Program-made: the position numbers and the translations under genes
The notes under the pieces: generated by a model
What the model was told of the DNA's origin: nothing
Database searches by the model: none
What the model saw: only the letters and a program-made list of their open reading frames with translations
In this document: positions 1-47,189 of the stretch, one piece after another
Numbering within the stretch: position 1 is the first letter of the stretch
How the letters are laid out: every line of letters starts with the position of its first letter
Virus record (IMG/VR): IMGVR_UViG_646311924_000019
Length of the DNA stretch: 47,189 nucleotides
Direction: 5' to 3' (one strand)
From: a virus
Taxonomy: Duplodnaviria > Heunggongvirae > Uroviricota > Caudoviricetes

Positions 1-987
1 CTAATTGTGTCTGTCCACATCCCCAAATGTAAAGATATAAGGAGCACCATGATACAGTTGGATCTGATTTACATCCTGTAAATTCTCGTCGATAGCCACC
101 CCTGGAAAATCATGTTGCTGGATAAATCCGTATCCTATGTTAGTCACAGCGGAATACTCTGTGAAATCAGGACTCGCCTCATATCGGTCACTGATCGTAC
201 CCAGTCTTTCGAAGAAAGCCCTCTCATTCTTTTCATGCCTCATGGCAGCCTGTCGAAGGGCATTCAGGTTACGTAGTCTAAGATGAGCTTCTCGTTCTGG
301 CTCTGCATATCCTTTGAAGTCGGGAACACTCCATCCCAACTCTTGAGCGACACGACGTGCGAGAATCTCGGTGGGTCCTAGCTCTATATTACTATCTCCA
401 GATGGATCGCTGGCCCCAGTAACATGATGAATAATCTCGTGAATCAGTCCTTCCTGCCACGATGGCATCTCATAAGAATCAGTATCTGGCGCAACACTAA
501 AACTGACATAAGGCTCTTCGTTCTCGTTTTCTCCTGCCTCGCAAATGGGGAGAATTGGTTCTTTCCCGACATCGTATTCATATAATTCGGTACAGGTTAA
601 TGATTGAATATCATCAACTTTGACAGGGGATTCTTCGTTACGTTCGTATTCGTTTCTGTATTTAATGCTACCAATGTATACTTCCTTATTATGAATGCCA
701 TAGCTTACGGCATCACGAAAGGTCTGTGATCGACTCAAAGCATCAAGTACAGTGTTGCCAATCATATCGACCGTATGCTGATCGATGAGCCTGCTACGGC
801 TGTCATGGACGGCGCGAATGACATTTTCGTATACGTTGCTTAAATCTGCCGCGGAAAGTGGTGTTTGCTTGCCTATATCCAAAACGTAATCCGCATAGGC
901 ATTGTCCGCACGATTTGGGGCAACGGCAGCAGAGTATCCAGCAGGGGCAAAAAAGTTGAAACTAGGCTGGAGAACGGGAATTTTCAT
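1..987 (-). CDS. nleC: Type III secretion effector NleC, zinc metalloprotease
   Basis: 328-aa ORF with ATG start; HEIIHH zinc-protease motif and N-terminus MKIPVLQPSFNF recognised from memory as NleC; sits beyond the tail fibre genes at the prophage end. Confidence 0.85.
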   Translation of the reverse strand: MKIPVLQPSFNFFAPAGYSAAVAPNRADNAYADYVLDIGKQTPLSAADLSNVYENVIRAVHDSRSRLIDQHTVDMIGNTVLDALSRSQTFRDAVSYGIHNKEVYIGSIKYRNEYERNEESPVKVDDIQSLTCTELYEYDVGKEPILPICEAGENENEEPYVSFSVAPDTDSYEMPSWQEGLIHEIIHHVTGASDPSGDSNIELGPTEILARRVAQELGWSVPDFKGYAEPEREAHLRLRNLNALRQAAMRHEKNERAFFERLGTISDRYEASPDFTEYSAVTNIGYGFIQQHDFPGVAIDENLQDVNQIQLYHGAPYIFTFGDVDRHN

Positions 988-1376
988 ATTGATACTTAAT
1001 ATGGTTTTATATATTTCAGTGCCACCAATTCACTAGCCCAGACGATAACGGACAGCATAGCTTTTATCCCTGCAAGGCAGGTGTTCCAACGAGTAACAGG
1101 AACGTTTAAAGCTCCCATACACATGTGAGCTAATGACACCACAATGGTAAACCTTCCTTATCGTAGCAAGGCTTACCAAGTTTAATGAGCTGCCTGCTCT
1201 GTGATTTGCAATATATATTGGCATCACGTAGCAACAGACATCAACGCCATGCTAATGGATAATACTGCTCAAAAATATCAGTAAAATTTCCCTTTGCATG
1301 GCTTGTTAATATATCAGCTAAAACCGCAGTGCATGAAAATGCATTTACTTAACAAATATCCCCCGGACATTGCAAC

Positions 1377-1406
1377 ACAAAAAACCGGAGCCGGACTCCG
1401 GTTTTT
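1377..1406 (-). terminator. Intrinsic terminator, apparently bidirectional, ending the tail fibre operon
   Basis: GC hairpin ccggag/ctccgg flanked by an A-run on one side and a T-run on the other. Confidence 0.6.
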
Positions 1407-1419
1407 GTGAAGCTGTCGG

Positions 1420-1728
1420 CTATTTCATTCCGCCAATATTTTCCCACCTCCCGTCAGCACGCAGAATTTGCAGCGGTCTTACCACGCACTGTATCTGCTT
1501 TTTATCCGCATCCAGTATCACCACCTGCGTGATTACCCTGTCCTGCTCCGGAATAATACCATTCTCATCGGACTCCAGGATGTCTGCCGGCCCCAGTCGC
1601 AGTTGTGCTGTAAGTAACCCCCCGTGTTCACGGTCATCATGCTTTCCGTGCCCGCACAGACGCTGCATAAGTTTTTTTAGTATGTTCATGTCATTCTCCT
1701 GTTCTGCCTGTATCACTGCCCACTTCAT
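1420..1728 (-). CDS. Hypothetical protein following the tail fibre gene, possible tail fibre assembly/chaperone
   Basis: 102-aa ORF with ATG start, overlaps the 3' end of the fibre gene in the Tfa position; no similarity to lambda Tfa recognised. Confidence 0.45.
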
Positions 1729-3004
1729 TCAGCCCCTTAACATCCTGCCACGGCCCGTCACCAAACCTGACCTGCAAATGCCGAAACAGCCCCTGAACCT
1801 GTGTGGCATCTTTGGGGTCAAGAAAGGTCAGTCCGGTGATGAGTGCGCCATCTGTATCCGGGAACCAGCCATGGCTGTTTGTCTCAATAATGTTTCCCGG
1901 CCCCAGACGGAACCGTATTTGTGTCTCCCCCGGGTCGCCCTTCGGTCCCTGAGGTCCGGTTGCCCCCACCGGGCCAGCCGCACCTGTTTCTCCTTTCGGT
2001 CCCTGTGGGCCTGCCGGGCCTGCTGCCCCGGTGTCTCCCTTTGGACCCTGTGGACCTGCATTTCCCGTCAGACCGGTCTCTCCCCGCTCTCCCCTGTCAC
2101 CTTTCGGCCCCTGCGGGCCTGCCGGACCAGCATCACCTGCCGGTCCCCGTTCGCCGGTTGCCCCGACAGGGCCGGTGTCACCGCGCTCTCCCTTATCACC
2201 CTTCGGCCCCTGAGGACCCGCGGGCCCCTGTTCCCCCTTTGGCCCGGGAGGTCCCACCACGGTGGGGATTCTGTTTACGGCTTCTTCCGCCGCTATCCTG
2301 CTTTGTTCCGCTGACTGTGCGCTTTCTGCTGACTCCCGGGCTTTTTCTGTTGCGGTCGTTGCATCCCTGGCTGCATTACCGGCTGCACTTTCTGCCGTCT
2401 TTTTTGACAATTCAGCTTCTGCTGCACTTTGTGATGACTCACTGGCTTTTTGAGCGGCCGCAGAAGCCGAGGACGAGGACGCATCCTCTGACTGCTTTGC
2501 AGCGGCTGCACTTTCTGCCGCCTGCCGGGCTGACTCCGATGCCTCCCCTGCTGAAGTGTCAGCATTTGCAGCGCTCTCTTCTGCCTGACTGGCTGATATG
2601 CCGGCATTCCTCGCTGACGTCTCCGCCTCTCCGGCATTCTTCTTCGCCTCCTCAGCGTGACGCGCCACCTCTTCCACCATCAGTTCAAAACGGCGCAGTG
2701 CCTCCGGCCGGACGTCACCCTCCGTCATGGCACCGAGAAAATCATTCAGCGTACCGGGTCGGGAATCTTCATACACGGTGATGGTCCCGGCATGTGACGG
2801 CGGGAATCCTTCCACCAACAGAATGACGCTGTACTGACCGTACTCAACGTCCATGCTGTAACGACCGGCTTCATCCGGATTTTCAGAGGCCACCGTGTTC
2901 ACCACCACCGTGCTGCTGGTCCGTCTGGCTTTCAGTTGAATGGTGCAGTTCTCTACCGGTTTTCCTGTGCCGTCTTTCAGTACACCTGAAATCTTTACTG
3001 CCAT
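1691..3004 (-). CDS. stf: Side tail fibre protein with collagen-like Gly-X-Y repeats
   Basis: N-terminus [16 protein letters not shown] matches lambda Stf; long GPQGPKGD repeat block; track ORF starts 6 nt upstream at a GTG, the ATG at 3004 is preferred. Confidence 0.85.
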
Positions 3005-3013
3005 ATTCACCCC

Positions 3014-3042
3014 ACAAAAAAGCCCGCCTGAACCGGCGGGCT
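3014..3042 (-). terminator. Intrinsic terminator downstream of lom
   Basis: Hairpin gcccgcc/ggcgggc followed by a T-run on the minus strand. Confidence 0.6.
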
Positions 3043-3068
3043 GTCATAACACTGTGTTACCTGGCTAA

Positions 3069-3668
3069 TCAGAATTTATAACCGACACCCACGATGAAAC
3101 CGTCAGTGCGCCAGTCGCCACTGCCGGAGCCTTCATAAGCAATATCAATGGCCACGGATTCGATCGGGTTAAACTGCACGCCAGCTCCCCACGCCAGAGA
3201 CGTGTTGCTGTGGCGACCGTCATCACTTCCGGTCAGCACATCGTGCGTTTTCCCCTTGTTGTCAGTTACGCGGAGATAATCCCCGGAGAAAGTCGACACA
3301 CGGCTGTAAGCCACTCCCGCCATCGCATACGCGCTGAACCATTCATTCACGCGCACAGACGGCCCCGCCATTACGCTGAACCAGCGGTTACGAACGAAAT
3401 CTTCATGCCAGCGGGTATCGCTGTAATGGGTCAGCTGGCGATTCCTGTCTCCTGCATAGCTGAACGACGTCACCATCCCCAGTGTGTCCGTAAACTCATA
3501 ACGGTATTTCACGTTAATCCCGTTCAGTTCATCGCTGCCGGGAACGTTCGTCGAGACATGAAGATACCCCGCGCTCAGCGTGGACTGATGTTCAGATGCC
3601 CATGCAGGCGCACCGGATACGGCCAGACAAATGGCTGCGGACAAAATGGCGGCATAAAGTTTACGCAT
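3069..3668 (-). CDS. lom: Outer membrane protein Lom (Ail/Lom family)
   Basis: 199-aa ORF nearly identical over its length to lambda Lom as recalled, signal peptide present. Confidence 0.9.
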   Translation of the reverse strand: MRKLYAAILSAAICLAVSGAPAWASEHQSTLSAGYLHVSTNVPGSDELNGINVKYRYEFTDTLGMVTSFSYAGDRNRQLTHYSDTRWHEDFVRNRWFSVMAGPSVRVNEWFSAYAMAGVAYSRVSTFSGDYLRVTDNKGKTHDVLTGSDDGRHSNTSLAWGAGVQFNPIESVAIDIAYEGSGSGDWRTDGFIVGVGYKF

Positions 3669-3691
3669 AATTACCTCTCGCTTTTCTGCAA

Positions 3692-3717
3692 TAAAAAAGG
3701 CGTCATTTCTGACGCCC
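3692..3717 (-). terminator. Intrinsic terminator downstream of J
   Basis: Hairpin ggcgtca/tgacgcc followed by a T-run on the minus strand. Confidence 0.55.
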
Positions 3718-3734
3718 GTTATGGGTTATAAAAT

Positions 3735-6700
3735 TCAGCTGATACTGATACCTGCTGTGGATTTTTTCATCACCACAACCAGCAGATCGCTGATACTGGT
3801 TGTTGGTGTCCAGTTATTCGCTCCTGATGAAGATACGGTGAATGTCAGTGTCAGCGTCCCCTGTCCGGCAGGCATATCTATAACTGAAGAAAATACGCCC
3901 TGAGCATCCGTCGTGGACTGATTAAAAATCTCCTGACCATTGCGGGTCACTCTTAACCGGCAGGTTGAATACCAGTATGACTGTTGGTTATTACTGTTGA
4001 AATTCTCATGCTTACCACCGCGGAATAACACTGGCGGTATCATGACCTGCCGGTCAAACTTCTGATCATCACTGATTCTTACCGTGATGGTGCCACTGGC
4101 ATAAGTGCTCGTGCGGGGGAAAGACTTGCTGACCGTTTTGACAATATCGCCTTCAATCTGGTTGGCTGACAGTTTCCCCTTAATCTGACAGTTCTCATTA
4201 ATCGTGACGTTGTTGAGCGTCCCTGAGTTCGCATTCACACTGCCACTGATATCCGCATTTTTCGCCGTCAGTCGCCCGTCCGGCGTCAGGGAAAATGCCG
4301 GAGGATTGCCGGATGATGTGATGCTCACCGCAAACAGTCGTTTCAGGAACACGTCGTTCATGAACAGCTGATTCCCCTGCGCCACAAATAACGGCGTGCT
4401 GTTGCCGCTCTCCGGATTTATCATCGCGATACGGTCAGCCAGCAGCAGTATGTTGCTCAGTGGCTGGCCATCAGTATCCTCAATCCCTGCACCAATCCCG
4501 GCCACATAGGGAATGCCGTCTTTCGTTTTTTGAACCTTCAGCATGTACAGCGCAGCCAGGTCATCATTTGTGTCCTTCTGCACGCGCTGTATCTGCTGTA
4601 TGGTGGCGCTCTGGTCCTCCAGCGTTTTACTGACCGTCTGTGTGATTTCATTGCGGGTTTCCGTGATGCTGGTCTTCATCTCCGCCATCTCATCCGCAAG
4701 CTGGCTGTTATCTATCAGTTCCCACACCCCCTGAGCCAGATGCAGTTTTCCTATTTTTTCCCGGAAAAATTCCAGATACCCTTCACCATCATTGCTGGGC
4801 TGCCCGCTGACTTCCACAAACGCAGATTTCCCCACCAGGTTGACGCTGCGCACGTAAAACCAGAAATCCTTCCCGGGCTTAATGTGCGGGCCGGATACAC
4901 TCCACTGACTGCCGGTCCCCAGATAACGGGCAGAGGTTTCCACCTGAGATGTGTCTGCGATTTTTGCCTCCGAAAACCAGAACTCAAACTGTACCGTCGG
5001 GTCATAAACGGCAAGATGCGGCGTGGCGGTTATCTGAAAATAGCCCGGCGTCAGCTCAATCCGCGACGGTGCTGCCGGTGCGGCAATCCGGAAGGTGGTG
5101 GTGGCAGGTTCACCCTGCTGGCCATAGCTGTTTATCGCCCGCACCGTCAGGGTGTATTCCCCGAGCGGCAGGCCGCTGAAACGGTGCTCCGTGTCTGCGG
5201 TGATGGCGGTGGTCACCAGTCTGGCATCCGTTCCCTTACCACTGGTCAGGCGCAGACTGAAGCGCACGCCCTTCACCACCCGCGGCGTGTCCCATTTCGC
5301 CTGTGCCAGATACTGACCGTCAGCCGCGCTCACCTCCACCGTCAGGTGCTGCACAGCCGGCGGGATGACGCTGTTCAGCGAACCGGACAGTGGCTCAAAG
5401 CTGGCCCCGTTATCCACAATGGCTTCTTTTTCCGGTACGTGCTGCACCGCCGTGATGGCAAAGGTGCCGTCCGTGTTTTCCCGGATGGAGACACAGCGGA
5501 ACAGGCGACGACGCAGTGACGGCAGGGAGAGTCCCCATACACCGTATGTCTCCACGCCATCCGGCAGGGTGCTGACCTGTATCCGGTCCGGCGCGGGGTG
5601 TGCAGTGATGGCCACGCTCACCGGCTTACCGCTGCCGTTAATCAGGTTCACCGTCGGTGTACCTGTCTCCGGCAGGGTCACCTCACGGTCCAGTGTCAGG
5701 GTGCGGCTGGCGGCATCGATGGACAGGACACGTCCGCCGGTCATGGTCCCGGCATAGTCGTTATCACAGATTTCAATAATGTCACCGGGTGTGTGACGCA
5801 GCCCCTGAGACCCGAGCGTGAAATCCACCGTCTGCGTTTCCAGCAGTCCGGTCTTTATCACCCACAGTCCGGCACGGTAGGCCTGACCGCGGCTGGTACA
5901 GCCGAACGCGTCCATCTTCAGCAGGTTGCGTCCGTAGCGCAGTATGGCTTCCGGGTCTTCCACCAGTTCCGTGGAGGTCTGCCAGCCGTTCTGCGGGTCG
6001 GTGTAATTCACCTCCACCGCCGTGTGCCGGTCCTTCAGGGCACTGAAGCTGTAGCGGAATCCCACGCCGTTATCATCCACCACCACATCGCTGTTGGTGT
6101 ACGGCCACACCACATCCGACGGGCGGTCCTGAACGAACGTCAGCGTCTGACCGTTCCATACCGGCATACAGCGCATCGCAGAGCAGAAATCACTGAGAAC
6201 GTCCCACGCCTTACGCTGTTGTGCCAGGTACGCATTAAAGGTCATCCGCGGCTCGGTCCCCCCGAAACCATCCGGGACCGTCTGGTCGCAGTACTGCCCG
6301 ATGGCATACAGCGCCCACTTGTCCACATCCGCCGCCCCCAGACGTTTTCCCATGCCGTAGCGCGGGTGAGTCAGCATGTCCCACAGACACCAGGCCGGGT
6401 TGTTGCTGTATGCCGGTTTCAGACTGCCGTCCCAGATACCACTGTACGTGCGTTTTTCCGGGTCGTAGTTTGACGGCACCTGGATGATGCGACCGCGGAT
6501 ATGGTAGTTCACCGTCATCTGCTGGCCGCCGAACTGCTCCGCATCCACCTGCAGCCCCACAATGGCCGTGTTCGGGTAGCACTGTTTCACATCGATGATT
6601 TCGGTGTATGACGACCACAGCGTCTTATTCTGCAGCTGGTCCGTGGTGCTGTCCGCCGTCTCCCTGACCATCCGGATGTTAAAGGGCCGGGGCGGCAGAT

Positions 6701-7211
6701 TATCCAGAATCACCGACGCCAGGAACTGCGAGGTGGTCTTGCCGTTAATGGTGACATCCTTTTCTGTCACCCAGTTACCGTTACGCTGTAACTGAATCAG
6801 CAGGCGGACGGATGCCGGGTTACGGTCACCCTTTGAGGTGGTCTCCACCAGTGACTGCACCCCGAAGGTAACCCGCAGGCGGTCAATGTTCGCGGACGTA
6901 ATGGTGCGCGTCACCGGTTTTGCCTTCGTCACTTCCACGCCCAGTCCGGTTTCAGCTCCGGAGGACTCAAAGCCTTCCGGTGGTGTCTGCTCCTGCTCCC
7001 CGGCACGCCAGACCGCAGTCACACCGTGTATCACGGGATTACCGTCCGTGTCCGTCAGCGGGGTTTTGTTCACCAGAATACTCTGCAGCCCCTTCACCGG
7101 ACCTTCAATCGGCCCTTCACCAATGGCATCAATCACGCTCATCATCTGCGTGGACTTAAGATTGTCCTTTGCCTCAACCGGCGTGTGCGCCTTGCCGCCA
7201 CCTTTACCCAC
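3735..7211 (-). CDS. J: Tail tip host specificity protein J
   Basis: 1158-aa ORF collinear with lambda J ([11 protein letters not shown]...); GTG start with GGAGAGGGGG Shine-Dalgarno; C-terminal receptor-binding part diverges from lambda. Confidence 0.9.
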
Positions 7212-7254
7212 TCTGTCCCCCTCTCCTGTCTGATGTCTGAATCTGTTTATGCCC

Positions 7255-7286
7255 CAAAAACGACAGGCACCCCGGAGGGTGCCTGT
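7255..7286 (-). terminator. Terminator-like hairpin just upstream of J
   Basis: 10-bp stem acaggcaccc/gggtgcctgt followed on the minus strand by a T-run. Confidence 0.4.
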
Positions 7287-7420
7287 GTCATGACGGAATA
7301 AAATTTCTGAATTTCTTCACATTTTCTGTACGCCCCCGTGGCAGATATCATTCCCGGGCGTTACAGTTTTTTCGGGCCAATAAAAACAAAACTCCCTGTG
7401 GTTAATCTTCATTTTCTGTT

Positions 7421-7452
7421 CCCGCAGCCTCCATACACTGCGGGATTTTTTT
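7421..7452 (+). terminator. Plus-strand intrinsic terminator abutting the I stop codon
   Basis: Hairpin cccgcag/ctgcggg followed by attttttt on the plus strand; no T-run on the minus strand. Confidence 0.4.
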
Positions 7453-7457
7453 ATGCT

Positions 7458-8138
7458 TTACCCCTGCCGCCCGATAACCACCACCTTCCCGTCACCGCCT
7501 TCATCACGGGTACTGATGTCCTGGGAGATTCGCCGTGAGCCAACCAGCATTTCACCGTAAGGCACCGGCATCGGGTTCCCCTGGGCAATCATGTTATCCA
7601 GCGACGAAAAGTACGTGTTCTGTTTACCGTTATCCGTTGCCCTGTATTCCGGTGTTTTTGGCTTCGGGGCCAGCATCTGTGCCACACCACCCAGTATCAT
7701 GCTGGCACCCAGTGAAAACAGCATCGTGGTGGCAGAAAAACCACCGGCTGCCAGGGCTGAACCCCATAACGCCATCGATGCCCCGGCAGTGAAGAAAGAG
7801 CCCACGATGGCTGCCGCCCCCAGCACAATCTGCAGTCCACCCTTTCCGGCCCCGGCCAGTCGCGGCACAATGTGGATGACCGTTCCCTCACCCAGCTGTT
7901 CGTGAAGACGGGCGTACACCGCCTCCGGTGCCGTGTCCTCACCGCGAATACGTATCTGGTACCAGCCTTCGTTCATCTGACGGCGGAATCCCGGCATCTG
8001 CAGCGACAGGGCACGGATGGCTTCCGCTGCCGTGTTCACGTACAGGCTGAGGCGGCGGCCAAATCGTTGCAAATCCCCGTGAAGGCAGATGCGTGCCAGT
8101 GGCGGTGACGCCAGACAGAATGCGTTCGTCGTTGCCAT
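7458..8138 (-). CDS. I: Tail assembly protein I
   Basis: 226-aa ORF matching lambda gpI; ATG start. Confidence 0.85.
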   Translation of the reverse strand: MATTNAFCLASPPLARICLHGDLQRFGRRLSLYVNTAAEAIRALSLQMPGFRRQMNEGWYQIRIRGEDTAPEAVYARLHEQLGEGTVIHIVPRLAGAGKGGLQIVLGAAAIVGSFFTAGASMALWGSALAAGGFSATTMLFSLGASMILGGVAQMLAPKPKTPEYRATDNGKQNTYFSSLDNMIAQGNPMPVPYGEMLVGSRRISQDISTRDEGGDGKVVVIGRQG

Positions 8139-8779
8139 TTTTCAGAATACCTCTCCCGTTTACTCAGTTGTTCAGGCAGATGGTGAAGCAGTTCACCGTT
8201 GCCGCAGTAAATGGCGGCATGATTGGCCACCGATGCGCCAAAGCAGCACAGCAGGATATCGCCCGCCTGTGCAGAGGACAGGGGCACCCGGTAAAAGCCG
8301 GTGACCGCCATATTGTCCAGGTAAAGGTTCTGACCGTTACGCCACCAGTCATCCTCACGCTCAAAATCCGGCATATCAATTCCCGCCAGATGGTATGCAT
8401 CCCGGAACAGCGTGTAACAGTCCGTCACCCCGTGCTCAAAGCGCCGTCCTGTCAGATGTGGCACACAGCGGAATTTATGAATGTCCCCCCGGCAGACCAG
8501 CCACCAGGACAGTGCACTTTTTATCTGCAGCCGCCGGTCGGCCTCGCTCAGCCAGGGCAGACCACCGGGATGACTGTGGACCAGTGCCACAATCTCCCCC
8601 TGCATCTCTGCCCGCAGCCAGTCTTCCGGTGCAATACGAAAATACGCCTCCGGCTCTGCAGAGATATTCACACAAGGGATATACCGCTCCCCCTCCGGCG
8701 TTCTCACCACGAAGCCGCACGACTCCGCAGGCACACACCGCCGGGCATGCGCCAGAATCGCTGATTCTGTCTGTGTCAT
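8036..8779 (-). CDS. K: Tail assembly protein K (NlpC/P60 and MPN domains)
   Basis: 247-aa ORF matching lambda gpK (MTQTESAILAHARRC...); overlaps I by about 100 nt. Confidence 0.85.
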   Translation of the reverse strand: MTQTESAILAHARRCVPAESCGFVVRTPEGERYIPCVNISAEPEAYFRIAPEDWLRAEMQGEIVALVHSHPGGLPWLSEADRRLQIKSALSWWLVCRGDIHKFRCVPHLTGRRFEHGVTDCYTLFRDAYHLAGIDMPDFEREDDWWRNGQNLYLDNMAVTGFYRVPLSSAQAGDILLCCFGASVANHAAIYCGNGELLHHLPEQLSKRERYSEKWQRRTHSVWRHRHWHASAFTGICNDLAAASACT

Positions 8780-8784
8780 TGGAT

Positions 8785-9483
8785 TTACTGCGAAAGTTTG
8801 TTAATGGAAAGGAAACCGCCAAAATTAGCCACCATGCCGCGCATCTCACACCCGCGCATGCACTTGCTGCATCTGTCCTTACGGATATCGGTGGTGGGTT
8901 TATCGAACTCATCCGCCACCGCAGGACCGTTATACCCGCATTCATCTCCCCGGTAATCCCACATACAGGTGTTCGCCAGCATGATGCGACCGGGAAACAG
9001 CGCTCCGTCCGTCTCCGTCGGTGTGGCCAGCACAAACGAGGCCGTCATGGCCGTCAGCTCTGACATCTGCTCCACCACCCACCGGTCAGTCAGCTCCTGC
9101 TCCGGGTCGGCCTCCGGATTGCCTGCCACAAAGTTCACCGCATCCAGAAAACGCGCATACACCCGGCGGCGGACCACCGTGGCACCCACCAGGCTCTGCA
9201 AATCCTCCGCCATCCCGGTGACAAGACCGAACAGATTGGACACCGTCAGCGACGGGCGGGCACTGCTGCCCTTTCCGTTCATCTCAAAGCCGCTGCCCTC
9301 AATCGGGTACGCCTGATATTCACGCCCCTGCCAGGTCACCGGCTCCCCTTTTTCATTCAGCTCATTGCAGAAAAAATACCGCTCACCGCCCTGCGCCGTC
9401 AGGTCGATTTCCCAGAGTACCACCCGCGGTGACTGCTCTGATTTAACCGACTCGTTCAGACTTTCTTCGTGAATATCCTGCAT
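8785..9483 (-). CDS. L: Minor tail protein L
   Basis: 232-aa ORF matching lambda gpL including the C-terminal Cys cluster. Confidence 0.9.
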   Translation of the reverse strand: MQDIHEESLNESVKSEQSPRVVLWEIDLTAQGGERYFFCNELNEKGEPVTWQGREYQAYPIEGSGFEMNGKGSSARPSLTVSNLFGLVTGMAEDLQSLVGATVVRRRVYARFLDAVNFVAGNPEADPEQELTDRWVVEQMSELTAMTASFVLATPTETDGALFPGRIMLANTCMWDYRGDECGYNGPAVADEFDKPTTDIRKDRCSKCMRGCEMRGMVANFGGFLSINKLSQ

Positions 9484-9812
9484 CAGTTCACCACCTGCTT
9501 AAACTCCGCGCTGAACTCAACGCGCAACATCCCGACCCGCGCAGACCACCCGGCACAGGTCACCTTTATCTGCCGGTATGCATAGGGTGGCTTCCACAAA
9601 AATGCCTTCCAGCCTCCGTGCTCTGCCAGGAACGCTTCCAGATGCCGGGCCTCCTCCCGGGTCACGGAAAGCGTCACACGGTATGTTTTCAGGTCAGCAT
9701 TCAGCCCTGCCGCCATACGCTGTGAGTACCCGTCACCAAAACGCACTTCACGCACCGACGGCTGCGAGTTCACCTCCATATCCGGCTTCACTTTCCAGCG
9801 AAAGGTTTTCAT
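9483..9812 (-). CDS. M: Minor tail protein M
   Basis: 109-aa ORF matching lambda gpM. Confidence 0.9.
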   Translation of the reverse strand: MKTFRWKVKPDMEVNSQPSVREVRFGDGYSQRMAAGLNADLKTYRVTLSVTREEARHLEAFLAEHGGWKAFLWKPPYAYRQIKVTCAGWSARVGMLRVEFSAEFKQVVN

Positions 9813-12421
9813 CGCCCGCTCCCCGATAACATACCGCCATCACGCAACTGCAGCCGGAGCTCATCCTGCGCCCCCTTGCGGGCCATGTCATACACCGCCT
9901 TCATCAGCTGCGGCCCCGCCTGTCCGTTGGTGCCGTCGTTCTGAATCACCACGTGATTGTTCTGATTAAAATTAATACCTTCCGCCCGCCGCATCTGCGC
10001 CGGACTTCCGGCACCACCCACATAACCACCTTCCGCATAGCCGCGCATCAGACGGTAAAGATTCCCCACACCTATCCGGCTGGTTGCCTCTTTCGTGAAA
10101 ACAAACTCCCCGCGGTGAACTATCCCCGCAGGCTCATATTTGCCGCCCGTCCCCGTAAATCCTCCGGTCGCGAAATGGAAGTTCGCCGCCGCAGCCTCAA
10201 TAGCCGTCCCCGAGGAAGCAGATGCACCACCACCGAAAGCACCGCCAATGGCGCTGCCGATACGCCCGACAATGCCCACCATGGCCTGTTTAAGCAGGAT
10301 TTCTGTCATCATGGACAGCACCGAACGGGTGAATCCCCGCCAGTCTGCCTCTGCACCGGTCAGCATCGCCGCCATATTCTGTGCAATACCGTCAAAGGTC
10401 TGCGTGGCCACGCTTTTAACCTGCGAAAAACTGTCCGTCGCACTTTCCGCCCACTCGCCCCAGCCGGACTTCAGCCCGGCCATCCAGCTTCCACGAAGCT
10501 GCTCCTCCGCAGACCAGGTGTTCTTCAGTGCCGATGTGGCCTTCGCCAGCGCAGCCGGATTATCACCGTACACGTCCCGAAGACGCTGCGCTTCAGACTC
10601 CCGCTGCGCCTGACGGTCAGTGAGACCGCGGGCTTTTGCGCTGATGGCGGCCTGCTTCGCGCTCTGCTGCTCTTCAAACCGCACCGCCTGCTGTGCCAGC
10701 TCATTCAGGCGTTTCTGGTATTCAACCTTGTCGCCCAGCTCAGCCAGCTGGCGTTTGTACTCCAGCGTCTCGTCTTTATGCGCCAGCAGGGATTTTTCCT
10801 GCTCAGATAACTGTCGTTTCGTGGCAGCCTCTTTCAGGACCGCATACTGACTTTCCGCCTTCCATAAATCACGGCGCTGCCGGCTGATTTTCTCATTCGC
10901 ACCGCTGTGTTTTTCCAGCGTCCTGAGCTCAGCTTCAAGGGCAAGCAGAGCCTCTCTTGCCTGCTCCTCTTCCCTCTCCCCGGCAGAGCGCGTTTTCGGT
11001 GATGTATGCTTTTTACCTGTCAGCTCTTCAGCCAGACGGCTGACGGCTTCCTGCTGCCCTGGACCTTTGCTGACGCCTGTTGCACGCGAGCGGTTGATGT
11101 ACCCTATTTCCCCCTGGCGTATACGCGCATCCCGTTCCGCAATGGATTTTCTCAGCGCCAGTTCATCGCGTTTTGTTTTCTCAATAAATACGCGGTTCTC
11201 TTCTGCCAGTTCACCAAACAACGCACCAACGCCGGGCACATTCTTTGTCGTTTCCCAGGCTGACTGAATAAATTCAGCCAGCGCCAGATCCCCCTGCACA
11301 AGCAGCAGCTTCACTTGTTCAACGGTTCCGGCCACCACGTCAGTGATCAGACTGAGTGCCCCCAGTGTATGATCACCTATCCATGCCCATGCGTCAGAAG
11401 TCCAGGTTTTAACATCGTCCCAGATTTTTTCCACCGGCGTGGCCGCTTTATCAAGTTGCTCCAGACGTGCATTCATGACATCCGCAAACAGGGACATCGC
11501 CTCCGTCACCGCAGCCTGTTTACCTTTCGTGCGCTCAAGCTCATCAATATGGCGTAACTGGGAAACGCTCAGGAAGTTATACTGCTGATTCAGGGAGGCC
11601 AGCGCCTTCACCGGATCTGCTGCAATCCCTTCAAAGGCTTTTTCCACCTTCCCGGCATCGTCCCCCACCGTCTGCAGCCATCTCTGAGAGGTTTCCCCCA
11701 TGATCCGTAGCTGCCCGGCGGTATATTTCCCGCTTTCTGCCAGACGGGCCAGATTTTCTGCCGCCTGTCTGATACCACCACCGGCTTCATCGCTGATCAC
11801 CCCGGCCATTTTCCACAATTCTGCCGTTGTGGTGGCAGCCGCCCCTCCGGTCAGGATCAGTGAACGCAATAAGGCCCGATCAGCCTGCTCTGCCTGCCAG
11901 GCGGCGGCAGCAAGCGCGGCCAGTACGGCAACCCCGCCACCTGCCGCCACACGGGCCACCGACATAAATCGTCCCAGCTCACCGGCATTCCGGGCATTTT
12001 CAGCCAGTGCATTTGCCGTATCTGACAGCGACTCCTCTGATGATTCAGAGGCATCCCTGATCCCGAGAAGTTCCTCCTTCAGCAGGGTAAGCAGGCTGAG
12101 CGGTCCACCGAATGAATCGCTGATCTGCCCCCCCTGCTGCAGCATGATAAGGAAGGGATTCTGACCACCGGCAAGCTGAGTGACAATATCCGTGAACTGT
12201 GCGGGCAGTGTGCGCATGGCAGCCTTATACTGTCCGACTGATATCCCGGCTTTTTGTGCCGCCAGCGCCTGTCGGCTCAGCCCCTGTTCAACAGTACTGG
12301 CGGTTTTTCTGGCATCCGCCTCCAGACTGGAAAAATGACGGCGTACCCGGGCCATCTGTTCATCAAACCGGGCCGCATCCAGACTCAAATCAATAACCAG
12401 ATCACCCGCTGGCTGGGACAT
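9809..12421 (-). CDS. H: Tail tape measure protein H
   Basis: 870-aa ORF, N- and C-terminal thirds collinear with lambda gpH. Confidence 0.9.
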   Translation of the reverse strand: MSQPAGDLVIDLSLDAARFDEQMARVRRHFSSLEADARKTASTVEQGLSRQALAAQKAGISVGQYKAAMRTLPAQFTDIVTQLAGGQNPFLIMLQQGGQISDSFGGPLSLLTLLKEELLGIRDASESSEESLSDTANALAENARNAGELGRFMSVARVAAGGGVAVLAALAAAAWQAEQADRALLRSLILTGGAAATTTAELWKMAGVISDEAGGGIRQAAENLARLAESGKYTAGQLRIMGETSQRWLQTVGDDAGKVEKAFEGIAADPVKALASLNQQYNFLSVSQLRHIDELERTKGKQAAVTEAMSLFADVMNARLEQLDKAATPVEKIWDDVKTWTSDAWAWIGDHTLGALSLITDVVAGTVEQVKLLLVQGDLALAEFIQSAWETTKNVPGVGALFGELAEENRVFIEKTKRDELALRKSIAERDARIRQGEIGYINRSRATGVSKGPGQQEAVSRLAEELTGKKHTSPKTRSAGEREEEQAREALLALEAELRTLEKHSGANEKISRQRRDLWKAESQYAVLKEAATKRQLSEQEKSLLAHKDETLEYKRQLAELGDKVEYQKRLNELAQQAVRFEEQQSAKQAAISAKARGLTDRQAQRESEAQRLRDVYGDNPAALAKATSALKNTWSAEEQLRGSWMAGLKSGWGEWAESATDSFSQVKSVATQTFDGIAQNMAAMLTGAEADWRGFTRSVLSMMTEILLKQAMVGIVGRIGSAIGGAFGGGASASSGTAIEAAAANFHFATGGFTGTGGKYEPAGIVHRGEFVFTKEATSRIGVGNLYRLMRGYAEGGYVGGAGSPAQMRRAEGINFNQNNHVVIQNDGTNGQAGPQLMKAVYDMARKGAQDELRLQLRDGGMLSGSGR

Positions 12422-13264
12422 ATCTCACACCTCCGGAAATCCCCGCTGAAGCCATCATTAATGCAACATCATCCTCGCTGACATCCACCACATCCGCAGA
12501 AGGTGAAATATCGCGCCCTCCGTCCCCTCCGAACCGGACGCCTCCGGCAACTCCTGTCGCTTTCTGCATCAGCATTTCTTCCTCGTCCGGCATCTCCGTC
12601 TGCTCTTCCTCACACGCTGGAGCAAGCAGACTGAAATCCGCCGGATGCATATCCGGATCGCCAAAAAACAGGCTGAGTACGGCGTACATCAGCCCGGAAA
12701 AATGAGCGTCCAGTTGGGTATCCTGAAAATAATGCGTGCAGTAAAAACGTCGCCAGTCGGCATATTCGGTGGATGTCATCCCGGCAAGCATGGCGCGCCA
12801 GTCGGGTCTCCCCATCTCTCGCGCCAGTTTCAGGACAAAGTTCAGCTCGCCTTCGAATGCTTTTTTGATGTTACCGGCTCAGTCGCTTCTGCTTTCCCGG
12901 TTTGTTCAGGATCGGCATCGTGCCGGTTATCCAGCATACCTGAAAGATAAAGCACCCGGTTCGTTGCCTGATTCAGTGCATCAGCAGGCCATCCCAGCAT
13001 CACTTCACGGCGGATCTGCTGCATCTCTGTCTCCGGAGAGGCCAGAGTGCCTTTGAGGGAATGGGAATGCCATAGCGACATCGCCACAAGCAGGGATGCC
13101 GTTTCCAGATATCGCTGGTTAATGTGCACGACATCATGCTTCGTTGTCTCCTGTTGTTCTGCGTCTGAAACAAACTTTATATAATCAAACCGCTGCAGCG
13201 CAGACAATTCGGAAAGCGTGACGGACACACCGTTATATTCAAATTGTTCTGTTTTCAGAAACAT
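12402..13264 (-). CDS. Tail assembly chaperone G-T fusion made by programmed -1 frameshift
   Basis: T reading frame is in the -1 frame relative to G and opens after a stop at about 12879-12881; an in-frame A_AAA_AAG heptamer lies at about 12860-12866, five codons before the G stop. Confidence 0.7.
12842..13264 (-). CDS. G: Tail assembly chaperone G
   Basis: 140-aa ORF matching lambda gpG (MFLKTEQFE...). Confidence 0.85.
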   Translation of the reverse strand: MFLKTEQFEYNGVSVTLSELSALQRFDYIKFVSDAEQQETTKHDVVHINQRYLETASLLVAMSLWHSHSLKGTLASPETEMQQIRREVMLGWPADALNQATNRVLYLSGMLDNRHDADPEQTGKAEATEPVTSKKHSKAS

Positions 13265-13277
13265 GTATTACCTCCGT

Positions 13278-14030
13278 TTACCCTGCAGCGCCCGCTTCAG
13301 TAACGGTGACTTCAGCCACTGCGGCGAACTGACCATTTCCGCTCACCACAGGGATCTGCACCTTACCTGTCGCCACGCCGTTTACCGTAATTGTCATATC
13401 TTTCACACTAATGGTGGCTTTCGACGGATCGGCGGAAACCGCTCTGAACGTCTTGTCGGTTGCACTTTCCGGCTCAAAAGAAACCGTCAGGGTGGTTGTT
13501 TTCCCTTTTGCCACCGTACCGGATGTCGGCGTCACCTTAATCGCAGTGACCGGCGTAATTTTGCTGCGTTCTTCCGCTACAGAAGGTTTGCCCACGTTGG
13601 TCACTTTCACCGTGCGGGTGATCACTTCTTTCGCCGTCACGGCCTTACCGATACTGCTGACCCAGCCACGGAACACATCCACCGTGCCATTTGGGAAACG
13701 GATTTTATAGGCCCGCACATCCCCGCTTTCAAACCAGCCTATAAGCCCTTTCTGACCTTCTTCTCCCGGTTTCCAGGCCAGCGTAAAACTGGTATCTCCT
13801 GCAGACTTCTGCCCCTGCCCGGTCGCGGTCCAGTCCGCGTCTTCATCATCCAGGTAGTTATCATCGTAGGGTTCTGCCGTCATCTCGCCCGGCGTCAGAT
13901 CCTTCACCTTAGCCAGTCGCTGCCAGTCATCGTCTGACAACGGGTTTGCATAAGCATCACCCTTGCCGTTGTAAACCCACAGAGTGGTACCGGCACCTTT
14001 TACCGGCTCAAGGGGATTTGGTGTTGCCAT
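13278..14030 (-). CDS. V: Major tail protein V with C-terminal Ig-like domain
   Basis: 250-aa ORF matching lambda gpV. Confidence 0.9.
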
Positions 14031-14037
14031 ATCGTCC

Positions 14038-14433
14038 TCACATCTCGTATGTAATGGAATAAGTCAGATCTGCAGAACTCCATAACGCCATATCGTCATC
14101 ACGACGATACTCATAGCCCTGCGTAACCATCGTGGTAATCAGTCCTGCCAGTGCCGGGATCGCGGTCATCGCCGGGTAAATCCGGCTTTCCATCCACTGA
14201 TCAAGCTCTGAATCCGGTACCTGTGCCGGTAAAAACACCTCAATATGCAGCGTGGCCCGCCAGGTATCTGCATCCAGCTCTTCACCGGTATACTCTGCAT
14301 CCGTCAGATAAACCGCGATCGCAGGAAAATCCTCTTCGTCAAAAACAACGGGGCGACCATCAAACAGCGTCGCCCCGTGTTCATGCTGCTCGAGTGCATC
14401 CAGCACTGCGGCACGAATGTCAGTGTGTTTCAT
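14038..14433 (-). CDS. U: Tail terminator protein U
   Basis: 131-aa ORF matching lambda gpU. Confidence 0.85.
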
Positions 14434-14963
14434 CGTTTTATTGCAATCCTCAGTTGTTGTTTCAGCGCGTATGCCAGTTCTTTAGGCAGGCGTTCACGCC
14501 GGATACGGTCAACATTCTCATCAAATGCCTGTTTCAGTGGGGCCGCCATCGGGATTTTCACCACATCAATGGGGTAACGGTTTTTCCCGGCCACACGCTG
14601 CATGACATGCCAGCGACCATTTTTTAATCGCTGAATAAATGCCCGCTGATACCGATGCTGACCGGCTTTAAGTATGCTGTTCGGGCGACGCCCCAGCATC
14701 CTGATCCCCAGCTTAATCACAGGGAGATCACCGCGGTTAACGATAATTCTGGCATTCGGATTTCTGACCGTCGCCCGTTTCAGTCTGGACCGTTCCTTAA
14801 CCAGTTTCCGGCGAACCTTTGTCTCCCGGGCAACCTGTGATGAAGACTGATTAATCGCCGTTGTGGCCACGCGGTTAATGGCCATTGCTGAAGCCGCCGG
14901 AATGGCGTTTTTACGAACCCGGCTCAGATTGTCAATCGCCTGATCAAGCCCTTTTATCGCCAT
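14430..14963 (-). CDS. Z: Tail completion protein Z
   Basis: 177-aa ORF in the gpZ position; family resemblance only. Confidence 0.75.
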   Translation of the reverse strand: MAIKGLDQAIDNLSRVRKNAIPAASAMAINRVATTAINQSSSQVARETKVRRKLVKERSRLKRATVRNPNARIIVNRGDLPVIKLGIRMLGRRPNSILKAGQHRYQRAFIQRLKNGRWHVMQRVAGKNRYPIDVVKIPMAAPLKQAFDENVDRIRRERLPKELAYALKQQLRIAIKR

Positions 14964-14978
14964 AATTTCACCCTGCGT

Positions 14979-15332
14979 TTATCGTCGCCGGTTAACTGCG
15001 GGTGGTTGACCACGGTTGAGCCAGAGATAACAGCTGCCCCCGTCATCCGGAGAAACACGATCCACCCAGAATATCTCACCATTAATGGTCAGCGTGTCAC
15101 CACGCCGCACGGCACGAACCGTATCCGTCCGCACAAATAATGACGGGCTGCTTCCTTCAATACGGACCCCGCCACCGGCAAACCCCAGCGACTCCGGATC
15201 GTCAAAAACCCCCTGAACTTCGCTGCCACACTGTGCCCCCGAGGTGAACTGCGCACAGAGCCCCATCACTTCAACGATCGTACTGTCTACCCCGGCGAGG
15301 GCAGCATCAAAGGCATTCTGAAAATCACGCAT
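14979..15332 (-). CDS. FII: Head-tail joining protein FII
   Basis: 117-aa ORF matching lambda gpFII. Confidence 0.85.
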   Translation of the reverse strand: MRDFQNAFDAALAGVDSTIVEVMGLCAQFTSGAQCGSEVQGVFDDPESLGFAGGGVRIEGSSPSLFVRTDTVRAVRRGDTLTINGEIFWVDRVSPDDGGSCYLWLNRGQPPAVNRRR

Positions 15333-15708
15333 ATTCAGCCGTTCCGTGCTGTATCATGGCCGTTGCCAGTGATGATGGCACCAGAACACGCATACCCCGT
15401 AACGCCAGCTCAACGGGACGACCTGTCTCCGGGCAATACCCCATTACTTGCAGGCACTTCCGTACCCGGACGGCTTTAACATCATCCGGAGCATCCGTGT
15501 TGTTCAACTGCTCACCATCGTCTGTGTGATTTTGATCAGCCCCGCTCTCATCAGAGTGCATAATGCCCTCCGGGGAAACAGCAAGCTCCTCTTCCCACTC
15601 AGACACACGTTGAGCAATATCCGCAGCACTCCCCGACATATCCGCCTCGCGCCCCAGCAGGCCAGCCAGTTGACGAAGACGATTCAGATTTTCTTCTTTT
15701 GTTGCCAT
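15325..15708 (-). CDS. DNA packaging protein FI-like
   Basis: Positional equivalent of lambda FI between E and FII; ATG at 15708 with AGGAGG Shine-Dalgarno chosen over the upstream GTG of the track; no sequence similarity to lambda FI recognised. Confidence 0.5.
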   Translation of the reverse strand: MATKEENLNRLRQLAGLLGREADMSGSAADIAQRVSEWEEELAVSPEGIMHSDESGADQNHTDDGEQLNNTDAPDDVKAVRVRKCLQVMGYCPETGRPVELALRGMRVLVPSSLATAMIQHGTAEYA

Positions 15709-15721
15709 CTCAGCCTCCTGT

Positions 15722-15751
15722 GAAAAAAGACACGGGGGCATTTCGCCCCCG
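15722..15751 (-). terminator. Hairpin with T-run between E and the FI-like gene (possible attenuator)
   Basis: Stem cgggggc/gcccccg with a T-run on the minus strand. Confidence 0.35.
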
Positions 15752-15759
15752 CTCACGGA

Positions 15760-16788
15760 TTATTTCACCTGTACCACCACAAACTCATCCGGATCCGGCA
15801 GCACCATCAGCGGAGCGGACTGCGTCATGGTGAATTCACAGGACGGATCGCCCACGGTCAGCCAGTGTTTCGGGTAACGGGAAGAAGCCACCACTCCTTC
15901 AGACAACGCCTGTGCATCCTTAATGGCACCATAGCAACGAATCCCCTCTGCCGCCGTATTCCCCAGCACCAGCATGCCCTCCGGCAGATAACGTTTTTCG
16001 GTACCGTCCTCTGCCACATAAGACGTTTTCGCCACCACAATGGCCAGATCGCCGTAATACCCCTTGAAGGACACCACTGCGCCCAGATCTTTCACTGCCG
16101 TTTCGAGTTGTGAATTTGAGCCGCGACGGGTATCCAGTTTTTCGCGGAACAGCTTAAAGCCATTCAGCAGACGCCAGACCGTACCGTCCATAATGGCGAT
16201 ATTCACAAGGCCGCTGGCCTGATCGCAGTAGAGGTCAATATCATGCGTCGGATCAAACGTATCACGGTCCTGCTCAGACCATTTTTTACCGTCAGCCTGC
16301 TCAATGTTATTTCCTTCAGAGCGCCCGAAATCCACCTCGACAGTATCAAACTGATCCCCTTCCATGGTGTATTTGCCATACAGCACGGCATTCACCGCCT
16401 GCATTTCTTCCACCTGGACAATGGCGTGCTCTTCCTGTTTGAGGTTATCGGTAATGATACGCAGACGACGGTAGGCCGGGTCGTTCAGCTGAGCCGGATC
16501 TTCACCAGGAAGGCGCTCAACCGCCTGCTGGTAATTAAATTCGTGTTTCGGCTTGACGTAGCCCGGACGCAACACGCGGGTTTCACCACCACGATGGCGC
16601 AGCACTTTTCCTTCAACGATCGGGGAGACATAGGCCGCCACCGGCGTTTTTCCGGTAATTTTGTCCAGCATCACCTCTTCGGTGTGGAAATTCACCGTAC
16701 GGCGGAAAAACAGCTCCAGAAACAGCGCACGAAATTTCACTTTTTGTTCGGTATAACCGAGTAACTGGCGGGTCGTAAACAATCCCAT
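15760..16788 (-). CDS. E: Major capsid protein E
   Basis: 342-aa ORF matching lambda gpE. Confidence 0.9.
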   Translation of the reverse strand: MGLFTTRQLLGYTEQKVKFRALFLELFFRRTVNFHTEEVMLDKITGKTPVAAYVSPIVEGKVLRHRGGETRVLRPGYVKPKHEFNYQQAVERLPGEDPAQLNDPAYRRLRIITDNLKQEEHAIVQVEEMQAVNAVLYGKYTMEGDQFDTVEVDFGRSEGNNIEQADGKKWSEQDRDTFDPTHDIDLYCDQASGLVNIAIMDGTVWRLLNGFKLFREKLDTRRGSNSQLETAVKDLGAVVSFKGYYGDLAIVVAKTSYVAEDGTEKRYLPEGMLVLGNTAAEGIRCYGAIKDAQALSEGVVASSRYPKHWLTVGDPSCEFTMTQSAPLMVLPDPDEFVVVQVK

Positions 16789-16845
16789 AAATCAGTTCCT
16801 TTCATTCAGAAATCAGTCAGGCCACCATGGTGGCCTGATAACGTG

Positions 16846-17193
16846 TTACGGCAGAGCCGCGTGACTCAGGGCTGTGCCGGCAAAGGCATTTGCCTTTTTG
16901 TGTTCATCCACACTGTCAGGCCAGCGGATTGCCTCCGTCGCAAAGGTCCCCGACTTGTAATAGGTCAGCACCGTCTCTGTGCCTTCAAGCGGCAGTACCA
17001 GTATGCCAACCGCACTACCGGCTTTCTGTCCATCCCAGACCACCAGTTTCCCGGTGGCTTCATCCAGCATCAGGGGCGTCAGAGCCGGTGTTGCAGAAGA
17101 AATCCCGCTGCTGCCTGTGGCGGTATGAGCCGGATCATTACCAGCAAAAATACGTACTTCCGCACGCTGTTCAGTGATGGTTTTCGTCACCAT
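16846..17193 (-). CDS. D: Head decoration protein D
   Basis: 115-aa ORF matching lambda gpD. Confidence 0.85.
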   Translation of the reverse strand: MVTKTITEQRAEVRIFAGNDPAHTATGSSGISSATPALTPLMLDEATGKLVVWDGQKAGSAVGILVLPLEGTETVLTYYKSGTFATEAIRWPDSVDEHKKANAFAGTALSHAALP

Positions 17194-17229
17194 TTTGTTA
17201 AAACCTCATATTGATGGTCAGCACTGACT

Positions 17230-18735
17230 TCATGGCATGGCCATGAGCATTTTCACGTCCGCATCACCGTCTGCTGACGTCTGTGACACGCCACCCCGCA
17301 CCGCTGCCGGTGAATGATTCGCCATGAAATGTTCAAACAGGGCGGTTGTGGATGCAGAGACCGGTTCGGCCTTACCTGATCCCGCAGCCAGCACAGCCCG
17401 GGCGTTCTCCACGGTCATTCCCGGGCAGGCCGCCAGTTTTTCAGCCTGCGCTTCTGCCCCTTTTGCCTCATCCAGGGCCATGATCTGATCACGAAGTGAG
17501 GGCCCGGCATTCGCCTGCGGTGAGGCAGCCAGGATCGGGCGGGCTTTTTCCACCGTCATCTCCGGCATCGCCGCCAGCGTTGCCGCCAGTTGTTCACGAC
17601 CTTTCGCTTCTTCACACGCCATAATGCGATCGGCTTCACTCTGCGCGGATGCCACCGGCTGCTGCGGTGCCGCCGCGGCCAGAATAGCCCGGGCCTGTTC
17701 AATGCTCATGCCCTGTTGTCCTGCCAGCATCGTGGCAAGCTGTTCACGTCCTTTCGCTTCCTGACACGTCAGGATCCCCATCACTCGCTGGTTCTCCTGC
17801 GCGGCAGCTTCCGTTGCAGTTAATTGCGGCATAGTGCCTCCTGTATCATGAGTGTTCAGCGCCGCAGCCATCACGCTGATGGCATCCGACGCATTGATTA
17901 ATTCATCCGCCAGTCCGGCCTTAATAGCGGACTGACCTTCAAAAACGGCAGCCTCTGTCCCCGTGACAGCTTCCACAGACAGCCCCGTATACATCGCCAC
18001 TTTTTCGGCAAACATCCGGTGCGCCGCATCAACCCGCTGCTGCATGTCCTGACGCACCTCTGCCGGTAAGGCTTCAAACTGATTGCCATCCACCTTGTGC
18101 GCCCCGGCATAAATCAGCGTGATATCCACCCCGGCCTGCGCCAGATGACCGGCATAGCTGACATGGCTCATCATCACGCCAATGGAGCCGATACGGGATG
18201 TCTGGGTAACCAGCCGTCGGGAGCAGGCCGACGCCAGCAGCATGGCTGCAGAACAGGCCGTGTCATTGCACAGTGCCCAGACCGGCTTCTGCTGACGGAG
18301 GCGGTAAATCATGTCAGCGCAGTCAAACGCGCCGGCGGCCTGCCCGCCCGGACTGTCAATGTCCAGCAGTACGCCCCGCACCTGGCTATCTGCCATTGCC
18401 TGCTGAAGACAGGCGACAATGCCGTCATAGCCTGTCATTCCGGAAAATGGCCGCATACCGCCCAGCCGGTGCACCAGCGTGCCGGTCACCGGCAGTACAG
18501 CAATACCGTTCACCACCCGGTAAACACGGGCCGGTCGTTTACCTCCGGCCATGTACTCGTCCGTTTCAGCCAGCATTCCGGGAGCATCAAGCTGTACCTG
18601 TTGTTGTGGTACCGAAAGACTTGCTGCCCCCATCTCGCGCCCGAGCGCGCAAAAGAAAACCCGCGCATAGGCGGGCTCCAGAAGCAGCGGTTCATTGAAT
18701 GCTGCGGCAATAATGTGTGAAAGATTACGTCTCAC
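17230..18735 (-). CDS. C: Head maturation protease C (S49 family) with nested scaffold Nu3
   Basis: 501-aa ORF with GTG start, N-terminal protease part matches lambda gpC; C-terminal part carries three tandem copies of a roughly 45-aa repeat. Confidence 0.85.
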   Translation of the reverse strand: MRRNLSHIIAAAFNEPLLLEPAYARVFFCALGREMGAASLSVPQQQVQLDAPGMLAETDEYMAGGKRPARVYRVVNGIAVLPVTGTLVHRLGGMRPFSGMTGYDGIVACLQQAMADSQVRGVLLDIDSPGGQAAGAFDCADMIYRLRQQKPVWALCNDTACSAAMLLASACSRRLVTQTSRIGSIGVMMSHVSYAGHLAQAGVDITLIYAGAHKVDGNQFEALPAEVRQDMQQRVDAAHRMFAEKVAMYTGLSVEAVTGTEAAVFEGQSAIKAGLADELINASDAISVMAAALNTHDTGGTMPQLTATEAAAQENQRVMGILTCQEAKGREQLATMLAGQQGMSIEQARAILAAAAPQQPVASAQSEADRIMACEEAKGREQLAATLAAMPEMTVEKARPILAASPQANAGPSLRDQIMALDEAKGAEAQAEKLAACPGMTVENARAVLAAGSGKAEPVSASTTALFEHFMANHSPAAVRGGVSQTSADGDADVKMLMAMP

Positions 18736-20317
18736 GTGGTGTTGTCTCCTCTTCCGGCCTGCGACTCTCCGCTATCTGCTGCTGATACGCCTGCGCTATC
18801 CACACCGGGCGTGAGAGTCCGGCTTTTTCCCGCTCTGCAGATTCCCTGACCTGCTGGCGGAAAATGTCCTGATAATCCTCGCCCATCAGCGCCAGCTCTT
18901 TCTCATACGTGCTCAGTCCGGCCTCAATGCGCATCACTGATTCCTGGACTTCCTTGAGCCCGTCAATGGCCATTCTTCCGGCACCAATCCACTCTGCCCG
19001 TGACCAGGCTGATCGCGCCTGATAAAAATCAAAACGTGCCCGTGGCGGACGAATAATCCCCCGAAGAAGTGCCTCTTCCAGCCAGCAGGAAAACATCTGC
19101 GTGGCCAGTCGGGCCGCAATAAATTTTCGCCGCCCCATAAAATAGCGCCACGACTCATTGGCGGAGGCGCGGGCACTTGAGTAACTGACCTTCGAGTAAT
19201 CACGGGACAACTGTTCGTAGGAAACGCCAAGACCGGCGGCGATATACCGCAGCAGCGCCTGTTCAAGCGCCGAAAATCCATTGTCTGAATCCTGCGCTGT
19301 CTGCAGTTTCAGATCATCACCAGGGAAAAGGTGCGGAATTTTGACACCGCCCAGCGTCACGTGATTCGTGTCATACCAGCTGGAGAACTTCTCCAGAATA
19401 TTAATAAGCGGATTATCCTTCTGCTCCTGTGGCGCGCCGGCGATATATTCAAAGGCCTTTTCGGTATCAAGTTCACTTTCAATCGTCGCTGCATACATCG
19501 CCTTCACTATGGCCGACTGAAGCTGTGTTGCCTGCAGGGAATCGAGCATCTTCAGCCGTTCCATGACGCTGTAAAACTGATTAGCCCCACGGGTCTGCCC
19601 GTCCTCCACCGGCTCGAAAATATGCAGCATAGCCGGACGCCCGGTGGGAAGTTCACGCGGGATCCGTTCCCATCGTCCACTACCAGAGAACGGAAAATCA
19701 TCCTCACAAATATGGTACGCGACGGCACGGCCATATCGATCGACCTCCACACCGGCCCGCAGAAAACGGTTCCCCATACCGTGTCCAGGCGTGTCCACCC
19801 GTTTCGGACTCACGGCTTTAAAACGCGTACGGAATAACTGCGTGGTTTCCGTATCCCAGACCGGCTGCACAAAGATTTCGCCGTTAAACGCATGAACGCC
19901 CACACCTTCACGGATAAATTCCGTGAACGTGCGTTTTCCTTCCACGTCGATCTCGCCAGACATCCCTTCGGCGTATTCCGACCAGGCCGCCTCCACCTCA
20001 TCGACAAAGCTTTTTGCTGCGGTCTCCCGCATCCCCAGCCAGCGCCAGTTCGGACGGTAGCTGATCAGAAACATATGCCCGACAATGTGATCCTTATGCA
20101 GAGCCACCGCATTAGCCGCTATTCCGTTATTGCGCACCAGATCATCTGCCCGGGCATTCCCCAGACGCAACGCGGGTAGCAGGGCCGCATCGGCACTCTG
20201 CGCCGGTGGCAACCACTCCGCCATTTGCCCGCCAAATCCTGCACCGCCCCCGTTGTAGCTGAGACTCTCACGAAGCGGAACGCCGTTCACATCAATCAGG
20301 ACAGGCGTTCGTTTCAT
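18725..20317 (-). CDS. B: Portal protein B
   Basis: 530-aa ORF matching lambda gpB. Confidence 0.9.
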   Translation of the reverse strand: MKRTPVLIDVNGVPLRESLSYNGGGAGFGGQMAEWLPPAQSADAALLPALRLGNARADDLVRNNGIAANAVALHKDHIVGHMFLISYRPNWRWLGMRETAAKSFVDEVEAAWSEYAEGMSGEIDVEGKRTFTEFIREGVGVHAFNGEIFVQPVWDTETTQLFRTRFKAVSPKRVDTPGHGMGNRFLRAGVEVDRYGRAVAYHICEDDFPFSGSGRWERIPRELPTGRPAMLHIFEPVEDGQTRGANQFYSVMERLKMLDSLQATQLQSAIVKAMYAATIESELDTEKAFEYIAGAPQEQKDNPLINILEKFSSWYDTNHVTLGGVKIPHLFPGDDLKLQTAQDSDNGFSALEQALLRYIAAGLGVSYEQLSRDYSKVSYSSARASANESWRYFMGRRKFIAARLATQMFSCWLEEALLRGIIRPPRARFDFYQARSAWSRAEWIGAGRMAIDGLKEVQESVMRIEAGLSTYEKELALMGEDYQDIFRQQVRESAEREKAGLSRPVWIAQAYQQQIAESRRPEEETTPRET

Positions 20318-20520
20318 AACCTCACTCCCAGCGGACGACGGCGACGCCGGGTTGTCCCCAGTACCGACTCCGCATCATTGATCGCCCGGTTAAGCTCATC
20401 CAGAGAAGCCGCCGTATATTCAATTCTGCGACCATCTTTCTGGACAGACACCACCCGTTTACCGGTTAATAAATCAAGGCGCGCCTGACGCAGCGCCTGC
20501 AGTTCAGCGACTGTAACCAT
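20314..20520 (-). CDS. W: Head-tail joining protein W
   Basis: 68-aa ORF matching lambda gpW. Confidence 0.85.
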   Translation of the reverse strand: MVTVAELQALRQARLDLLTGKRVVSVQKDGRRIEYTAASLDELNRAINDAESVLGTTRRRRRPLGVRL

Positions 20521-29624: not shown

Positions 29625-30052
29625 AGGTGATTCTCCAGACGAAGACCCAGAACACCGGCAATCTCTTCCAGCACCTTGCGCTCTTCCGGCTCAATTTCGC
29701 CGTCTGCCTCCGCAATGGCCACCGCCACATCCAGCACATCTTCCGCTTCACGCGTATCGTGTTTCACATCCTCGATCTCACGTAACGCGGCACGACGACC
29801 AATTTTAAAATTGGTATCCAGCTGACCGATAATAGTTGCGCTAATCGCATTAATTTCCGAGGTAAACGCAGACAACGCAGGCTGATTACGTAAGACCTGT
29901 TCGATCTTCGCTTTCTCGGATGCCTCGCATTCACCATCTGCATAGGCCACCAGGTATGCAGCGTTAATCACCGCCTGTGCCAGATCGCGTTTCTCAAACT
30001 TTTTAATTTCCGCTGCCGCTCTGCGGGTTTTCTTTTTGAAGATTCCAAACAT
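29621..30052 (-). CDS. TerB-like (tellurite-resistance TerB family) protein
   Basis: 143-aa ORF with two ADGE...E...L motifs typical of TerB-family domains; ATG lies inside the IS66 target duplication. Confidence 0.65.
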   Translation of the reverse strand: MFGIFKKKTRRAAAEIKKFEKRDLAQAVINAAYLVAYADGECEASEKAKIEQVLRNQPALSAFTSEINAISATIIGQLDTNFKIGRRAALREIEDVKHDTREAEDVLDVAVAIAEADGEIEPEERKVLEEIAGVLGLRLENHL

Positions 30053-30139
30053 CGGTAAGCGTAAACTGACCGCCGTATGTAGCCATCAGACGAGAATTGG
30101 TAACTTAGACGCCCATCTGATATAGACGGACATCTAAGT

Positions 30140-30565
30140 ATGGAATTACAGGACTGGCGAAAAGAACCTCGTAAAAACTATTCGAATGAATTCAAACTTC
30201 GTATGGTGGAACTGGCATCACAACCTGGAGCTTGTGTTGCACAGATTGCACGTGAAAATGGCGTCAATGATAATGTTATTTTCAAATGGCTCAGGCTCTG
30301 GCAGAACGAAGGGCGTGTTTCGCGGCGTCTTCCGGTAACGACCTCTTCTGACACTGGCGTTGAATTATTACCTGTAGAAATAACGCCGGATGAGCAGAAA
30401 GAACCTGTGGCGGCCATTGCGCCGTCTTTATCCACTTCCACTCAGACCAGAGTCAGTGCCAGTTCCTGCAAGGTGGAATTCCGTCACGGTAACATGACGC
30501 TGGAAAATCCATCGCCAGAGCTGCTCACGGTGTTGATCCGTGAACTGACCGGGAGGGGAAGATGA
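30140..30565 (+). CDS. IS66-family accessory protein TnpA
   Basis: 141-aa ORF, first gene of the IS66 three-gene layout. Confidence 0.85.
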   Translation: MELQDWRKEPRKNYSNEFKLRMVELASQPGACVAQIARENGVNDNVIFKWLRLWQNEGRVSRRLPVTTSSDTGVELLPVEITPDEQKEPVAAIAPSLSTSTQTRVSASSCKVEFRHGNMTLENPSPELLTVLIRELTGRGR

Positions 30566-30912
30566 TCTCACTCCCATCAGGTACCCGTATCTGGCTCGTT
30601 GCCGGCGTTACCGATATGCGTAAATCCTTCAACGGACTGGGAGAACAGGTACAACATGTGCTGAATGATAATCCCTTCTCCGGTCACCTGTTTATCTTCC
30701 GTGGCCGACGGGGTGACACCGTCAAAATTCTTTGGGCTGATGCTGATGGTCTGTGCCTGTTCACCAAACGCCTGGAGGAAGGCCAGTTTATCTGGCCTGC
30801 GGTACGTGACGGCAAGGTATCCATTACCCGCTCGCAACTGGCAATGCTCCTCGATAAGCTGGACTGGCGTCAGCCAAAAACATCCAGCCGTAACTCACTG
30901 ACAATGTTGTAA
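30562..30912 (+). CDS. IS66-family protein TnpB (Orf2)
   Basis: 116-aa ORF overlapping tnpA stop. Confidence 0.85.
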   Translation: MISLPSGTRIWLVAGVTDMRKSFNGLGEQVQHVLNDNPFSGHLFIFRGRRGDTVKILWADADGLCLFTKRLEEGQFIWPAVRDGKVSITRSQLAMLLDKLDWRQPKTSSRNSLTML

Positions 30913-30942
30913 AAAACTCCTGACCGCATTATAAAAACGGTC

Positions 30943-32556
30943 ATGAGTCAGAAATACCTCATTCGCATCGCAGAGCTGGAAAGGTTGCTCTCTGAGCAGG
31001 CTGAAGCCCTCCGTCAGAAAGACCAGCAACTGAGTCTGGTTGAAGAGACGGAAGCCTTCCTGCGCTCTGCACTGACACGTGCCGAAGAAAAGATCGAAGA
31101 AGATGAACGGGAAATAGAACATCTGCGGGCTCAGATAGAAAAACTGCGCCGGATGCTGTTCGGTACCCGTTCTGAAAAACTGCGTCGTGAAGTTGAACTG
31201 GCTGAGGCTCTGCTGAAACAACGTGAACAGGACAGCGATCGTTACAGTGGGCGGGAAGACGATCCTCAGGTTCCCCGCCAGTTGCGACAGTCGCGCCATC
31301 GTCGTCCGTTACCGGCACACCTTCCCCGTGAAATACACCGCCTGGAGCCAGAAGAAAGCTGTTGCCCGGAGTGTGGCGGTGAGCTGGATTATCTGGGAGA
31401 AGTCAGCGCTGAACAGCTGGAACTGGTGAGCAGTGCCCTGAAAGTGATCCGCACAGAACGGGTAAAAAAAGCCTGTACAAAATGTGACTGTATTGTTGAA
31501 GCACCGGCGCCGTCCCGCCCGATAGAGCGTGGTATCGCGGGCCCCGGATTACTTGCCCGCGTGTTAACGGGAAAATACTGCGAACATCTGCCACTGTATC
31601 GTCAGAGTGAAATCTTTGCCCGCCAGGGTGTCGAACTGAGCCGGGCCTTACTCTCCAACTGGGTTGACGCGTGCTGCCAGTTAATGACACCGGTGAATGA
31701 TGCCCTGTACCGTTATGTGATGAATACCCGCAAGCTTCACACTGACGACACACCGGTAAAGGTACTGGCACCGGGCCTGAAAAAGACGAAAACAGGGCGC
31801 ATCTGGACGTATGTCCGGGATGATCGCAATGCGGGTTCGTCATCTCCTCCGGCGGTCTGGTTCGCGTACTCATCGAACCGGCAGGGGAAACACCCGGAGC
31901 AACACCTCCGCCCCTTCCGGGGTATCCTGCAGGCGGATGCGTTCACAGGTTATGACAGGCTGTTCAGTGCAGAACGTGAAGGTAGTGCGCTGACAGAAGT
32001 TGCGTGCTGGGCTCATGCCCGGAGAAAAATCCACGATGTATACATCAGCAGCAAAAGTGCGACGGCAGAAGAAGCCCTGAAGCGAATCAGTGAACTGTAC
32101 GCCATCGAGGATGAAATACGGGGATTACCAGAATCAGAGCGTCTTGCAGCCAGGCAGCAGCGAAGCAAAGCGTTACTGACGTCGCTGCATGAATGGATGG
32201 TGGAGAAGAATGGCACGCTGTCGAAAAAATCCAGACTGGGCGAAGCGTTCAGCTATGTACTGAATCAGTGGGACGCCCTCTGTTATTACAGTGATGACGG
32301 TCTGGCGGAGGTGGACAATAACACAGCGGAAAGAGCGCTTCGTGCAGTCTGTCTCGGAAAGAAAAATTACGTGTTCTTCGGTAGCGATCACGGCGGCGAG
32401 CGTGGAGCACTGCTGTACGGGCTGAGCGGCACCTGCCGTCTGAACGGTATCGATCCGGAAGCGTATCTGCGCCATATTCTGAGCGTACTGCCGGAATGGC
32501 CCTCCAACCGTGTTGACGAACTCCTGCCATGGAACGTAGTACTCACCAATAAATAA
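30943..32556 (+). CDS. IS66-family transposase TnpC
   Basis: 537-aa ORF with N-terminal leucine zipper, CCPECGG zinc-finger motif and DDE region. Confidence 0.9.
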   Translation: MSQKYLIRIAELERLLSEQAEALRQKDQQLSLVEETEAFLRSALTRAEEKIEEDEREIEHLRAQIEKLRRMLFGTRSEKLRREVELAEALLKQREQDSDRYSGREDDPQVPRQLRQSRHRRPLPAHLPREIHRLEPEESCCPECGGELDYLGEVSAEQLELVSSALKVIRTERVKKACTKCDCIVEAPAPSRPIERGIAGPGLLARVLTGKYCEHLPLYRQSEIFARQGVELSRALLSNWVDACCQLMTPVNDALYRYVMNTRKLHTDDTPVKVLAPGLKKTKTGRIWTYVRDDRNAGSSSPPAVWFAYSSNRQGKHPEQHLRPFRGILQADAFTGYDRLFSAEREGSALTEVACWAHARRKIHDVYISSKSATAEEALKRISELYAIEDEIRGLPESERLAARQQRSKALLTSLHEWMVEKNGTLSKKSRLGEAFSYVLNQWDALCYYSDDGLAEVDNNTAERALRAVCLGKKNYVFFGSDHGGERGALLYGLSGTCRLNGIDPEAYLRHILSVLPEWPSNRVDELLPWNVVLTNK

Positions 32557-32761
32557 GCGTCAATACGGTGCTCCGTTGACGCTTACAAACATCGTGACGT
32601 TCCTTTGGGTGGGTGAGCCAACGCCCGGGAGCGATCTGCCCACAGAGAAAGTCACACTGACCACTCCGTAAGCTCACCCCCGAAAGGCTCTGTGGTTGAT
32701 ATGCGCCGGGCGTGGCGCAGATACAAAAAAGGCCCGCCGAAGCGAGCCTGGAAAATAAGTG

Positions 32762-32838
32762 TGGCGCGTTGTAGTGGAGTCTAACCACTGACCGATTGCT
32801 TAGAAGGCAATTGCTCTGTCCGACTGAGCTAACAACGC
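32762..32838 (-). tRNA. tRNA-Arg (anticodon UCU)
   Basis: 77-nt cloverleaf folded by hand: acceptor GCGTTGT/ACAACGC, anticodon loop CTTCTAA, 3' CCA; unusual T-loop. Confidence 0.7.
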
Positions 32839-32851
32839 ATGATGCTGATAA

Positions 32852-32928
32852 TGGACCGCCATCGGGGACTTGAACCCCGCGCAGCCAGCTTCGAAGGCTG
32901 GCGCTCTGTCCCGATGAGCTAATAGCGG
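32852..32928 (-). tRNA. tRNA-Arg (anticodon UCG)
   Basis: 77-nt cloverleaf folded by hand: anticodon loop CTTCGAA, 3' CCA; acceptor stem begins with C1-G72, which is unusual. Confidence 0.6.
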
Positions 32929-32937
32929 TATGTAATA

Positions 32938-33013
32938 TGGTGGCCCTTGCTGGATTTGAACCAGCGACCTGGCGATTATGAGTCGCTCGCTCTCACCACT
33001 GAGCTAAAGGACC
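32938..33013 (-). tRNA. tRNA with CAU anticodon, Ile2-like (ileZ-type phage tRNA)
   Basis: 76 nt, closely resembles E. coli tRNA-Ile2 as recalled; anticodon loop CTCATAA, 3' CCA. Confidence 0.75.
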
Positions 33014-33041
33014 GAGCCAAAAAATAATAATCAGATGAAAA

Positions 33042-33755
33042 TCAATAATCAAGCCCTTGCCTGGATACATATCTGTCTGGCGGGAAGCCATAATAGCGGT
33101 GAAATACAGAAATAAAGTAGGACCTGCTTGAATAACCGCATTTTTCTGCTATAGCCTGTCCATATCCATGCCGGGAACATAACATATTTACAGCAACACG
33201 CATCCGCTCTTCCAGCAACAAGCGACTGAACATGCCCCCTTCATTTTTCAGTTTTGTCTTTAACAAACTCTCACTCATATGCAACTGTAGAGCAATCGCA
33301 CCAAGCGTCCAGCTTGCTGATATATCTGTCTGAATTATCGCCCTGACTTTGGCACTTATGCTGGATAAACATCCACTTAAAAACAATGACATCCGTTCAT
33401 CTGTTTCAAACAGAGACAGGCAGGCCATCATAAGAAACATATCCGTGACCTCTCCGGAAAATCCCTGGCTGGTAATTAAAGCCGCAGCCAACGCAGGATT
33501 GTTGGGTTCCAGCAACAGGTAAAGCGGAATGTCAGTCAGACGAGTCCTCGTCAGCTTATGCTGACTTTCCAGATATTGACTTACGACGGATTCGCTTATA
33601 TCGACAATTTTAACTTTGCCATAATGCATAAGGAAAAGCTCCCTGATGCATTTGGTGGCCAGAACGACTGAGCCTGGCTTAAGTGACAACGTATCCTTTT
33701 CAAGAAAAATATTAATTGGGGAGCAAACCATGATAACTGAACAGACAACAGCCAT
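33042..33755 (-). CDS. AraC/XylS-family transcriptional regulator (prophage-encoded)
   Basis: 237-aa ORF with C-terminal double helix-turn-helix typical of AraC-family proteins. Confidence 0.8.
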   Translation of the reverse strand: MAVVCSVIMVCSPINIFLEKDTLSLKPGSVVLATKCIRELFLMHYGKVKIVDISESVVSQYLESQHKLTRTRLTDIPLYLLLEPNNPALAAALITSQGFSGEVTDMFLMMACLSLFETDERMSLFLSGCLSSISAKVRAIIQTDISASWTLGAIALQLHMSESLLKTKLKNEGGMFSRLLLEERMRVAVNMLCSRHGYGQAIAEKCGYSSRSYFISVFHRYYGFPPDRYVSRQGLDY

Positions 33756-33876
33756 TATAATTTTACTTTCATTAGCAATTGGTTAGCTCAATTATAGCCC
33801 CAAAAGGTAAATTATCATCAACACATAAGCAAAGGACTGACAGGTGTCGCCCCCCCACCAGCCGCCCATTCACCAC

Positions 33877-33903
33877 AAATAAAAAGCCTTCAGGACTGAA
33901 GGC
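33877..33903 (-). terminator. Intrinsic terminator overlapping the stop of the small HTH gene
   Basis: Hairpin gccttcag/ctgaaggc followed by a T-run on the minus strand. Confidence 0.5.
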
Positions 33904-34087
33904 GTCTGTAACAACCGCACTGATAGTCTGCCAGACCCGCCATAACAAGCTGGGTCAGTATTAACTGGCAGCGTTCGCGTGAAAGGTAAGTATTCTGCGC
34001 AATCTCCCCGACTGTCGCCGGTTCGGTAACGCTTAATTCATTAAACACCACTCTGGCGGTTTCTGTCATATCCTGCTGTTTTAGCAT
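33890..34087 (-). CDS. Small putative DNA-binding protein (helix-turn-helix)
   Basis: 65-aa ORF with ATG start; HTH-like segment ATVGEIAQNTYLSRERCQLIL; own terminator directly after the stop. Confidence 0.5.
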   Translation of the reverse strand: MLKQQDMTETARVVFNELSVTEPATVGEIAQNTYLSRERCQLILTQLVMAGLADYQCGCYRRLQS

Positions 34088-34209
34088 GTCTTTTTTCCCT
34101 TTTGGTTAACGTGACATACCAATAACTCTTGTCCAAAAAGCCAGCAAGCAGAAAGACCGGTATTCGCAACCACCAGCGCATTTAACGCCCCGTGCCGTTT
34201 TTCAGTCAT

Positions 34210-34238
34210 AAAAAAACCCGCAAAAAGCGGGCTCTTTC
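34210..34238 (-). terminator. Strong intrinsic terminator about 100 nt downstream of the Q-like gene (tR'-like)
   Basis: Hairpin gcccgc/gcgggt with TTTTT loop followed by 7 T on the minus strand. Confidence 0.6.
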
Positions 34239-34310
34239 AAATGTCCATGTCTGCTATTCGCCTCGCGGTACAGCTTTGCGAAGCGTACCGGAATTGAAGC
34301 AGTTTTTACG

Positions 34311-34877
34311 TCAAAAAGCAATAACTTTTTTATCTATACCAAAAGCCATAACCATTGGTTTGTACAAAATAAATTCTGCCACCTTTAGCCAATGCTCAAT
34401 GCGTCTTTCACAGGTTCTTAAACTCCATTCCGGATGTGCATCATTCAGCAGTTCAGCCATTTTGCGCTTAGTCATCCCCCGCCCCACATAACGCTGACTC
34501 AGAACATTGAGCAGCCCGGGATAACCTGCCAGTACTTCACCAATAACCCTGTCGATTATTAACGCCTCTGAATCGGTACAATGTGCCAGCCAGCTTTTTT
34601 GATTGCCGTTGATCATATCCCGCAAAAAAGCCTCAAGTTCAGGTTTGTCCAGACCCGCTTTTTTCATCCTCCGGAGCGCCTCGTTAATTGCCGTTTTTGT
34701 CAGCTTTTTAGAGGTCAGTAATTGGTTGAACATATTTCCCGTCTTACCGTCGCCAATATACGACCAACGCCCCCACATACGCAGTTTCCCCTGGATCCAG
34801 ACACTTTCCAGCGTTTTCAGGCGTAAATGCTCACCGCTTTTGCCTGTAATTTCCGGGTATATCATATTTATGCTCAC
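34311..34877 (-). CDS. Late-gene antitermination protein Q-like
   Basis: Positioned directly after rusA and before a short-transcript terminator; WGRW motif reminiscent of Q-family proteins; likely true start is the ATG at about 34865. Confidence 0.5.
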   Translation of the reverse strand: MSINMIYPEITGKSGEHLRLKTLESVWIQGKLRMWGRWSYIGDGKTGNMFNQLLTSKKLTKTAINEALRRMKKAGLDKPELEAFLRDMINGNQKSWLAHCTDSEALIIDRVIGEVLAGYPGLLNVLSQRYVGRGMTKRKMAELLNDAHPEWSLRTCERRIEHWLKVAEFILYKPMVMAFGIDKKVIAF

Positions 34878-35233
34878 TCACTTTCAATTTTGTAAATCTT
34901 CACGCCCAGCCGCCCACCAGAAACGAGCTGGCCGCGCACAATATTGATTTCATCAAACTGCTCGTCGTCTATGAGAAGTCCGGCATGCGTCAGCGCATCC
35001 AGTGGTGCTTTCAGGATATTGTCCAGGTCACGACGGCGCTTATCCGGTGGCTCTGCAATAATCTTTATCGCCAGCCTTCCGGACAGGTTTAATTTCAGCC
35101 GCTGCTGGCGAACAATAAGTGCCACATCCCGGCGATAACGCTCACCGGCTTTTGATACAAAATATGTGCTGCCACGACGTCGCCAGTAGGTGTTCACCGT
35201 CGGCGGGTAAGGCAAAACAAACTCTATACGCAT
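34874..35233 (-). CDS. rusA: Holliday junction resolvase RusA
   Basis: 119-aa ORF matching RusA (PPTVNTYWRR..., RRRDLDN catalytic region). Confidence 0.9.
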   Translation of the reverse strand: MRIEFVLPYPPTVNTYWRRRGSTYFVSKAGERYRRDVALIVRQQRLKLNLSGRLAIKIIAEPPDKRRRDLDNILKAPLDALTHAGLLIDDEQFDEINIVRGQLVSGGRLGVKIYKIESE

Positions 35234-35245
35234 CAGTAACCTCTT

Positions 35246-36349
35246 TTACCCGAGCACGCCGGTTGCAAAGGCGTGATCAAGAAAACGAAAAATTAAATCA
35301 ACCTGGGAACCATGCTTTTCTTCGAACGCCAGCGGATCCGCATGAAGCTCGTTGTGATGCTCCCGACACAGCGGTAGCGTGAAAATATCGTGGGATTTTG
35401 TTCCCATTCCGCCCTGACCATGACCAATCAGATGATGAGGATCGTCCGCTGGCTTACCACAACACGCACACGGCTGTGTCTTTACCCAGCGTGTGTATTT
35501 CTCATTTACCCAGCGGCGACGTTTAGGTCGTTTCATGAAGGATTCCGGAGACTCCGGATCAACGGCAATGCTGACCACCGTCTTTTCCTGTGGTGGGTTC
35601 TGTTGCTGGTGGGTGTGAGGCGGTAGCGCAATATTTTTTGTGCGCTGCTTCAGTATGCTGGTGGCGGTCTGTTCTCCCGGTATGATGTCGCTTTCACGGT
35701 ATACGGAGCGGATTTTTTCCGCCGGTAATCCCAGAGAGCGACGCGATACTGCCTCAGGTAATGCGTCCACCACCTGATTGCAGACTGCCCACCAGGATAA
35801 TTCAGCCAGCGATAATTCCCGCTCCTGCGTGCCATTCATTACATGGCGTATGACGTCAATCATCCAGGCTGTCAGATTTTGTTGAGTAAGTTGCTCAAGT
35901 GATTCGGAGGTCTGGTCGCGCAGCTGGTTGTCGCAGTGCCAGCACAACACCATTGCGCCAGCACCGTAACTGTGAATAACGGTTTCGCTGTGATGATAAT
36001 CGCCGTGTGGCCACTGGCAGGATTTCACGTGACGTAATAACCAGTCAGACAGTGCACCAGCGCCGCCAGCTGCACGAATCACCCGCTCATCGCTGAAAAA
36101 TGGCAGCAGTGATTTATCTTCCGCCAGCGGCTGGCGAACAGCAGGAACCGCTCCAGATGGCAGCGCCCGCATGTTTTTCGGTTCCGGCTCCACCAGCACC
36201 CTGCCGCGATGAAAAACTGGCAATGATTCACGACCGGGCTTAAGGACCACCAGCCCGAGTTCCGGAACCAGAACAGGTCGAAGTAATACCCGCACATTAC
36301 CTCCAGACGCGCTGACGGTAGCAGGCATGTGTCCGTGGCAGATGTGCAC
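35246..36349 (-). CDS. DUF968-like protein with C-terminal HNH-type zinc-finger motif
   Basis: C-terminal CACCGK...HHLIGHG...CREHHNELH pattern; track start is GTG, ATG candidates at about 36328 and 36172. Confidence 0.6.
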   Translation of the reverse strand: MHICHGHMPATVSASGGNVRVLLRPVLVPELGLVVLKPGRESLPVFHRGRVLVEPEPKNMRALPSGAVPAVRQPLAEDKSLLPFFSDERVIRAAGGAGALSDWLLRHVKSCQWPHGDYHHSETVIHSYGAGAMVLCWHCDNQLRDQTSESLEQLTQQNLTAWMIDVIRHVMNGTQERELSLAELSWWAVCNQVVDALPEAVSRRSLGLPAEKIRSVYRESDIIPGEQTATSILKQRTKNIALPPHTHQQQNPPQEKTVVSIAVDPESPESFMKRPKRRRWVNEKYTRWVKTQPCACCGKPADDPHHLIGHGQGGMGTKSHDIFTLPLCREHHNELHADPLAFEEKHGSQVDLIFRFLDHAFATGVLG

Positions 36350-36569
36350 GAACAGGAAGATATACAGAAACGGTCCAGGTCAGACGATCAGCGTTCAGAC
36401 TCCGCTCCACACGGACACCGCGACGCAGATACGCCTCTTGAAGCATATCTGCCTCATCGATCGTACAGAACAGATAGTGAAACCAGCCATACTGAGGCGC
36501 ACGAAAACGCCTCCCCTGCTTAATTTCCGGGTCGGCTTCAGAATTGTGGGATTTTATGTGTTGTGTCAT
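36297..36569 (-). CDS. Hypothetical protein
   Basis: 90-aa ORF with ATG start and GGAG Shine-Dalgarno. Confidence 0.45.
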   Translation of the reverse strand: MTQHIKSHNSEADPEIKQGRRFRAPQYGWFHYLFCTIDEADMLQEAYLRRGVRVERSLNADRLTWTVSVYLPVRAHLPRTHACYRQRVWR

Positions 36570-36647
36570 CGGATTCTCCGGTGACAGCAGGTGTCAGTTG
36601 TTCAGGCTGACTGCGCGAATTGTAAGGCAATACGCCGGAATGTACAA

Positions 36648-36673
36648 ACAGAAAACCCGTCAGTAAGACGGGC
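36648..36673 (-). terminator. Intrinsic terminator downstream of the YgiW-like gene
   Basis: Hairpin cccgtc/gacggg followed by a T-rich run on the minus strand. Confidence 0.5.
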
Positions 36674-36690
36674 TTAACAAGCAGGGGCGG

Positions 36691-37035
36691 TTACTTTAAT
36701 AATTTCAGTGCCTTTACATCAACTTCAACACTGCTCAGGTCTTTATCAATTTCACCCTCAATTCTTACTTTGTCTTTCGGAGAAACATTCTGCCCGGCCC
36801 ATACGCTGTCATCAATATCCGTGACAATTGTCCCGCTATTGTCACGAAACTCATAACGTTCATCACCCACTTTTTTAACGATGCTCCCTTCAAGGATAAC
36901 CCATGCATCATCCTTCAGTTCTTTTGCCTGCGCTACTGTTGAACGCTCTGCTTCTGGCCCCTGGAAACCACCCTGCTGTGCAAAAGCGCCAAAAGACACA
37001 CCGGAAATAAGTGCTGCAATCAATACCTTTTTCAT
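36691..37035 (-). CDS. YgiW/YdeI-family periplasmic OB-fold protein
   Basis: 114-aa ORF with signal peptide, close to E. coli YgiW as recalled; AGAGGA Shine-Dalgarno. Confidence 0.8.
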   Translation of the reverse strand: MKKVLIAALISGVSFGAFAQQGGFQGPEAERSTVAQAKELKDDAWVILEGSIVKKVGDERYEFRDNSGTIVTDIDDSVWAGQNVSPKDKVRIEGEIDKDLSSVEVDVKALKLLK

Positions 37036-37154
37036 TCATAGTCCTCTTTCAGAGATGAACATTCAAACAGCATTTTCAGTATGGTAAAGCGCGGGTGCGT
37101 TGAGGATGCCTGACACATCAGAGGTGGCGGGAGATTACTCCCCCGCCTGGTCTC

Positions 37155-37310
37155 TTACTTCTCAGATTCGTAGTCTACGAAGACAGCGACCTCCGTCTGA
37201 CCGGTTCGGATTCGCACCTCGCAGAGGTCTTTCCTCGTTACCAGTGCCGTCACTATGACGGTTAAACAGATGACGATCAGGGCGATTAACATCGCCTTTT
37301 GCTGCTTCAT
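37155..37310 (-). CDS. hok: Hok/Gef-family type I toxin (HokD/RelF-like)
   Basis: 51 aa MKQQKAMLIALIVICLTVIVTALVTRKDLCEVRIRTGQTEVAVF...; the track ORF 37155-37367 is an in-frame upstream extension. Confidence 0.85.
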   Translation of the reverse strand: MKQQKAMLIALIVICLTVIVTALVTRKDLCEVRIRTGQTEVAVFVDYESEK

Positions 37311-37600
37311 AGCCTGCTTCTCCTTGCCTTTCGGCACGTAAGAGGCTAACCTACATGTGTTCAGCATGGATTGAGCCTCAGATTAATGTTAAGCGTCTTG
37401 CAGGACGCGTAATGTTAACTGGGGCTTTTCTCTATCTGCCGTTGGTGTTCATGCCCGAGGCAGATAGCCTCAAGCACCCGCTGCAATTCTACTTAACTAT
37501 CCTTTTCCCGCAAACCGTTTTTATCCCCAGCGGCAAATCGAATACTCCACCAGCGCCACCGCCATCGCAATTCCTACCGTTGTGAATGCTTCAGGCCAGG

Positions 37601-38158
37601 TCATTGATTCACCTCCTGCGGCGGTTCTGGTAGCGACATCCAGTGGGTTGCTTGCCTAAGATCATTACCCGGACTAACTGCTATACCTCCGCGCCGGAAC
37701 GTGCCTCCGAGATAGCGTGCGGAATATATTAATGGCCCAGCCTCGCTATCGATATTCATCGAAATAAGCACGTTCTGGCTCTTTTCAGGCATTCGCTCAG
37801 TACAGCTTATCCAGCCATCCAGAGTTATCGGAGATCTGGTTGACGTTTCCGAGATTTCCCGAAAATTGTTGGTTGACGAATTCTTATTTTCCCGAAAGTT
37901 TCCGGCCTGAAGCATGGCGACGCGGCAGGCGTTCCAGCCATCAGCATATGTTTTAGTTACACCGTCGAGATGGCAGGTAAGCAAATCCATTTCATCAGGC
38001 ACTACCATTGCTATCGGCTCTGCTTCCAGTGATGCCAGCGCGATACGAAACACATTAGCCAGCAGGCTGTCTGAAGACTTGTTATCGTGCGCCGAGTCGC
38101 TCAGGAAGCCTGTGATGTATGATTTAATCTCCGCGCGTTCTCTGGTAATAGTGCTCAT
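37601..38158 (-). CDS. DUF551-like protein
   Basis: 185-aa ORF with C-terminal W...ERMPE...HWMSLPEPP pattern recalled for DUF551 proteins. Confidence 0.55.
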   Translation of the reverse strand: MSTITRERAEIKSYITGFLSDSAHDNKSSDSLLANVFRIALASLEAEPIAMVVPDEMDLLTCHLDGVTKTYADGWNACRVAMLQAGNFRENKNSSTNNFREISETSTRSPITLDGWISCTERMPEKSQNVLISMNIDSEAGPLIYSARYLGGTFRRGGIAVSPGNDLRQATHWMSLPEPPQEVNQ

Positions 38159-38159
38159 A

Positions 38160-38378
38160 TCAGTTTTCCTTATACGGATTAATTTTATTGTGCAGTGCGC
38201 TGAATGATTCCCATGTCACATCGGTATATAGCTCAATAACTGGTTCAAATGTCCTTCCAATTATCCAGACCAGTAATAGCGGGGATATCGGTATCATCAA
38301 CACTATAAACAGAATGAAAAACAGAAACTCTGTTGTTCTGCTCTTTCGTGGGTAATTTTTTTCTAAATAATGTTTCAT
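38160..38378 (-). CDS. Small membrane protein
   Basis: 72-aa ORF with one strongly hydrophobic helix; ATG start. Confidence 0.4.
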   Translation of the reverse strand: MKHYLEKNYPRKSRTTEFLFFILFIVLMIPISPLLLVWIIGRTFEPVIELYTDVTWESFSALHNKINPYKEN

Positions 38379-38505
38379 TTCTTACCGCCCTTTCGGGCGG
38401 CCTCCTGATGTTCTGAGGGTGCAGGAATCCCTCCGGTTAAGGATTTAATAAAAATCGTTTCTGATTTAAATCTTCAGTATTTAGTTGTTAGTTGGTTTAT
38501 CGCCT

Positions 38506-38817
38506 TTATGCTTCAGCCTTATTTCGCAACCAGACACAAACCGGGCCATCTTCCGTATCATGAATGGAACCAATAAACCAGCCATCGCCCTCTGGTCGTT
38601 CCGGTTCCCATGCAGAAATATCAGCATCACACGCATCAAGGTCAGCACATCCTTCATCTCTGAAGCAGAGGACGTATTGAAGATTATTTTCCTCCATCCA
38701 GGCGTTAAACTCTTCCGTTGAAATATATTCCCGACCATCACAGAATTTTTCATATTCAGGATGTGTCCAGTAGCCATATCCGTCACGAACTACCGGCATT
38801 TCTTTAATTTTACTCAC
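38506..38817 (-). CDS. Hypothetical protein
   Basis: 103-aa ORF; GTG start with AGGAGG 7 nt upstream. Confidence 0.45.
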   Translation of the reverse strand: MSKIKEMPVVRDGYGYWTHPEYEKFCDGREYISTEEFNAWMEENNLQYVLCFRDEGCADLDACDADISAWEPERPEGDGWFIGSIHDTEDGPVCVWLRNKAEA

Positions 38818-39037
38818 TGTTAACCTCCTGCAACGCTACACGATACGCCTTCTTTATCCACGCCTTACTGCCATATAATTTCGTCTTCATAATAAACACA
38901 CCTGCACGACTCGCCGATATCCCCGGACAGGTTAACAGCACAGCATCCACCACACGGTTATGCTTCCGAAACTCCATTACAGTACTGCTGATAACCACCT
39001 GCCCCACCGGGCCGTAATCCTGATACAGGATTTTCAC
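38810..39037 (-). CDS. Hypothetical protein
   Basis: 75-aa ORF, start uncertain (GTG or internal ATG). Confidence 0.3.
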   Translation of the reverse strand: MKILYQDYGPVGQVVISSTVMEFRKHNRVVDAVLLTCPGISASRAGVFIMKTKLYGSKAWIKKAYRVALQEVNSE

Positions 39038-39315
39038 GCAGACACCCTCCTGTCGAAATAAACGTAGTTATTCACTATGCGCAGCGGCATGCCTAATTTT
39101 CTGGCAATTTCCCTTCTTTGCATGCCTCTCTGATGCAGTTGCCGCGCCAGCTCAATATCACGCTGAGAATATTTTGCCGACGGGTGAAAATCACCACGTA
39201 ACATCATGCTGATGCCCAGCTCCCGTGCCTTCGTTCTCACTGCCGCTTCAGTTCGTCCGATAAGTGCGCCAACGCTTTTTACCTTCATCGTTCCCGCACA
39301 CTGCCGGAGTATCAT
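39034..39315 (-). CDS. Helix-turn-helix protein, NinH-like C-terminus
   Basis: Start placed at the ATG downstream of the preceding gene; segment QRREIARKLGMPLRIVNNYV resembles lambda NinH. Confidence 0.4.
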   Translation of the reverse strand: MILRQCAGTMKVKSVGALIGRTEAAVRTKARELGISMMLRGDFHPSAKYSQRDIELARQLHQRGMQRREIARKLGMPLRIVNNYVYFDRRVSA

Positions 39316-39347
39316 GATTTCCGCCCGGCACCACGTCTTCCACCCAC

Positions 39348-40064
39348 TCACCGCTGCTGTTCTCTGGTGGCGGTAATATCCCGGAGAATATCCCGGCACT
39401 TGTTCAGCTCCCGCAGCGCGGCGCAGACTCGCTCCCACTTCTGAACCTGACCTTTTGCCCGGCGCAGCTCGCGGTTAGCCACATGCAGCGATGGTAAAAT
39501 CAGACCATCCGGATGCTTTCTGGTGAACGACGGCTGTGACTGCACTGTGACCGCCACACTTTCCGTTTTTATTTCTTCCTGTGTTTCCGCTTCCCCGACT
39601 GGTAACGCAACACCTGCTGGCTGAGGAAAGGCTTTACCATCCGTTTCCGCTATGGATGCGGCTTTCGGCTCTGCCGGTAAATCAGCGCCCGGTATGCAGT
39701 ACCGAAATTTACCGCCCTGATTCACGCGAATCAGACGCCCTTTGCTGATTGCCATGGCCAGTGATGAATTCGCCCGGCGGGAGGTAATCCCGAACATCAG
39801 GGCCAGCTCATCCGCCGTTTGTGGGCCATGATGTTCAATCGCCTCAGTCAGCATTTGCGCTGTCACTTTCGGTACCGGTGACACTGGTTCACTTTCACCA
39901 GCCTGAATCAGCCACCACATCGAACCCTTGTTATCCGCTTCACCACGGCGCTTCAGTTTCCACAGTTCGTTGACAGCATCTTCGCGGCTGATTCCAAGGC
40001 GCGATGCCACTACCTGTGAAGAGGCTTTTTTCAGTGCTTTCAGTGCGTCAAATACAGTTTCCAT
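39348..40064 (-). CDS. Hypothetical protein, possibly winged-helix
   Basis: 238 aa from the ATG at 40064 with GGAGGA Shine-Dalgarno; track ORF starts at an upstream TTG. Confidence 0.6.
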
Positions 40065-40085
40065 TAAAACGTCCTCCAACAAAAA

Positions 40086-40832
40086 TTACTTCACAACCCT
40101 CTGATTGCTGACATTTGGACGCCAGCTATCCCAGTTAAACGTCACCCACCGACCACCGTTCATGGTCATGCGGTCCATAATCCTCTCACCAAGAAGCGTG
40201 CTCATTGCGGCATGATTCAGGTTTGTTAACATCCCGACACTGCACAGTGATGCTGTCCGGCGATCAATTATCTGGTGTAATACCACCTGCTCGTTTTTCG
40301 TCTCCCGCTGAACGCCTATTTCATCCAGGACCAGCAAATCAACACTGCAAAGCTCCTGTAAAAATTTTTCCCCGGATTTGCCGTTGTCGTAGCTGTCATG
40401 CAACACGCTCATGACATCAGACACGGTGACGATAATCACGCTGCGCCCCTTCGCCATCAGCCGGTTACCCATCGCCGCTGCAAGGTGATTTTTCCCGGTG
40501 CCGGTTTTACCGCTGAACACAAAATTCGTGCACCCGGTCATCAGTTCGTCAGCTATGGATTTGGCCTGGCTCAGCGCGTATTTTTGCCCGTCGTTCTGCA
40601 CCTGATAATTCGCAAACGAGCATTTGCTGTGCAGAGGCTGGATGCCCGAACGATTCAGGATTTTTTCCACCCGCAACTGGTGATTCTGGCGGTTAATCTC
40701 CTCGCTGCGTTTTCGTCCTTCAACAAGTTGCCATTCCCGCCACTCCTCCACCGTCCGGTACGGTGGAACCGACGCCTGTGGTGCAAGTCTGCGAATACGT
40801 TCAAGAACCCCGGCTGCCGCAATGTTTTTCAT
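40086..40832 (-). CDS. DnaC-like helicase loader (YdaV-like)
   Basis: 248-aa ORF with Walker A GKTGTGKNHL and Walker B LLVLDEIG. Confidence 0.85.
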   Translation of the reverse strand: MKNIAAAGVLERIRRLAPQASVPPYRTVEEWREWQLVEGRKRSEEINRQNHQLRVEKILNRSGIQPLHSKCSFANYQVQNDGQKYALSQAKSIADELMTGCTNFVFSGKTGTGKNHLAAAMGNRLMAKGRSVIIVTVSDVMSVLHDSYDNGKSGEKFLQELCSVDLLVLDEIGVQRETKNEQVVLHQIIDRRTASLCSVGMLTNLNHAAMSTLLGERIMDRMTMNGGRWVTFNWDSWRPNVSNQRVVK

Positions 40833-40838
40833 GCCACA

Positions 40839-41915
40839 TCACCCCCTGAATCCCGGCGGAATTTCGGTATCCGGTTCAGAAATATGATTCACACAACGCT
40901 GGTTGTTCGTGCCGCTTACCGGGAGCAACCAGGGGTTTTCAAAATTCCGGTCCGGCCCAAAAAACGTCGTCGCTCGCTGAACAAATTCCGTTCCCGTTTT
41001 CCCGGTAGCCGCCAGGTATCTTGCGTAACGCCTCACACCATCCAGTATGGCCTCTGGTGGCACCCCCTCGCGTAATCTGGCCTTCCAGGCACTGAAAGCG
41101 GATTTCTTCGGGTTTGCCCCAGCACGCAACGGGTATTCCCGCCAGACCTGTTCGAACACATCCGGATAATCCACTCGTCCCACAGGCTGCCCGGTGTTTT
41201 CCGGGACTACCCGATCGGCTTCCCGCTGAATGGCGGAATCGGCTTCAGGCTGCTGCAGTTGGTGTGATTGCTCCGGCCTTGCGGTCATCACCTGCTGCAC
41301 AGCGCCCGAATCGGCTTTCAGCGCATACGCTGAATCGGCTTCCGGTGTCGTGCCTGCTGGCTGACCAGGATTGACGGTCTGAACATCCCCTGCCTGGTTC
41401 GTGGCGTTTTTTACGCCATGGACCATAGTGTTTTGATCTTCTTGATCTGTATCTTTATCTGTATCTTTATCTGTCGTGACTCGTCGTGACATGTGCGTGA
41501 CATTTCGTGACGCGCCGTGACAATCGCCATTTTGTTCCCGCTTTCTTTCCCTCTCTCGCTGCGCCCTCTTGCGCTCTGCAGGAGATTTTGCGGTTTGCGA
41601 AATATTGCCGTTGTCCTCTTTAAGCACCTGGCGTTTTTCCCATCCAGTGATTAAATCACCATCAAGTACCCGCCCCTGCATCGTCTGCAAAATTGAATCA
41701 ATTACCTCTTCTGTCACGTCGAGCGCACTTGCCAAATCTTCTGTCGTGACATCAATGTGACCTCGCGTGACATTTCGTGACGCGCTCACCAGGAGGTGGA
41801 TATACACTGCCATCACTGTTGCAATTGGCTGCCCTGACACCCTGGCAATTGTTCGCCACTTAGGGTCATTTGGCATGTCATGCCATAATCTGAGCCAGGC
41901 GTTAGCCATACTCAC
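40839..41915 (-). CDS. Replication initiation protein (O-like, YdaU-type)
   Basis: 358-aa ORF directly upstream of the helicase loader; contains two iteron arrays within its coding sequence; start GTG or the ATG 6 nt downstream. Confidence 0.75.
   Translation of the reverse strand: MSMANAWLRLWHDMPNDPKWRTIARVSGQPIATVMAVYIHLLVSASRNVTRGHIDVTTEDLASALDVTEEVIDSILQTMQGRVLDGDLITGWEKRQVLKEDNGNISQTAKSPAERKRAQRERERKREQNGDCHGASRNVTHMSRRVTTDKDTDKDTDQEDQNTMVHGVKNATNQAGDVQTVNPGQPAGTTPEADSAYALKADSGAVQQVMTARPEQSHQLQQPEADSAIQREADRVVPENTGQPVGRVDYPDVFEQVWREYPLRAGANPKKSAFSAWKARLREGVPPEAILDGVRRYARYLAATGKTGTEFVQRATTFFGPDRNFENPWLLPVSGTNNQRCVNHISEPDTEIPPGFRG
41440..41530. repeat. Iteron array I inside the O-like gene (candidate origin)
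   Basis: Five CGTGAC units at roughly 10-11 bp spacing, preceded by 2.5 copies of atctgtatcttt and GATC sites. Confidence 0.5.
41700..41795. repeat. Iteron array II inside the O-like gene
   Basis: Four to five GTGAC units at about 10-bp spacing; shares an exact 20-bp repeat gcgtgacatttcgtgacgcg with array I. Confidence 0.5.
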
Positions 41916-41980
41916 CTCTTCTGATACCGAATCTTTTTACTCACGAGTTGCCGGAAGCGATTCGATACGGCTATTGTCAG

Positions 41981-42406
41981 TCAATGTACTGCCACAGCAT
42001 TTCCTGCCGGGCCACCACGGTTCATCTGATTGAAACCGGCGATTGCCACTGCGACAAAATCATCAGCGTCTCTCACCAGTCGCTCCCGCGTCTCCACCAG
42101 CTCCCGAAAATAAGCTGAACTGTGGCTGCGCATTCTGGCCACCAGCAAAGGTGGCATTGCCTTTTCGATCGCTGGTAACAACGCCTGAATTTTTTCAACT
42201 GCATCAGGGGTGTCTTTCTCTACCCAGCGGAAAATTTTCTGGGTATTGCGAGCCAGGGCTTCCGGATGGCTGTCGTCATACAGTTCAGGAAACGTCATAC
42301 CCAACTCAAAATAAGCCTGGGTTATTCCAGCTGCTGGAACTTTTTCGCCATCAGGACGCGCCCAGGCATTCATCGCCATGCGGATGTGTTCATGCTTGAT
42401 TTTCAT
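41981..42406 (-). CDS. YdaT-like protein (CII-position regulator/toxin family)
   Basis: 141-aa ORF beginning MKIKHEHI as in Rac YdaT (recalled); follows the Cro-like gene. Confidence 0.65.
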   Translation of the reverse strand: MKIKHEHIRMAMNAWARPDGEKVPAAGITQAYFELGMTFPELYDDSHPEALARNTQKIFRWVEKDTPDAVEKIQALLPAIEKAMPPLLVARMRSHSSAYFRELVETRERLVRDADDFVAVAIAGFNQMNRGGPAGNAVAVH

Positions 42407-42671
42407 GAATCAAGCTCCTAGTAAGTGGTTGTGTTAACGTTTTGGTATCTTCCAGCTCGGGCCAAATATTCATCCAATCAAAAGGCCTTAGTTGCTGACG
42501 TGTAACTTCACCATTACTGGCTCGCTCAATAAGGACACATAACGATGCCCCTAACATTTGACCTTTACTCAATGCCTTTCTTAGATAACCGATGCTAGTA
42601 CCACACTCACATGCAAACATACGCTGTTCATCTGACGAAAGAGAATTGAGAAATATTCTTAATTCTTCCAT
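42390..42671 (-). CDS. Cro-like repressor (YdaS/DicC-like HTH)
   Basis: 93-aa ORF with AAGGAG Shine-Dalgarno, divergent from the repressor gene. Confidence 0.7.
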   Translation of the reverse strand: MEELRIFLNSLSSDEQRMFACECGTSIGYLRKALSKGQMLGASLCVLIERASNGEVTRQQLRPFDWMNIWPELEDTKTLTQPLTRSLIHENQA

Positions 42672-42770
42672 AGCTACTCCTTAGTAAACACAGCAAGAAT
42701 ACCCACAGGTAAACAAAAGTCAATACCCTTGGGTTGTTTACCTTGCGGTAATCGCATCTATTATTTACCT
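42672..42770. promoter_or_regulatory. Divergent promoter/operator region of the immunity switch
   Basis: Four TGTTTAC half-sites including a perfect 10-bp inverted repeat aggtaaacaa/ttgtttacct. Confidence 0.5.
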
Positions 42771-43190
42771 ATGGACAAATATGAATTTAGACGACAACAA
42801 CTCATCAAAATTCGTGATGAGAAATGCGATGGTAAAGCGGTTAACGTGGCCAGAAAGATCGGTCGCGAGCCTTCTTATGTATCAAGAATGTTGTACCCAG
42901 AGGGGAAAAAAGGAAAAAAACGGATCGCTGATGATATGGTGGAGATTATAGAAGAGTCCTTTGGGTTACCCCGGGGATGGATGGATGGTATCGTTTCATC
43001 ATCAACGAACACAGCCTCCAATTATGAAACAAGGGTTCTAACGCCACGACAACGTATTTTTTTAGATCTCTTAGACGAACTGCCAGAAAGTGAAGCGGAT
43101 AACTTATTAAAAACTCTTGAAGAGAAAAAACAGTATTACAATATGATCTACGAAGAAATCCGTAAAAAGAAAGCACAAAACGCATCATAA
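42771..43190 (+). CDS. Prophage repressor (DicA/RacR-like HTH), probably leaderless
   Basis: 139 aa from ATG 42771 (track ORF starts at an upstream TTG); HTH AVNVARKIGREPSYVSRML; no Shine-Dalgarno before the ATG. Confidence 0.7.
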   Translation: MDKYEFRRQQLIKIRDEKCDGKAVNVARKIGREPSYVSRMLYPEGKKGKKRIADDMVEIIEESFGLPRGWMDGIVSSSTNTASNYETRVLTPRQRIFLDLLDELPESEADNLLKTLEEKKQYYNMIYEEIRKKKAQNAS

Positions 43191-43229
43191 CTCACCAAAC
43201 AACCAGTCACCAGTTAAGACACATCAAAA

Positions 43230-43272
43230 AATTACCCATGGGTATTTACTTTTTAAATACCCATGGGTATCC
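43230..43272. promoter_or_regulatory. Two copies of the 12-bp palindrome TACCCATGGGTA (candidate operator of the leftward operon)
   Basis: Perfect palindromes at about 43233-43244 and 43258-43269, upstream of the ydaF-like gene. Confidence 0.4.
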
Positions 43273-43455
43273 TTCCTTTCATACCAACCCACCCCGTCCC
43301 ACAGAACGCAGGGCAATACTTCGAGTTACCAGGCAGTGGTCAGGGGGTAAGTAGCCAGCCCGAGGCGTAAGAACATGACGGCAGGGTTCAACTTTAATAA
43401 CTATGCAGCAGGTTTTTGTTCCGCTACCCCGGCGTTAAGGGGAAATGAGGTCAGC

Positions 43456-43608
43456 ATGGATACTATCGATCTTGGCAACAGCGAATCTCTGGTATGCGGC
43501 GTGTTTCCCAACCAGGACGGTACGTTTACCGCGATGACGTATACCAAAAGTAAAACGTTTAAAACCGAAGCTGGCGCGCATCGCTGGTTAGCAAGAAACT
43601 CCGACTGA
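43456..43608 (+). CDS. YdaF-like small protein
   Basis: 51 aa MDTIDLGNSESLVCGVFPNQDGTFTAMTYTKSKTFKTE... with GAGG Shine-Dalgarno; track ORF is an upstream extension. Confidence 0.7.
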   Translation: MDTIDLGNSESLVCGVFPNQDGTFTAMTYTKSKTFKTEAGAHRWLARNSD

Positions 43609-44258
43609 TGAGGTTGACGATGGAATTTAAAGATTTACCTCCTTCAATCCAGGAGATTGCAGCACACACACTTCGTCATCGTCTGAACGAACTTGAATTG
43701 GAATCGGTAACGAAAAAAGACACTGATAATATGGCTCGTAATGTGCGCGATGCGTTTACCGGATTGTATTTCTGTGCGTCTATAAATAAACACGACTCAG
43801 AGAGTGTGGCAAATAAAATTGCAGAAACGACAGCGCAAAACATCAATACGAAACCAACGGAAGAAGAAATTGATCAGTTTGCTCATGATGCTGGTTTAAA
43901 AAACAAGAAAGAAAAATCGCCATATGCGGGGAACATGTTTGTTTATGACAATCTCATCAGAATTCGTGGCGAAATTCCGGCGGAATACCTGGCAAGAGTC
44001 CATCAGGCATTGCTTAAAAATTTGGAAACAGAATTATTTGATGGCAACACTAACGGTTTCTTCATGGTATCAGGCCTTGATAAAGACTGGGATGCAGAAA
44101 AACGCTGGAATGTTGCTACATGGTTATTCAGTAACAGAGCCGCTGCACTGGAAGCTTCGGCATGTATTTGCGGCCTGTTCTTAACAGACCACAAATATAA
44201 TCTGGATGTGTACAGTTATATTTACGCTGAACACGGTCCACTCTGGATTGACTGGTAA
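43608..44258 (+). CDS. Hypothetical protein (216 aa), no family recognised
   Basis: ATG overlapping the ydaF-like stop (TGATG); alternative start at the fifth codon with GAGG Shine-Dalgarno. Confidence 0.6.
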   Translation: MRLTMEFKDLPPSIQEIAAHTLRHRLNELELESVTKKDTDNMARNVRDAFTGLYFCASINKHDSESVANKIAETTAQNINTKPTEEEIDQFAHDAGLKNKKEKSPYAGNMFVYDNLIRIRGEIPAEYLARVHQALLKNLETELFDGNTNGFFMVSGLDKDWDAEKRWNVATWLFSNRAAALEASACICGLFLTDHKYNLDVYSYIYAEHGPLWIDW

Positions 44259-44468
44259 TTATAAGGAAACACCAGCAGGGCCGCGGCGACCAACAGAACG
44301 ATTAAAATCAATAATGCCATTATAAAGGACATTATTTAATTTATCGTCGAATGCTGATTCTGTGAGCCTCAACTCTGAATGAATTTTTAATAACCCTGAT
44401 TGCCTGAGTTGATTTACCAGGCATTCAATCTGTTTTTCAATAAGCGGATTTCTTTTTTTGTTTGGCAT
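44259..44468 (-). CDS. Hypothetical small protein, convergent with the 216-aa gene
   Basis: 69 aa from the ATG with GGAGGA Shine-Dalgarno (track ORF starts 12 nt upstream). Confidence 0.35.
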   Translation of the reverse strand: MPNKKRNPLIEKQIECLVNQLRQSGLLKIHSELRLTESAFDDKLNNVLYNGIIDFNRSVGRRGPAGVSL

Positions 44469-44805
44469 TTTATCCTCCATTGAGGTTCTGGGTTAAAAAT
44501 GGAGACCAACACGCTGTCACGTGTGGTCGTGCGCCGGACACGGATAAGAATCCGGTACTGACAGTTTACTGAAAGGATATTTCCCTGAAAAGTCAGGGCA
44601 TAACGCGAAAGCGTACGGCGAAGCTCTTTCCCTTAGAAGGCTTGTCGTTAGATTTCTTCGAACGTGCGCTTCCGGTTGTGGCACTCCGCGAAATGGCGCG
44701 GCGGTAAGTATGGCGGGGTTATTCCTTCCCCGTTGAGGACACCGGGTTGTCAGGTTGACCATACGCTTAAGTGACAACCCCGCTGCAACGCCCTCTGTTA
44801 TCAAT

Positions 44806-44863
44806 TTTCTGGTGACGTTTGGCGGTATCAGTTTTACTCCGTGGCTGCTCTGCCGCCCTTTTT
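44806..44863 (+). ncRNA. dicF: DicF small RNA
   Basis: tttctggtgacgtttggcggtatcagttttactccgtggctgctctgccgcccttttt matches the DicF sRNA as recalled (one mismatch), including its terminator. Confidence 0.8.
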
Positions 44864-45038
44864 AAAGTGAATTTTGTGATGCGGTGAATGCGGCTAAGCG
44901 CACGCGGAACAGTTAAAACAAGCGGTCTTTTACGGGCGTAACGGGAATGCTCTGTATCCGGCGTTAATTGTTAACTGGTTAACGTCACCTGGAGGCACCA
45001 GGCACTGCATCACAAAATTCATTGTTGAGGACGCGATA

Positions 45039-45227
45039 ATGGAAACGTTATTACCAAACGTTAATACGTCTGAAGGTTGTTTTGAAATTGGTGTCACTAT
45101 CAGTAACCCTGTATTTACTGAAGATGCCATTAACAAGAGAAAACACGAACGGGAGCTATTAAATAAAATATGCATTCTTTCAATGCTGGCCCGTTTACGT
45201 CCGATACAAAAAGGATGCTGGCAATGA
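45039..45227 (+). CDS. dicB: Cell division inhibitor DicB
   Basis: 62-aa ORF METLLPNVNTSEGCFEIGVTISNPVFTEDAINKRK... matching DicB as recalled; GAGGA Shine-Dalgarno. Confidence 0.85.
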   Translation: METLLPNVNTSEGCFEIGVTISNPVFTEDAINKRKHERELLNKICILSMLARLRPIQKGCWQ

Positions 45228-45415
45228 ATACAGCATTTGCACTTGTTCTGACAGTTTTTCTTGTTTCCGGAGAGCCAGTTGATATTGCAGTCAGTGTTCA
45301 CAGGACAATGCAGGAGTGTGTAACTGCAGCAACCGAACAGAAAATTCCCGGTAACTGTTACCCGGTCGATAAAGTTATTCACCAGGATAATAACGAAATC
45401 CCGGCAGGTCTTTAA
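45224..45415 (+). CDS. ydfD: YdfD lysis protein
   Basis: 63 aa MNTAFALVLTVFLVSGEPVD...; ATG overlaps the dicB stop (ATGA). Confidence 0.8.
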   Translation: MNTAFALVLTVFLVSGEPVDIAVSVHRTMQECVTAATEQKIPGNCYPVDKVIHQDNNEIPAGL

Positions 45416-45507
45416 AACAGTTCCGTAATAAACATCCGATTTCATTCTTATATGCCAGCAATGGCAGGGATTTGTTCACCCTTAAATCTGTAATGAGGTA
45501 AAACAAA

Positions 45508-45936
45508 ATGAGTAAAGTCTTTATTTGCGCCGCCATTCCGGACGAACAGGCAATAAAGGAAGAAGGTGCAGTCGCTGTAGCCACTGCCATTGAAGCCGGT
45601 GATGAATGTCGCGCCCGCGCAAAATTTCACTGGCAATTCCTGGAACATTATCCGGCTGCTCAGGACTGCGCTTATAAATTTATTGTCTGCGAGGATAAAC
45701 CTGGCATACCCCGCCCTGCCCTCGATTCATGGGATGCTGAATATATGCAGGAAAACCGCTGGGATGAGGAGTCTGCTTCTTTTGTCCCGGTTGAGACTGA
45801 ATCCTATCCGATGAACGTCACTTTTGACAAGCTGGCCCCTGAAGTACAGAACGCTGTCATGGTTAAGTTCGACACATGTGAAAACATCACCGTTGATATG
45901 GTTATTAGCGCACAGGAATTGTTGCAGGAAGACTGA
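45508..45936 (+). CDS. YdfE-like protein, probably truncated by the IS insertion
   Basis: 142-aa ORF with GAGG Shine-Dalgarno; its stop codon TGA is the first three bases of the IS terminal repeat. Confidence 0.6.
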   Translation: MSKVFICAAIPDEQAIKEEGAVAVATAIEAGDECRARAKFHWQFLEHYPAAQDCAYKFIVCEDKPGIPRPALDSWDAEYMQENRWDEESASFVPVETESYPMNVTFDKLAPEVQNAVMVKFDTCENITVDMVISAQELLQED

Positions 45937-45975
45937 ACCGCCCCGGGTTTCCTGGAGAGTGTTTTATCTGTGAAC

Positions 45976-46866
45976 TCAGGCTGCCAGATCATCGTTTCCG
46001 ATGGAAGCATAATAAGCTTTTTCTGCTTCTGCCGGAGGAGTATGGCCCAGCCTTCCCAGCAATCGTCGATTGTTATACCAGTCCACCCACGTTAGTGTGG
46101 CCAGTTCCACTTCTGCACGGTTTTTCCAGCTCTTACGGTGTATTACCTCCGCTTTGTAAAGACCATTGATGCTCTCAGCCATCGCGTTGTCATACGAGTC
46201 GCCTGTACTCCCTGTTGATGCCAGTAATCCGGCTTCTTTTAGTCGCTCCGTATAGGCCAGTGACACATACTGAGAGCCTTTATCGCTGTGATGGATGGTG
46301 CCAGACGGACGACGGGCCCACAACGCCTGCTCCAGCGCATCCAGCACGAATGTCGTTTCCATAGACGATGAGACCCGCCACCCCACGATGTATCCGGCAA
46401 ACACATCAATGATAAACGCCACATAGACGAAGCCCTGCCATGTGCTGACGTAAGTAAAATCAGCCACCCACAGCTGGTCAGGTCGTTCTGCCACGAACTG
46501 ACGGTTTACGCGGTCGCCTGCGGCAACGGCTTTCCGGCTGATGGTCGTACGGACCTTTTTACCCCGGAGAACACCGGCAAGTCCCATAACCGCCATGAGA
46601 CGTGCCACTGTACATCTGGCCACCCTGATTCCTTCCCGTAACAACTGACGCCAGACTTTACGCACACCGTACACCTGATGATTTTCATCGTATACGCGCT
46701 GTATCTCTCTCTTCAGCCAGTCGTCGTGCTGCGCACGGGCACTGCGTTTATCCGGATGATGTCGCTGTTGCTGACAATGGTAATACGTTGACGGGGCAAT
46801 ATGCAGTTCGCTGCATACCGGTCCGACCCCGTACTGCTCACGCAGCTTATCCAGCAGTGGCATCAT
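45976..46866 (-). CDS. IS3-family transposase OrfB (DDE catalytic domain)
   Basis: 296-aa ORF in the -1 frame relative to orfA. Confidence 0.85.
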
Positions 46867-47189
46867 TTTTTCCAGAGGCGGTCGAACTCCGCCTTCGCAA
46901 AATAAGCGGAAGCCTGGCGAAGGATATCGTTACTGCGGCGCAGTTCACGATTTTCACGTTCCAGCTCTTTCAGACGCTGACGTTCAGCGCTGGTGAGCCC
47001 ACCATCACCGCCCCCGGTATCCCGCTCATGCTGGCGAACCCAGACACGCAGAGTCTCCGGCGTACAGCCAATCTTTGGGGCAATGGAACAAATTGCCGCC
47101 CACTGTGAGTCATATTCATCCTGACTTTCCAGAACCATACGAATCGCCCGCTGACGGACTTCGGGGGAAAAACGAGTATTTTTAGTCAT
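46863..47189 (-). CDS. IS3-family transposase OrfA (HTH, leucine zipper)
   Basis: 108-aa [18 protein letters not shown]...; A6 run at the orfA/orfB overlap suggests a -1 frameshift to make OrfAB. Confidence 0.85.

What the first reader, a model, noticed from the sequence alone, without database searches (positions are those of the whole stretch)
7212..7457. A 246-bp structured insert between tail genes I and J with terminators on both strands
In lambda, I and J are contiguous. Here the gap holds a minus-strand hairpin-plus-T-run about 40 nt before the J start and a plus-strand hairpin-plus-T-run abutting the I stop. This suggests either a short plus-strand RNA ending at about 7452 or an attenuator that separates J expression from the rest of the tail operon.
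Basis: seen in the sequence. Interest (0 to 1): 0.5.

Follow-up and report, generated by a model that had tools for sequence, protein, structure and literature searches.

The report
Known prophage small RNA gene between tail genes
The 246-bp gap between tail genes I and J holds an unannotated variant of a small regulatory RNA gene already described in pathogenic E. coli (EcOnc22-24 in EHEC, PasB in EPEC), next to a terminator hairpin that lambda-like phages normally carry just before gene J, so it is real but largely already explained.

Summary
The tail genes lie on the minus strand: J starts at GTG 7211 and I stops at 7458-7460. The 246-bp gap has a hairpin plus T-run on each strand.

The plus-strand element (about 7373-7452) is a sequence variant of a published Hfq-dependent sRNA. 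That sRNA sits at this same position, antisense to the tail genes. It is PasB in EPEC E2348/69 (83 nt) and EcOnc22/23/24 in EHEC Sakai (about 85 nt). A covariance model built only from other variants finds window 7367-7454(+) at 68.6 bits, E 4.7e-11.

Upstream of the sRNA lies an invariant box with a CRP-like site (TCTGA-N6-TCACA, 7306-7321). Its spacing to the promoter motifs is fixed. I infer cAMP-CRP control; this is not shown.

The minus-strand hairpin is probably not part of the insert. Lambda, HK633, phiES15 and LAU1 all have a GC hairpin plus U-run just before J, inside 50-60-nt gaps.

A sense-strand small ORF was tested and rejected.

The junction is a cargo site. Related phages carry 2-3 tandem sRNA cassettes or a sodC-like gene there.

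Novelty is low: an unannotated member of a known sRNA family.

The parts
7212..7457 (.). Spacer between J (GTG at 7211, minus strand) and I (stop codon 7458-7460, minus strand)
   Evidence: The lambda equivalent is 60 bp.
7252..7286 (-). Intrinsic-terminator-like hairpin before J, on the tail-operon strand: stem 7286..7263, then CGUUUUUGGGG
   Evidence: Compensatory pair 7270/7279, C-G in 29 and T-A in 35 unique sequences. Replaced by an unrelated hairpin plus U-rich tract in PPompW_699-type spacers. Positional equivalents in lambda, HK633 (annotated as a terminator), phiES15 and LAU1.
7297..7325 (+). Invariant upstream box ATAAAAtTTCTGAAttTCTTCACATTTT containing a CRP-like site TCTGA-N6-TCACA at 7306-7321 (centre 7313.5)
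   Evidence: Invariant in alignments that were not selected on the box (10 BLAST-derived spacers; 30 unique spacers retrieved through protein I). It is the only match to TSTGA-N6-TCACA in the 47-kb window, against 0.15 expected.
7338..7367 (+). Promoter region of the sRNA gene: GTGGCA (7338-7343), TATCAT (7346-7351; TATAAT in most variants), GCGTTA (7358-7363), TACAGT (7362-7367; TAnnnT in the 12 variants read by eye)
   Evidence: Conserved columns. In E2348/69 the scanner finds TTCACA-16-TATAAT, 11 of 12, on the PasB strand. The distance from box to GCRTTA is 52 nt in 73 of 81 unique cassettes. The TSS is not mapped.
7373..7452 (+). PasB / EcOnc22-24-type sRNA gene, window variant (about 80 nt by homology to the published PasB ends; up to about 95 nt if transcription starts near 7358)
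   Evidence: Covariance-model hit at 7367-7454(+), 68.6 bits, E 4.7e-11. 73.6% identical to PasB and 74.7% to EcOnc22.
7402..7412 (+). Conserved single-stranded stretch UUAAUCUUCAU (candidate seed) in a U-rich region just 5' of the terminator
   Evidence: Zhu et al. 2026 place the PasB seed just upstream of the terminator.
7420..7452 (+). Rho-independent terminator of the sRNA: stem UCCCGCAG/CUGCGGGA, 10-nt variable loop, U7
   Evidence: The PasB Northern probe covers the homologous hairpin.

Best explanation
The spacer holds two separate things.

(1) A self-contained sRNA cassette on the strand antisense to the tail operon. It consists of an invariant upstream box, a promoter, an sRNA of about 80 nt and a Rho-independent terminator that ends 5 nt from the I stop codon. 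The sRNA has an unstructured A/C-rich 5' part, a conserved U-rich single-stranded stretch (UUAAUCUUCAU), the terminator hairpin and a U7 tail. This is a sequence variant of the EcOnc22/23/24 (EHEC) and PasB (EPEC) family. Members of that family are made from the silent prophage in lysogens, bind Hfq, depend on Hfq for stability, and form many Hfq-mediated RNA-RNA pairs with host and virulence transcripts. I infer that the window copy works the same way, as a trans-acting base-pairing sRNA contributed by the prophage to the host. I also infer that its promoter is activated by cAMP-CRP bound at TCTGA-N6-TCACA. If transcription starts at about 7374-7375, where the published PasB 5' end aligns, the site centre lies at about -61.5, the classical class I position.

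(2) On the tail-operon strand, 52 nt before J, the intrinsic-terminator-like hairpin that lambda-like phages generally have before J. It most likely stops non-antiterminated transcription from entering J in the lysogen, including transcription that starts in or upstream of the cassette. Q-modified polymerase would read through it during lytic growth.

Status of the steps. Shown for homologues in the literature: the sRNA exists and depends on Hfq. Shown here: position, strand, family membership and the conservation pattern. Inferred: expression of this particular variant, CRP control, and the role of the hairpin before J.
For: Position and strand. PasB lies at NC_011601.1 1466343..1466261 on the minus strand. 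It sits between I (which ends at 1466255) and J (which starts at 1466496), and its 3' end is 6 nt from I. The EcOnc22/23/24 Northern probe maps to positions 172-206 of the identical 240-bp I-J spacers of Sakai Sp15, Sp14 and Sp11, antisense to the tail genes.

Experimental properties of homologues. PasB is 83 nt by Northern, is strongly reduced in the hfq deletion (log2 fold change -6.8 and -2.4), has 37 RIL-seq interactions, and is more abundant in the non-activating than in the activating condition, while the neighbouring tail genes are nearly silent. EcOnc22 is about 85 nt and destabilised in the hfq deletion.

Membership. A covariance model built from 16 variants, each less than 80% identical to the window copy, gives a single significant hit in the 47-kb window: 7367-7454(+), 68.6 bits, E 4.7e-11.

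Fold. The RNA has a single-stranded U-rich stretch, a terminator hairpin and a U7 tail.

Promoter and box. The box is invariant in samples not selected on it. Its spacing to GCRTTA is fixed at 52 nt in 73 of 81 cassettes, whereas indels accumulate downstream. The CRP-like motif is unique in the window. In tandem arrays the repeated unit runs from box to terminator, 179 bp.

Hairpin before J. Equivalents occur in lambda, HK633 (annotated as a rho-independent terminator), phiES15 and LAU1. There is a compensatory change. An unrelated hairpin replaces it in PPompW-type spacers.
Against: There are no expression data for this exact variant, which is 74-75% identical to the validated ones. Its promoter hexamers are weaker than in E2348/69, and the promoter scanner finds none in the window.

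No 5' end has been mapped in any variant. The PasB start is taken from RNA-seq coverage. If transcription starts after the TATAAT-like hexamer (about 7358), the CRP-like site centre is at about -44.5, which is not a canonical activating position.

The left half-site is TCTGA rather than TGTGA. The core TGA-N6-TCA is shared with FNR-type sites. The higher PasB level in LB than in DMEM could reflect temperature or other differences.

No target or common target motif is established for PasB. The motif table of Pearl Mizrahi et al. has no PasB entry.

Termination by the hairpin before J has not been measured in any phage examined here.

The Hfq peak coordinates in Tree et al. Table S2 do not coincide with the probe position in the current Sakai record. 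I attribute this to the older genome version, but could not prove it.
Confidence: 0.8

Rival explanations
1. Attenuator reading: the sense-strand hairpin plus U-run reduces transcription into J, or acts as an RNA 3'-end barrier, and so sets the ratio of J to the upstream tail genes during lytic growth. This would be the main function of the spacer.
For: A hairpin plus U-run before J is conserved in position across lambda, HK633, phiES15, LAU1 and the window. It shows a compensatory change. Another hairpin replaces it in PPompW-type spacers. Together these suggest selection for a structure at this position.
Against: Lambdoid late transcription is Q-antiterminated and reads through intrinsic terminators (established knowledge). 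The feature is present without any insert, so it does not explain the extra 190 bp. phi80 has no such gap, because morF overlaps J. The sodC-type spacers lack this hairpin motif.
Confidence: 0.25
2. Cis-antisense reading: the sRNA mainly acts on the complementary late tail transcript, or that transcript acts on the sRNA. Pairing over about 80 nt would give an RNase III substrate between I and J, or the late mRNA would sponge the sRNA once the prophage is induced.
For: The sRNA gene lies wholly within the transcribed I-J spacer on the opposite strand, so perfect complementarity is guaranteed. All variants, including the tandem arrays and the sodC-like gene, keep the antisense orientation.
Against: RIL-seq shows PasB pairing with many unlinked transcripts in lysogens, where the tail genes are almost silent. 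The RIL-seq tables list no RNA from the sense strand of the spacer. Lambda makes functional tails without the cassette.
Confidence: 0.15
3. A small protein is encoded on the tail-operon strand, starting at ATG 7412 (MKINHREF..., 31 aa). The conserved TTAATCTTCAT would then be its start region.
For: The ORF 7317..7412(-) exists. Two phage records annotate hypothetical ORFs here. The first codons look similar in several variants.
Against: 24 of the 69 unique spacers have ACG instead of ATG at that position. ORF lengths range from 6 to more than 72 aa, and the frame is not kept beyond about 10 codons.
Confidence: 0.03
4. The copy in this prophage is an unexpressed relic: homologous to the sRNA gene, but with a decayed promoter.
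For: The window variant has TATCAT and no good -35 hexamer, and the scanner finds no promoter. Tree et al. list only the Sp11/14/15 type for this locus.
Against: The same variant occurs at 95% identity or more in 468 of 5426 complete genomes, at a median of 3 copies per genome, and at 99% or more in 276 of the 470 matching records. The box, the spacing, the seed and the terminator are all intact. The Sakai variant, which is expressed, also lacks a promoter that the scanner can find.
Confidence: 0.15

Closest known systems
PasB sRNA of EPEC E2348/69 (Pearl Mizrahi et al. 2021, PMC8550237; Zhu, Shabalina and Storz 2026, bioRxiv 10.64898/2026.05.13.724894)
   Same: Same locus (I-J spacer of a lambdoid prophage) and same antisense orientation. 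The 3' end is 5-6 nt from the I stop. The terminator stem CCCGCAG/CUGCGGG plus U7 is the same. The U-rich stretch before the terminator (UU[A/G]AUCUUCAU) is conserved. The upstream box and promoter spacing are the same.
   Different: Only 73.6% identical over the RNA. The terminator loop and the 5' part differ, and the promoter hexamers are weaker. Zhu et al. report PasB as usually single-copy and typical of non-EHEC/EPEC strains. The window variant occurs at a median of 3 copies in STEC genomes and may lie outside their BLAST-defined set, which is my inference.
EcOnc22/EcOnc23/EcOnc24 of EHEC O157:H7 Sakai prophages Sp15, Sp14 and Sp11 (Tree et al. 2014, PMC4104026, Table S2)
   Same: Same locus, strand and architecture. 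Detected by Hfq crosslinking, about 85 nt by Northern, and destabilised without Hfq.
   Different: 74.7% identical. No function or target has been published. Neither the PasB papers nor the review I read link EcOnc22-24 to PasB. That link rests on my alignments.
Anti-sRNAs AgvB and AsxR at the PR' moron site of lambdoid prophages (Tree et al. 2014)
   Same: Short Hfq-binding prophage sRNAs at a conserved cargo site. Family members have conserved 3' parts and variable 5' parts.
   Different: Different site (late-promoter moron site versus tail I-J junction) and unrelated sequence. The Rfam AgvB and AsxR models give no hit in the window. No evidence that this RNA sponges another sRNA.
Hairpin plus U-run in the I-J gap of lambda-like phages (annotated as a rho-independent terminator in the HK633 record NC_019719)
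   Same: GC-rich stem, tetraloop and U-run on the tail-operon strand shortly before the J ribosome-binding site.
   Different: In the window it ends 52 nt before J rather than 10-25 nt. It has no clear sequence identity to the lambda hairpin, so the equivalence is positional and structural only.
Class I CRP-dependent promoters (for example lac P1; established knowledge)
   Same: TGTGA-N6-TCACA-type site (9 of 10 core positions, with a perfect TCACATTT half) at a fixed distance upstream of weak -35 and -10 elements. The centre is at about -61.5 if the TSS is at 7374-7375.
   Different: No binding or genetic evidence. The TSS is unmapped. An alternative start at about 7358 would put the site at a non-canonical -44.5.

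Membership tests
PasB / EcOnc22-24 prophage sRNA family | Encoded in the I-J spacer of a lambdoid prophage, antisense to the tail genes, with the 3' end next to the I stop | tested here: met
   Window 7373-7452(+), with the tail genes on the minus strand. PasB and EcOnc22-24 loci were checked in E2348/69 and Sakai.
PasB / EcOnc22-24 prophage sRNA family | Sequence and structure similarity to validated members | tested here: met
   A covariance model built without window-type sequences hits 7367-7454(+) at 68.6 bits, E 4.7e-11, the sole significant hit in 47 kb. Pairwise identity is 74-75%.
PasB / EcOnc22-24 prophage sRNA family | Hfq-binding module: U-rich single strand, Rho-independent terminator hairpin, poly-U tail | tested here: met
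   Fold of 7373-7452: unpaired UUAAUCUUCAUUUUCUGUU, an 8-bp stem and U7.
PasB / EcOnc22-24 prophage sRNA family | Expressed as an RNA of about 83-85 nt whose stability depends on Hfq | not testable with these tools
   Shown only for the E2348/69 and Sakai variants.
Curated Rfam families (including AgvB RF02702, AsxR RF02703, Esr41 RF02676) | Score at or above the family gathering threshold | tested here: not met
   No hit in 7100-7600. The best is anti-hemB at 18.5 bits against a threshold of 49.5, which matches only the terminator. No PasB model gave a hit.
Intrinsic (Rho-independent) terminator, element before J | GC-rich hairpin immediately followed by a U-run on the transcribed strand | tested here: met
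   10-bp stem with 7 G-C pairs, then CGUUUUU.
Intrinsic (Rho-independent) terminator, element before J | Actually terminates RNA polymerase and is read through by Q-modified polymerase | not testable with these tools
   No transcription data were available.
Class I CRP-activated promoter | Match to TGTGA-N6-TCACA | tested here: met
   TCTGAATTTCTTCACA at 7306-7321, 9 of 10 core positions. Unique in the window against 0.15 expected. Invariant in unbiased samples.
Class I CRP-activated promoter | Site centred near -61.5 (or -71.5, -82.5 and so on) from the transcription start | tested here: inconclusive
   About -61.5 from the 5' end inferred by homology to PasB (7373-7375). About -44.5 from a start after the TATAAT-like hexamer. 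The spacing is fixed, but the TSS is unmapped.
Class I CRP-activated promoter | CRP binding and cAMP/CRP dependence of transcription | not testable with these tools
   Only indirect: PasB is lower in DMEM than in LB. That DMEM contains glucose is my own knowledge.
Small tail-operon protein | Start codon and reading frame conserved among homologues | tested here: not met
   ACG replaces ATG in 24 of 69 unique spacers. Lengths range from 6 to more than 72 aa.

The most novel reading that the evidence does not exclude
The I-J junction of Escherichia lambdoid prophages may be a second dedicated sRNA cargo site, besides the PR' moron site. It would hold a modular cassette made of a CRP-like box, a promoter, an sRNA and a terminator. 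The promoter half is kept rigid while the RNA body and seed diversify, and the cassette can be amplified to 2-3 tandem copies with different seeds. On this reading, STEC strains with several such prophages would express a family of sugar- or cAMP-responsive sRNAs. Their genes are also perfectly antisense to the late tail transcript, which would link host carbon status to host mRNA control in lysogens and to I-J mRNA processing after induction.
Probability: 0.2. Interest if true: 0.5.

Novelty: new member of a known kind. Interest (0 to 1): 0.3.

Why it matters
The element is not annotated under any of the 60 best matches listed, out of 470 matching records, and no Rfam family matches it, so a genome reader meets it as an unexplained gap. 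Recognising it as an EcOnc22-24/PasB-type sRNA gene has several consequences. It explains the gap. It joins two literatures (EHEC Hfq-CRAC and EPEC RIL-seq) that name the same locus differently. It shows the family is broader and more multi-copy in STEC than the PasB survey suggests: 468 of 5426 complete genomes carry this variant alone. The invariant CRP-like box with fixed spacing gives a directly testable idea for how the family is regulated. The tandem arrays and the sodC-like insertion mark the I-J junction as a cargo site that is always transcribed antisense to the tail operon. None of this overturns current understanding.

Tried and rejected
1. Rfam, at gathering threshold over the whole window and permissive over 7100-7600. 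Nothing relevant in the spacer.

2. Sense-strand small ORF (MKIN...). Rejected because the start codon and frame are not conserved.

3. AgvB/AsxR anti-sRNA identity, my first recollection. Those lie at the PR' moron site and do not match.

4. Using the Hfq-peak coordinates of Tree et al. Table S2 directly. In the current Sakai record they fall on the J-proximal part of the spacer, inconsistent with the probe. A calibration with the EcOnc42 probe was not decisive, so I relied on probe sequences instead.

5. A scan of one genome per species with the box pattern. Apart from E. albertii, the 42 hits look like chance matches in unrelated taxa, though I did not inspect them, so the module appears confined to Escherichia.

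6. A search for a target of the conserved seed inside the window. Five matches against 2.9 expected, none convincing.

7. A search for a sense-strand Hfq-bound RNA from the spacer in the EPEC RIL-seq tables. None is listed.

8. A check of whether Tai-type defence morons use this junction. They are not located here.

9. A minus-strand promoter that would make hairpin 1 the end of a divergent sRNA. Only a symmetric ATnAT motif without a -35 hexamer was found, and there is no experimental support, so this is left as a minor possibility.

Full report
**Anatomy**

The window is a lambdoid prophage of Shiga-toxin-producing E. coli. It is identical across this region to O157, O111 and other STEC chromosomes, and nearly identical to phage BP-4795.

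The tail genes lie on the minus strand. J runs 3735..7211, with a GTG start preceded by GGAGAGGGGGA. I ends with the stop codon at 7458-7460. The spacer 7212-7457 is therefore 246 bp, as reported.

On the minus strand, a 10-bp GC-rich stem (7286..7263) is followed by CGUUUUUGGGG. On the plus strand, an 8-bp stem (7420-7427 / 7438-7445) with a 10-nt loop is followed by U7, ending at 7452.

Rfam has nothing for the spacer.

**What the plus-strand element is**

Two published data sets describe an sRNA at this position.

- In EPEC E2348/69, PasB is an 83-nt, Northern-validated RNA whose level depends on Hfq. It lies at NC_011601.1 1466343..1466261 on the minus strand (Pearl Mizrahi et al. 2021, Table S6). 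In that genome I ends at 1466255 and J starts at 1466496, both on the plus strand. PasB therefore lies in the I-J spacer, antisense, and ends 6 nt from I. The reverse complement of its probe is the hairpin-2 sequence of the E2348/69-type spacers.
- In EHEC Sakai, EcOnc22/23/24 (prophages Sp15, Sp14, Sp11) were found by Hfq crosslinking. The RNA gives a band of about 85 nt and is destabilised without Hfq (Tree et al. 2014, Table S2). The shared probe maps to positions 172-206 of the three identical 240-bp I-J spacers, again antisense to the tail genes.

The papers I read do not connect EcOnc22-24 with PasB. The connection rests on my alignments.

The window copy is a third sequence type. It is 73.6% identical to PasB and 74.7% identical to EcOnc22.

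As a formal membership test, I built a covariance model from 16 variants that are each less than 80% identical to the window copy. Its only significant hit in the 47-kb window is 7367-7454(+), at 68.6 bits and E 4.7e-11.

The predicted RNA has a single-stranded U-rich stretch that contains the conserved UUAAUCUUCAU, then the terminator hairpin and U7. This is the usual Hfq-binding layout. Zhu et al. 2026 also place the PasB seed just 5' of the terminator.

**Upstream region**

I examined three samples: ten spacers taken from BLAST hits, 69 unique spacers from viral contigs, and 30 unique spacers retrieved through protein I and so not selected on the spacer itself.

In all three, the most conserved part is not the RNA body but a roughly 29-nt box at 7297-7325. 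The box contains TCTGA-N6-TCACATTT. That is 9 of 10 core positions of the CRP consensus, with one perfect half-site. It is the only such match in the window, against 0.15 expected.

The distance from the box to the conserved GCRTTA motif is 52 nt in 73 of 81 unique cassettes. Distances to the seed and to the terminator vary by indels. This is what a fixed activator-promoter geometry followed by a transcribed region would give.

Two promoter readings remain open:

- TATAAT-like hexamer at 7346-7351. In E2348/69 this is TTCACA-16-TATAAT, 11 of 12. The start would be near 7358.
- GTGGCA-18-TACAGT. The start would be near 7374-7375. This matches the coverage-defined PasB 5' end (7373 by alignment) and puts the CRP-like site at about -61.5.

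CRP control is my inference. The only indirect support is that PasB is lower in DMEM than in LB. An FNR-type protein or another factor is not excluded.

**The minus-strand hairpin**

Lambda's own I-J gap is 60 bp, not zero. It contains AAACCGCC-UGCG-GGCGGUUU followed by a U-rich tract, shortly before the J start.

HK633, Cronobacter phage phiES15 and Enterobacter phage LAU1 have I proteins only about 30-34% identical to the window's. Each has a 50-55-nt gap with a GC stem, a tetraloop and U6-7, 10-15 nt before J. The HK633 record annotates its hairpin as a rho-independent terminator.

Within the STEC spacers, the hairpin shows a compensatory C-G/T-A exchange. In PPompW-type spacers an unrelated hairpin plus U-rich tract takes its place. 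In tandem arrays it occurs once, at the J-proximal end.

I therefore read it as the ordinary terminator-like element that precedes J, with the sRNA cassette lying between it and the I stop.

Its role is not established. The likeliest is to stop non-antiterminated transcription from entering J in lysogens, with read-through by Q-modified polymerase in lytic growth. This rests on established lambda biology and is an inference here.

**Rejected and minor readings**

A sense-strand ORF starting at ATG 7412 looked tempting, because the conserved UUAAUCUUCAU is the complement of AUGAAGAUUAA. However, 24 of the 69 unique spacers have ACG there, and ORF length and frame are not kept.

A cis-antisense role on the late transcript is possible in principle but has no support. 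The RIL-seq tables list no spacer RNA from the sense strand, and the tail genes are nearly silent in lysogens.

**Wider context**

The window-type sRNA segment occurs in 468 of 5426 complete E. coli genomes, at a median of 3 copies, and no feature is annotated under any of the 60 matches listed. Any type of the spacer occurs in 865 genomes, at a median of 6 copies.

In a one-genome-per-species scan, the only hit in a related organism was E. albertii. The other hits lie in unrelated taxa and are probably chance matches, though I did not inspect them.

Some phages carry two or three cassettes in tandem, with different RNA bodies. In 20 of 79 close relatives, a sodC-like gene in antisense orientation replaces the box and promoter while the sRNA 3' part remains. 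phi80 has morF at the junction. The I-J junction is thus a cargo site.

**Verdict**

The 'short plus-strand RNA' reading is right, and that RNA is already known under two names. The 'attenuator insert' reading is not supported as stated.

What is new here is modest:

- a further, widespread and unannotated sequence variant;
- the link between EcOnc22-24 and PasB;
- the invariant CRP-like box with fixed spacing;
- the tandem arrays;
- the recognition that the hairpin before J is a general feature of lambda-like tail operons.

Noticed in passing
L191, L196-L199 and 15 further loci (851-852-bp I-J spacers); not in the window: In 20 of 79 viral contigs with a nearly identical protein I, the I-J spacer carries a Cu,Zn superoxide dismutase (sodC-like) gene antisense to the tail genes. 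It is followed by its own hairpin and then by the 3' part of a PasB-like gene (seed and CCCGCAG terminator) without the CRP-like box. The sRNA remnant may now be the 3' end of the sodC-like transcript.
   Followed up: partly
L059, L114, L134 (two cassettes 179 bp apart) and L100 (three cassettes): Tandem arrays of box-promoter-sRNA-terminator cassettes within one I-J spacer. The J-proximal cassette has a different RNA body and terminator (for example CUCCCG...CGGGAG plus U6), which suggests seed diversification.
   Followed up: partly
window 7227-7240 (minus-strand sense: UCAGACAUCAGACA, just 5' of the J Shine-Dalgarno): The heptamer TGTCTGA is repeated twice here and four times in Stx2 phage 1717 (L010). 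This is copy-number variation right next to the J ribosome-binding site.
   Followed up: no
L011 1446-1505 (lambda), L260 1229-1281 (HK633), L261 1217-1266 (phiES15), L262 1214-1265 (LAU1): Every lambda-like I-J gap examined has a GC hairpin with a tetraloop plus a U-run shortly before J. Only the HK633 record annotates it as a terminator. Its role in a Q-antiterminated operon is unexplained.
   Followed up: partly
window 29280-29452(-), 37305-37479(-), 44807-44858(+), 32765-33013(-), 46792-46908(-): Other RNA features of the prophage found by Rfam: STnc100 (related to PasD according to Zhu et al.), sok antitoxin RNA, DicF, three tRNA genes, and an ALIL frameshifting pseudoknot of an IS3-family element.
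   Followed up: no
Sakai loci L013, L014, L015: The Hfq-peak coordinates for EcOnc22/23/24 in Tree et al. Table S2 fall about 130 nt from the probe target when read on NC_002695.2. The likely cause is that they refer to the earlier genome version, so anyone re-using that table should re-map it.
   Followed up: partly
L259 1242-1775 (phi80): phi80 carries a protein-coding moron (morF) in sense orientation between I and J, overlapping the J start, with no intergenic hairpin.
   Followed up: no

What the first reader, a model, noticed from the sequence alone, without database searches (positions are those of the whole stretch)
30047..32584. IS66-family insertion lands exactly between the ribosome-binding site and the start codon of the TerB-like gene
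The 8-bp target duplication AAACATCG contains the ATG (as CAT on the plus strand) of the TerB-like gene. The native upstream sequence with its AAGGAA Shine-Dalgarno is now 2.5 kb away on the far side of the IS, where it would drive only a 10-codon ORF running into the IS end. The cargo gene is therefore uncoupled from its original translation signals.
Basis: seen in the sequence. Interest (0 to 1): 0.55.

Follow-up and report, generated by a model that had tools for sequence, protein, structure and literature searches.

The report
IS66 element severs TerB gene's leader
A 2.5-kb IS66-family mobile element sits two bases in front of the start codon of a prophage TerB-like cargo gene in E. coli O111, cutting it off from its ribosome-binding site and from a conserved folded RNA leader that matches no Rfam 15 family; the insertion itself is an ordinary gene disruption found here only in O111 strains.

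Summary
An intact 2532-bp IS66-family element (30055-32586; PGAP: ISEc47 family, about 98% identical to ISEc23-type copies) is flanked by the 8-bp duplication AAACATCG (30047-30054, 32587-32594). The duplication contains the ATG of the TerB-like gene (29621-30052, minus strand). Removing the IS and one repeat copy gives a sequence found uninterrupted in 755 complete E. coli genomes. The occupied junctions occur in 43-45 genomes, and every one with a stated serotype is O111. The start codon is genuine: the MFGxFKKK N-terminus is conserved down to 51% identity and there is no later in-frame ATG. The AAGGAA Shine-Dalgarno now serves only a 10-codon ORF. The IS end offers no correctly spaced SD and no promoter-like site. 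The most likely result is loss or strong reduction of TerB translation in a decaying prophage, which is an ordinary event. The added finding is that the lost upstream sequence is a 111-nt conserved RNA leader (32590-32700, minus strand). Its helices pair the SD and show covariation, including a loop-to-5'-flank pseudoknot. It matches no Rfam 15 family and also precedes unrelated phage cargo genes. Its function is unknown.

The parts
30047..30054 (.). Left copy of the 8-bp target-site duplication AAACATCG. It contains the terB start codon (CAT at 30050-30052, read as ATG on the minus strand).
   Evidence: (D6)
30055..32586 (+). IS66-family insertion sequence, 2532 bp. PGAP names it ISEc47 family, and it is 97.6-98.3% identical to copies annotated as ISEc23 family.
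30055..30078 (+). Left terminal inverted repeat (GTAAGCGTAAACTGACCGCCGTAT).
   Evidence: I2: 24 nt, 83% complementary
32563..32586 (+). Right terminal inverted repeat (ATACGGTGCTCCGTTGACGCTTAC).
   Evidence: I2
30140..30565 (+). tnpA (141 aa, HTH_Tnp_1 domain).
30562..30912 (+). tnpB (116 aa, IS66 Orf2 domain). Its start overlaps the tnpA stop in the sequence ATGA.
30943..32556 (+). tnpC, the DDE transposase (537 aa). It carries the LZ_Tnp_IS66, zf-IS66, DDE_Tnp_IS66 (profile positions 1-283 of 284) and DDE_Tnp_IS66_C domains.
32587..32594 (.). Right copy of the 8-bp target-site duplication AAACATCG.
29621..30052 (-). TerB-like (TciA-like) cargo gene, 143 aa. The ORF is intact. The protein is identical to that of the uninterrupted O26 locus, with 2 synonymous differences. 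Upstream of the ATG only the dinucleotide CG remains of the native sequence.
29457..29624 (-). DUF3927 / TciB-like small membrane-protein gene (55 aa, GTG start overlapping the terB stop as GTGA). It keeps its own GGAG sequence about 8 nt upstream of the start.
32560..32592 (-). Orphan mini-ORF created by the insertion: the native SD, ATG and TTT followed by codons read from the IS right end (MFVSVNGAPY, then a stop).
32600..32606 (-). Native Shine-Dalgarno sequence AAAGGAA. It lay 7 nt upstream of the original ATG and is now 2.5 kb from terB.
32590..32700 (-). Conserved structured 5' leader, 111 nt up to the ATG. Helix A pairs the 5' flank CCACAGAG with CTCTGTGG in the apical loop. Helix B pairs CCTTTCGGGGGTGAGC with GCTCACCCACCCAAAGG, which contains the SD. 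Helix C pairs GGAGTGGTC with GATCGCTCC. The leader is still intact but is no longer joined to terB.
32730..32749 (-). Terminator-like hairpin followed by a T-run, immediately after the last tRNA gene and upstream of the leader.
32762..33013 (-). Phage tRNA cluster: a CAT-anticodon tRNA (called Ile by PGAP), Arg-TCG and Arg-TCT. It lies upstream of the leader. The only sigma-70-like site on this strand is at 33052..33024.

Best explanation
An active-looking IS66-family element transposed into a lambdoid prophage of the E. coli O111 STEC lineage and duplicated the 8 bp CGATGTTT (gene strand) that spans the terB start codon. The TerB-like cargo gene keeps its ATG and a full-length, unchanged ORF. 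Its 5' side is now the IS left end. The native Shine-Dalgarno sequence, the whole 111-nt structured leader that contains it, and any upstream transcription (tRNA-cluster promoter or Q-dependent late transcription) lie 2.5 kb away across an IS whose own genes run in the opposite direction. The expected outcome (inferred, not measured) has three parts. The upstream signals now initiate only a 10-codon peptide. Transcripts must cross 2.5 kb of untranslated antisense IS RNA to reach terB. Ribosomes find no correctly spaced SD at the terB ATG. TerB synthesis is therefore lost or strongly reduced. The downstream TciB-like gene keeps its own SD but loses its transcription and any translational coupling to terB. 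The event looks like neutral decay of a prophage that is already defective, inherited clonally within O111.
For: The IS anatomy and the duplication are shown. The reconstructed empty site is found uninterrupted in 755 genomes at >=80% coverage, with best matches at 99.4% identity in a single piece, and is annotated with the same TerB protein in O26. The occupied left junction is present in 43 complete genomes and the right junction in 45. Of the rows listed (30 of the 43, all 45), all are 100% identical except one at 99.8%, and every one with a stated serotype is O111. The start codon is confirmed by N-terminal conservation, by the full-length PHROG match and by the absence of any other in-frame ATG. 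In the native sequence the SD pairing AAGGA ends 7 nt before the AUG. In the IS junction the only anti-SD complementarity is an interrupted GG.GGU that ends 15 nt before the AUG. No in-frame start codon lies between the upstream stop and the ATG. The tool's scan finds no promoter-like site on the gene strand in the last 600 nt of the IS, and a more lenient scan finds only one 8-of-12 match 240 nt away. The prophage in strain 110512 has a truncated integrase and exonuclease and carries a further IS1203 insertion, and the window itself carries an IS1203 copy at 45934.
Against: No expression data were available. The terB ORF is still intact and its protein is unchanged in all carriers examined, which fits either a recent insertion or continued use. 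E. coli can initiate at SD-less AUGs at low efficiency, and the A-rich sequence after the ATG is only moderately structured (mean P(unpaired) about 0.37-0.39). The raw anti-SD duplex energy of the IS junction (-5.5 kcal/mol) is numerically similar to the native one (-5.6 kcal/mol), so the argument rests on spacing alone. The native leader pairs the SD, so its removal could in principle relieve a repression. Q-modified RNA polymerase could read through the IS during prophage induction.
Confidence: 0.7

Rival explanations
1. The insertion rewires terB rather than silencing it. Removing the SD-sequestering leader and placing the ATG next to the IS end would give low-level constitutive expression of TerB, driven by read-through or a cryptic outward promoter and SD-independent initiation. 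This could have been selected in O111.
For: The ORF is intact and the protein is identical to the uninterrupted allele, with only 2 synonymous changes. The insertion is present in every O111-named hit found. The native leader pairs the SD in helix B, which has covariation support, so the native state may be repressed.
Against: No promoter-like hexamer pair lies near the IS left end on the gene strand and there is no SD at functional spacing. In a trap-plasmid survey, outward or hybrid promoters were reported for IS3, IS5 and IS21 members and were not listed for IS66 members (PMC3281130). Presence throughout a clone is explained equally well by descent. The prophage shows other decay.
Confidence: 0.15
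2. The TerB-like gene really starts at a downstream codon, so the IS lies in its 5' UTR and only transcription is affected.
For: In-frame GTG codons exist at codons 28 and 35.
Against: Residues 1-27 (MFGxFKKK...KKFEKRDLAQA) are conserved in homologues from E. coli, Pantoea, Klebsiella, Salmonella and Erwinia phages down to 51% identity. Almost all homologues are 141-144 aa long. The PHROG 632 profile aligns from residue 1. The SD sits 7 nt before this ATG in all leader-bearing loci.
Confidence: 0.02
3. The arrangement is an assembly artefact, i.e. an IS collapsed or misplaced at a repeat.
For: IS copies are frequent sources of misassembly, and this IS family has a median of 3 matching places per genome.
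Against: Both junctions are found in 43-45 independently assembled complete genomes; all listed rows are 100% identical except one at 99.8%. A perfect 8-bp duplication is present and the empty site can be reconstructed cleanly.
Confidence: 0.01

Closest known systems
IS66 family insertion sequences (ISEc23 / ISEc47 group of E. coli)
   Same: It has three ORFs, tnpA, tnpB and tnpC, with the family's Pfam domains. tnpA and tnpB overlap in ATGA. The terminal inverted repeats of about 24 bp begin with GTAAGCG. It makes an 8-bp target duplication and is 2.5 kb long. Relatives covering at least 80% of its length occur in 2487 of 5426 complete E. coli genomes.
   Different: Nothing about the element itself is unusual. 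Only its position is notable, 2 nt upstream of a start codon and 5 nt downstream of an SD.
Insertional inactivation or polar disruption of genes by IS elements in EHEC prophages (for example IS629/IS1203 in O157 and O111)
   Same: It is a clonally inherited IS insertion in a prophage cargo region, in a prophage that has other IS insertions and truncated genes.
   Different: The coding sequence is untouched. The cut falls precisely between the translation-initiation signals and the ORF, so annotation pipelines still call an intact gene.
TciA/TciB-type (TerB-like protein plus small membrane protein) phage moron pair; Pfam TerB PF05099, DUF3927 PF13064; PHROG 632 and 1470
   Same: There are full-length matches to both PHROGs in the 'moron' category. 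The same gene pair sits downstream of Q or of tRNAs in phage Evi, phage CharmingMan and Erwinia phage ChrisDB.
   Different: No function has been shown for this pair. PADLOC gives no significant defence-system match.
SD-sequestering cis-regulatory leaders (pseudoknot riboswitches such as SAM-II or preQ1-II, the lambda cIII alternative-structure leader, phage RNase III processing hairpins)
   Same: The terB leader pairs its SD in a long helix and has a loop-to-5'-flank pseudoknot, and all of its helices are supported by compensatory changes.
   Different: It matches none of the 4227 Rfam 15 families. Its downstream genes are unrelated to one another: TerB-like, an NMT1_3/TAXI-type binding protein and a 103-aa ORF of unknown function. 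That argues against a metabolite riboswitch. Its predicted stability (-36 to -48 kcal/mol) is far above that of RNA thermometers. No ligand, protein partner or processing site is known.

Membership tests
IS66 family | Three consecutive ORFs, tnpA (HTH), tnpB (IS66 Orf2) and tnpC (DDE_Tnp_IS66 with a zinc finger and leucine zipper) | tested here: met
   Pfam: PF01527 at 46 bits, PF05717 at 125 bits, PF03050 at 325 bits (profile 1-283 of 284), plus PF13005, PF13007 and PF13817.
IS66 family | 8-bp direct target duplication | tested here: met
   AAACATCG lies at 30047-30054 and 32587-32594. A duplication of 8 bp is listed for IS66-family ISPpa5a and ISPpa7 in PMC3281130.
IS66 family | Imperfect terminal inverted repeats of about 20-30 bp starting with GTAAGCG (this hallmark is from my own knowledge of ISfinder descriptions) | tested here: met
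   The 24-nt arms match at 20 of 24 positions and both begin with GTAAGCG.
IS66 family | Transposition competence | not testable with these tools
   All three ORFs are full length and both ends are present, but activity was not assayed.
TerB family (PF05099) | Score above the Pfam gathering threshold across the domain | tested here: met
   60.2 bits against a cut-off of 24.4, covering residues 26-138.
TerB family (PF05099) | Confers tellurite, colicin or phage resistance | not testable with these tools
   Only annotation names are available.
Any described RNA family (Rfam 15), for the terB leader | Covariance-model match at or near the gathering score | tested here: not met
   No hit in 32590-32700 at E<=1 in a 3.9-kb scan. 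Only chance-level hits (<=14 bits against a gathering score of 62) appear in a 196-nt scan at E<=10.
Riboswitch (generic) | Conserved structured domain with covariation in a 5' UTR that controls SD access | tested here: met
   94.4% of cells are paired. 13 pairs show compensatory change, against 4.0+-1.4 in shuffles (0 of 500 reach the observed value). Slid controls give 37-54% paired.
Riboswitch (generic) | Consistent association with genes of one pathway or ligand | tested here: not met
   The downstream genes are a TerB-like protein, an NMT1_3/TAXI-type binding protein and a 103-aa ORF of unknown function.
RNA thermometer | A weak, meltable SD-containing helix | tested here: not met
   MFE values are -36 to -48 kcal/mol, and helix B is 15-17 bp long.

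The most novel reading that the evidence does not exclude
The 111-nt sequence that the IS cut away from terB would be a new class of phage cis-regulatory RNA. It would be a pseudoknotted, SD-sequestering 'moron leader' that gates translation of interchangeable cargo genes placed after the Q/tRNA region of lambdoid prophages of Enterobacterales, and also in an Erwinia jumbo phage. The O111 IS insertion would then be a natural allele that separates the leader from its gene.
Probability: 0.4. Interest if true: 0.55.

Novelty: new member of a known kind. Interest (0 to 1): 0.3.

Why it matters
The insertion by itself matters little. It is one more IS-mediated gene disruption in an EHEC prophage. 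It could serve as a marker for the O111 clone. It is also a reminder that an ORF annotated as intact can be cut off from its initiation signals. The more useful result is the leader. Cargo genes at the stx-equivalent position of many enterobacterial prophages share a conserved, covarying RNA structure that buries the ribosome-binding site. If this leader controls when such cargo is translated (in the lysogen or on induction), it would be a general and so far undescribed control point for phage-borne accessory genes. O111 (leader detached) and O26 or O103 (leader attached) would then form a ready-made natural comparison.

Tried and rejected
1. An alternative SD-free fold ('X') is the predicted MFE of the E. 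coli-type leader. Tested on the alignment it is 83.7% paired against 83.2% in shuffles, with 3 compensatory pairs against 2.8, so it has no covariation support. I rejected it as the conserved structure. For the window's own allele it remains nearly isoenergetic with the SD-paired fold (difference 0.3 kcal/mol).

2. RNAalifold on a plain MAFFT alignment recovered only the core of helix B, because the variable region was misaligned. I replaced it with a covariance-model alignment.

3. I checked whether the leader is one of the Pas, STnc100 or AgvB prophage sRNAs. PasD/STnc100 lies on the other side of terB (29280-29452), and PasA lies beyond the esterase gene and ends in a terminator (bioRxiv 10.64898/2026.05.13.724894). 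The leader is not one of them.

4. The protein-based scan of viral contigs returned only near-identical E. coli loci. A DNA pattern scan gave the needed diversity.

5. The literature search for ISEc47 returned one unrelated mention. The TciA/TciB search was swamped by Trypanosoma genotype names.

6. PADLOC gave no credible defence-system assignment.

7. I looked for an N-terminal extension of terB or a coupled ORF reading out of the IS. An in-frame stop lies 12 codons upstream with no start codon between it and the ATG. The only overlapping small ORF has no SD.

8. I could not determine whether any O111 genome, for example strain 11128, carries the empty site, because hit lists cannot be filtered by serotype.
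Full report
OBSERVATION. The plus strand reads ...GATTCC AAACATCG | GTAAGCGTAAACTGACC ... GTTGACGCTTAC | AAACATCG TGACGTTCCTTTGGG.... The repeat finder reports terminal inverted repeats at 30055-30078 and 32563-32586 (24 nt, 83% complementary). It also reports a direct repeat that ends in AAACATCG on both sides (I2, D6). A script confirmed identical 8-mers at 30047-30054 and 32587-32594 and an element length of 2532 bp. Between the ends lie three plus-strand ORFs: tnpA (30140-30565), tnpB (30562-30912, overlapping tnpA in ATGA) and tnpC (30943-32556). Their Pfam matches are those of IS66 elements: HTH_Tnp_1; TnpB_IS66 at 125 bits; and DDE_Tnp_IS66 at 325 bits over profile positions 1-283 of 284, together with the zinc-finger, leucine-zipper and C-terminal domains. 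An 8-bp duplication is the family norm (PMC3281130). PGAP calls the transposase 'IS66-like element ISEc47 family'. Full-length relatives at 97.6-98.3% identity are labelled ISEc23 family, and copies covering at least 80% of the element occur in 2487 of 5426 complete E. coli genomes. The end coordinate (32584) is 2 nt short of the IS end and 10 nt short of the end of the right repeat.

THE INTERRUPTED GENE. On the minus strand, ATG at 30052-30050 opens a 143-codon ORF (29621-30052) that matches Pfam TerB (60 bits against a cut-off of 24.4). Its stop overlaps, as GTGA, the start of a 55-codon DUF3927 gene (29457-29624). PHROGs places both in the 'moron' category: phrog_632 'tellurite resistance', aligned 1-143 of 143, and phrog_1470 'TciB-like'. 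PADLOC gives nothing credible. The start codon is genuine. Homologues from E. coli, Salmonella, Klebsiella, Pantoea, Serratia and Erwinia/Salmonella jumbo phages are almost all 141-144 aa long and align from Met1, with MFGxFKKK conserved down to 51% identity. The ORF has no other in-frame ATG. The surrounding context is a lambdoid prophage late region, read on the minus strand: RusA, a Q-like gene (DUF1133), an AraC-type gene, three tRNAs, then the site discussed here, then a NanS-p-like esterase and the holin and lysis genes. This is the position that stx occupies in Stx phages.

COMPARISON WITH UNINTERRUPTED AND OCCUPIED COPIES. I joined 29300-30054 to 32595-33100, which removes the IS and one repeat copy. 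The resulting 1261-nt sequence aligns in a single piece over its whole length at 99.4% identity to many STEC chromosomes (O26:H11 11368, O103:H2 12009, O45:H2 and others). 755 genomes carry a match covering at least 80% of it. In O26 11368, PGAP annotates TerB as WP_000466957.1 starting at this ATG. The same accession is annotated in O111:H- strain 110512, which carries the IS. The window's terB differs from the O26 copy by 2 synonymous bases. A 400-nt probe across the left junction finds 43 complete genomes and a probe across the right junction finds 45. Of the rows listed (30 of the 43, all 45), all are 100% identical except one at 99.8%. Every hit whose name states a serotype is O111 (H8, NM, H- or H2). 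The difference of two is partly explained by strain 8234, where IS1203 has inserted into this IS66 copy. No diverged paralogous locus carries an IS at this site. The insertion therefore looks like a single event inherited within the O111 STEC clone.

WHAT THE INSERTION SEPARATES. On the gene strand the native sequence is ...CACCCACCCAAAGGAACGTCA CGATGTTT GGAATC... The IS duplicated CGATGTTT. The upstream copy keeps the SD (AAAGGAA, 32600-32606, 7 nt before the ATG), the ATG and TTT, and then reads into the IS right end. This gives MFVSVNGAPY-stop, at 32560-32592. The downstream copy, which belongs to terB, is preceded by ...ACGGCGGTCAGTTTACGCTTAC-CG-ATG. The only anti-SD complementarity there is an interrupted GG.GGU that ends 15 nt before the AUG. 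Its duplex energy (-5.5 kcal/mol) resembles the native -5.6 kcal/mol, but it lies outside the spacing at which an SD works (the spacing rule is established knowledge). An in-frame stop lies 12 codons upstream with no start codon in between, so no N-terminal fusion is possible. The consensus scan finds no promoter-like site on the gene strand in the native 170 nt upstream or in the last 600 nt of the IS. The nearest site upstream is at 33052..33024, before the tRNAs, and a terminator-like hairpin follows the tRNAs at 32749..32730. A more lenient scan of the IS left end found a single 8-of-12 match 240 nt away. The IS genes point away from terB, so any transcript that reaches terB must cross 2.5 kb of antisense, untranslated IS RNA. 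The TciB-like gene retains its own GGAG sequence 8 nt before its GTG.

THE LOST UPSTREAM SEQUENCE IS A CONSERVED STRUCTURED LEADER. I compared the sequences upstream of terB in the loci in hand. The approximately 100 nt before the ATG turned out to be better conserved than the coding sequence, even between E. coli prophages and Erwinia jumbo phage ChrisDB, where the protein is about 70% identical. A pattern scan of viral contigs and a protein-guided scan of genomes yielded 73 distinct extended sequences and 47 distinct leaders. They come from E. coli, Klebsiella, Pantoea, Franconibacter, Buttiauxella and Pseudescherichia prophages and from uncultured viral contigs.

The architecture, from 5' to 3', is as follows:
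- A5' (CCACAGAG)
- B5' (CCTTTCGGGGGTGAGC)
- a short internal loop
- C5' (GGAGTGGTC)
- an apical loop containing A3' (CTCTGTGG)
- C3' (GATCGCTCC)
- a conserved internal loop (YGRGCRYTG)
- B3' (GCTCACCCACCCAAAGG, which contains the SD).

In 12 of 14 sequence types the predicted MFE is the B+C hairpin with the SD paired, and keeping the SD free costs 1.6-6.8 kcal/mol. In the E. coli O26/O111 type and one relative, a different SD-free fold is predicted to be isoenergetic, with a difference of 0.3 kcal/mol. A covariance model built on helices B and C found exactly one copy in the window (32590-32700, minus strand, 125 bits). It found the same copy in O26 and in O111 110512, and copies in 37 other loci.

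On that 38-sequence alignment, the structure A+B+C is 94.4% paired. Thirteen pairs show changes on both sides, against 4.0+-1.4 in column shuffles (0 of 500 shuffles reach the observed value). Slid controls give 37-54% paired and 3-5 such pairs. The alignment was fitted to helices B and C, which favours them. Helix A was not in the model and is still 95% paired. Its variants are CCGCAGAG/CTCTGCG, CCTCAGAG/CTCTGAGG and CCGTAGAG/CTCTACGG, plus a wholly different pair, CGATA/TATCG, in a weak second copy in L204. Cognate 5'-flank/loop duplexes average -12.2 kcal/mol, against -8.1 kcal/mol for non-cognate combinations. The alternative SD-free fold has no covariation support.

No Rfam 15 family matches the leader. 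The neighbouring STnc100/PasD-type sRNA (29280-29452) and the PasA sRNA described near TerB genes are different loci. The leader is not tied to TerB. In L171 and L196 it precedes a 278-aa NMT1_3/TAXI-type binding protein followed by a small membrane protein, and in L204 a divergent copy precedes a 103-aa ORF of unknown function. TerB homologues at or below 52% identity lack it.

MECHANISM. These points are shown. The IS inserted 5 nt downstream of the SD. The gene's start codon is retained but has lost its SD, its leader and its upstream transcription signals. The leader is intact and now precedes a 10-codon ORF. These points are inferred. TerB translation is abolished or strongly reduced. TciB-like expression falls through loss of transcription and coupling. 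The event is neutral decay in a prophage that in strain 110512 has a truncated integrase and exonuclease and another IS, and that in the window carries IS1203 at 45934. I put this at 0.7. The main rival, at 0.15, is that detaching an SD-sequestering leader gives low constitutive expression. It cannot be excluded without expression data, because the ORF is intact and SD-independent initiation exists. How the leader itself works is open. A metabolite riboswitch is unlikely given the unrelated cargo genes, and a thermometer is unlikely given the stability. Control by a protein, by RNase III processing or by co-transcriptional folding remains possible.

COMPARISON WITH KNOWN SYSTEMS AND NOVELTY. 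The element meets every sequence criterion of the IS66 family. The event belongs to the well-known class of IS disruptions in EHEC prophages, and its only unusual feature is that the coding sequence is spared. It is a new member of a known kind. The insertion is visible in RefSeq annotation, although the few literature searches run here turned up no description of it. The leader RNA may be new as a family, since it has no Rfam match and I found no description of it. That claim rests on a modest number of independent lineages and on an alignment partly fitted to the model.

VERDICT. Interest is 0.3: the insertion is ordinary, and the leader is a worthwhile lead in its own right.

Noticed in passing
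window 32590-32700 (-): A 111-nt conserved 5' leader with three covarying helices. Helix B pairs the SD, and helix A is a pseudoknot between the apical loop and the 5' flank. It matches no Rfam 15 family. It is shared by prophages of several Enterobacterales genera and by Erwinia phage ChrisDB, and it also sits upstream of non-TerB cargo genes (L171, L196, L204).
   Followed up: yes
window 29280-29452 (-): An STnc100-family sRNA gene (Rfam RF02076, 104.7 bits) lies between the DUF3927 gene and the NanS-p-like esterase gene. A 2026 preprint relates this family to the PasD sRNAs of EPEC prophages.
   Followed up: partly
window 45934-47189 (runs off the window end): An IS1203/IS629-type IS3 element, 100% identical to the IS1203 copy of strain 110512, with an ALIL frameshift pseudoknot at 46792-46908. 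It is inserted in the exonuclease region. Strain 110512 instead has its IS1203 copy in the lysis region (equivalent to window 26103-26109), so the window comes from a different O111 strain.
   Followed up: partly
NZ_CP077452.1 (O111:H8 strain 8234), hit H171: At this same site the IS66 copy is itself split by an IS1203 insertion, so one IS is nested in the other. This partly accounts for 43 left-junction hits against 45 right-junction hits.
   Followed up: no
window 33042-33755 (-): An AraC-family regulator gene (237 aa) lies between the Q-like antiterminator gene and the tRNA cluster. It is another cargo gene in the late-region leader.
   Followed up: no
window 37305-37479 (-) and 44807-44858 (+): A sok antitoxin RNA (113.5 bits; a Hok/Gef gene is annotated at the equivalent position in strain 110512) and a DicF sRNA (75 bits; dicB is annotated nearby in that strain) lie in the early region of the prophage.
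   Followed up: no
window 32719-32760 (-): The terminator hairpin after tRNA-Arg(TCT) gives a weak, sub-threshold match (19.5 bits, E=0.018) to the 3' end of the STnc100 model. This suggests that the two terminators in this region are related.
   Followed up: no
L204:5097-5191 (-): A second, divergent copy of the leader (23.7 bits) occurs in the same viral contig as a canonical copy. Its helix A is entirely replaced (CGATA/TATCG), and it precedes a 103-aa ORF with no Pfam match.
   Followed up: partly

Follow-up and report, generated by a model that had tools for sequence, protein, structure and literature searches.

The gene at positions 33042..33755 (minus strand) of the window, by which we mean the whole stretch of 47,189 nucleotides analysed here (IMGVR_UViG_646311924_000019), encodes a 237-aa regulator of the AraC/XylS family and is, judged by its identity to Sakai ECs_2191, the O111 ortholog of psrB, the gene for prophage-encoded secretion regulator B (reviewed in PMC10877973, PMC8565820). 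We consider it very probable that this psrB is a moron in the leader of a phage late operon, swapped for a methylase gene behind a tR'-type terminator. The regulator is already known, and the locus is real but ordinary.

The locus and its prophage

Read on the minus strand, the locus runs from a Q-like gene through a hairpin, a 65-aa open reading frame (ORF), a weaker hairpin and the 237-aa AraC-type gene to three tRNAs, all of them where the initial annotation of this DNA had placed them. The tRNAs (32762..33013, minus strand; ARAGORN, with Rfam tRNA scores of 56-69 bits) form a cluster of the ileZ-argN-argO type: Ile2 (CAT), Arg (TCG) and Arg (TCT). The first of them, tRNA-Ile in the RefSeq annotation, starts 28 nt beyond the psrB stop codon. 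Between the 3' end of psrB and the tRNAs, neither the terminator scan nor folding found a terminator; the first one predicted 3' of psrB follows the tRNAs (32730..32749, minus strand), with an 8-bp stem comprising six G-C pairs, a T6 run and a folding energy of -15.6 kcal/mol (z = -2.7 against shuffled sequence). Both genes had been described as fenced by terminators. The small ORF does lie between two hairpins, but no such structure closes the AraC gene on its 3' side. Within the 3' end of psrB, about 10 nt 5' of tRNA-Ile, a consensus scan gave a promoter-like site, TTGATT-17-TATTAT (33024..33052, minus strand), which is kept in Sakai Sp4 and phiSTEC1575 and may act as a promoter. Besides the neighbouring tRNAs, an Rfam scan of 33042-34310 gave no match.

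The prophage that carries psrB is a defective lambdoid one. It comprises, as had been noted, nleC (1-987, minus strand; Peptidase_M85, 1e-111) and a PerC/Pch-family gene (23643-23957, minus strand; 5.4e-44). An IS66-family element interrupts its late operon just 3' of the tRNAs, and int and exo are pseudogenes in the prophage of a sister strain. Because of this insertion and of these pseudogenes, induction-dependent expression from this prophage may no longer occur.

Identity of the regulator

The AraC-type protein is identical to ECs_2191 of Sakai prophage Sp11 at 235 of 237 positions (99.2%), and the two differences, H196Y and I202V, both occur elsewhere in the psr family. Over the 2.2-kb module from Q to the tRNAs, the DNA is 97.5% identical to that of Sp11. 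This prophage carries nleG2-3, nleG6-2 and nleG5-2, which correspond to z2149-z2151 of O-island 57 (OI-57), an island also encoding PsrB, as z2104 (PMC8565820). ECs_2191 shares 215 of its 237 residues (90.7%) with ECs_1087, named psrA (PMC13502914), while the published identity between PsrA and PsrB is 90% (PMC10877973, PMC8565820). From the island content and this 90% figure we deduce that ECs_2191 is probably Z2104 of OI-57 in strain EDL933. It is the match to ECs_2191, on the Sakai equivalent of the island encoding PsrB, together with 91% identity to PsrA, that makes the gene of the window a psrB ortholog. The homology search thus confirmed the Psr/PatE-type relationship that had been proposed for it, the protein of the PatE locus being more distant (37%).

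In O157, PsrB binds the promoters of gadE and hdeA, with an increase in GAD acid resistance as the outcome, and it lowers LEE type III secretion indirectly, via GadE and YhiF (PMC10877973, PMC8565820). The O111 protein would be expected to act in the same way. One to four copies of psr are found in 724 of 5426 complete E. coli genomes; in Sakai, the gene is absent from prophages Sp6 and Sp10. Another member of the cluster, P0174, was considered as the O157 PsrB and rejected: its N-terminal half resembles the window, its C-terminal half PsrA, and the chimeric DNA query led to O103:H2 strains.

The profiles HTH_AraC (PF00165; 2.4e-13, 50.3 bits for a cutoff of 26.6) and HTH_18 (PF12833; 5.8e-10, 39.8 bits for a cutoff of 33.6) both match the protein, which belongs to phrog_1450 (8.8e-99). 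Its C-terminal DNA-binding domain, with two intact helix-turn-helix motifs, is that of the AraC/XylS family: residues 134-233 align with the domain of GadX (3mkl) with a single one-residue gap over 100 residues (E 7e-19), so that the intact motif assumed in the initial annotation is present and, indeed, double. The model of this domain shows seven helices at a pLDDT of 80-94; that of the N-terminal domain is of low confidence (pLDDT 44-76). In NCBIfam the protein is closest to YdeO, which aligns along its whole length (5.7e-31), and then to GadX; its scores stay far below both equivalog cutoffs (108 vs 348 bits for YdeO, 87.3 vs 500 bits for GadX). The nearest solved structures are those of GadX, Rns, CsvR and ToxT. 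The psrB product is described here as a putative YdeO/GadX-like activator of the AraC family.

A candidate sigma-70-type promoter for psrB, ATGATA-16-TATAAT, was found by consensus scan at 33791..33818 (minus strand; 10 of 12 positions matching). It lies in a stretch of 39% G+C and is kept in Sakai Sp4 and phiSTEC1575; if its position is right, psrB would be a moron with its own promoter between Q and the ileZ-argN-argO tRNAs. The gene itself has a G+C content of 43.8%, vs 52.3% for the window. A search of the promoter region for an operator-like inverted repeat was negative.

The small gene and the methyltransferase

The 65-aa ORF (33890..34087, minus strand) is a member of phrog_331 (2.1e-37), a family with no function assigned in PHROG. 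It is a real protein-coding gene under purifying selection. That it is conserved, as had been supposed, is evident from its 302 homologs across Escherichia, Salmonella, Klebsiella, Citrobacter and Buttiauxella, with at least 78% identity among the 120 matches listed. Taken together, lambdoid prophages of at least 10 enterobacterial genera have this protein, 63-65 aa long, encoded behind the late terminator. The dN/dS ratio is 0.04-0.14 in comparison with SfV, Stx2a_1447 and phiSTEC1575. An AlphaFold2 model (pLDDT 90.2) confidently predicts a winged helix of topology H1-b1-H2-H3-b2-b3, b2 and b3 making the wing, with helices at residues 4-16, 26-33 and 37-49 and strands at 53-56 and 59-62. Foldseek matches to the model come from O-methyltransferases and from regulators of the IclR and MarR types, in each case from their winged-helix domains (TM 0.7-0.8, but E only around 1e-3). 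The gene is a 'hypothetical protein' in RefSeq. Many of its relatives are named 'TrmB family transcriptional regulator' by NCBI. With Pfam TrmB (PF01978) the score of the protein encoded here is 18.3 bits (E 0.0021), below the gathering cutoff of 25.6, and there is no match in NCBIfam. The Sp11 copy is intact and 98.5% identical; in Sakai Sp4, by contrast, a 1-bp deletion results in a 79-aa frameshifted product with the wing replaced.

Among 19 enterobacterial species loci with the small gene, 18 have an N6/N4 DNA methyltransferase gene 3' of it, and the pairing of the two is found behind three unrelated families of Q. The small ORF is also followed by the methyltransferase in SfV, mEp460, cdtI-type phages and Stx2a phages, including Stx2a_1447. 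The methyltransferase is its usual 3' neighbour: the small gene is half of a widespread module of winged-helix protein and DNA methyltransferase and not a partner specific to psrB. The initial annotation had seen it as regulatory cargo together with the AraC gene, a proposal that we abandon in favour of the methyltransferase module. The stretch homologous to the Stx2a phages and SfV takes in the terminator and the small ORF with its hairpin and ends at about 33854; homology restarts at the tRNAs. Past 33854, likeness to the phages that carry the methylase decays over some 30 nt. This endpoint puts the candidate psrB promoter inside the swapped cassette, while about 60 nt 3' of the small-ORF hairpin are kept whether methylase or psr follows. 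The methylase half has been replaced by psr with its candidate promoter, the small winged-helix gene being left behind.

The late leader and its two hairpins

The Q-like gene (34311..34877, minus strand; 188 aa) is a late antiterminator gene of the DUF1133 type according to Pfam and PHROG profiles: DUF1133 at 3.7e-105, Phage_antitermQ at 6e-08 (33.1 bits, cutoff 26) and phrog_753, 'anti-termination protein Q-like', at 1.2e-80. Its product is 99.5% identical to ECs_2193 of Sakai Sp11 and 95.7% to ECs_1958 of Sp10. The region that follows (34239..34320, minus strand), read from the sequence by analogy with lambda and the Stx phages, could hold the late promoter PR', with its qut region, and the start of the leader. 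A candidate PR', TTGCTT-17-TTCAAT, overlaps the Q stop codon and is followed by TACGCT, which by eye resembles a -10 hexamer. The hexamers are weak (four of six matches each), and a consensus promoter scan did not find this candidate. The Q-proximal leader differs from that of Sp10 by two substitutions only, to about 65 nt beyond the Q stop, where the likeness breaks off just 5' of the terminator; in Sp11 it is 99% identical. This near-identity means that the leader travels with the Q gene.

The terminator (34210..34238, minus strand) is a strong predicted intrinsic one, some 75-100 nt beyond the Q stop; on the 5' side, the conserved small-ORF module begins with it. Its hairpin (34238-34210), AAAGAGCCCGC-UUUUU-GCGGGUUUUUUU followed by a U-run, folds at -18.2 kcal/mol (z = -4.0), a value equalled by one of 200 shuffles; the simple consensus terminator scan had not listed it. 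A hairpin at the same position, with other bases in stem and loop, occurs in SfV, Stx2a_1447, Sakai Sp4 and phiSTEC1575, as well as in roughly one in two of the species-level loci. In SfV the matching position is annotated 'putative rho-independent terminator'. In Stx phages, a terminator just after Q belongs to the PR'-tR' layout (PMC7547250). This shared position, the SfV annotation and a leader inherited with Q suggest that the hairpin is best read as a tR'-type terminator of a Q-dependent late promoter. In lysogens, transcription from that promoter would end at it, leaving a short leader RNA. Since it stands at the place of tR' in lambdoid phages, polymerase modified by Q would read through it, so that after induction transcription would pass both hairpins and continue across the small ORF and psrB into the tRNAs. 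We also considered the post-Q leader as the counterpart of HnrS, a 66-nt sRNA identical in Sakai Sp9, Sp10 and Sp12 (PMC13502914). This was dropped as unsupported: Sp12 has another type of Q, hence another Q-proximal leader, and yet an identical HnrS.

The second hairpin (33886..33903, minus strand) came from the terminator scan and lies, with a T5 run, over the small-ORF stop codon. It is weak and lineage-specific. Its 7-bp stem folds at -11.2 kcal/mol (z = -1.7), and nine of 200 shuffles fold equally well. Under strict criteria it is present in two of 20 species loci, the two nearest to E. coli: one from E. albertii, the other from a contig labelled Bacillus MAG and 97% identical. It is also present in SfV, Stx2a_1447, Sakai Sp4 and phiSTEC1575.

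Other ways to read the locus

The two hairpins, both with U-runs, might be thought to insulate independently transcribed genes, neither of them ever read from the phage late promoter. The good promoter match of psrB would fit such an arrangement, as would the inactive phage programme suggested in this strain by the IS66-family insertion and the int and exo pseudogenes. We find it unlikely, because the first hairpin is where Q overrides termination in lambdoid phages, the second is weak and was absent in 18 of 20 species loci when strict criteria were applied, and psrB lacks a terminator and leads directly into the tRNAs. The view of the terminators as fences around independent units, implied in the initial annotation, falls with it. 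It is improbable, too, that the winged-helix protein and the AraC regulator make a dedicated two-gene unit acquired as one cargo, in which the small protein would control psrB or work jointly with its product. In favour, the two genes lie side by side in the same orientation in the window, in Sakai Sp11, in Sp4 and in phiSTEC1575-Stx2k, the small gene is intact in Sp11, and some 60 nt past its hairpin are conserved in methylase and psr contexts alike. Yet the small gene is far more widespread than psr, its neighbour in nearly all species loci, as in SfV, mEp460, cdtI-type and Stx2a phages, is a methyltransferase, and the search of the psrB promoter region gave no operator-like repeat; furthermore, O157 psrA is reported to be functional (PMC10877973, PMC8565820) in spite of the frameshifted small gene that precedes it in Sp4.

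That the AraC-type protein would serve the phage, as a regulator of late genes or of the choice between lysis and lysogeny, and not act on host genes, we find scarcely credible. The gene does lie in the late-operon leader just after Q, and it is present in an active Stx2k phage. However, SfV, mEp460 and Stx2a phages are viable with a methyltransferase in this slot, which argues that the slot holds dispensable cargo; the low G+C content of psrB and its candidate promoter set it apart; and the near-identical O157 protein has published host targets, gadE and hdeA (PMC10877973). We therefore retain the moron swapped for a methylase as the preferred reading. There might be more to the small protein: it could regulate whatever cargo fills the next slot, gating psrB and the tRNAs or altering read-through of the late leader. 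We regard this as doubtful. If true, a winged-helix protein would link the state of the phage to the switch between acid resistance and type III secretion in the host.

What the locus adds

The main value of this analysis is in annotation: the 'helix-turn-helix domain-containing protein' of RefSeq can be named psrB, and it is reasonable to extend the published role of PsrB to O111 and the 724 psr-positive complete E. coli genomes. It also shows how the gene arrived, as a promoter-bearing psr cassette taking the place of a DNA methyltransferase in a conserved module of the late leader. The current understanding of EHEC regulation is unchanged.

Comparison with known systems

The leader of the Stx phages, with its PR'-tR' layout and the StxS sRNA (PMC7547250), resembles the present one in that a terminator comes shortly 3' of Q, ahead of tRNAs and cargo. 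As there, a short terminated leader RNA would be made in lysogens. The two differ in the family of Q and in leader sequence: StxS correlates with a Q of 144 aa, and the Q of the window is of another type. The region taken by psr is the one that holds stx in toxin phages. The module of SfV offers another comparison: there, Q and a terminator are followed by orf47-orf48, a small ORF and an N6/N4 DNA methyltransferase gene. Its small protein shares 94% identity with the one encoded here, and the two modules agree in having a terminator before the ORF and a hairpin after it, at the same spacing. Unlike in SfV, psrB with its putative promoter occupies the place of the methyltransferase, and what follows is the tRNAs, against a holin gene in SfV.

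Among regulators, YdeO and GadX are AraC-type regulators of the GAD system encoded in the core genome. The DNA-binding domain of GadX is 41-42% identical to that of psrB (TM 0.88-0.90), and over the full length the protein is matched best, in structure, by regulators of the Rns type (E around 1e-10). PatE (Z0321 of OI-8, presumed to be ECs_0287 of Sakai Sp1) is a prophage AraC-type activator of acid-resistance genes (PMC10877973). It aligns over its full length, from residue 1; at 37% identity we rejected orthology and place it on a related but separate branch. Its context also differs from that of psrB, being neither behind Q nor beside tRNAs.

PsrA (ECs_1087 of Sakai Sp4, Z1789 in the reviews) has the same length as our protein and differs from it at 22 positions, 17 of which fall in residues 1-123. 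Its gene likewise lies after Q and before ileZ-argN-argO, with the same conserved promoter candidate, and Sp4, too, has a pch gene and effector genes beside psr. Sp4 differs from the present prophage by its other type of Q, an inserted CAAX-protease gene and the frameshift in the small ORF. The closest counterpart is the PsrB locus of Sakai Sp11. The host is O111 here, not O157, an IS66-family element follows the tRNAs, and argN is recognisable, whereas it is not annotated in Sp11. The flanks match throughout, with DUF968, RusA, the DUF1133-type Q, the 65-aa ORF, the tRNAs and a TerB-family gene, and in Sp11, as here, a pch gene and effector genes accompany psrB.

Gene order around the Q-like gene

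The prophage is lambdoid and integrated beside tRNA-Ser and mtfA in an EHEC O111 host, where a 1.7-kb region of the locus is 100% identical in dozens of complete O111:H8 and O111:H- genomes. In strain 110512 it is defective, as its integrase and exonuclease genes are truncated. The minus strand carries all genes of the locus. The DUF968 and RusA genes come first, followed by the Q-like gene (188 aa, 34311-34877), a first hairpin (34238-34210, scored by folding energy against shuffles), an ORF of 65 aa (33890-34087), a second hairpin (33903-33886), an AraC-type ORF of 237 aa (33042-33755), tRNA-Ile2 (CAT), tRNA-Arg (TCG) and tRNA-Arg (TCT) (33013-32762), and a terminator after the third tRNA (32749-32730). 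The Q-like protein matches DUF1133 (3.7e-105), Phage_antitermQ above its cutoff, and phrog_753, 'anti-termination protein Q-like'. All features of the initial annotation are thus present, as are the two other genes it had placed in this prophage, nleC (1-987; Peptidase_M85, 1e-111) and a PerC/Pch gene (23643-23957).

An IS66-family element (ISEc47-like in RefSeq; about 30055-32586, transposase genes at 30140-30565, 30562-30912 and 30943-32556 on the plus strand) sits at the exact start codon of a minus-strand TerB-family gene (29621-30052) and is bordered by a target duplication of 8 bp, CGATGTTT. The Sakai prophages Sp10, Sp11 and Sp12 are uninterrupted there. The insertion, slightly downstream of the stx position in toxin phages, cuts the late operon between Q, psrB and the tRNAs on one side and its remaining genes on the other. 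Strain 110512 has IS1203 in its lysis region (28350-29563 of the compared locus); the window lacks it at about 26200-26300, hence a coordinate offset of 1312 bp. The window thus derives from another O111 isolate or from one free of this IS1203 copy. Elsewhere in the prophage, matches at Rfam gathering score are STnc100 sRNA (29280-29452(-)), sok antitoxin RNA beside a hok gene (37305-37479(-)), DicF sRNA (44807-44858(+)) and an ALIL frameshift pseudoknot belonging to an element of the IS3 family (46792-46908(-)).

The AraC-type regulator

Both AraC-type HTH motifs of the 237-aa protein score above the Pfam cutoffs, and its DNA-binding domain aligns over 100 residues with the solved GadX domain (E 7e-19, 41-42% identity) with one single-residue gap, so that the HTH is intact. 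YdeO is the best full-length relative in NCBIfam (5.7e-31, residues 1-229), far under the equivalog cutoff. The proposal that the protein belongs with the Psr/PatE-type regulators is borne out, and can be refined. It shares 37% identity with ECs_0287 of Sp1, the presumed PatE locus, and 91% (215/237) with ECs_1087, which is named psrA in PMC13502914 and fills the corresponding slot of Sp4. With ECs_2191 of Sp11 identity reaches 99.2% (235/237; H196Y and I202V), and the 2.2-kb module from Q to the tRNAs is 97.5% identical to Sp11 in DNA throughout. Sp11 contains nleG2-3, nleG6-2 and nleG5-2, which are z2149-z2151 of OI-57, the EDL933 island that also encodes PsrB, z2104 (PMC8565820). ECs_2191 and ECs_1087 are 90.7% identical, in agreement with the 90% published for PsrA and PsrB (PMC10877973; PMC8565820). 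Because of the identity to ECs_2191, the shared content of Sp11 and OI-57, and this figure, the gene is, as judged from sequence, very probably psrB of O111.

At least 1000 contigs in the protein collection encode exactly this protein. Of 5426 complete E. coli genomes, 724 hold psr-family genes, at one to four copies each (median two); their alleles are mosaic and under moderate purifying selection (dN/dS 0.23-0.46).

Terminators, promoters and the late leader

In lambdoid phages, transcripts from the Q-dependent late promoter PR' end shortly past Q at a terminator, tR'. The first hairpin, AAAGAGCCCGC-UUUUU-GCGGGUUUUUUU, is found at this position, about 75-100 nt past the Q stop codon (-18.2 kcal/mol, z = -4.0 against dinucleotide shuffles), and the SfV annotation has a terminator at the equivalent position. 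The Q 3' end and some 65 nt beyond it hardly differ between the window, Sp10 and Sp11; similarity ends just before the terminator, where stem and loop differ while hairpin and U-run are kept. Such a pattern would be expected if a unit of Q-cognate promoter and Q-loading site (qut) were attached to a downstream module that can be exchanged. A candidate PR', TTGCTT-17-TTCAAT, is a weak match. About half of the species-level loci that carry the small ORF have, under strict criteria, a hairpin 105-149 nt upstream of it, with differing stems. Window 34239-34320, the DUF1133-type Q end plus some 65 nt, shows two substitutions against Sp10 (19560-19640 of the compared locus), with a recombination joint just before the terminator.

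The leader RNA of about 75 nt that would end at this terminator could be a by-product sRNA like StxS, which derives from the terminated leader of Stx phages (PMC7547250). We found no support for the leader RNA past Q being HnrS.

The second hairpin, a 7-bp stem with T5 over the stop codon of the small ORF, is far weaker than the first (-11.2 kcal/mol, z = -1.7), and strict criteria retain it in only 2 of 20 species loci, those of E. albertii and of a single contig that is nearly identical. The two genes had been described as fenced by terminators, which is partly wrong. Hairpins do flank the small ORF, but the stop codon of the AraC-type gene (33042) is followed by tRNA-Ile (33013) with no terminator in between; the next one lies past the third tRNA. 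Ahead of psrB, a good sigma-70 match (ATGATA-16-TATAAT, 33818-33791) is conserved in Sp4 and phiSTEC1575-Stx2k; a promoter-like site also occurs within the psrB 3' end, ahead of tRNA-Ile.

The tRNA region is only 87.7% identical to that of Sp11, with flanks at 98-100%. In tRNA-Arg (TCT) (32762-32838(-)) the T-loop reads TTAGACT against TTCGAAT in the Sp4 and Stx2k-phage copies; the normally invariant C56 is A, with a compensating base-pair swap in the T-stem. Both ARAGORN and Rfam (66.7 bits) nonetheless recognise a tRNA here.

The small winged-helix gene and its usual partner

Conservation marks the 65-aa ORF as a real gene, a member of phrog_331, a family of unknown function. It has 302 homologs, with 78-100% identity among the 120 matches listed (Escherichia, Salmonella, Klebsiella, Citrobacter, Buttiauxella and others) and dN/dS of 0.04-0.14. 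Among 1.84 billion proteins there are just 62 matching representative clusters, so the family is narrow. The AlphaFold2 model is confident (pLDDT 90.2) and predicts a classic winged-helix topology, for which Foldseek returns the winged-helix domains of IclR, MarR/OhrR and O-methyltransferases (TM 0.7-0.8). On this model the label 'winged helix' is justified; 'TrmB family' is not warranted, the Pfam TrmB match being below cutoff. Residue 57 (33917-33919(-)), in the first strand of the predicted wing and adjoining invariant Cys59, is Cys in O111 and Phe in nearly all homologs (YQCGC against YQFGC).

The reading of this gene as psr-specific cargo has to be abandoned. A DNA methyltransferase comes next in SfV (orf47-orf48), mEp460 and Stx2a phages, and an N6_N4 methyltransferase of roughly 350 aa lies about 150 nt past the small ORF in 18 of the 19 readable species-level loci, which include E. 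albertii, Kluyvera, Salmonella, Citrobacter, Klebsiella, Enterobacter and Proteus. In lambdoid prophages across Enterobacterales the pair lies in the leader of the late operon, downstream of Q genes that fall into three unrelated Pfam families. It is a conserved two-gene module, apparently of undescribed function. The window shares with SfV and Stx2a_1447 a block comprising the first terminator, the small ORF and its hairpin, up to about 33854. Past this point the cargo is unrelated, psr and its promoter in the window, the methylase in the two phages, and homology with Stx2a_1447 returns at tRNA-Ile. By this alignment psr is a cassette, with its own putative promoter, that has displaced the methylase.

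The Sp4 copy of the small gene, ECs_1086 (28344-28583 of the compared locus), beside psrA, has a 1-bp deletion, and its product of 79 aa has a scrambled C-terminus without the wing; the Sp11 copy, ECs_2192, is intact. As psrA in Sp4 is reported functional, the small gene seems not to be required for Psr function.

Proposed working and relation to known systems

PsrA and PsrB induce GadE and YhiF, with repression of type III secretion as the outcome; PsrB binds the promoter of gadE and, from -132 to -45, that of hdeA, increases acid resistance and aids passage through the mouse stomach (reviewed in PMC10877973; PMC8565820). From the sequence facts obtained here we infer a transcript structure for the psrB locus, its targets being those of this literature. 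In the lysogen, the transcript from the Q-proximal promoter would end at 34210, while psrB would be transcribed from its own promoter at a low level, probably silenced, into the tRNAs, to stop at 32730; PsrB would then activate gadE and hdeA. If Q is made, polymerase would pass both hairpins, and the small gene, psrB and the tRNAs would be expressed together.

G+C content is 43.8% in psrB and 39% in its promoter region, against 52.3% in the window. Repression of Hha by the sRNA HnrS raises psrA and gadE (PMC13502914), and silencing of the A+T-rich psr locus by H-NS and Hha would fit this effect. Earlier work has described the psr family, where it lies in prophages, and how it is associated with pch and effector genes (PMC10877973; PMC8565820). 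Neither the psrB gene nor its position here is new; RefSeq leaves the gene unnamed, and the sole uncharacterised element of the locus is the small winged-helix gene, with its near-universal pairing to a phage methyltransferase.

What the first reader, a model, noticed from the sequence alone, without database searches (positions are those of the whole stretch)
37155..37400. hok-type type I toxin in the nin region; antisense partner not yet located
A 51-aa Hok/Gef-family toxin is clear. Such genes normally have an overlapping antisense Sok-like RNA and a long structured leader; these should lie in about 37300-37600 but I could not place them by eye.
Basis: established knowledge. Interest (0 to 1): 0.45.

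Follow-up and report, generated by a model that had tools for sequence, protein, structure and literature searches.

The report
Known hokW/sokW toxin-antitoxin locus, intact

Summary
The 51-aa Hok/Gef ORF is real (37155-37310, minus strand; Pfam E=4e-23).

- **mok frame:** in frame with hok, 70 aa, 37155-37367.
- **Leader:** 175 nt, 37305-37479, Rfam RF01794 at 113.5 bits.
- **Long-range closure:** the mRNA 5' end (tac, 37479-37468) pairs with the 3' fbi element (37105-37093).
- **Antisense Sok RNA:** 37359-37429 (+), promoter TTGCCT-17-TAACCT, with a long terminator hairpin.

The transcribed region differs at two bases from hokW/mokW/sokW of Stx2 phage 933W, where sokW is annotated at the matching position, and the proteins are identical. 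In Sakai prophage Sp5, Takada et al. 2021 showed HokW toxicity, sokW antitoxin activity and dependence on this same -10 box. Their Northern probes match the window 30/30.

The locus lies in the nin-like region of an IS-ridden Qin-like lambdoid prophage of O111 STEC. K-12 hokD is its 5'-truncated counterpart.

The Rfam "sok" model matches the hok-sense strand, so it marks the leader, not the antitoxin.

Verdict: observation confirmed, interpretation supported, already known, low interest. Still open: the mRNA 3' end and an 18-nt extension of the Sok hairpin.

The parts
37155..37310 (-). hok (hokW) toxin CDS, 51 aa
   Evidence: ORF list. Pfam HOK_GEF E=4.3e-23. No differences from 933W hokW in the CDS. 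RefSeq WP_000813258.1.
37155..37367 (-). mok (mokW) reading frame, 70 aa. It is in frame with hok, so it is an N-terminally extended Hok as in mokC/hokC.
   Evidence: ORF list. Same coordinates relative to mokW in 933W. K-12 mokC and hokC share a stop in the same way.
37305..37479 (-). hok mRNA 5' leader, from the inferred +1 G at 37479 to the hok AUG. This is the match to Rfam RF01794, which is labelled 'sok' but lies on the hok-sense strand.
   Evidence: 113.5 bits against a gathering score of 59, E=3.5e-25, model positions 1-157 of 157. The same strand relation holds in K-12 hokC/hokB and for all 39 RF01794 matches, in 37 relatives.
37486..37513 (-). Inferred hok/mok promoter: -35 TTGCGG (37513-37508), 16-nt spacer, -10 TAGAAT (37491-37486), six nt before +1.
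   Evidence: Read from the sequence. It is colinear with the TATAAT box of K-12 hokC. It is below the threshold of the consensus scan. Inferred, not shown.
37468..37479 (-). tac element (the mRNA 5' end, GGGUGCUUGAGG)
   Evidence: It pairs with fbi in the MFE and centroid folds. Conserved in relatives with U-A, C-G and U-G variation at pair 4.
37421..37427 (-). ucb, the anti-SD box (AAGCCCC). It pairs with the mok SD in the full-length fold and with tac in the Rfam (open) fold.
   Evidence: Fold. Rfam consensus structure. Names of the elements taken from PMC9841398.
37375..37379 (-). mok Shine-Dalgarno (GAGGC), eight nt before the mok AUG at 37367-37365
   Evidence: Sequence. Aligned with the GAGG of all relatives.
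37342..37348 (-). dcb box (UAGCCUC), partner of the mok SD in the open fold. On the other strand it overlaps the Sok -10 region.
   Evidence: Third hairpin of the Rfam consensus structure. Conserved in all relatives.
37324..37352 (+). Sok (sokW) promoter: -35 TTGCCT (37324-37329), 17-nt spacer, -10 TAACCT (37347-37352)
   Evidence: Sequence. Primer YO-421 of Takada et al. changes exactly this hexamer (TAACCT to GAGCCG) to make the 'pro-less' construct that loses antitoxin activity. The scan misses it because the -10 matches only 3 of 6 positions.
37359..37429 (+). Sok (sokW) antisense antitoxin RNA, about 71 nt. It has a 14-nt single-stranded 5' tail (37359-37372) complementary to the mok start region.
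   Evidence: Colinear with misc_RNA sokW 58664-58734 of NC_000924.1. The start G aligns with the K-12 sokC start. Fold -30 kcal/mol, z = -5.03. Northern probe YO-592 for sokW matches 37359-37388 exactly.
37373..37427 (+). Sok terminator hairpin followed by a U-run. Its apical 18 nt (37393-37410) are an extension that hokC, hokB and R1-type loci lack.
   Evidence: Fold. Consensus hairpin in 25 distinct relatives: 4 pairs with compensatory changes and a U-G pair in 25 of 25 that only forms on the Sok strand. The extension is shared by a hokW/hokD-type subfamily with compensatory changes in L027 and L028.
37126..37147 (-). 3' UTR stem-loop (GGCGGGGGAG-UAAU-CUCCCGCC). It is the likely protective hairpin at the 3' end of the processed mRNA.
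   Evidence: Folds. Role inferred from R1 (PMC9841398). The first base, 37147, is G here and A in 933W/Sp5, which adds one base pair.
37106..37121 (-). 3' UTR arm of a second long-range helix that pairs with the mok start and Sok-target region (37367-37355)
   Evidence: MFE and centroid folds. The equivalent duplex is predicted in 17 of 17 distinct relatives examined, with quite different sequences (-12 to -22 kcal/mol against -6 to -9 for shuffles; in 16 of the 17 at most 2 of 100 shuffles reached the observed energy, in L040 10 did).
37093..37105 (-). fbi element (CCUCAACGCACCC), complementary to tac with one bulged C
   Evidence: It lies 45-56 nt after the hok stop in all 32 relatives used in the control.
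36644..37619 (-). 976-bp cassette shared with phage 933W. It holds the hok promoter, hokW/mokW/sokW, a YgiW/YdeI-like OB-fold gene (36691-37035) and a terminator-like hairpin (36675-36653).
   Evidence: blastn gives 97.1% over 976 bp with L004. Pfam BOF E=1.9e-33. Terminator scan.

Best explanation
This is an intact copy of the hokW-mokW-sokW type I toxin-antitoxin module. It works as follows.

1. A weak promoter (-10 at 37491-37486) produces an mRNA of about 390 nt that starts at 37479.
2. The full-length mRNA is closed. Its 5' end (tac) pairs with fbi near the 3' end. The mok start region pairs with the 3' UTR just upstream of fbi. The mok SD pairs with the ucb box. In this form the mRNA is neither translated nor bound by Sok.
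3. Slow 3' trimming back to the stem-loop at 37147-37126 removes fbi. tac then pairs with ucb, which is the fold modelled by Rfam. The mok SD and start become available. Translation of mok, which is in frame here, allows translation of hok.
4. A stronger promoter on the other strand (TTGCCT-17-TAACCT) produces the unstable 71-nt Sok RNA (37359-37429). Its 5' tail pairs with the mok start region, blocks mok and therefore hok translation, and marks the duplex for RNase III.
5. When Sok transcription stops, Sok decays. The stable mRNA is translated, and the 51-aa peptide inserts into the inner membrane and kills the cell or helps lyse it.

Shown here by computation: the ORFs, the Pfam and Rfam matches, the folds, conservation and covariation of the helices, and the near-identity to 933W. 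Shown in the literature for the Sp5 copy: HokW toxicity, inner-membrane location, sokW antitoxin activity from this promoter, partial dependence on RNase III and Hfq, loss of sokW and appearance of HokW after prophage induction, and a twofold effect on phage release. Inferred from plasmid R1: 3' processing, refolding, and mok-hok translational coupling.
For: - **Toxin and leader:** Pfam HOK_GEF E=4e-23. Rfam RF01794 113.5 bits over the full model.
- **Identity to the named locus:** 98.8% identity over 481 nt to hokW/mokW/sokW of 933W. There are no differences in the CDS and only two in the transcribed region, at 37402 in a loop and at 37147 at a stem base.
- **Position of Sok:** the annotated sokW maps to 37359-37429. 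The start G is the same as in K-12 sokC.
- **Folds:** Sok z = -5.03. Full-length mRNA z = -7.65, with the tac-fbi helix in both the MFE and centroid structures.
- **tac-fbi in relatives:** a complement sits at a fixed distance after the stop in the window copy and 32 relatives (33 loci). Mean energy is -21.8 against -14.6 +/- 2.5 kcal/mol for shuffles, and 106 of 3300 shuffles reached the observed value. The six inner pairs form in 100% of 19 distinct sequences, with a U-A/C-G/U-G pair.
- **Second long-range helix:** it varies in sequence among subfamilies but is predicted in all loci examined.
- **Sok hairpin:** conserved with 4 compensatory pairs and a U-G pair found in all 25 sequences that forms only on the Sok strand.
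- **Experiment:** Takada et al. 2021, PMC8621323. Their probes and primers match the window exactly, and their promoter-less mutant alters the TAACCT found here at 37347-37352.
- **Canonical mechanism and element names:** PMC9841398.
Against: - There are no transcript data for this strain. The Sok ends are transferred by homology from an annotation.
- The consensus promoter scan reports neither promoter. The Sok -10 matches only 3 of 6 consensus positions.
- Thermodynamic folding of 3'-truncated mRNAs did not show the expected opening of the mok SD and Sok target. Pairing probabilities were 0.48-0.52 for the Sok-tail target and 0.54-0.70 for the mok SD-AUG stretch across all 3' ends tried, with no drop on truncation.
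- No intrinsic terminator follows fbi in this allele, so the true 3' end of the full-length mRNA is unknown.
- Takada et al. found RNase III and Hfq only partly required, and left open whether the shorter hokW RNAs are the processed form.
- The host prophage is defective: IS1203 truncates exo and ISEc47 sits before the lysis genes. The 'phage release' role shown for Sp5 may therefore not apply here.
- The anchor used to align fbi was chosen from its complementarity to tac, so the pair count is partly circular.
Confidence: 0.9

Rival explanations
1. The locus is a decayed, non-functional hok remnant, like most chromosomal hok loci of E. coli K-12, and only the ORF survives.
For: Many chromosomal hok loci are inactivated. 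K-12 hokC has IS186 20 bp after its stop, which removes fbi (L018 finds only a spurious complement). K-12 hokD lacks the promoter, tac, mok and sok. The surrounding prophage is itself degraded.
Against: Every element is present and colinear with the functional Sp5/933W locus. The two differences in the transcribed region lie in a hairpin loop and at a stem base, where the change adds a pair. The Rfam score is as high as for intact relatives. tac-fbi is intact.
Confidence: 0.04
2. The module is as described, but here its role is addiction. It stabilises the defective prophage, or just its own 1-kb cassette, by killing cells that lose it (post-segregational killing). It does not help lysis.
For: This is the classical role of R1 hok/sok. 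The prophage has lost an intact exonuclease and carries two IS elements, so induction and release are doubtful. The cassette moves as a unit between unrelated positions in lambdoid phages. A survey preprint reports that hok genes are enriched fourfold in prophages.
Against: Chromosomal hokA, hokB and hokC did not mediate post-segregational killing in earlier work, as cited. Deleting hokW-sokW from Sp5 had no growth effect without induction. Nothing in the sequence separates this role from the others.
Confidence: 0.3
3. The module is as described, and its role is the one shown for Sp5. Prophage induction shuts off Sok, and HokW damages the inner membrane ahead of holin and endolysin, so cells lyse earlier and release more phage.
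For: Direct experiments on the 98.8%-identical locus: sokW disappears after mitomycin C, HokW appears about 1 h before R endolysin in a RecA-dependent way, and phage yield halves in the deletion. The window prophage keeps its holin and lysozyme genes.
Against: The effect in Sp5 is modest, about twofold. The prophage here is IS-disrupted and probably cannot make particles on its own. The locus also sits in a different transcriptional neighbourhood, nin-like rather than beyond the late genes as in 933W.
Confidence: 0.35
4. The module is as described, and its role is defence against superinfecting phages. Host transcription shut-off by an infecting phage depletes Sok and triggers Hok (abortive infection).
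For: R1 hok/sok on a high-copy plasmid reduced T4 plating by 42% and plaque size by about 85%, as cited. Prophages often carry defence genes.
Against: The hok survey found no enrichment next to known defence systems. There are no data for hokW. The effect reported for R1 is weak.
Confidence: 0.15

Closest known systems
hokW-mokW-sokW of Stx2 phages 933W (NC_000924.1) and VT2-Sakai/Sp5
   Same: 98.8% nucleotide identity over 481 nt. The HokW and MokW proteins, the Sok promoter and the Sok 5' tail are identical. The 18-nt hairpin extension and the downstream YgiW-like gene are the same. The 976-bp cassette is shared at 97%.
   Different: Two substitutions in the transcribed region (37402, 37147) and two in the hok promoter spacer regions (37499, 37482). 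The genome position differs: nin-like region of a Qin-like, DicF/DicB-bearing defective prophage here, against beyond the late genes and next to the ea22/ant genes in 933W.
hokD (relF) of the E. coli K-12 Qin prophage
   Same: Same prophage type and same relative position, upstream of the DUF968 gene ydfU. 93.8% identity from the hok SD through fbi. The proteins differ only at the C-terminus.
   Different: In hokD the promoter, tac, ucb, mok and Sok have been replaced by relBE. Homology begins at the hok SD. hokD has a canonical terminator right after fbi, which the window lacks.
hokC (gef)-mokC-sokC of the E. coli chromosome
   Same: mok is in frame with hok. The leader aligns throughout. Sok starts at the same G (GUUCAGCAU...) and has the same promoter layout.
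   Different: hokC lacks the 18-nt hairpin extension. The protein is about 80% identical. The K-12 copy is cut off from fbi by IS186.
hok-mok-sok of plasmid R1, the paradigm
   Same: Same set of parts (tac, fbi, ucb, dcb, mok, Sok) and the same presumed mechanism. The Rfam leader model fits.
   Different: The proteins are only 44% identical. From my own knowledge, not tested here, R1 mok is in a different frame from hok, as in K-12 mokB/hokB whose ends differ. R1 lacks the hairpin extension. R1 is plasmid-borne and has a proven post-segregational killing role.

Membership tests
[quoted passage not shown] | Small (about 50 aa) hydrophobic Hok/Gef toxin ORF | tested here: met
   Pfam PF01848 E=4.3e-23, model positions 1-42 of 42.
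[quoted passage not shown] | Overlapping upstream mok reading frame with its own SD | tested here: met
   70-codon ORF 37155-37367 with GAGGC eight nt before the AUG. Translational coupling itself was not tested.
[quoted passage not shown] | Structured hok mRNA leader (tac stem, SD-mok hairpins) | tested here: met
   Rfam RF01794 113.5 bits against a gathering score of 59 over the whole model, on the hok-sense strand.
[quoted passage not shown] | Long-range tac-fbi pairing that closes the full-length mRNA | tested here: met
   12 bp with one bulge in the MFE and centroid folds, z = -7.65. Conserved position and one covarying pair in relatives. A second long-range helix varies in sequence among subfamilies but is retained.
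[quoted passage not shown] | Cis-encoded antisense Sok RNA with its own promoter, a single-stranded 5' tail and a terminator hairpin, covering the mok start region | tested here: met
   Maps to annotated sokW. Fold z = -5.03. Hairpin covariation and strand-specific G-U pairs. The promoter is identical to the experimentally validated one. Transcription in this strain has not been observed.
[quoted passage not shown] | 3' processing of the mRNA, followed by refolding to a translatable, Sok-accessible form | tested here: inconclusive
   MFE and partition-function folds of truncated mRNAs did not show opening of the mok SD or the Sok target. The Rfam open fold does fit the leader. This needs experiment.
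[quoted passage not shown] | Toxicity of Hok and neutralisation by Sok | not testable with these tools
   Shown for the Sp5 copy, whose protein and Sok promoter are identical (PMC8621323).
hokW-sokW (933W/Sp5 type) specifically | Near-identity of toxin, mok, Sok and leader, including the 18-nt hairpin extension, and linkage to the YgiW-like gene | tested here: met
   98.8% over 481 nt, no CDS differences, cassette 36644-37619 shared.

The most novel reading that the evidence does not exclude
The hokW/hokD-type loci form a structural subfamily in which the Sok terminator hairpin carries an 18-nt apical extension. The same extension appears in the ucb/SD-mok hairpin of the mRNA. Compensatory changes preserve it in Kluyvera and another enterobacterial genome, so it may tune Sok stability or the partial RNase III and Hfq dependence seen for sokW. 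In the 933W-type allele, hokW also has no terminator of its own and would be co-transcribed with the YgiW-like stress gene as a single moron. That would make the mRNA 3' end, and so fbi release, depend on processing of a longer transcript.
Probability: 0.2. Interest if true: 0.3.

Novelty: already known. Interest (0 to 1): 0.1.

Why it matters
It adds little to biology. The locus was annotated in phage 933W and tested experimentally in 2021. Three practical points follow.

- RefSeq annotates only the Hok CDS here. The antitoxin, mok and the mRNA elements can now be placed to the base.
- The Rfam 'sok' hit lies on the toxin's strand and must not be read as the antitoxin's position.
- This copy shows the intact ancestor of K-12 hokD in its original place in a Qin-like prophage. 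It also shows that the hokW plus YgiW-like cassette moves between lambdoid phages.

Tried and rejected
- **Promoter and terminator scan over 36950-37700:** it found nothing. I did not take this as evidence of absence, because the experimentally validated sokW -10 (TAACCT) fails the scan's rule of 4 matches in 6.
- **Folding of 3'-truncated mRNAs:** meant to show the closed-to-open switch. Pairing probabilities of the mok SD and the Sok target hardly changed, so the result is uninformative.
- **Naming of the second helix:** I first called the helix between the mok start region and the 3' UTR 'ucb/dcb'. PMC9841398 shows that ucb is the anti-SD box near 37421-37427 and dcb is near 37342-37348. 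The long-range helix is therefore reported separately.
- **Outer half of tac-fbi (pairs 7-12):** it could not be counted with the count of structure pairs, because one subfamily has a bulge and MAFFT inserted no gap. Only the six inner pairs were counted.
- **Script:** it stopped after 17 distinct loci because a motif was missing in the next one. Only those 17 are used.
- **Early coordinates in notebook entry 1:** some were off. The Sok promoter boxes were one base out, the 933W differences were given as 37422/37127, and the 18-nt extension as 37405-37422. The values in this report were re-derived and from the column numbers: differences at 37402 and 37147, extension at 37393-37410.
- **Decayed-locus reading:** rejected, as set out under the rival explanations.
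- **Not run:** structure prediction, deep protein homology searches and a self-built covariance model, because the identification was already unambiguous.

Full report
**Observation**

The region holds an ATG-started ORF of 51 codons at 37155-37310 on the minus strand. It matches the Pfam Hok/Gef model end to end with E=4.3e-23. An in-frame upstream ATG at 37367 gives a 70-codon frame. The 621 bases around it are 100% identical to chromosomal sequence in many E. coli O111 and related STEC genomes, where RefSeq annotates only a 'Hok/Gef family protein'.

**Context**

The last 22 kb of the window are 100% identical to a prophage of strain 2015C-3101. Read on the minus strand, the order is:

- a cro-like regulator and a YdaT-family gene;
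- replication genes, then DUF1627, DUF4014 and DUF551;
- hok and a YgiW/YdeI-like OB-fold gene;
- DUF968, RusA and DUF1133;
- a helix-turn-helix protein in the position where K-12 Qin has its putative Q antiterminator ydfT;
- tRNA Ile-Arg-Arg, an ISEc47 insertion, nanS-like esterase, holin and lysozyme.

On the other side lie DicF, dicB, an exonuclease truncated by IS1203, and the window end. 'Nin region' is therefore a fair description. The prophage is a defective, Qin-like lambdoid element.

**Leader and a strand pitfall**

Rfam family RF01794 ('sok antitoxin') matches 37305-37479 at 113.5 bits against a gathering score of 59, over the whole model. The match is on the minus strand, which is the strand of hok, and it ends at the hok AUG. 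I checked whether this is a general property of the model.

- In K-12, the model hits the hokC and hokB loci on the hok-sense strand, while RefSeq places sokC and sokB on the opposite strand.
- In relatives from other genomes, all 39 RF01794 matches (in 37 loci, two of which carry a second hok locus) are on the hok-sense strand.

The model therefore describes the hok mRNA leader in its open, tac/ucb-paired fold. The hit gives the leader and the mRNA 5' end (G at 37479), not the antitoxin.

**Identification**

A search of phage records shows 98.8% identity over 481 nt to many Stx-converting phages. These include 933W, whose record annotates mokW, hokW and a misc_RNA 'SokW antisense RNA', and VT2-Sakai (Sp5). 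The alignment to 933W has no gaps.

- There are no differences in the CDS.
- Two differences lie in the transcribed region: 37402, in a hairpin loop, and 37147, the first base of the 3' stem-loop, where the window's G adds a pair.
- Two further differences lie in spacer positions of the hok promoter.

Transferring the 933W feature places Sok at 37359-37429 on the plus strand. That start G is also the start of K-12 sokC (GUUCAGCAU...). Upstream are TTGCCT (37324-37329), a 17-nt spacer and TAACCT (37347-37352).

**Experimental support from the literature**

Takada et al. 2021 (PMC8621323) studied the Sp5 copy. They reported the following.

- HokW is toxic and locates to the inner membrane.
- sokW expressed from its own promoter neutralises it, also in trans.
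- A 'promoter-less' mutant loses protection.
- RNase III and Hfq contribute only partly.
- After mitomycin C, sokW RNA vanishes and HokW appears about an hour before the endolysin, in a RecA-dependent way.
- Deleting the locus halves phage release.

Their oligonucleotides match the window exactly. The sokW probe covers 37359-37388 and the hokW probe covers 37322-37351. The fragment that supplies sokW in trans corresponds to 37307-37461. The mutagenic primer changes exactly the TAACCT at 37347-37352. The consensus promoter scan misses this box, which shows the limit of that scan rather than the absence of a promoter.

**Folds**

The 71-nt Sok folds into a 14-nt free 5' tail plus one long hairpin and a U-run (-30 kcal/mol, z = -5.03). 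The 390-nt mRNA (37479 to 37090) folds at -162.6 kcal/mol (z = -7.65). In both the MFE and centroid structures:

- the 5' end 37479-37468 pairs with 37093-37105 (tac-fbi, 12 bp and one bulged C);
- the mok start region 37367-37355 pairs with the 3' UTR at 37121-37109;
- the mok SD pairs with the GCCCC box (ucb) (element names from PMC9841398).

A stem-loop at 37147-37126 corresponds to the hairpin that protects the processed R1 mRNA.

**Test in relatives**

I fetched 47 loci encoding relatives from species-representative genomes: Escherichia, Shigella, Kluyvera, Citrobacter, Photorhabdus, Erwinia, Pantoea and others.

- **tac-fbi position and energy.** In all 32 relatives used in the control, and in the window copy, the first 14 nt of the Rfam-defined leader find their best complement 45-56 nt after the hok stop. 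Over these 33 loci mean energy is -21.8 against -14.6 +/- 2.5 kcal/mol for shuffled 3' regions, and 106 of 3300 shuffles reached the observed value.
- **tac-fbi pairs.** The six inner pairs form in 100% of 19 distinct sequences. Pair 4 is U-A in 10, C-G in 7 and U-G in 2. The anchor for this alignment was chosen from the complement, so the count is partly circular.
- **Second long-range helix.** It is predicted in all 17 distinct loci examined, although the sequences differ strongly between the hokW, hokC and Photorhabdus types (-12 to -22 against -6 to -9 kcal/mol for shuffles; in 16 of the 17 at most 2 of 100 shuffles reached the observed energy, in L040 10 did).
- **Sok hairpin.** The Sok-strand hairpin is conserved in 25 distinct sequences, with four compensatory pairs. 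One U-G pair is present in all 25. It would be a C-A mismatch on the mRNA strand, which suggests selection on the antisense RNA itself.

K-12 hokC (fbi removed by IS186) and K-12 hokD (leader replaced by relBE) show what decayed loci look like. The window copy has none of these defects.

**What is not shown**

- No transcript data exist for this strain.
- Folding of truncated mRNAs did not reproduce the expected opening of the mok SD and the Sok target.
- No intrinsic terminator follows fbi in this allele, nor in 933W. The first terminator-like site on the minus strand is 36675-36653, after the YgiW-like gene. By contrast, hokD and several relatives have a hairpin and T-run directly after fbi.
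- The Sok hairpin carries an 18-nt apical extension (37393-37410) that hokC, hokB and R1-type loci lack. A hokW/hokD-type subfamily shares it, and it remains a hairpin through compensatory changes in two divergent members. Its function is unknown.

**Mobility and relation to hokD**

The window and 933W share 976 bp (36644-37619, 97%). This stretch comprises the hok promoter, the module, the YgiW-like gene and the terminator. In 933W the cassette lies beyond the late genes, next to the ea22/ant genes. Here it lies in the nin-like region. K-12 Qin carries hokD at the same relative position as here, upstream of the DUF968 gene ydfU. Homology begins only at the hok SD. The window therefore shows the intact form of the K-12 remnant.

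**Role**

The mechanism is well supported, but the biological role here is not. Three roles are compatible with the sequence: lysis helper on induction (shown for Sp5), addiction of the prophage or cassette, and abortive infection. A recent survey finds hok genes enriched fourfold in prophages but not next to defence systems. Because this prophage is IS-disrupted, I rate the lysis-helper and addiction roles about equally likely.

**Verdict**

The 'missing' antisense partner is sokW at 37359-37429 (+), and the locus is intact. It is already known, so interest is low.

Noticed in passing
window 37305-37479 (-); L002, L003, L006-L051: Rfam RF01794, labelled 'sok antitoxin', matches the hok-sense strand in every case examined and ends at the hok AUG. 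It models the hok mRNA leader, so its hits have the opposite strand to the real antitoxin (RefSeq sokC and sokB lie on the other strand).
   Followed up: yes
L005 9048-9289 (K-12 Qin hokD) against window 37083-37324: K-12 hokD occupies the same prophage position, upstream of DUF968/ydfU. It is a 5'-truncated version of this locus: homology starts at the hok SD, and relBE replaces the promoter, tac, mok and Sok.
   Followed up: yes
window 36644-37619: A 976-bp cassette is shared at 97% with phage 933W, where it sits at a different genome position. It holds the hok promoter, hokW/sokW, a YgiW/YdeI-like OB-fold gene at 36691-37035 and a terminator-like hairpin at 36675-36653. This is a moron-like unit.
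   Followed up: partly
window 37036-37092: No intrinsic terminator lies between fbi and the YgiW-like gene, unlike K-12 hokD and several relatives, which have a GC hairpin and T-run right after fbi. The 3' end of the hokW mRNA is therefore unclear, and read-through into the next gene is possible.
   Followed up: partly
window 37393-37410: An 18-nt apical extension of the Sok terminator hairpin, mirrored in the mRNA, is specific to hokW/hokD-type loci. It is maintained as a hairpin by compensatory changes in L027 and L028. Its function is unknown.
   Followed up: partly
window 44807-44858 (+): A full-length DicF sRNA match (75 bits) lies next to dicB. RefSeq does not annotate it in the matching genomes. 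It marks the prophage as Qin-like.
   Followed up: no
window 29280-29452 (-): An STnc100 sRNA family match (104.7 bits) lies between the esterase and TerB-like genes of the prophage late-regulatory region.
   Followed up: no
window 30140-32556, 45977-47189 and 32765-33013: An ISEc47 (IS66 family) insertion lies next to the prophage tRNA Ile-Arg-Arg cluster. An IS1203 copy, with its ALIL frameshift pseudoknot at 46792-46908, truncates the exonuclease gene. The prophage is defective.
   Followed up: partly
L047 250-397 and L049 362-389: In Erwinia sp. CGal63 and Kalamiella sp., CRISPR-DR4 repeats lie about 95 nt upstream of the hok mRNA start. A hok/sok locus there sits directly beside a CRISPR array.
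   Followed up: no
L017 (275 bp) and L025 (431 bp): Very short contigs in assemblies labelled Acinetobacter idrijaensis and Xanthomonas pisi encode E. coli-type Hok at 91-100% identity. This is probably contamination.
   Followed up: no
L032 556-703 and 1185-1333; L029-L045: Photorhabdus genomes carry many hok loci, some in tandem about 630 bp apart. Their tac/fbi pair is GGGCGC/GCGCCC, which supplies the covariation seen in the test.
   Followed up: partly
L010 (E. coli ECMA0423, 1947610-1949162): This locus is 88.7% identical to the window locus over 441 nt, yet it gave no Rfam leader hit at the gathering threshold. It may be a damaged leader.
   Followed up: no

What the first reader, a model, noticed from the sequence alone, without database searches (positions are those of the whole stretch)
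41440..41800. Two iteron arrays inside the O-like initiator gene sharing an exact 20-bp repeat
Arrays of CGTGAC units at helical-turn spacing occur at about 41470-41525 and 41745-41785 and share gcgtgacatttcgtgacgcg exactly; the first is flanked by atctgtatcttt repeats and GATC sites. An origin embedded in the initiator gene is the lambda arrangement, but two separated arrays is unusual and also produces repeated RNVT peptide segments in the protein.
Basis: partly seen in the sequence, partly recalled or inferred. Interest (0 to 1): 0.5.

Follow-up and report, generated by a model that had tools for sequence, protein, structure and literature searches.

The report
Two-part replication origin inside initiator gene
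A prophage replication-initiator gene carries two clusters of the same 6-base repeat, and comparison with distant relatives shows both clusters are kept by selection on the DNA itself, most likely as binding sites of a two-part replication origin.

Summary
CGTGAC (GTCACG on the coding strand) occurs five times at 41475-41521 and three times plus one degenerate copy at 41745-41781. Spacing is 10-11 bp, and there is an inverted copy at 41713-41718. The two arrays share an exact 21-mer.

The gene (40839-41909, minus strand) is not a lambda O homologue. It has a winged-helix "replisome organizer"-like N-domain and sits in the lambda O position, between a cII/YdaT-like gene and a DnaC-like loader gene.

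Relatives from many proteobacterial genera keep two arrays at the same two gene positions:
- In 20 of them the hexamer codons are frozen, while other invariant residues use codons freely.
- The hexamer is read in all three frames, so the RNVT peptides are a by-product.
- The core differs among lineages (GTCACG, GTAACG, CGAACG) but is always the same in both arrays of one gene.
- The array in the linker is always followed by a selected A/T-rich tract.

Best reading: the linker array plus the A/T tract is the origin core, and the array inside the DNA-binding-domain coding sequence is an auxiliary initiator-binding array. No binding or replication was tested. I found no published description. I rate it a new variant of a known kind, of moderate interest.

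The parts
40839..41909 (-). Initiator ('phage replisome organizer') gene, 356 aa from the ATG at 41909. Predicted layout: winged-helix N-domain aa 1-~100, basic helix 110-126, disordered linker 127-244, helical C-domain 245-330.
41475..41521 (-). Linker array: five GTCACG units (gene nt 389, 399, 409, 420, 430) at 10-11 bp spacing. It encodes CHGASRNVTHMSRRVTT at the start of the disordered linker. Proposed core initiator-binding iterons of the origin.
   Evidence: Homologues have 1-6 copies of their own core motif at the same place (most 2-5), always directly before the A/T tract.
41428..41474 (-). A/T-rich tract (gene sense ACAGATAAAGATACAGATAAAGATACAGATCAAGAAGATCAAAAC). It has 12-bp repeats and two GATC sites (41435, 41444) and encodes DKDTDKDTDQEDQ. 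Proposed DNA-unwinding element.
   Evidence: GC is 0.33-0.35, the minimum of the gene. In 31 homologues the 45 nt after the array average 0.33 GC against 0.54 for the loci, even in hosts of 66-69% GC. GAT:GAC is 99:7 and AAA:AAG 90:23 there, against 144:142 and 54:73 in the N-domain. The 12-bp unit varies in copy number: x2, x3, x4.
41745..41781 (-). N-domain array: GTCACG at gene nt 129, 139 and 160, plus a degenerate GTCACA at 149. It encodes ASRNVTRGHIDVT, the end of helix 29-45 and the low-confidence loop 46-55 before the helix-turn-helix. Proposed auxiliary initiator-binding array.
   Evidence: In 20 divergent homologues the hexamer codons are fixed: normalised codon entropy 0.067 against 0.795 (p=5e-6), and third-position identity 0.94 against 0.42.
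41713..41718 (+). Single inverted copy of the core (GTCACG on the + strand; CGTGAC in gene sense, codons D64-V65-T66), 26 bp after the last unit of the N-domain array.
   Evidence: It is present at gene nt 192 in many GTCACG-type homologues. V65 is GTG in 17 of 17.
41495..41515 (.). Exact 21-bp block shared with 41765-41785 (offset 270 bp, same reading frame). Sign of recent homogenisation between the arrays.
   Evidence: The longest within-gene shared block is 21 nt here, 39 nt in L126 and 27 nt in L125, but only 8-11 nt in most relatives.
41395..41425 (+). 13-bp stem / 5-nt loop palindrome on the far side of the A/T tract. The stem is continuous (with two G.T pairs) on the + strand. Possible third origin element, or an antisense terminator.
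   Evidence: I2; DNA fold -10.9 kcal/mol, z -4.9. It is kept in L125-L129, with a double compensatory change in L129.
40086..40832 (-). DnaC-like helicase loader gene immediately downstream of the initiator gene.
   Evidence: Pfam IstB_IS21 2.8e-19. NCBIfam PRK12377 5e-153 and DnaC 4.5e-89. phrog_50.

Best explanation
The gene at 40839-41909 encodes the phage's replication initiator and contains the phage origin.

Proposed origin core:
- Five GTCACG iterons, one helical turn apart in the same orientation (41475-41521), lie in the DNA that encodes the protein's disordered linker.
- They are bound head-to-tail by the initiator's N-terminal winged-helix domain.
- The adjoining A/T-rich (GATAAA/GATACA)n tract (41428-41474) is where the duplex opens.
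- The C-terminal domain then brings in the DnaC-like loader and the host helicase.

Proposed auxiliary array:
- A second array of the same iterons (41745-41781, plus an inverted copy at 41713) is written into the loop-coding part of the DNA-binding domain itself.
- It is a second binding locus for the same protein.
- It most likely cooperates with the core array, by raising local initiator concentration or by looping the ~220-bp spacer, to build the initiation complex.

Module: the N-domain, both arrays and the A/T tract form one exchangeable specificity module of about 450 bp.

Shown here: the repeats, DNA-level purifying selection on both arrays and on the A/T tract, co-variation of the two arrays, the domain layout and the gene context.

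Inferred: that the N-domain is the binder, that replication starts here, and that the second array acts positively.
For: 1. Non-random arrays.
2. Conservation of place. Thirty-one of 36 genome loci examined, plus L125-L130, have copies of their core motif at both places, gene nt ~129-165 and ~380-480. They come from enterobacteria and also Aquitalea, Bordetella, Pseudomonas, Acidovorax, Sphingomonas and other genera. Spacing is 10 bp (76 cases) or 11 bp (22 cases).
3. Selection acts on DNA, not peptide. In 20 homologues whose third codon positions are otherwise saturated (identity 0.42), the hexamer codons are fixed: V47 GTC 20/20, T48 ACG 20/20, G50 GGT 20/20, H51 CAC 19/19, V54 GTC 20/20. 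The spacer codon R49 uses 4 codons.
4. The hexamer is translated in all three frames, as VT, xSRx or [GC]Hx.
5. Co-variation. The core is GTCACG, GTAACG(C) or CGAACG(C) in different lineages and always the same in both arrays of a gene. The classes are polyphyletic on the N-domain tree, which implies several joint switches.
6. An A/T tract with strongly A/T-biased synonymous codons follows the linker array whatever the host GC content.
7. The only constant partner of the arrays is the N-domain. C-domains and loaders vary: DnaC-like, or lambda-P-like in L003, L129 and the O157:H7 locus L130.
8. Context and layout match lambda's origin-within-linker design: cro/YdaS, cII/YdaT, initiator, loader (PMC7466680, PMC6022878).
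9. The N-array falls in a low-confidence surface loop whose length varies among homologues.
10. In 53 near-identical E. coli alleles, 1 of 54 hexamer bases varies, against 119 of 1071 over the whole gene.
Against: - No binding or replication data exist for any member that I could find.
- Some relatives lack an N-domain array (L027, L029, L034, L040, L042), so it is not indispensable to the family.
- Long exact blocks shared by the two arrays in some lineages show gene conversion. That could produce part of the co-variation without selection for specificity.
- In the L021/L025/L127 clade the third base of the core is mixed within an array, so that position may not be read.
- Helical phasing between the arrays is not demonstrable.
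- No DnaA box or IHF consensus is present, and no minimal natural replicon made of this module was found.
Confidence: 0.62

Rival explanations
1. The second (N-domain) array is a negative or switching element rather than a helper. Initiator bound there might titrate or handcuff the origin array, block transcription of its own gene from pR (autoregulation), or stall the first fork. The last would resemble SPP1, where gp38 bound at oriR is proposed to trigger the theta-to-sigma switch.
For: The sequence evidence is the same as for the main explanation, because it says only that both arrays are selected binding sites, not the sign of the effect. Separated second iteron sets with control roles are known, such as SPP1 oriR (PMC6316719) and, from my own knowledge, P1 incA and F incC. 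The array sits inside the transcribed gene, and no selected A/T tract follows it.
Against: A lytic-phase phage origin has no obvious need for copy-number control. Extra iterons in Stx phages are required for efficient replication, so they act positively (PMC7466680). Some lineages have lost the array while keeping the same regulatory gene context.
Confidence: 0.2
2. The N-domain array has no function of its own. It is a copy of the origin array placed in a tolerant loop by internal duplication and kept similar by gene conversion from the selected linker array.
For: An exact 21-mer is shared in the window, and blocks of 39 and 27 nt in L126 and L125. Both arrays sit in the same frame at a 270-bp offset. 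Some relatives lack the array. The loop is low-confidence and variable in length.
Against: In most lineages the arrays share only the hexamer plus 2-5 flanking bases (longest block 8-11 nt), so conversion is not ongoing there. Yet the N-array hexamers stay fixed at identical codon positions across saturated divergence, with third-position identity 0.94 against 0.42. The inverted copy at gene nt 192 is also conserved synonymously.
Confidence: 0.08
3. The repeats are selected at the protein level: the repeated SRNVT / CH..SR peptides are functional, and the DNA repeats are only their reflection. Alternatively they are selected as an RNA structure.
For: The peptide ASRNVT..VTT occurs twice in the protein. 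Peptides of 4 or more residues are shared between loop and linker in 41 of 106 family representatives.
Against: The same hexamer is read in all three frames within one protein. Synonymous codons are fixed where any would encode the same peptide, while spacer wobble bases are free. The possible pairing between a direct and the inverted copy is not kept in the GTAACG and CGAACG classes.
Confidence: 0.03
4. The hexamer arrays are bound by some other factor, a host protein or another phage protein, for a purpose unrelated to replication initiation.
For: Binding by the initiator is inferred, not shown. N-domains 83-84% identical outside the loop go with different cores.
Against: The core motif does not follow host taxonomy: GTCACG occurs from E. 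coli to Bordetella, and GTAACG in Pantoea, Marinobacter and Sphingomonas. The arrays always travel with the N-domain, while neighbouring genes and C-domains change. The iteron, A/T tract and loader-gene layout is that of an origin.
Confidence: 0.07

Closest known systems
Lambda ori inside gene O (lambdoid and Stx phages)
   Same: The origin lies inside the initiator gene, in the segment that encodes the flexible linker between the N-terminal DNA-binding part and the C-terminal loader-binding part. The iterons are followed by an A/T-rich unwinding tract. The gene order is cro, cII, initiator, loader. Iteron number varies (4 in lambda, 6 in Stx phages), and the extra iterons are needed for efficient replication (PMC7466680, PMC6022878).
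   Different: There is no sequence homology to O. The iterons here have a 6-bp core and are direct repeats every 10-11 bp, not 18-bp inverted repeats bound by dimers. The loader is DnaC-like in this window. There is a second, separate array 270 bp upstream, inside the DNA-binding-domain coding sequence; I know of no such array in lambda (my own knowledge).
SPP1 gp38 (G38P) replisome organizer with oriL and oriR
   Same: The initiator is of the replisome-organizer type. It binds direct repeats located within its own gene (oriL) next to an A/T-rich unwinding element. A second set of binding repeats exists elsewhere (oriR) (PMC6316719).
   Different: In SPP1 the second site is ~13 kb away, intergenic, and has its own A/T-rich element. 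Here it is 270 bp away, inside the same gene, and has no selected A/T tract. Homology of the N-domain to Phage_rep_org_N is only sub-threshold (E 0.13).
Satellite phage P4 ori / crr (my own knowledge; the review PMC372931 was not available)
   Same: Two separated clusters of the same short iteron, both bound by the initiator and both needed in cis. Short octamer-type iterons rather than ~20-bp plasmid iterons.
   Different: The P4 initiator is the alpha primase-helicase. Its ori and crr are kilobases apart, and I do not recall either lying in the part of alpha that encodes its DNA-binding domain.
Iteron plasmids with a second control array (P1 incC/incA, F ori2/incC; my own knowledge)
   Same: Two iteron arrays for one initiator flank or neighbour the initiator gene, and the arrays interact by looping or handcuffing.
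   Different: The Rep proteins have two winged-helix domains. Their iterons are ~19-22 bp at about two helical turns. The second array is a copy-number control element of a stably maintained plasmid. The arrays are intergenic.
DnaD N-terminal domain / DnaD-like phage helicase-loader adaptors

Membership tests
Lambda O initiator / ori-lambda | The protein is homologous to lambda O (Pfam Phage_rep_O). | tested here: not met
   No Pfam hit at E<=0.01. At E<=10 only HTH_Crp_2, Phage_rep_org_N and PhyR_sigma2 appear.
Lambda O initiator / ori-lambda | The origin (iterons plus A/T-rich tract) lies inside the initiator gene, in the inter-domain linker. | tested here: met
   The five-unit array and the A/T tract lie at codons ~130-160, at the start of the AF2-disordered segment 127-244. 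That this stretch is the origin is inferred, not shown.
Lambda O initiator / ori-lambda | The iterons are ~18-19-bp inverted repeats, each bound by a dimer. | tested here: not met
   The units have a 6-bp core, all in the same orientation, with spacing of 10 or 11 bp in 98 of 103 intervals.
Lambda O initiator / ori-lambda | A partner lambda-P-type loader is encoded downstream. | tested here: not met
   The window has a DnaC/IstB-like loader. Relatives L003, L129 and L130 do pair the same N-module with a lambda-P-like gene.
Phage replisome organizer (Phage_rep_org_N; SPP1 gp38 type) | The N-terminal domain matches the family profile. | tested here: inconclusive
Phage replisome organizer (Phage_rep_org_N; SPP1 gp38 type) | The protein binds direct repeats within its own gene next to an A/T-rich unwinding element. 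| not testable with these tools
   The sequence features are present and under DNA-level selection. Binding needs a gel-shift or footprinting experiment.
Iteron-plasmid Rep systems with a control array (P1, F, R6K) | A Rep protein of the two-winged-helix type, with ~19-22-bp iterons. | tested here: not met
   No Rep-family Pfam or NCBIfam hit. The iteron period is 10-11 bp.
Iteron-plasmid Rep systems with a control array (P1, F, R6K) | The second array exerts copy-number control by handcuffing or titration. | not testable with these tools
   Only the presence and conservation of a second array are shown.
DnaT-like C-terminal domain initiators | The C-terminal domain matches DnaT (PF17948). | tested here: inconclusive
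   The window protein gives NCBIfam DnaT E 0.0015 over its last 24 aa only and PDB primosomal protein 1 E 0.36. Relatives sharing a related C-part (40-54% of the query, 69-90% identical) carry PF17948, and the L033 C-part matches it at E 4.7e-19.

The most novel reading that the evidence does not exclude
The two arrays form an obligatory bipartite origin. One array is written into the very DNA that encodes the initiator's DNA-binding domain. Initiator bound at both arrays bridges or loops the ~220-bp spacer, and may capture the nascent N-domain in cis. The specificity determinant and both sets of its sites are thus locked into one ~450-bp exchangeable module that switches specificity as a unit. 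This would be an undescribed origin architecture, present in about 38% of complete E. coli genomes and in more than 2,000 protein clusters across the Proteobacteria. A more extreme version is that the iteron-encoded loop itself contributes to reading the iteron.
Probability: 0.3. Interest if true: 0.65.

Novelty: new variant of a known kind. Interest (0 to 1): 0.55.

Why it matters
Origins inside initiator genes are textbook knowledge from lambda, but that picture rests on one protein family. This is a different and very common prophage initiator family. Its N-terminal module is in 2,077 of 5,426 complete E. coli genomes, including O157:H7 prophages, and the N-domain defines 2,239 clusters at 50% identity. 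I found no experimental work on any member.

The family shows an unusually clear case of dual coding. About 40 bp inside a DNA-binding domain gene are frozen at synonymous sites because they double as DNA sites, and they co-vary with a second array 270 bp away.

If the arrays are confirmed as initiator sites, three things follow:
- a ready-made rule for annotating origins in thousands of prophages;
- natural specificity variants (GTCACG, GTAACG, CGAACG) for studying how initiator and iterons co-evolve;
- a tractable system, using synonymous recoding, to ask what a second iteron array does for a lytic replicon.

Tried and rejected
- The viral-contig scan with alignment A1 found at least 583 relatives, but the 80 loci kept were all 98-100% identical E. 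coli copies. They served only for microvariation.
- The plasmid collection holds no small natural replicon made of this module, only large plasmids, mislabelled chromosomes and ~51-kb Pseudomonas records that I did not examine further.
- Foldseek against the PDB gave nothing significant (best E 0.76). A profile search of PDB sequences gave nothing below E 0.28.
- Helical phasing between the arrays: Rayleigh R 0.38-0.54, but the test is confounded by shared ancestry of the spacer, so I treat it as inconclusive.
- RNA or DNA hairpin between a direct and the inverted hexamer: rejected, because it is not conserved across the motif classes.
- No DnaA box (at most 1 mismatch) lies near the arrays, and there is no IHF consensus.
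- The promoter scan gave only a weak hit inside the array, no more than chance would give.
- Six full-text literature searches (replisome organizer / iterons / lambdoid / DnaC / GTCACG / P4 crr) found no description of this family's origin. The P4 review PMC372931 is not held.
- A pair of iteron-like inverted 9-mers at 36819-36846 lies inside a gene for a signal-peptide-bearing protein that I did not identify. I judged it probably chance.
Full report
**1. The observation**

The stretch 41440-41800 lies inside a minus-strand ORF, 40839-41915. Homologues and a GAGGTGA ribosome-binding site place the start at the ATG at 41909, giving 356 aa.

CGTGAC on the + strand (GTCACG in gene sense) occurs as follows:
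- at 41475, 41485, 41496, 41506 and 41516;
- at 41745, 41766 and 41776, with a degenerate TGTGAC at 41756;
- once inverted, at 41713-41718.

There is no other GTCAC or GTGAC in the gene.

The window has 5 copies in 50 bp and 8 in 320 bp on one strand. No more than 3 were seen in 300 dinucleotide-preserving shuffles. No other hexamer in the 47-kb window is as clustered.

The arrays share an exact 21-mer (41495-41515 = 41765-41785) and an 11-mer (41470 and 41740). Both are at an offset of 270 bp, or 90 codons, so the same peptide ASRNVT...VTT[DE] is encoded twice.

On its low-coordinate side the first array abuts 12-bp repeats, two GATC sites (41435, 41444) and the lowest-GC stretch of the gene, 0.33-0.35.

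**2. The gene and its neighbours**

The protein has no significant Pfam match. It belongs to phrog_3729 'replication initiation protein' (E 1.6e-257). Its N-part gives weaker hits to 'replisome organizer' and 'DnaD-like' PHROG families, and its C-part to 'DnaD-like', 'replication protein' and 'primosomal protein' families. NCBI names its cluster 'phage replisome organizer'. Pfam Phage_rep_org_N aligns over its whole length, but only at E 0.13.

An AlphaFold model built from 17 homologues gives this layout:
- a confident helical N-domain (helices 2-14, 16-25, 29-45, 56-63, 67-77), with a low-confidence loop at 46-55;
- a basic helix at 110-126;
- a disordered stretch at 127-244;
- a helical C-domain at 245-330.

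Downstream is a DnaC-like loader gene, 40086-40832. Upstream are a cII/YdaT-like gene, a cro/YdaS-like gene and a divergent repressor gene. The gene therefore sits in the lambda O position without being an O homologue.

The array at 41475-41521 encodes the start of the disordered linker. The array at 41745-41781 encodes the end of helix 29-45 and the loop before the helix-turn-helix.

**3. Relatives keep two arrays**

An alignment of homologues 51-100% identical to the window protein first showed the pattern. Lineage-specific repeated peptides occur at the same two places, and they match within each protein. P0094, for example, has TQVNAGVTQSNA in the loop and TQGNAGVTQSNA in the linker.

I fetched 44 genomic loci from a one-genome-per-species collection, plus five metagenomic or genomic contigs and an O157:H7 prophage.

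Thirty-one of the 36 genome loci examined, plus L125-L130, carry copies of their core motif at both places, gene nt ~129-165 and ~380-480. These loci come from Escherichia, Shigella, Serratia, Rahnella, Aquitalea, Bordetella, Pseudomonas, Acidovorax, Chromobacterium, Gilvimarinus, Sphingomonas and other genera.

In the GTCACG-type loci I counted 147 copies. Spacing within arrays was 10 bp in 76 intervals, 11 bp in 22, and something else in only 5.

Three loci from A/T-rich hosts (L027, L029, L034) lack the N-domain array. So do two with an inserted extra domain (L040, L042).

**4. Selection acts on the DNA**

Twenty GTCACG-type homologues align without gaps over the first 110 codons. Their hosts range from 34% to 69% GC.

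Residues that are invariant elsewhere in the domain use 3-6 codons. The hexamer codons are fixed: A43 GCG 18/20, S44 TCA 19/20, V47 GTC 20/20, T48 ACG 20/20, G50 GGT 20/20, H51 CAC 19/19, V54 GTC 20/20, T55 ACG 19/20. The spacer codon R49 uses four codons.

Normalised codon entropy is 0.067 for the eight hexamer codons and 0.795 for 56 other conserved codons (Mann-Whitney p = 5e-6). Pairwise identity at third positions is 0.94 against 0.42. The inverted copy is also frozen, with V65 GTG in 17 of 17.

The hexamer is read in all three frames: as V-T, x-S-R-x or [G/C]-H-x. In the linker arrays the frame counts are 21, 23 and 26. The repeated peptides are therefore a consequence of the DNA repeats, not their cause.

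Among 53 near-identical E. coli alleles, 1 of 54 hexamer bases varies, against 119 of 1071 over the whole gene.

**5. The A/T tract is also selected**

In 31 loci the 45 nt after the last linker iteron average 0.33 GC, against 0.54 for the loci. The tract is 0.29-0.36 GC even in hosts of 66-69% GC.

Codon choice there is GAT:GAC = 99:7 and AAA:AAG = 90:23. In the N-domains of the same genes it is 144:142 and 54:73.

The tract is a hexamer or 12-mer repeat, (A)GATAA/(A)GATAC. Its copy number varies among E. coli alleles: x2 in the window, x3 in L063 and L067, x4 in L077.

Nothing comparable follows the N-domain array. There is only a modest GC dip to 0.375 at 41680-41719.

**6. The two arrays co-vary**

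The core motif falls into classes:

| Core | Loci |
|---|---|
| GTCACG | 23 of the 36 genome loci (incl. L024), plus L128-L130 |
| GTAACG(C) | L021, L025, L031, L033, L125, L126, L127 |
| CGAACG(C) | L028, L030, L032, weakly L038 |

In every locus the class is the same in both arrays.

On an N-domain tree built without the loop, the classes are polyphyletic:
- L031 (GTAACG) is 83% identical to L010 (GTCACG), but only 67% identical to L125 (GTAACG).
- L024 (GTCACG) is 84% identical to L021, L025 and L127 (GTAACG).

This implies several joint switches.

Two caveats apply. In the L021 clade the third base is mixed within an array. Some lineages also show long exact blocks shared between the arrays: 21 nt here, 27 nt in L125, 39 nt in L126. 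This indicates gene conversion. In most loci, though, only 8-11 nt are shared. So conversion occurs but cannot by itself explain the general conservation.

**7. What travels with the arrays**

The N-terminal ~150 codons, with both arrays and the tract, recur joined to different C-terminal domains and different neighbours:
- DnaC/IstB-like loaders in the window, L033 and L125-L128;
- lambda-P-like loaders in L003, L129 and the O157:H7 locus L130.

The core motif does not follow host taxonomy. The N-domain is thus the only constant candidate for the binder.

**8. Mechanism proposed**

The proposed mechanism follows lambda and SPP1. In lambda, iterons and an A/T tract lie inside O, in the flexible linker, with the N-terminal part binding DNA and the C-terminal part binding the loader (PMC7466680, PMC6022878). 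In SPP1, gp38 binds direct repeats within its own gene next to an unwinding element (PMC6316719).

On that basis the linker array plus A/T tract is the origin core. Monomers of the winged-helix domain would bind head-to-tail on one face of the helix, the tract would open, and the C-domain would recruit the loader and helicase.

The N-domain array would be a second binding locus for the same protein. I favour a helper role, through local concentration or bridging of the ~220-bp spacer. Extra iterons are required for efficient replication in Stx phages (PMC7466680), and a lytic replicon has little use for copy-number control.

A negative or switching role cannot be excluded. Examples are autoregulation, handcuffing, or a fork barrier like SPP1 oriR (PMC6316719). 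Phasing between the arrays is inconclusive.

**9. Comparison with what is known, and novelty**

The system works like lambda's origin-in-O but fails the membership tests for that family: no homology, direct 6-bp-core iterons, and a DnaC-type loader here. It is probably a distant member of the replisome-organizer family, but that is unproven.

A second iteron set has precedents. SPP1 oriR is documented (PMC6316719). P4 crr and P1/F control arrays are from my own knowledge. None of these that I know of lies within the coding sequence of the initiator's own DNA-binding domain with this degree of synonymous constraint.

I found no paper on this family's origin. No model phage carries the N-domain.

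The module is common. It occurs in 2,077 of 5,426 complete E. coli genomes, and the N-domain defines 2,239 clusters at 50% identity.

Verdict: the feature is real, it is most likely a bipartite origin, and it is a new variant of a known kind. Interest is 0.55.

Noticed in passing
window 41395-41425: A conserved palindrome lies on the far side of the A/T tract (13-bp stem, 5-nt loop). On the + strand the stem is continuous, with two G.T pairs, and is followed by a T-rich run, so it looks like a terminator. The DNA fold is -10.9 kcal/mol, z -4.9. It is kept in L125-L129, whose proteins are 51-57% identical. In L129 a double compensatory change (TT/AA to CC/GG) also changes amino acids. The order iterons / A/T tract / palindrome resembles lambda's ori as I remember it.
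   Followed up: partly
window 41440-41474; L063, L067, L077: The 12-bp unit GATAAAGATACA of the A/T tract varies in copy number among near-identical E. coli alleles (x2, x3, x4). This adds DKDT repeats to the protein.
   Followed up: partly
window 41214-41341: A third repeat family, AAGCCGAT in gene sense, occurs four times (41334-41341, 41310-41317, 41238-41245, 41214-41221). It encodes the repeated EADSA peptides in the disordered linker. Natural alleles (P0004, P0006, P0010, P0016) carry in-frame deletions between these repeats. Function unknown.
   Followed up: no
window 36819-36846: A perfect 9-bp inverted pair, CGTGACAAT / ATTGTCACG, is separated by 9 bp. It has the same sequence as the first linker iteron with its flank. 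It lies inside a 114-aa ORF with a signal-peptide-like start (36691-37035, minus strand), which I did not run against any family library. Probably chance, but not checked in relatives.
   Followed up: partly
L040 2501-3691; L042 2501-3805: Serratia and Pantoea homologues of the N-domain carry an inserted domain of ~100 aa (in L040 only a weak MUG113 Pfam hit, E 0.0036; none in L042). They have ACTACG/CGTAGT repeats at gene nt ~326-370 and 640-660 instead of a loop array.
   Followed up: no
P0020 (E. coli chromosomes; alignment A1): A 302-aa allele has an in-frame deletion that removes most of the linker array, the A/T tract and the palindrome. It is presumably an origin-dead cryptic prophage.
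   Followed up: no
L130 (E. coli O157:H7 NZ_CP064167.1 423689-424732); L129; L003: The same N-terminal module, with both arrays, is fused to a different C-terminal domain (annotated DnaT-like in the O157:H7 protein) and followed by a lambda-P-type loader gene instead of a DnaC-like one. In L130 and L002 the N-domain array is expanded to six units.
   Followed up: partly
L032 717-1883: A 388-aa ORF that looks like a DNA polymerase sliding clamp lies upstream of the initiator homologue, separated from it by one further ORF, in a metagenome bin labelled Terracidiphilus. Not checked against Pfam.
   Followed up: no
window 39348-40082: A DUF1627 gene lies directly downstream of the DnaC-like loader gene here, and downstream of the P-like loader gene in the O157:H7 locus. 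It may be a conserved companion of this replication module.
   Followed up: no

What the first reader, a model, noticed from the sequence alone, without database searches (positions are those of the whole stretch)
43608..44468. Uncharacterised 216-aa protein with a convergent small gene in the immunity-adjacent leftward operon
Between the ydaF-like gene and the DicF precursor, where K-12 Qin carries ydfA/B/C, lies a 216-aa protein with no motif I recognise, translationally coupled to ydaF, and a convergent 69-aa ORF with a strong Shine-Dalgarno. The leftward early operon next to the repressor is a classic site for exclusion and host-takeover genes, so this pair is a candidate for an undescribed function.
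Basis: inference. Interest (0 to 1): 0.6.

Follow-up and report, generated by a model that had tools for sequence, protein, structure and literature searches.

The report
Convergent prophage gene pair, function unknown
A real, conserved pair of tail-to-tail genes of unknown function sits inside the early operon of an E. coli prophage; it is one type of a family of swappable cassettes and is arranged like known prophage "defence plus self-immunity" pairs, but no function has been shown.

Summary
In a Qin-like dicBF early operon, a 926-bp cassette (43602-44527) replaces K-12 ydfB/ydfC. It carries a forward gene (best start 43620, 212 aa, not 216) and an abutting convergent 69-aa gene (44259-44468). 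Both are under purifying selection (Ka/Ks 0.11-0.29). Neither matches Pfam, NCBIfam, PADLOC or PDB sequences; both fall in PHROGs of unknown function. The forward protein has a ~60-aa N-domain, shared with many other C-termini, plus a ~115-aa alpha/beta C-domain with no close structural relative. The C-domain and the 69-aa gene stay together: 74/74 and 81/87 related loci. They also stay together in Salmonella prophages where the N-terminus and phage backbone differ, once with the C-domain fused to an HTH. The small gene follows a conserved ~90-nt two-hairpin leader. That leader also precedes at least four unrelated small ORFs, each paired with its own forward C-terminus. The layout matches Tab/anti-Tab and Tai/Ati. 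My best reading (confidence 0.4, inferred): the basic small protein is made independently of the early operon, probably in lysogens. The acidic early-operon protein is its cognate binder or antidote. The cassette is in 596 of 5,426 complete E. coli genomes, including O157:H7, O111 and O145.

The parts
42771..43190 (+). Prophage repressor-like gene (139 aa) upstream of the early operon
   Evidence: phrog_5736 transcriptional regulator, E 6.7e-70. Weak DicA match, 23.8 bits. Sits where dicA sits in K-12.
43233..43269 (.). Perfect 16-bp-stem palindrome with T-runs on both strands. It looks like a bidirectional terminator between the repressor gene and the early operon, and is the first minus-strand terminator-like site downstream of the 69-aa gene.
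   Evidence: Terminator-like on both strands in the consensus scan. Function not tested.
43456..43608 (+). ydfA/ydaF-like gene (DUF1391, 50 aa), first gene of the operon
   Evidence: Pfam PF07151, E 6.5e-28. 90.8% DNA identity to K-12 ydfA.
43620..44258 (+). Forward cassette gene, 212 aa (pI 5.2), Shine-Dalgarno GAGG at 43610-43613
   Evidence: phrog_2151, E 2.5e-147, unknown function. 153 homologues, Escherichia and Salmonella only. All start MEFKDLP.
43620..43799 (+). N-domain (residues 1 to about 60, helical), shared with many different C-termini
   Evidence: Matches phrogs 1363, 9419, 6937 and 33007 over residues 1-50/75 only. Most of the 53 clusters found at 50% identity match positions 1-55/90 only. 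Also present in the early-left operon of Stx2a phages.
43914..44255 (+). C-domain (residues 99-212), topology beta-beta-alpha-beta-beta-alpha-beta. This is the part that co-occurs with the 69-aa gene.
44259..44468 (-). Convergent 69-aa gene (here called A'), basic (pI 9.7), conserved C-terminal GRRGPAGV-L tail. Its A7 run at 44453-44459 is a frameshift site in relatives.
   Evidence: phrog_4274, E 5e-51, unknown function. Ka/Ks 0.11-0.29. 74/74 related loci have the C-domain adjacent. Frameshift variants.
44469..44555 (-). Conserved leader of the small gene: hairpin 2 (44534-44555), hairpin 1 (44504-44528), CTCCAT (44499-44504), Shine-Dalgarno GGAGGA (44473-44478)
   Evidence: The same leader precedes at least 5 unrelated small ORFs. 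Hairpin 1 is kept with at least 4 unrelated stem sequences. No Rfam match.
44563..44568 (-). Putative -10 element (TAAACT), 7 nt upstream of hairpin 2. Candidate own promoter of the small gene.
   Evidence: A -10-like hexamer, often TGn-extended, lies at the same 7-nt distance in otherwise unrelated flanks: L007, L035, L079, L241, L278. Inferred, not a mapped start site. The consensus scan did not report it.
44807..44858 (+). DicF sRNA, downstream in the same + strand operon
   Evidence: Rfam RF00039, 75 bits, E 1.1e-15. No + strand terminator-like site between 43270 and 44840.
45039..45227 (+). dicB (62 aa), followed by a ydfD-like DUF1482 gene at 45224-45415
   Evidence: PGAP annotation of the identical region. 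Translation. Pfam DUF1482, E 7.8e-25.

Best explanation
The region is a mobile two-gene cassette that interrupts the repressor-controlled dicBF early operon of a Qin-like, probably defective, prophage.

What the cassette holds:
- The forward gene (212 aa, acidic) is transcribed with the operon. It has a constant N-domain and a type-specific C-domain.
- The convergent gene encodes a 69-aa basic protein. It lies behind a conserved two-hairpin leader with its own putative promoter, so its expression is uncoupled from the early operon. It is most likely made in the lysogen.

Proposed working:
- The small protein is the effector, acting in superinfection exclusion, defence or another lysogen function.
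- The forward protein's C-domain is its cognate binder or antidote. It is made only when the early operon fires, on induction or infection.
- Read-through of the operon across the small gene also silences it by convergent transcription or antisense RNA.

This would be a 'noncontiguous operon' defence plus self-immunity pair, as in Tab/anti-Tab and Tai/Ati, but placed in an early rather than a late operon.

Shown: gene reality, architecture, linkage across backbones, and the cassette family. Inferred: the promoter, reciprocal expression, protein-protein binding, and any anti-phage activity.
For: 1. Both ORFs are under purifying selection.
2. Linkage is tight. 81/87 loci with the C-domain have the small gene abutting, and 74/74 the other way round.
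3. The pair persists at 33%/52% identity in Salmonella prophages with a different N-terminus and an integrase-HTH-Cox backbone. It also persists in loci where the C-domain is fused to an HTH_3 domain. That layout is typical of partner- or ligand-binding modules of regulators and antitoxins.
4. Sibling cassettes show the same type-specific pairing: B'/B in 6/6 loci and D'/D in 29/29.
5. The small gene has a strong Shine-Dalgarno and a conserved leader. A -10-like element sits at a fixed 7 nt from the first hairpin in unrelated flanks.
6. No + strand terminator-like site lies between the forward gene and DicF. None lies on the - strand between the small gene and the palindrome at 43233-43269. 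The two transcripts should therefore overlap.
7. The charges are opposite: pI 9.7 against 5.2. The type B pair shows the same pattern.
8. There are published precedents with the same topology. [quoted passage not shown] In phi80, taiEcA and atiEcA form a noncontiguous operon (PMC11364771).
9. In K-12 Rac, sieB is convergent to ydaF at the equivalent site.
Against: - There is no expression, interaction or phenotype data.
- There is no sequence or fold similarity to any known defence or counter-defence protein.
- Co-inheritance could be explained by physical abutment alone. No conserved sequence lies between the two genes for recombination to act on.
- Each partner can be lost alone. In 9 of 78 informative loci the forward gene is intact and the small gene is broken; the reverse occurs in 1.
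- One cassette type (E) has only the N-domain opposite its small ORF.
- The consensus promoter scan found no good sigma-70 site for the small gene.
- The hairpins and the -10-like element also occur in K-12 and in phage Tritos, where no small ORF follows.
- The module is absent from all 50,697 deposited phage genomes, so its role in a productive lytic cycle is untested.
Confidence: 0.4

Rival explanations
1. The two are unrelated accessory genes (morons) that happen to share a recombination hotspot. The conserved N-domain 5' end and the conserved leader act only as homology 'handles', so whatever lies between them is inherited as a block without any functional interaction.
For: - Breakpoints sit in the conserved flanks. 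N-domain identity to the window varies from 43% to 100% while the C-domain stays near 82%.
- Homology to K-12 ends inside ydfA and resumes just past hairpin 1.
- Either gene can be inactivated alone.
- Type E has no C-terminal domain.
Against: - The C-domain/A' pair survives replacement of both flanks, that is the N-terminus and the phage backbone. It survives to 33%/52% identity, and in three different forward architectures.
- Three cassette types show strict type-specific pairing.
Confidence: 0.25
2. The roles are reversed. The forward protein is the effector: an early host-takeover or anti-defence protein with a constant N-domain and an exchangeable C-terminal 'warhead'. The convergent gene, through its protein or simply its antisense transcript, keeps the effector silent or neutralised in the lysogen.
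For: - The architecture resembles polymorphic toxin-immunity loci: conserved N-terminus, variable C-terminus, small cognate neighbour.
- The N-domain protein family is present in the early-left operon of active Stx2a phages.
- A minus-strand transcript would run antisense through the whole forward gene.
- The small gene is lost more often than the forward gene.
Against: - The forward gene already lies behind a repressor-controlled promoter, so a second silencing layer is not obviously needed.
- Fusion of the C-domain to an HTH fits a binding or sensor domain better than a toxic warhead.
- No toxin-like fold or catalytic motif was found. No His or Cys is invariant across the family.
Confidence: 0.2
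3. It is a classical type II toxin-antitoxin addiction module.
For: It is a small basic protein next to a larger acidic partner. One relative of the partner carries an HTH. A weak, sub-threshold VapB15 hit was seen (E 0.1).
Against: - The genes are convergent, not a bicistronic autoregulated operon.
- The forward gene belongs to a repressed lytic operon, so it cannot be a constitutive antitoxin.
- No TA or PADLOC family matched.
- Each partner occurs intact beside a broken partner.
Confidence: 0.05
4. The 69-aa ORF is a chance antisense ORF. The real feature would be only the untranslated spacer of the DicF precursor, or the 36-aa hydrophobic alternative-frame ORF at 44222-44332 acting as a type I toxin.
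For: The hairpins also occur in K-12, where no ORF follows. The alternative frame encodes a hydrophobic peptide.
Against: - Ka/Ks is 0.11-0.29. The protein is conserved at 52% identity with saturated synonymous sites.
- The Shine-Dalgarno and start are conserved.
- The hydrophobic frame has no Shine-Dalgarno. It loses its start codon in L007 and is closed by a stop in L006.
Confidence: 0.02

Closest known systems
Tab / anti-Tab of Pseudomonas phage JBD26 (PMC10884400)
   Same: - The defence gene is on the strand opposite to a lytic operon and has its own promoter.
- The partner gene is on the operon strand, tightly coupled to the preceding operon gene, and convergent with the defence gene.
- The partner acts by direct binding.
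   Different: - Tab/anti-Tab sits in the late operon, between the terminase genes; this cassette sits in the early-left dicBF operon.
- No sequence relationship is known, and the Tab sequences were not compared here.
- In this cassette the operon-strand partner is the larger protein and the opposite-strand gene is only 69 aa.
- No function has been shown here.
TaiEcA / AtiEcA noncontiguous operon of phage phi80 (PMC11364771)
   Same: - An opposite-strand, lysogen-expressed gene interrupts a lytic operon that carries its adjacent counter-defence.
- Operon read-through lowers expression of the opposite-strand gene.
   Different: - The phi80 genes are head-to-head in the Q-dependent late operon; here they are tail-to-tail in an early operon.
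- BLASTP finds no similarity (best E 17).
sieB in the K-12 Rac prophage
   Same: It is an opposite-strand gene convergent to the DUF1391 gene (ydaF) inside the early-left operon next to the repressor.
   Different: - SieB is a 162-aa protein with hydrophobic segments and no similarity to the 69-aa soluble basic protein.
- No cognate forward partner with a variable C-terminus is known for it.
Qin ydfA-ydfB-ydfC-dicF-dicB-ydfD operon of K-12
   Same: The backbone is the same. ydfA, the dicF precursor, dicB and ydfD are 91-93% identical in DNA.
   Different: ydfB and ydfC are replaced by the 926-bp cassette. The 212-aa and 69-aa proteins share no DNA similarity with that part of K-12.
Polymorphic toxin-immunity loci (CdiA-CT/CdiI, Rhs-CT/RhsI)
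   Same: A conserved N-terminal part, an exchangeable C-terminal domain and a co-varying small neighbouring gene. Several types occur, sometimes in tandem.
   Different: - There is no secretion or delivery domain and no recognised toxin domain.
- The partner is convergent and has its own conserved leader.
- The setting is a phage early operon.

Membership tests
Noncontiguous-operon defence/counter-defence pairs (Tab/anti-Tab, Tai/Ati) | One gene lies on the strand opposite to a lytic operon and interrupts it | tested here: met
   The 69-aa gene is on the - strand between the forward gene and DicF/dicB on the + strand. No + strand terminator-like site lies between 43270 and 44840.
Noncontiguous-operon defence/counter-defence pairs (Tab/anti-Tab, Tai/Ati) | The opposite-strand gene has its own promoter and is expressed in the lysogen | tested here: inconclusive
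   A -10-like hexamer sits at a fixed 7 nt from the leader hairpin in unrelated flanks. The consensus scan found no full sigma-70 site. There are no expression data.
Noncontiguous-operon defence/counter-defence pairs (Tab/anti-Tab, Tai/Ati) | The adjacent partner is encoded in the lytic operon and coupled to it | tested here: met
   The forward gene starts 11 nt after the ydfA-like stop, with its own Shine-Dalgarno. The position is the same in all Qin-like loci.
Noncontiguous-operon defence/counter-defence pairs (Tab/anti-Tab, Tai/Ati) | Sequence homology to Tai/Ati or to any catalogued defence protein | tested here: not met
   BLASTP against TaiEcA and AtiEcA gave best E 17. PADLOC gave no hit with E below 0.01. 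Tab and anti-Tab sequences were not compared directly.
Noncontiguous-operon defence/counter-defence pairs (Tab/anti-Tab, Tai/Ati) | Direct binding of the partners and an anti-phage phenotype with self-immunity | not testable with these tools
   This needs two-hybrid or pull-down assays, plaque assays and deletion mutants. No multimer prediction tool was available.
Type II toxin-antitoxin module | Co-directional, co-transcribed bicistronic operon with a recognisable toxin or antitoxin family | tested here: not met
   The genes are convergent. No TA family passed threshold in Pfam, NCBIfam or PADLOC.
Qin YdfB / YdfC | Sequence similarity to K-12 YdfB (42 aa) or YdfC (72 aa) | tested here: not met
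   blastn homology to K-12 is absent between 43602 and 44527. Several relatives carry ydfB/ydfC in addition to the cassette.
SieB-type superinfection exclusion protein | Homology to SieB; membrane protein with hydrophobic segments | tested here: not met
   The 69-aa protein has GRAVY -0.45 and no hydrophobic stretch. No Pfam or PHROG match to SieB. Only the genomic position is shared.
Polymorphic toxin-immunity systems | Conserved N-terminus, variable C-terminal domain, co-varying adjacent small gene | tested here: met
   The N-domain is shared by many clusters with different C-termini. Pairing is type-specific: A/A' 74/74, B/B' 6/6, D/D' 29/29.
Polymorphic toxin-immunity systems | Recognisable toxin domain and a secretion or delivery N-terminal domain | tested here: not met
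Prp/YsxB-like cysteine protease (top BFVD fold hits) | Conserved His-Cys catalytic dyad and a close fold match | tested here: not met
   TM-scores are only 0.36-0.50. No His or Cys is among the columns invariant across the E. coli and Salmonella clades.

The most novel reading that the evidence does not exclude
Enterobacterial prophages carry an undescribed polymorphic system of convergent effector/antidote cassettes. Each unit has three parts: a forward early-operon gene (constant MEFKDLP N-domain plus exchangeable C-terminal specificity domain), a cognate small opposite-strand gene, and a portable ~90-nt structured leader with its promoter. The conserved N-domain and leader serve both as functional parts and as recombination handles, which lets phages swap exclusion/self-immunity specificities. 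At least five types exist, sometimes in tandem. Because the unit sits upstream of dicF and dicB, its convergent promoter would also gate DicF/DicB output in EHEC.
Probability: 0.3. Interest if true: 0.75.

Novelty: new variant of a known kind. Interest (0 to 1): 0.55.

Why it matters
- If the reading is right, this is a new family of prophage conflict modules in an early operon. Tab/anti-Tab and Tai/Ati are late-operon systems that target tail assembly. A basic 69-aa early-acting effector would have to hit a different, earlier step.
- The conserved flanks (N-domain and leader) give a simple way to mine further effector/partner pairs.
- The cassette is common in pathogens. It is in 596 of 5,426 complete E. 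coli genomes, including O157:H7, O111 and O145.
- It lies between the early promoter and dicF/dicB. From my own knowledge, DicF feeds into virulence regulation in EHEC. DicB inhibits cell division and protects against some phages (PMC6832061, title and abstract only). A convergent promoter here could therefore modulate both.
- If the rival 'unrelated morons' reading is right, this is an ordinary mosaic hotspot holding two orphan genes.

Tried and rejected
- Family searches found nothing usable. Pfam, NCBIfam and PADLOC gave nothing above threshold for either protein or for the sibling cassette proteins. PHROGs gave only unknown-function families. PDB sequence profiles gave nothing.
- The full-length AF2 model was poor (pLDDT 62.8) and was not used for fold search.
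- The species-representative genome scan found no relative.
- The idea that CTCCAT sequesters the Shine-Dalgarno was tested by folding 24 leader variants against shuffles. The Shine-Dalgarno is no more paired than in controls, so the idea was dropped.
- G-U wobble variants in hairpin 1 do not favour either strand (my reading).
- The 36-aa hydrophobic alternative-frame ORF was rejected as a type I toxin.
- The alternative N-terminus of the Salmonella proteins is not detectably related to the MEFKDLP N-domain (hhalign probability 2%).
- Literature searches for the accession numbers, 'Ybl81', the PHROG ids and DUF1391 found nothing relevant.
- I could not map Sakai or EDL933 locus tags, so published EHEC transcriptome and ribosome-profiling data were not checked.

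Full report
**1. Observation**

The window from 42.7 to 45.4 kb is a Qin-like immunity and early-left region. Its features, in order:
- a Cro/YdaS-like gene (42390-42671, - strand);
- a repressor-like gene (42771-43190, + strand; phrog_5736);
- a DUF1391 ydfA/ydaF-like gene (43456-43608, + strand);
- the forward ORF (43608/43620-44258, + strand);
- the convergent ORF (44259-44468, - strand);
- DicF (44807-44858; Rfam 75 bits);
- dicB (45039-45227) and a ydfD-like DUF1482 gene (45224-45415).

The identical sequence in E. coli 2015C-3101 is annotated by PGAP with exactly these genes, and the two ORFs are 'hypothetical protein'.

Compared with K-12 Qin, DNA homology stops at 43601, inside ydfA, and resumes at 44528. 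A 926-bp cassette therefore replaces ydfB and ydfC, and ydfA is retained.

The forward gene most likely starts at ATG 43620 (212 aa). All homologues begin MEFKDLP, and GAGG lies 6 nt upstream. ATG 43608 (216 aa) has no Shine-Dalgarno. The small ORF has GGAGGA 4 nt before its ATG, and the two stop codons abut.

**2. Are they genes?**

Pairwise Nei-Gojobori Ka/Ks is 0.11-0.29 for the 69-aa ORF and 0.11-0.28 for the C-terminal half of the forward gene. A Salmonella copy of the small protein is 52% identical although synonymous sites are saturated. A 36-aa hydrophobic ORF in another frame (44222-44332) is not conserved and has no Shine-Dalgarno. Both annotated ORFs are therefore real coding genes.

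**3. What are the proteins?**

Neither protein matches Pfam, NCBIfam or PADLOC above noise. They fall in phrog_2151 and phrog_4274, both of unknown function. PDB sequence profiles find nothing.

The forward protein is modular.
- Residues 1 to about 60 (the 'N-domain') match four other PHROGs. In an exhaustive profile search they match dozens of 50%-identity clusters of 39-201 aa whose C-termini differ. The N-domain also occurs in the early-left operon of Stx2a-converting phages.
- Residues about 99-212 (the 'C-domain') recur behind a different N-terminus in Salmonella proteins of 220 aa. In a 286-aa form it lies behind an added HTH_3 domain.
- That other N-terminus is not detectably related to the N-domain.

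The full-length AlphaFold model was poor (pLDDT 62.8). The C-domain alone, with an alignment spanning both clades, gave pLDDT 77.7 and pTM 0.73, with topology beta-beta-alpha-beta-beta-alpha-beta. It has no close structural relative:
- Foldseek against PDB finds nothing at E 1e-3 or better;
- BFVD top hits are Prp-like with TM 0.36-0.50, and the family has no invariant His or Cys.

The small protein is basic (pI 9.7) and the forward protein acidic (pI 5.2).

**4. Linkage**

- Of 87 fetched loci with the C-domain, 81 have the small gene abutting tail-to-tail. The exceptions are two contig ends, one truncated gene and three copies of one internal deletion.
- All 74 IMG/VR loci found with the small protein have the C-domain next to it.
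- The pair also occurs in Salmonella prophages with an integrase-HTH-Cox backbone and the alternative N-terminus. There the C-domain is 33% and the small protein 52% identical, with a 53-bp overlap.
- It occurs in prophages with a Mu-type repressor.
- It occurs in the HTH-fused 286-aa form, beside a still more diverged 64-aa copy.
- Each gene can decay alone. Among 80 IMG/VR loci both are intact in 64. The small gene alone is broken in 9: six carry an A7-to-A6 frameshift at 44453-44459 and three carry the deletion. The forward gene alone is broken in 1, and both are broken in 4.

This argues against an addiction module.

**5. A cassette family**

The roughly 90 nt upstream of the small gene on the minus strand hold hairpin 2 (44534-44555), hairpin 1 (44504-44528), CTCCAT, the Shine-Dalgarno and the ATG. 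This leader also precedes at least four unrelated small ORFs in other prophages:
- an 80-aa zinc-ribbon-like protein (type B');
- a 64-aa protein starting MSEQELK (type D');
- a 61-aa protein starting MSDKLINPF (type E');
- a 100-aa protein starting MHSKSNRYY (type C').

Each of these is tail-to-tail, from a 62-nt overlap to a 77-nt gap, with a forward gene that starts with the N-domain and ends in a type-specific C-terminus. Type E has the N-domain only. Pairing is type-specific: B' with B in 6/6 loci and D' with D in 29/29. In Salmonella, two units lie in tandem. All the families involved are PHROGs of unknown function, and none is in PADLOC.

Hairpin 1 is kept with at least four unrelated stem sequences, and in some loci the whole hairpin is inverted. 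A -10-like hexamer, often with a TGn extension, lies exactly 7 nt upstream of hairpin 2 in otherwise unrelated flanks. I read this as the small gene's own promoter, with hairpin 2 at the 5' end of the RNA. That is an inference.

K-12 and phage Tritos have the -10-like element and both hairpins but no ORF. The idea that CTCCAT sequesters the Shine-Dalgarno was not supported against shuffled controls. Rfam has no family for the leader.

**6. Mechanism**

No terminator-like site separates the forward gene from DicF on the + strand. None lies on the - strand between the small gene and the palindrome at 43233-43269. The two transcription units should therefore overlap and interfere.

This topology is an opposite-strand gene with its own promoter, interrupting a lytic operon whose adjacent gene is tightly coupled to the preceding one. 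It is the topology described for two characterised systems:
- tab/anti-tab of phage JBD26, where anti-Tab binds Tab (PMC10884400);
- the taiEcA/atiEcA 'noncontiguous operon' of phi80 (PMC11364771).

In K-12 Rac, sieB is convergent to ydaF at the equivalent site.

I therefore favour the following reading, with confidence 0.4. The 69-aa basic protein is an effector made independently of the early operon. The forward protein's C-domain is its cognate binder or antidote, made when the operon fires. Operon read-through also silences the small gene. The HTH fusion suits a binding or sensor role for the C-domain.

There is no homology to Tai or Ati, and there are no data on expression, binding or phenotype.

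The rivals are:
- linkage without interaction (0.25);
- reversed roles, with the forward protein as effector (0.2);
- a classical toxin-antitoxin module (0.05);
- a spurious ORF (0.02).

**7. Distribution and novelty**

- The cassette covers at least 80% of its length in 596 of 5,426 complete E. coli genomes, including O157:H7, O111 and O145. Parts of it, mostly the N-domain end, occur in 1,699.
- Protein homologues are confined to Escherichia and Salmonella.
- None was found in the GTDB species-representative genomes.
- Neither the C-domain nor the small protein occurs in 50,697 deposited phage genomes.
- This copy sits in a decayed prophage. The exonuclease gene is cut by an IS3-family element, and in the identical strain the integrase gene is truncated.
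- No paper mentions the accession numbers or family names.

I file it as a new variant of a known kind: an opposite-strand accessory gene with a lytic-operon partner. It has an undescribed polymorphic cassette architecture, and its function remains unproven.

Noticed in passing
window 43233-43269: A perfect 16-bp-stem palindrome (TACCCATGGGTATTTA..TAAATACCCATGGGTA) with T-runs on both sides lies between the repressor gene and the ydfA-like gene. It scores as a terminator on both strands and could equally be an operator.
   Followed up: partly
window 45508-47189: An IS3-family element (IS1203-like; ORFs at 45976-46866 and 46863-47189, with the ALIL frameshift pseudoknot at 46792-46908, Rfam 121 bits) cuts the RecE-like exonuclease gene. 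Its N-terminal fragment is 45508-45936. In the identical strain the integrase gene is also truncated, so the prophage is probably defective.
   Followed up: partly
window 44453-44459 (- strand A7 run, codons 4-6 of the 69-aa gene): In 8 of 80 related IMG/VR loci the run is A6, which truncates the ORF to 17 aa. This may be one clonal event, slippage-prone inactivation, or homopolymer sequencing error.
   Followed up: partly
L002 (K-12 Qin) 2600-2660 and L003 (phage Tritos), minus strand; window 44504-44568: The -10-like element and both hairpins are present downstream of ydfC in K-12 and Tritos, although no small ORF follows. This could be an unannotated antisense RNA or a processing element of the dicF precursor.
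   Followed up: no
related loci L074, L080-L085 compared with window 44504-44528: Hairpin 1 occurs in both orientations. The loop TGACAG appears as CTGTCA, meaning the whole hairpin is reverse-complemented. It looks like an inversion across its own stem arms.
   Followed up: partly
L007-L009 (Salmonella), about 5000-6500 and 8200-9600: Two cassette units lie in tandem. Further on there are repeated C4 antisense RNA and isrK matches, together with Phage_ASH and 'Derepression' genes.
   Followed up: no
L014 (E. coli CEC96047) 1466-1944: A relBE toxin-antitoxin pair is inserted between the repressor gene and ydfA, which shows that the immunity-proximal end of this operon accepts other accessory modules.
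   Followed up: no
window 44856-45071: A sub-threshold Rfam match to STnc100 (34.7 bits against a gathering score of 47) lies in the DicF-dicB spacer.
   Followed up: no
window 44222-44332 (- strand): A 36-aa strongly hydrophobic ORF lies in an alternative frame and overlaps both genes. It has no Shine-Dalgarno and is not conserved in L006 or L007, so it is probably a by-product of the other reading frames.
   Followed up: yes

Follow-up and report, generated by a model that had tools for sequence, protein, structure and literature searches.

The locus is very probably an ordinary copy of the dicBF-type operon that appears functional and occupies the early-left (PL-like) position of a lambdoid prophage from an STEC host. 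The DicF-dicB-ydfD cassette found here is an already known, textbook prophage element that is present in most E. coli genomes. Of 5426 complete E. coli genomes, 4720 (~87%) carried the unit of pre-DicF and the following spacer, at a median of 2 and a maximum of 10 copies. Isolated phages have the unit as well, among them Tritos, in which DicF is annotated. The window, meaning the whole stretch of 47,189 nucleotides that was analysed, was 99.93% identical to positions 3070979-3118167 of E. coli 2015C-3101 (NZ_CP027221.1), a human stool isolate. Seven places in the record of this strain matched the DicF locus of the window. The lambdoid prophage adjoins tRNA-Ser and mtfA. Its minus strand carries the late genes, phage tRNAs, hok/sok and nleC, and the early-left operon lies on the plus strand at the right-hand end of the window (Table 1). 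An IS66-family element is located inside the late region. The prophage is defective, with frameshifts in the J gene, a tail-fibre gene and another ORF, and with a truncated integrase.

Positions 44528-45507 of the window were collinear with positions 1649102-1650077 of the K-12 prophage Qin at 87-98% identity. The initial annotation had described DicF, DicB (62 aa) and YdfD (63 aa) as intact, with their starts and ribosome-binding sites. This description held, with family scores far above the respective cut-offs. The alignment to K-12 Qin, run for disabling changes in DicF or dicB, gave no sign of any.

Table 1. Features of the early-left operon, its immunity region and related elements in the window.
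Feature	Position	Strand	Basis
STnc100 copy, genuine, prophage late region	29280-29452	-	Rfam
Cro-like regulator, divergent from the repressor gene	42390-42671	-	PHROG 35 'transcriptional repressor', 84 bits; weak Pfam YdaS_toxin
CI/DicA-type repressor, 139 aa	42771-43190	+	PHROG 5736 'transcriptional regulator', 235 bits
Candidate OL-type operators upstream of ydfA	43233-43269	.	Two perfect 12-bp palindromes TACCCATGGGTA, 25 bp centre to centre
ydfA homologue, 50 aa, first operon gene as in K-12	43456-43608	+	Pfam DUF1391, 96.6 bits
212-aa ORF in the ydfB/ydfC slot	43620-44258	+	PHROG 2151, function unknown, 489 bits
69-aa ORF, convergent with the operon	44259-44468	-	PHROG 4274, 172 bits; WP_001133034.1
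Pre-DicF untranslated leader	44528-44805	+	Homologous to K-12 1649102-1649381
Predicted leader hairpin L1	44606-44674	+	14-bp stem 44606-44621 / 44658-44674, variable apex; RNAalifold, 36 distinct leaders
DicF sRNA, A39G	44806-44858	+	Rfam RF00039, 75.0 bits (gathering score 48); K-12 alignment
Structured dicF-dicB spacer, 166 nt	44859-45024	+	Predicted multi-branch fold, 21-bp closing duplex
dicB, 62 aa	45039-45227	+	Pfam PF05358, 127.4 bits (cut-off 27); NCBIfam NF049927 CellDivInhibDicB, 132.7 bits (cut-off 100); residues 1-62
ydfD, 63 aa, DUF1482	45224-45415	+	Pfam PF07358, 88 bits (cut-off 25)
Terminator-like hairpin after ydfD	45453-45476	+	TGCCAGCAATGGCA then GGGATTTGTT; terminator prediction; bases identical in K-12
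ydfE-like exonuclease, N-terminal 142 codons	45508-45933	+	PHROG 2082 'exonuclease'
IS1203/IS629 (IS3 family) in the exonuclease gene, running off the window end	45934-47189	-	RefSeq 'IS3-like element IS1203 family transposase, programmed frameshift'

The DicF-dicB-ydfD module and its leader

The DicF family model aligned in full (model positions 1-52 of 52, E 7.5e-15) to plus-strand positions 44807-44858. The 53-nt RNA corresponded to K-12 positions 1649382-1649434 in the alignment and differed by one substitution, A39G at 44844, while nucleotides 1-38 and 40-53 were identical. In the predicted fold, the substitution turns a U-A pair of the stem into U-G, and the stem is kept. The self-folding energy was -15.4 kcal/mol compared with -15.9 kcal/mol for the K-12 form, a shift of 0.5 kcal/mol. 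The predicted duplex with ftsZ had -38.5 kcal/mol in both variants, with nucleotide 39 unpaired, and A39G recurred in 11 of 131 loci. DicF is apparently functional, since the stem pair is kept, the energy of the ftsZ duplex is unaltered and the variant recurs. A39G was rejected as a disabling change because no effect on the stem or on ftsZ pairing was predicted. The target-pairing regions, the 5' region for xylR and pykA and the 3' region for ftsZ, were intact by sequence identity and, for ftsZ, by the predicted pairing. Terminator prediction and folding placed the intrinsic terminator of DicF at a stem of 44821-44857, followed by U5 at 44859-44863. In the RNAalifold consensus of 36 distinct leaders, 44796-44803 and 44810-44817 pair into a small hairpin, and the mature 5' end lies in its loop. 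The RefSeq feature table holds no DicF at this locus, and the same applies to closely related genomes.

DicB was 89% identical to its K-12 counterpart. Seven of the 62 residues differed, four of them within the last eight. Private decay of a degenerate C-terminus was rejected, as 19 of 111 other DicF loci had the identical allele, which was the second commonest. The product, WP_000449192.1, is named DicB in RefSeq. A Shine-Dalgarno sequence, GAGGA, is present at 45027-45031, 7 nt upstream of the ATG. YdfD was 94% identical to K-12 YdfD with four substitutions, and its allele was the commonest (17 of 111 loci). Its Shine-Dalgarno sequence AAGGA (45211-45215) lies 8 nt upstream of the ATG, which overlaps the TGA of dicB in ATGA at 45224-45227. 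In K-12, DicB causes MinC/ZipA-dependent inhibition of division as well as inhibition of ManYZ (PMC6832061), and YdfD causes lysis through inhibition of IspG (PMC8835842). A few loci carry alternative genes after DicF and the spacer, for which Pfam gave no family.

About 300 nt of non-coding sequence had been reported upstream of DicF. This observation was right, as 44469-44805 holds no annotated gene. It had further been concluded that the precursor of DicF consequently differs from that in K-12, where ydfABC is upstream. A novel leader of ~300 nt in place of ydfABC, giving a precursor unlike the one in K-12, would agree with the absence of ydfB and ydfC and with the 60 nt at 44469-44527, which could not be aligned to K-12 (44% identity). 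However, K-12 has a homologous non-coding stretch of its own. The gap from the end of ydfC at 1649041 to the start of dicF at 1649382 comprises 340 nt, and K-12 dicF has been described within 'a long untranslated region' after ydfABC (PMC5069750). The leader (44528-44805) was 90% identical to its K-12 homologue without large gaps, and the 131 nt beside DicF (44675-44805) were 98.5% identical. Moreover, only ydfB and ydfC are missing upstream, whereas the ydfA homologue is present. The K-12 alignment refutes the novel leader, which is left with very little probability, because the part of the precursor concerned with RNase III and RNase E is the same.

The leader, by its homology over 44528-44805 and the 98.5% identity next to DicF, holds the same RNase III/RNase E target region as K-12. 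Its conservation extends to other hosts of the module. Among 129 DicF-bearing loci, taken from species-representative genomes and IMG/VR contigs, the 136 nt beside DicF were kept in 128, with a median identity of 97.8%. The predicted hairpin L1 would be the RNase III substrate of the leader. In K-12, a DicF precursor of 190 nt receives its 5' end from RNase III, and the mature 5' end is made by RNase E (PMC10448788). Counting back the K-12 length of 190 nt from 44858 would put the start of pre-DicF at ~44669, within the 3' arm of L1. The predicted leader hairpin was kept across distinct loci, but the covariation in favour of the leader fold was weak and mostly consisted of G-U transitions, the sequences being too similar.

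A separate promoter for DicF inside the leader was rejected, as the promoter scan found no plus-strand sigma-70-like promoter in 44469-44805. No internal promoter for DicF was detected in K-12 either (PMC10448788). The only long ORF in 44469-44805 is a 95-aa frame on the minus strand (44517-44804). That the 326-nt stretch before DicF codes for this protein is hardly credible. The ORF exists, but it starts with TTG, has no Pfam match and is annotated in RefSeq neither in 2015C-3101 nor in K-12. Indels of 1, 2 and 4 nt within the ORF break it in homologous loci. The untranslated leader thus stands as the reading of this stretch.

Immunity region, operon ends and expression

The repressor resembled DicA only in its C-terminal 46 aa (33% identity, E 1e-7). 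With the NCBIfam model of DicA it reached 24 bits, far from the cut-off of 101. For the Cro-like regulator, a tblastn search of the window with K-12 DicC gave no significant match. The promoter region did not align with K-12 dicBp. Judged by these sequence comparisons, the prophage repressor is heteroimmune to Qin, and control is not of the DicA/DicC type.

Apart from the two perfect palindromes upstream of ydfA, the 47-kb window contained further matches to TACCCATGGGTA with up to two mismatches only in the intergenic region of the cro-like and repressor genes, at 42700 and 42724. A similar site with three mismatches was located at 42766. Operator-like palindromes were thus confined to the two intergenic regions flanking the repressor gene. 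These sites are the putative operators of the prophage, by which its own repressor would control the ydfA-dicF-dicB operon. A weak candidate promoter extends over the operators, with a -35 hexamer TTTACT (43245-43250), a distance of 17 nt and a -10 hexamer TATCCT (43268-43273). The hexamers, read by eye, agreed with the consensus in 8 of 12 positions and were below the threshold of the promoter scanner.

The ydfA homologue showed 89.8% identity to K-12 YdfA in tblastn and is a DUF1391 family protein in RefSeq. YdfB and YdfC had no tblastn match across the window. The 212-aa ORF in their slot remained without match in Pfam and NCBIfam searches. Together with the convergent 69-aa ORF it forms a cassette that 565 complete E. 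coli genomes share at >=80% coverage, O157:H7, O121 and O111 among them. The promoter scan indicated a promoter-like site for the 69-aa ORF at 44496-44467. The convergent gene with its own promoter-like site could interfere with read-through of the operon. No intrinsic terminator was predicted on the plus strand between 43270 and DicF.

At the downstream end, the hairpin after ydfD is the putative terminator of the operon. In K-12, no transcript beyond ydfABC-dicFB-ydfD was detected (PMC10448788). The exonuclease fragment that follows was 96.5% identical to residues 1-142 of K-12 YdfE. RefSeq treats it as a pseudogene without C-terminus, and the rest of the gene resumes beyond the insertion sequence. 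The IS1203 element contains the ALIL frameshift pseudoknot of Rfam (46792-46908, 121.5 bits).

From these elements, the following route of expression can be proposed. The repressor would bind the TACCCATGGGTA operators and keep the operon off. Once repression is lifted, a single transcript would extend over ydfA, the 212-aa ORF, the leader, DicF, the spacer, dicB and ydfD, by homology with K-12. RNase III would cut the leader hairpin at ~44669 to release the 190-nt pre-DicF, and RNase E would then set the mature 5' end at 44806, both steps following the route shown in K-12. The 3' end of DicF would arise either at the intrinsic terminator (53 nt, 44858) or by RNase III cleavage in the 21-bp duplex of the spacer (72 nt, ~44877). 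The published 190-nt and 72-nt ends fall within the arms of the leader hairpin and the spacer duplex, respectively. We infer the same processing route as in K-12 from the 98.5% identity of the leader next to DicF and from the predicted structures kept in leader and spacer. By homology, DicF with Hfq would pair with the ftsZ, xylR, pykA and manX mRNAs, and in EHEC with pchA. DicB would likewise block Z-ring assembly via MinC/ZipA and inhibit ManYZ-dependent phage entry, and YdfD would bring about lysis through IspG inhibition.

Alternatively, the module might be a silent relic that is intact in sequence but never expressed, due to tight repression, convergent transcription of the 69-aa gene or lack of a working promoter, and that persists by hitch-hiking. 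The defective state of the prophage, with its frameshifts, IS-split exonuclease and truncated integrase, is consistent with such a relic, as are the toxicity of the products and the lack of a strong predicted promoter. However, identical DicB and YdfD alleles were found in many independent loci, and leader, DicF and spacer were nearly invariant across the 4720 genomes, which is not expected of neutral decay. In addition, the equally defective K-12 prophage expresses DicF in stationary phase, and its operon turns on spontaneously in a subpopulation (PMC10448788). A silent relic is therefore unlikely, and an apparently functional operon is the preferred reading.

The dicF-dicB spacer and its likeness to STnc100

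The spacer had a minimum free energy of -68.8 kcal/mol, with z = -5.2 relative to shuffled sequence. In the RNAalifold consensus of 29 distinct spacers, it was closed by 21 contiguous pairs between 44866-44886 and 45003-45023. This closing duplex was kept across distinct loci by G-U transitions and a few compensatory changes. The sequences being too similar, the covariation was weak, with double changes in 4 of the 44 base pairs of the spacer, and the fold is a prediction. In K-12, the 3' end of DicF is formed by the intrinsic terminator (53 nt) or by an RNase III cut (72 nt) (PMC5069750). The latter length, transferred to the window, places the 3' end at 44877, halfway along the 5' arm of the closing duplex. 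The modelled 21-bp duplex may be the RNase III site that yields this 3' end and a 5' end of the dicB mRNA near 45012. In a thermodynamic calculation, the mean probability of being unpaired was 0.2 for the dicB Shine-Dalgarno sequence in the unprocessed RNA and 0.75 once the closing duplex is cut.

A permissive Rfam scan of 43000-46000 detected no known RNAs beyond DicF and a sub-threshold match of STnc100 (RF02076) on the spacer. This match reached 34.7 bits, and the same spacer in five other loci, including K-12, reached 30.9-40.5 bits, all under the gathering score of 47. By the Rfam criterion, the spacer is not a member of STnc100. In the reciprocal search, a covariance model built from spacers only (R1) matched the genuine STnc100 copy in the late region of the prophage (29298-29439, minus strand) with 56.7 bits. 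A second genuine copy at another locus (L070) was matched with 52.8 bits. Over ~600 kb of loci, R1 matched nothing beyond STnc100 copies, spacers and the antisense strands of spacers, the latter with 25-39 bits. Spacer and STnc100 have their elements in the same order. The closing stem is followed by GGUGAAU, then by a first hairpin that shows compensatory changes and by a UCACCnGGAGGCACCnGGCAC hairpin that is almost the same in both. Based on the reciprocal covariance-model matches and the same element order, the spacer is probably a distant, diverged relative of STnc100.

The likeness might instead reflect chance or convergence of two stable multi-branch RNAs without common descent. The sub-threshold Rfam scores in the window and the five further loci fit this explanation, as do the R1 scores of the reverse complement, which suggest that the score is partly generic symmetry. 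On the other hand, R1 matched both genuine STnc100 copies among the searched loci, and the element order is the same down to the UCACCnGGAGGCACCnGGCAC hairpin, so that chance or convergence is possible but the less probable explanation. The spacer has its architecture and several sequence blocks in common with the STnc100/PasD sRNAs. The two elements differ in their position. The spacer is part of an operon, with an sRNA on one side and a coding gene on the other, whereas STnc100 precedes the nanS-p esterase gene. In a 2026 preprint, STnc100 is connected with PasD, and DicF is not mentioned.

More tentatively, the spacer, which is also found in K-12 Qin, may be a diverged STnc100/PasD paralogue that serves RNase III processing in cis. 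Cleavage within its 21-bp closing duplex would set free the 72-nt DicF, create the dicB mRNA 5' end near 45012 and expose the Shine-Dalgarno sequence. This reading as a whole is doubtful, and the homology of spacer and STnc100 taken alone is rated higher. If the reading is true, STnc100-type RNAs would be reusable processing or insulator modules at two positions of lambdoid prophages, and not only trans-acting sRNAs. If the link between spacer and STnc100 holds, the sRNA family would gain a concrete function in cis RNase III processing and translational gating.

Comparison with known prophage operons

The finding matters little beyond annotation. The relation of the spacer to STnc100, together with what the spacer may do in RNase III-dependent processing and in the translation of dicB, is the only thread worth following. 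DicF in STEC is linked to the regulation of LEE and Stx2. Recording a DicF copy under a non-Qin repressor is useful for counting functional copies of dicF, dicB and ydfD in STEC. EHEC strains are reported to carry four dicF copies (PMC7873438; PMC5069750, Fig. 9), and the STEC host of this prophage likewise has more than one DicF-bearing prophage in its genome. The window contains one such copy in an O111-like background, which is not qualitatively different from the EHEC/STEC copies in O157:H7 Sakai, EDL933 and 86-24.

The lambda PL operon with kil is similar in position and logic. In both systems, small host-toxic genes are located early-left and share the strand of the repressor gene, recombination/exonuclease and integrase genes follow, and the operators overlap the promoter. 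Unlike in lambda, the window shows no sequence homology to kil and no recognisable N gene or nutL, and the division block consists of an sRNA and DicB.

The closest counterpart is the dicBF operon of K-12 Qin (ydfABC-dicF-dicB-ydfDE), with which the window shares the order of ydfA, leader, DicF, spacer, dicB, ydfD and ydfE-like exonuclease. Both have the ATGA coupling of dicB and ydfD, and in both ydfE is disrupted by an insertion sequence, IS2 in K-12 and IS1203 in the window. In the strict sense, the window does not contain a Qin-type operon, as ydfB and ydfC as well as control by DicA, DicC and dicBp are absent. The 212-aa ORF and the convergent 69-aa ORF replace ydfB and ydfC. The repressor, the Cro-like gene, the operators and the promoter region lack homology to dicA, dicC and dicBp, and the two spacers have a different internal hairpin at ~44920-44950. 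Altogether, the differences from Qin are those of mosaic flanks only, namely the immunity region, the ydfB/ydfC slot and IS1203 downstream.

DicF and spacer as a mosaic unit

Downstream of dicF, a minority of the loci from other genomes and viral contigs (L035, L037, L131 and L009, as well as L103 and L057) continued through the spacer, the structured dicF-dicB intergenic RNA, into sequence other than dicB. In some of these, the spacer was followed by a small, unrelated ORF, 72-77 aa long when counted from the first ATG and starting MEIIMIAHH[FY]GTD, for which no Pfam family was found. In L057, the genes for isrK and a C4 antisense RNA stood in place of dicB. Since dicB was replaced by other sequence in these loci, DicF and the spacer behave as a mosaic unit that is independent of dicB. 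A DicF-like RNA gene was detected in Salmonella enterica CP191473.1 (locus L006, around 3662-3684, minus strand). It kept the hairpin and the terminator, its 5' region was GTGAGAGTTGGG in place of TTTCTGGTGACG, and no spacer homology was present at this gene. A 68-aa ORF starting MIDHHYGTD was located downstream. The gene may represent a seed-swapped relative of DicF.

In the RefSeq feature table of the matching locus, the interval from the 69-aa ORF to dicB contained no RNA gene, and the annotation under the pre-DicF/spacer match was 'none' in the closely related genomes searched. It therefore seems that neither the RefSeq locus table nor the related genome records annotate DicF. The spacer matched Rfam STnc100 with 34.7 bits, which is below the cut-off of 47, and the same sub-threshold match was also found in K-12 Qin. 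Reciprocally, a covariance model built from dicF-dicB spacers matched the genuine STnc100 copy of the prophage with 56.7 bits.

Positions of features in the window
Feature	Position	Strand
STnc100 copy	29280-29452	-
Degenerate palindromes between cro-like and repressor genes	42700-42711, 42724-42735, 42766-42777	
Perfect palindrome pair between repressor gene and ydfA	43233-43269	
212-aa ORF (PHROG 2151) and convergent 69-aa ORF (PHROG 4274), in ydfB/ydfC slot	43620-44468	
DicF	44806-44858	+
dicF-dicB spacer	44859-45024	+
IS1203/IS629	45934-47189	-
nleC, ISEc47, tRNA genes and hok/sok (given jointly)	1-987, 30139-32555, 32761-33012, 37154-37479	

Immunity region and ydfB/ydfC slot

The 12-bp palindrome TACCCATGGGTA was present in two perfect copies, 25 bp apart, and in degenerate copies. 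These candidate sites are probably operators of the prophage's own immunity system, to which DicA/DicC are not related. A promoter/terminator scanner also scored a bidirectional terminator-like hairpin at the perfect pair. The cassette of the 212-aa and 69-aa ORFs was present in 565 complete E. coli genomes, and the 69-aa ORF had a promoter-like site of its own.

Prophage context and exonuclease gene

Compared with NZ_CP027221.1 of E. coli 2015C-3101, the window showed 29 mismatches over its 47,189 nt, together with 4 gap openings; a 1-nt indel located between 43190 and 43456 is among these differences. The two sequences are not identical, and the source of the window is therefore either a very close relative or another assembly. 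At the left end of the prophage lies nleC, an effector gene, and the late region contains ISEc47, an element of the IS66 family. Three phage tRNA genes (two for Arg and one for Ile) and a hok/sok locus are also present, and these features are all ordinary in lambdoid prophages of STEC. The ydfE-like exonuclease gene was interrupted after codon 142 by IS1203/IS629, the terminal bases of which provide the TGA stop of the interrupted ORF. In K-12, the same gene (ydfE) is disrupted by IS2, but at another position.
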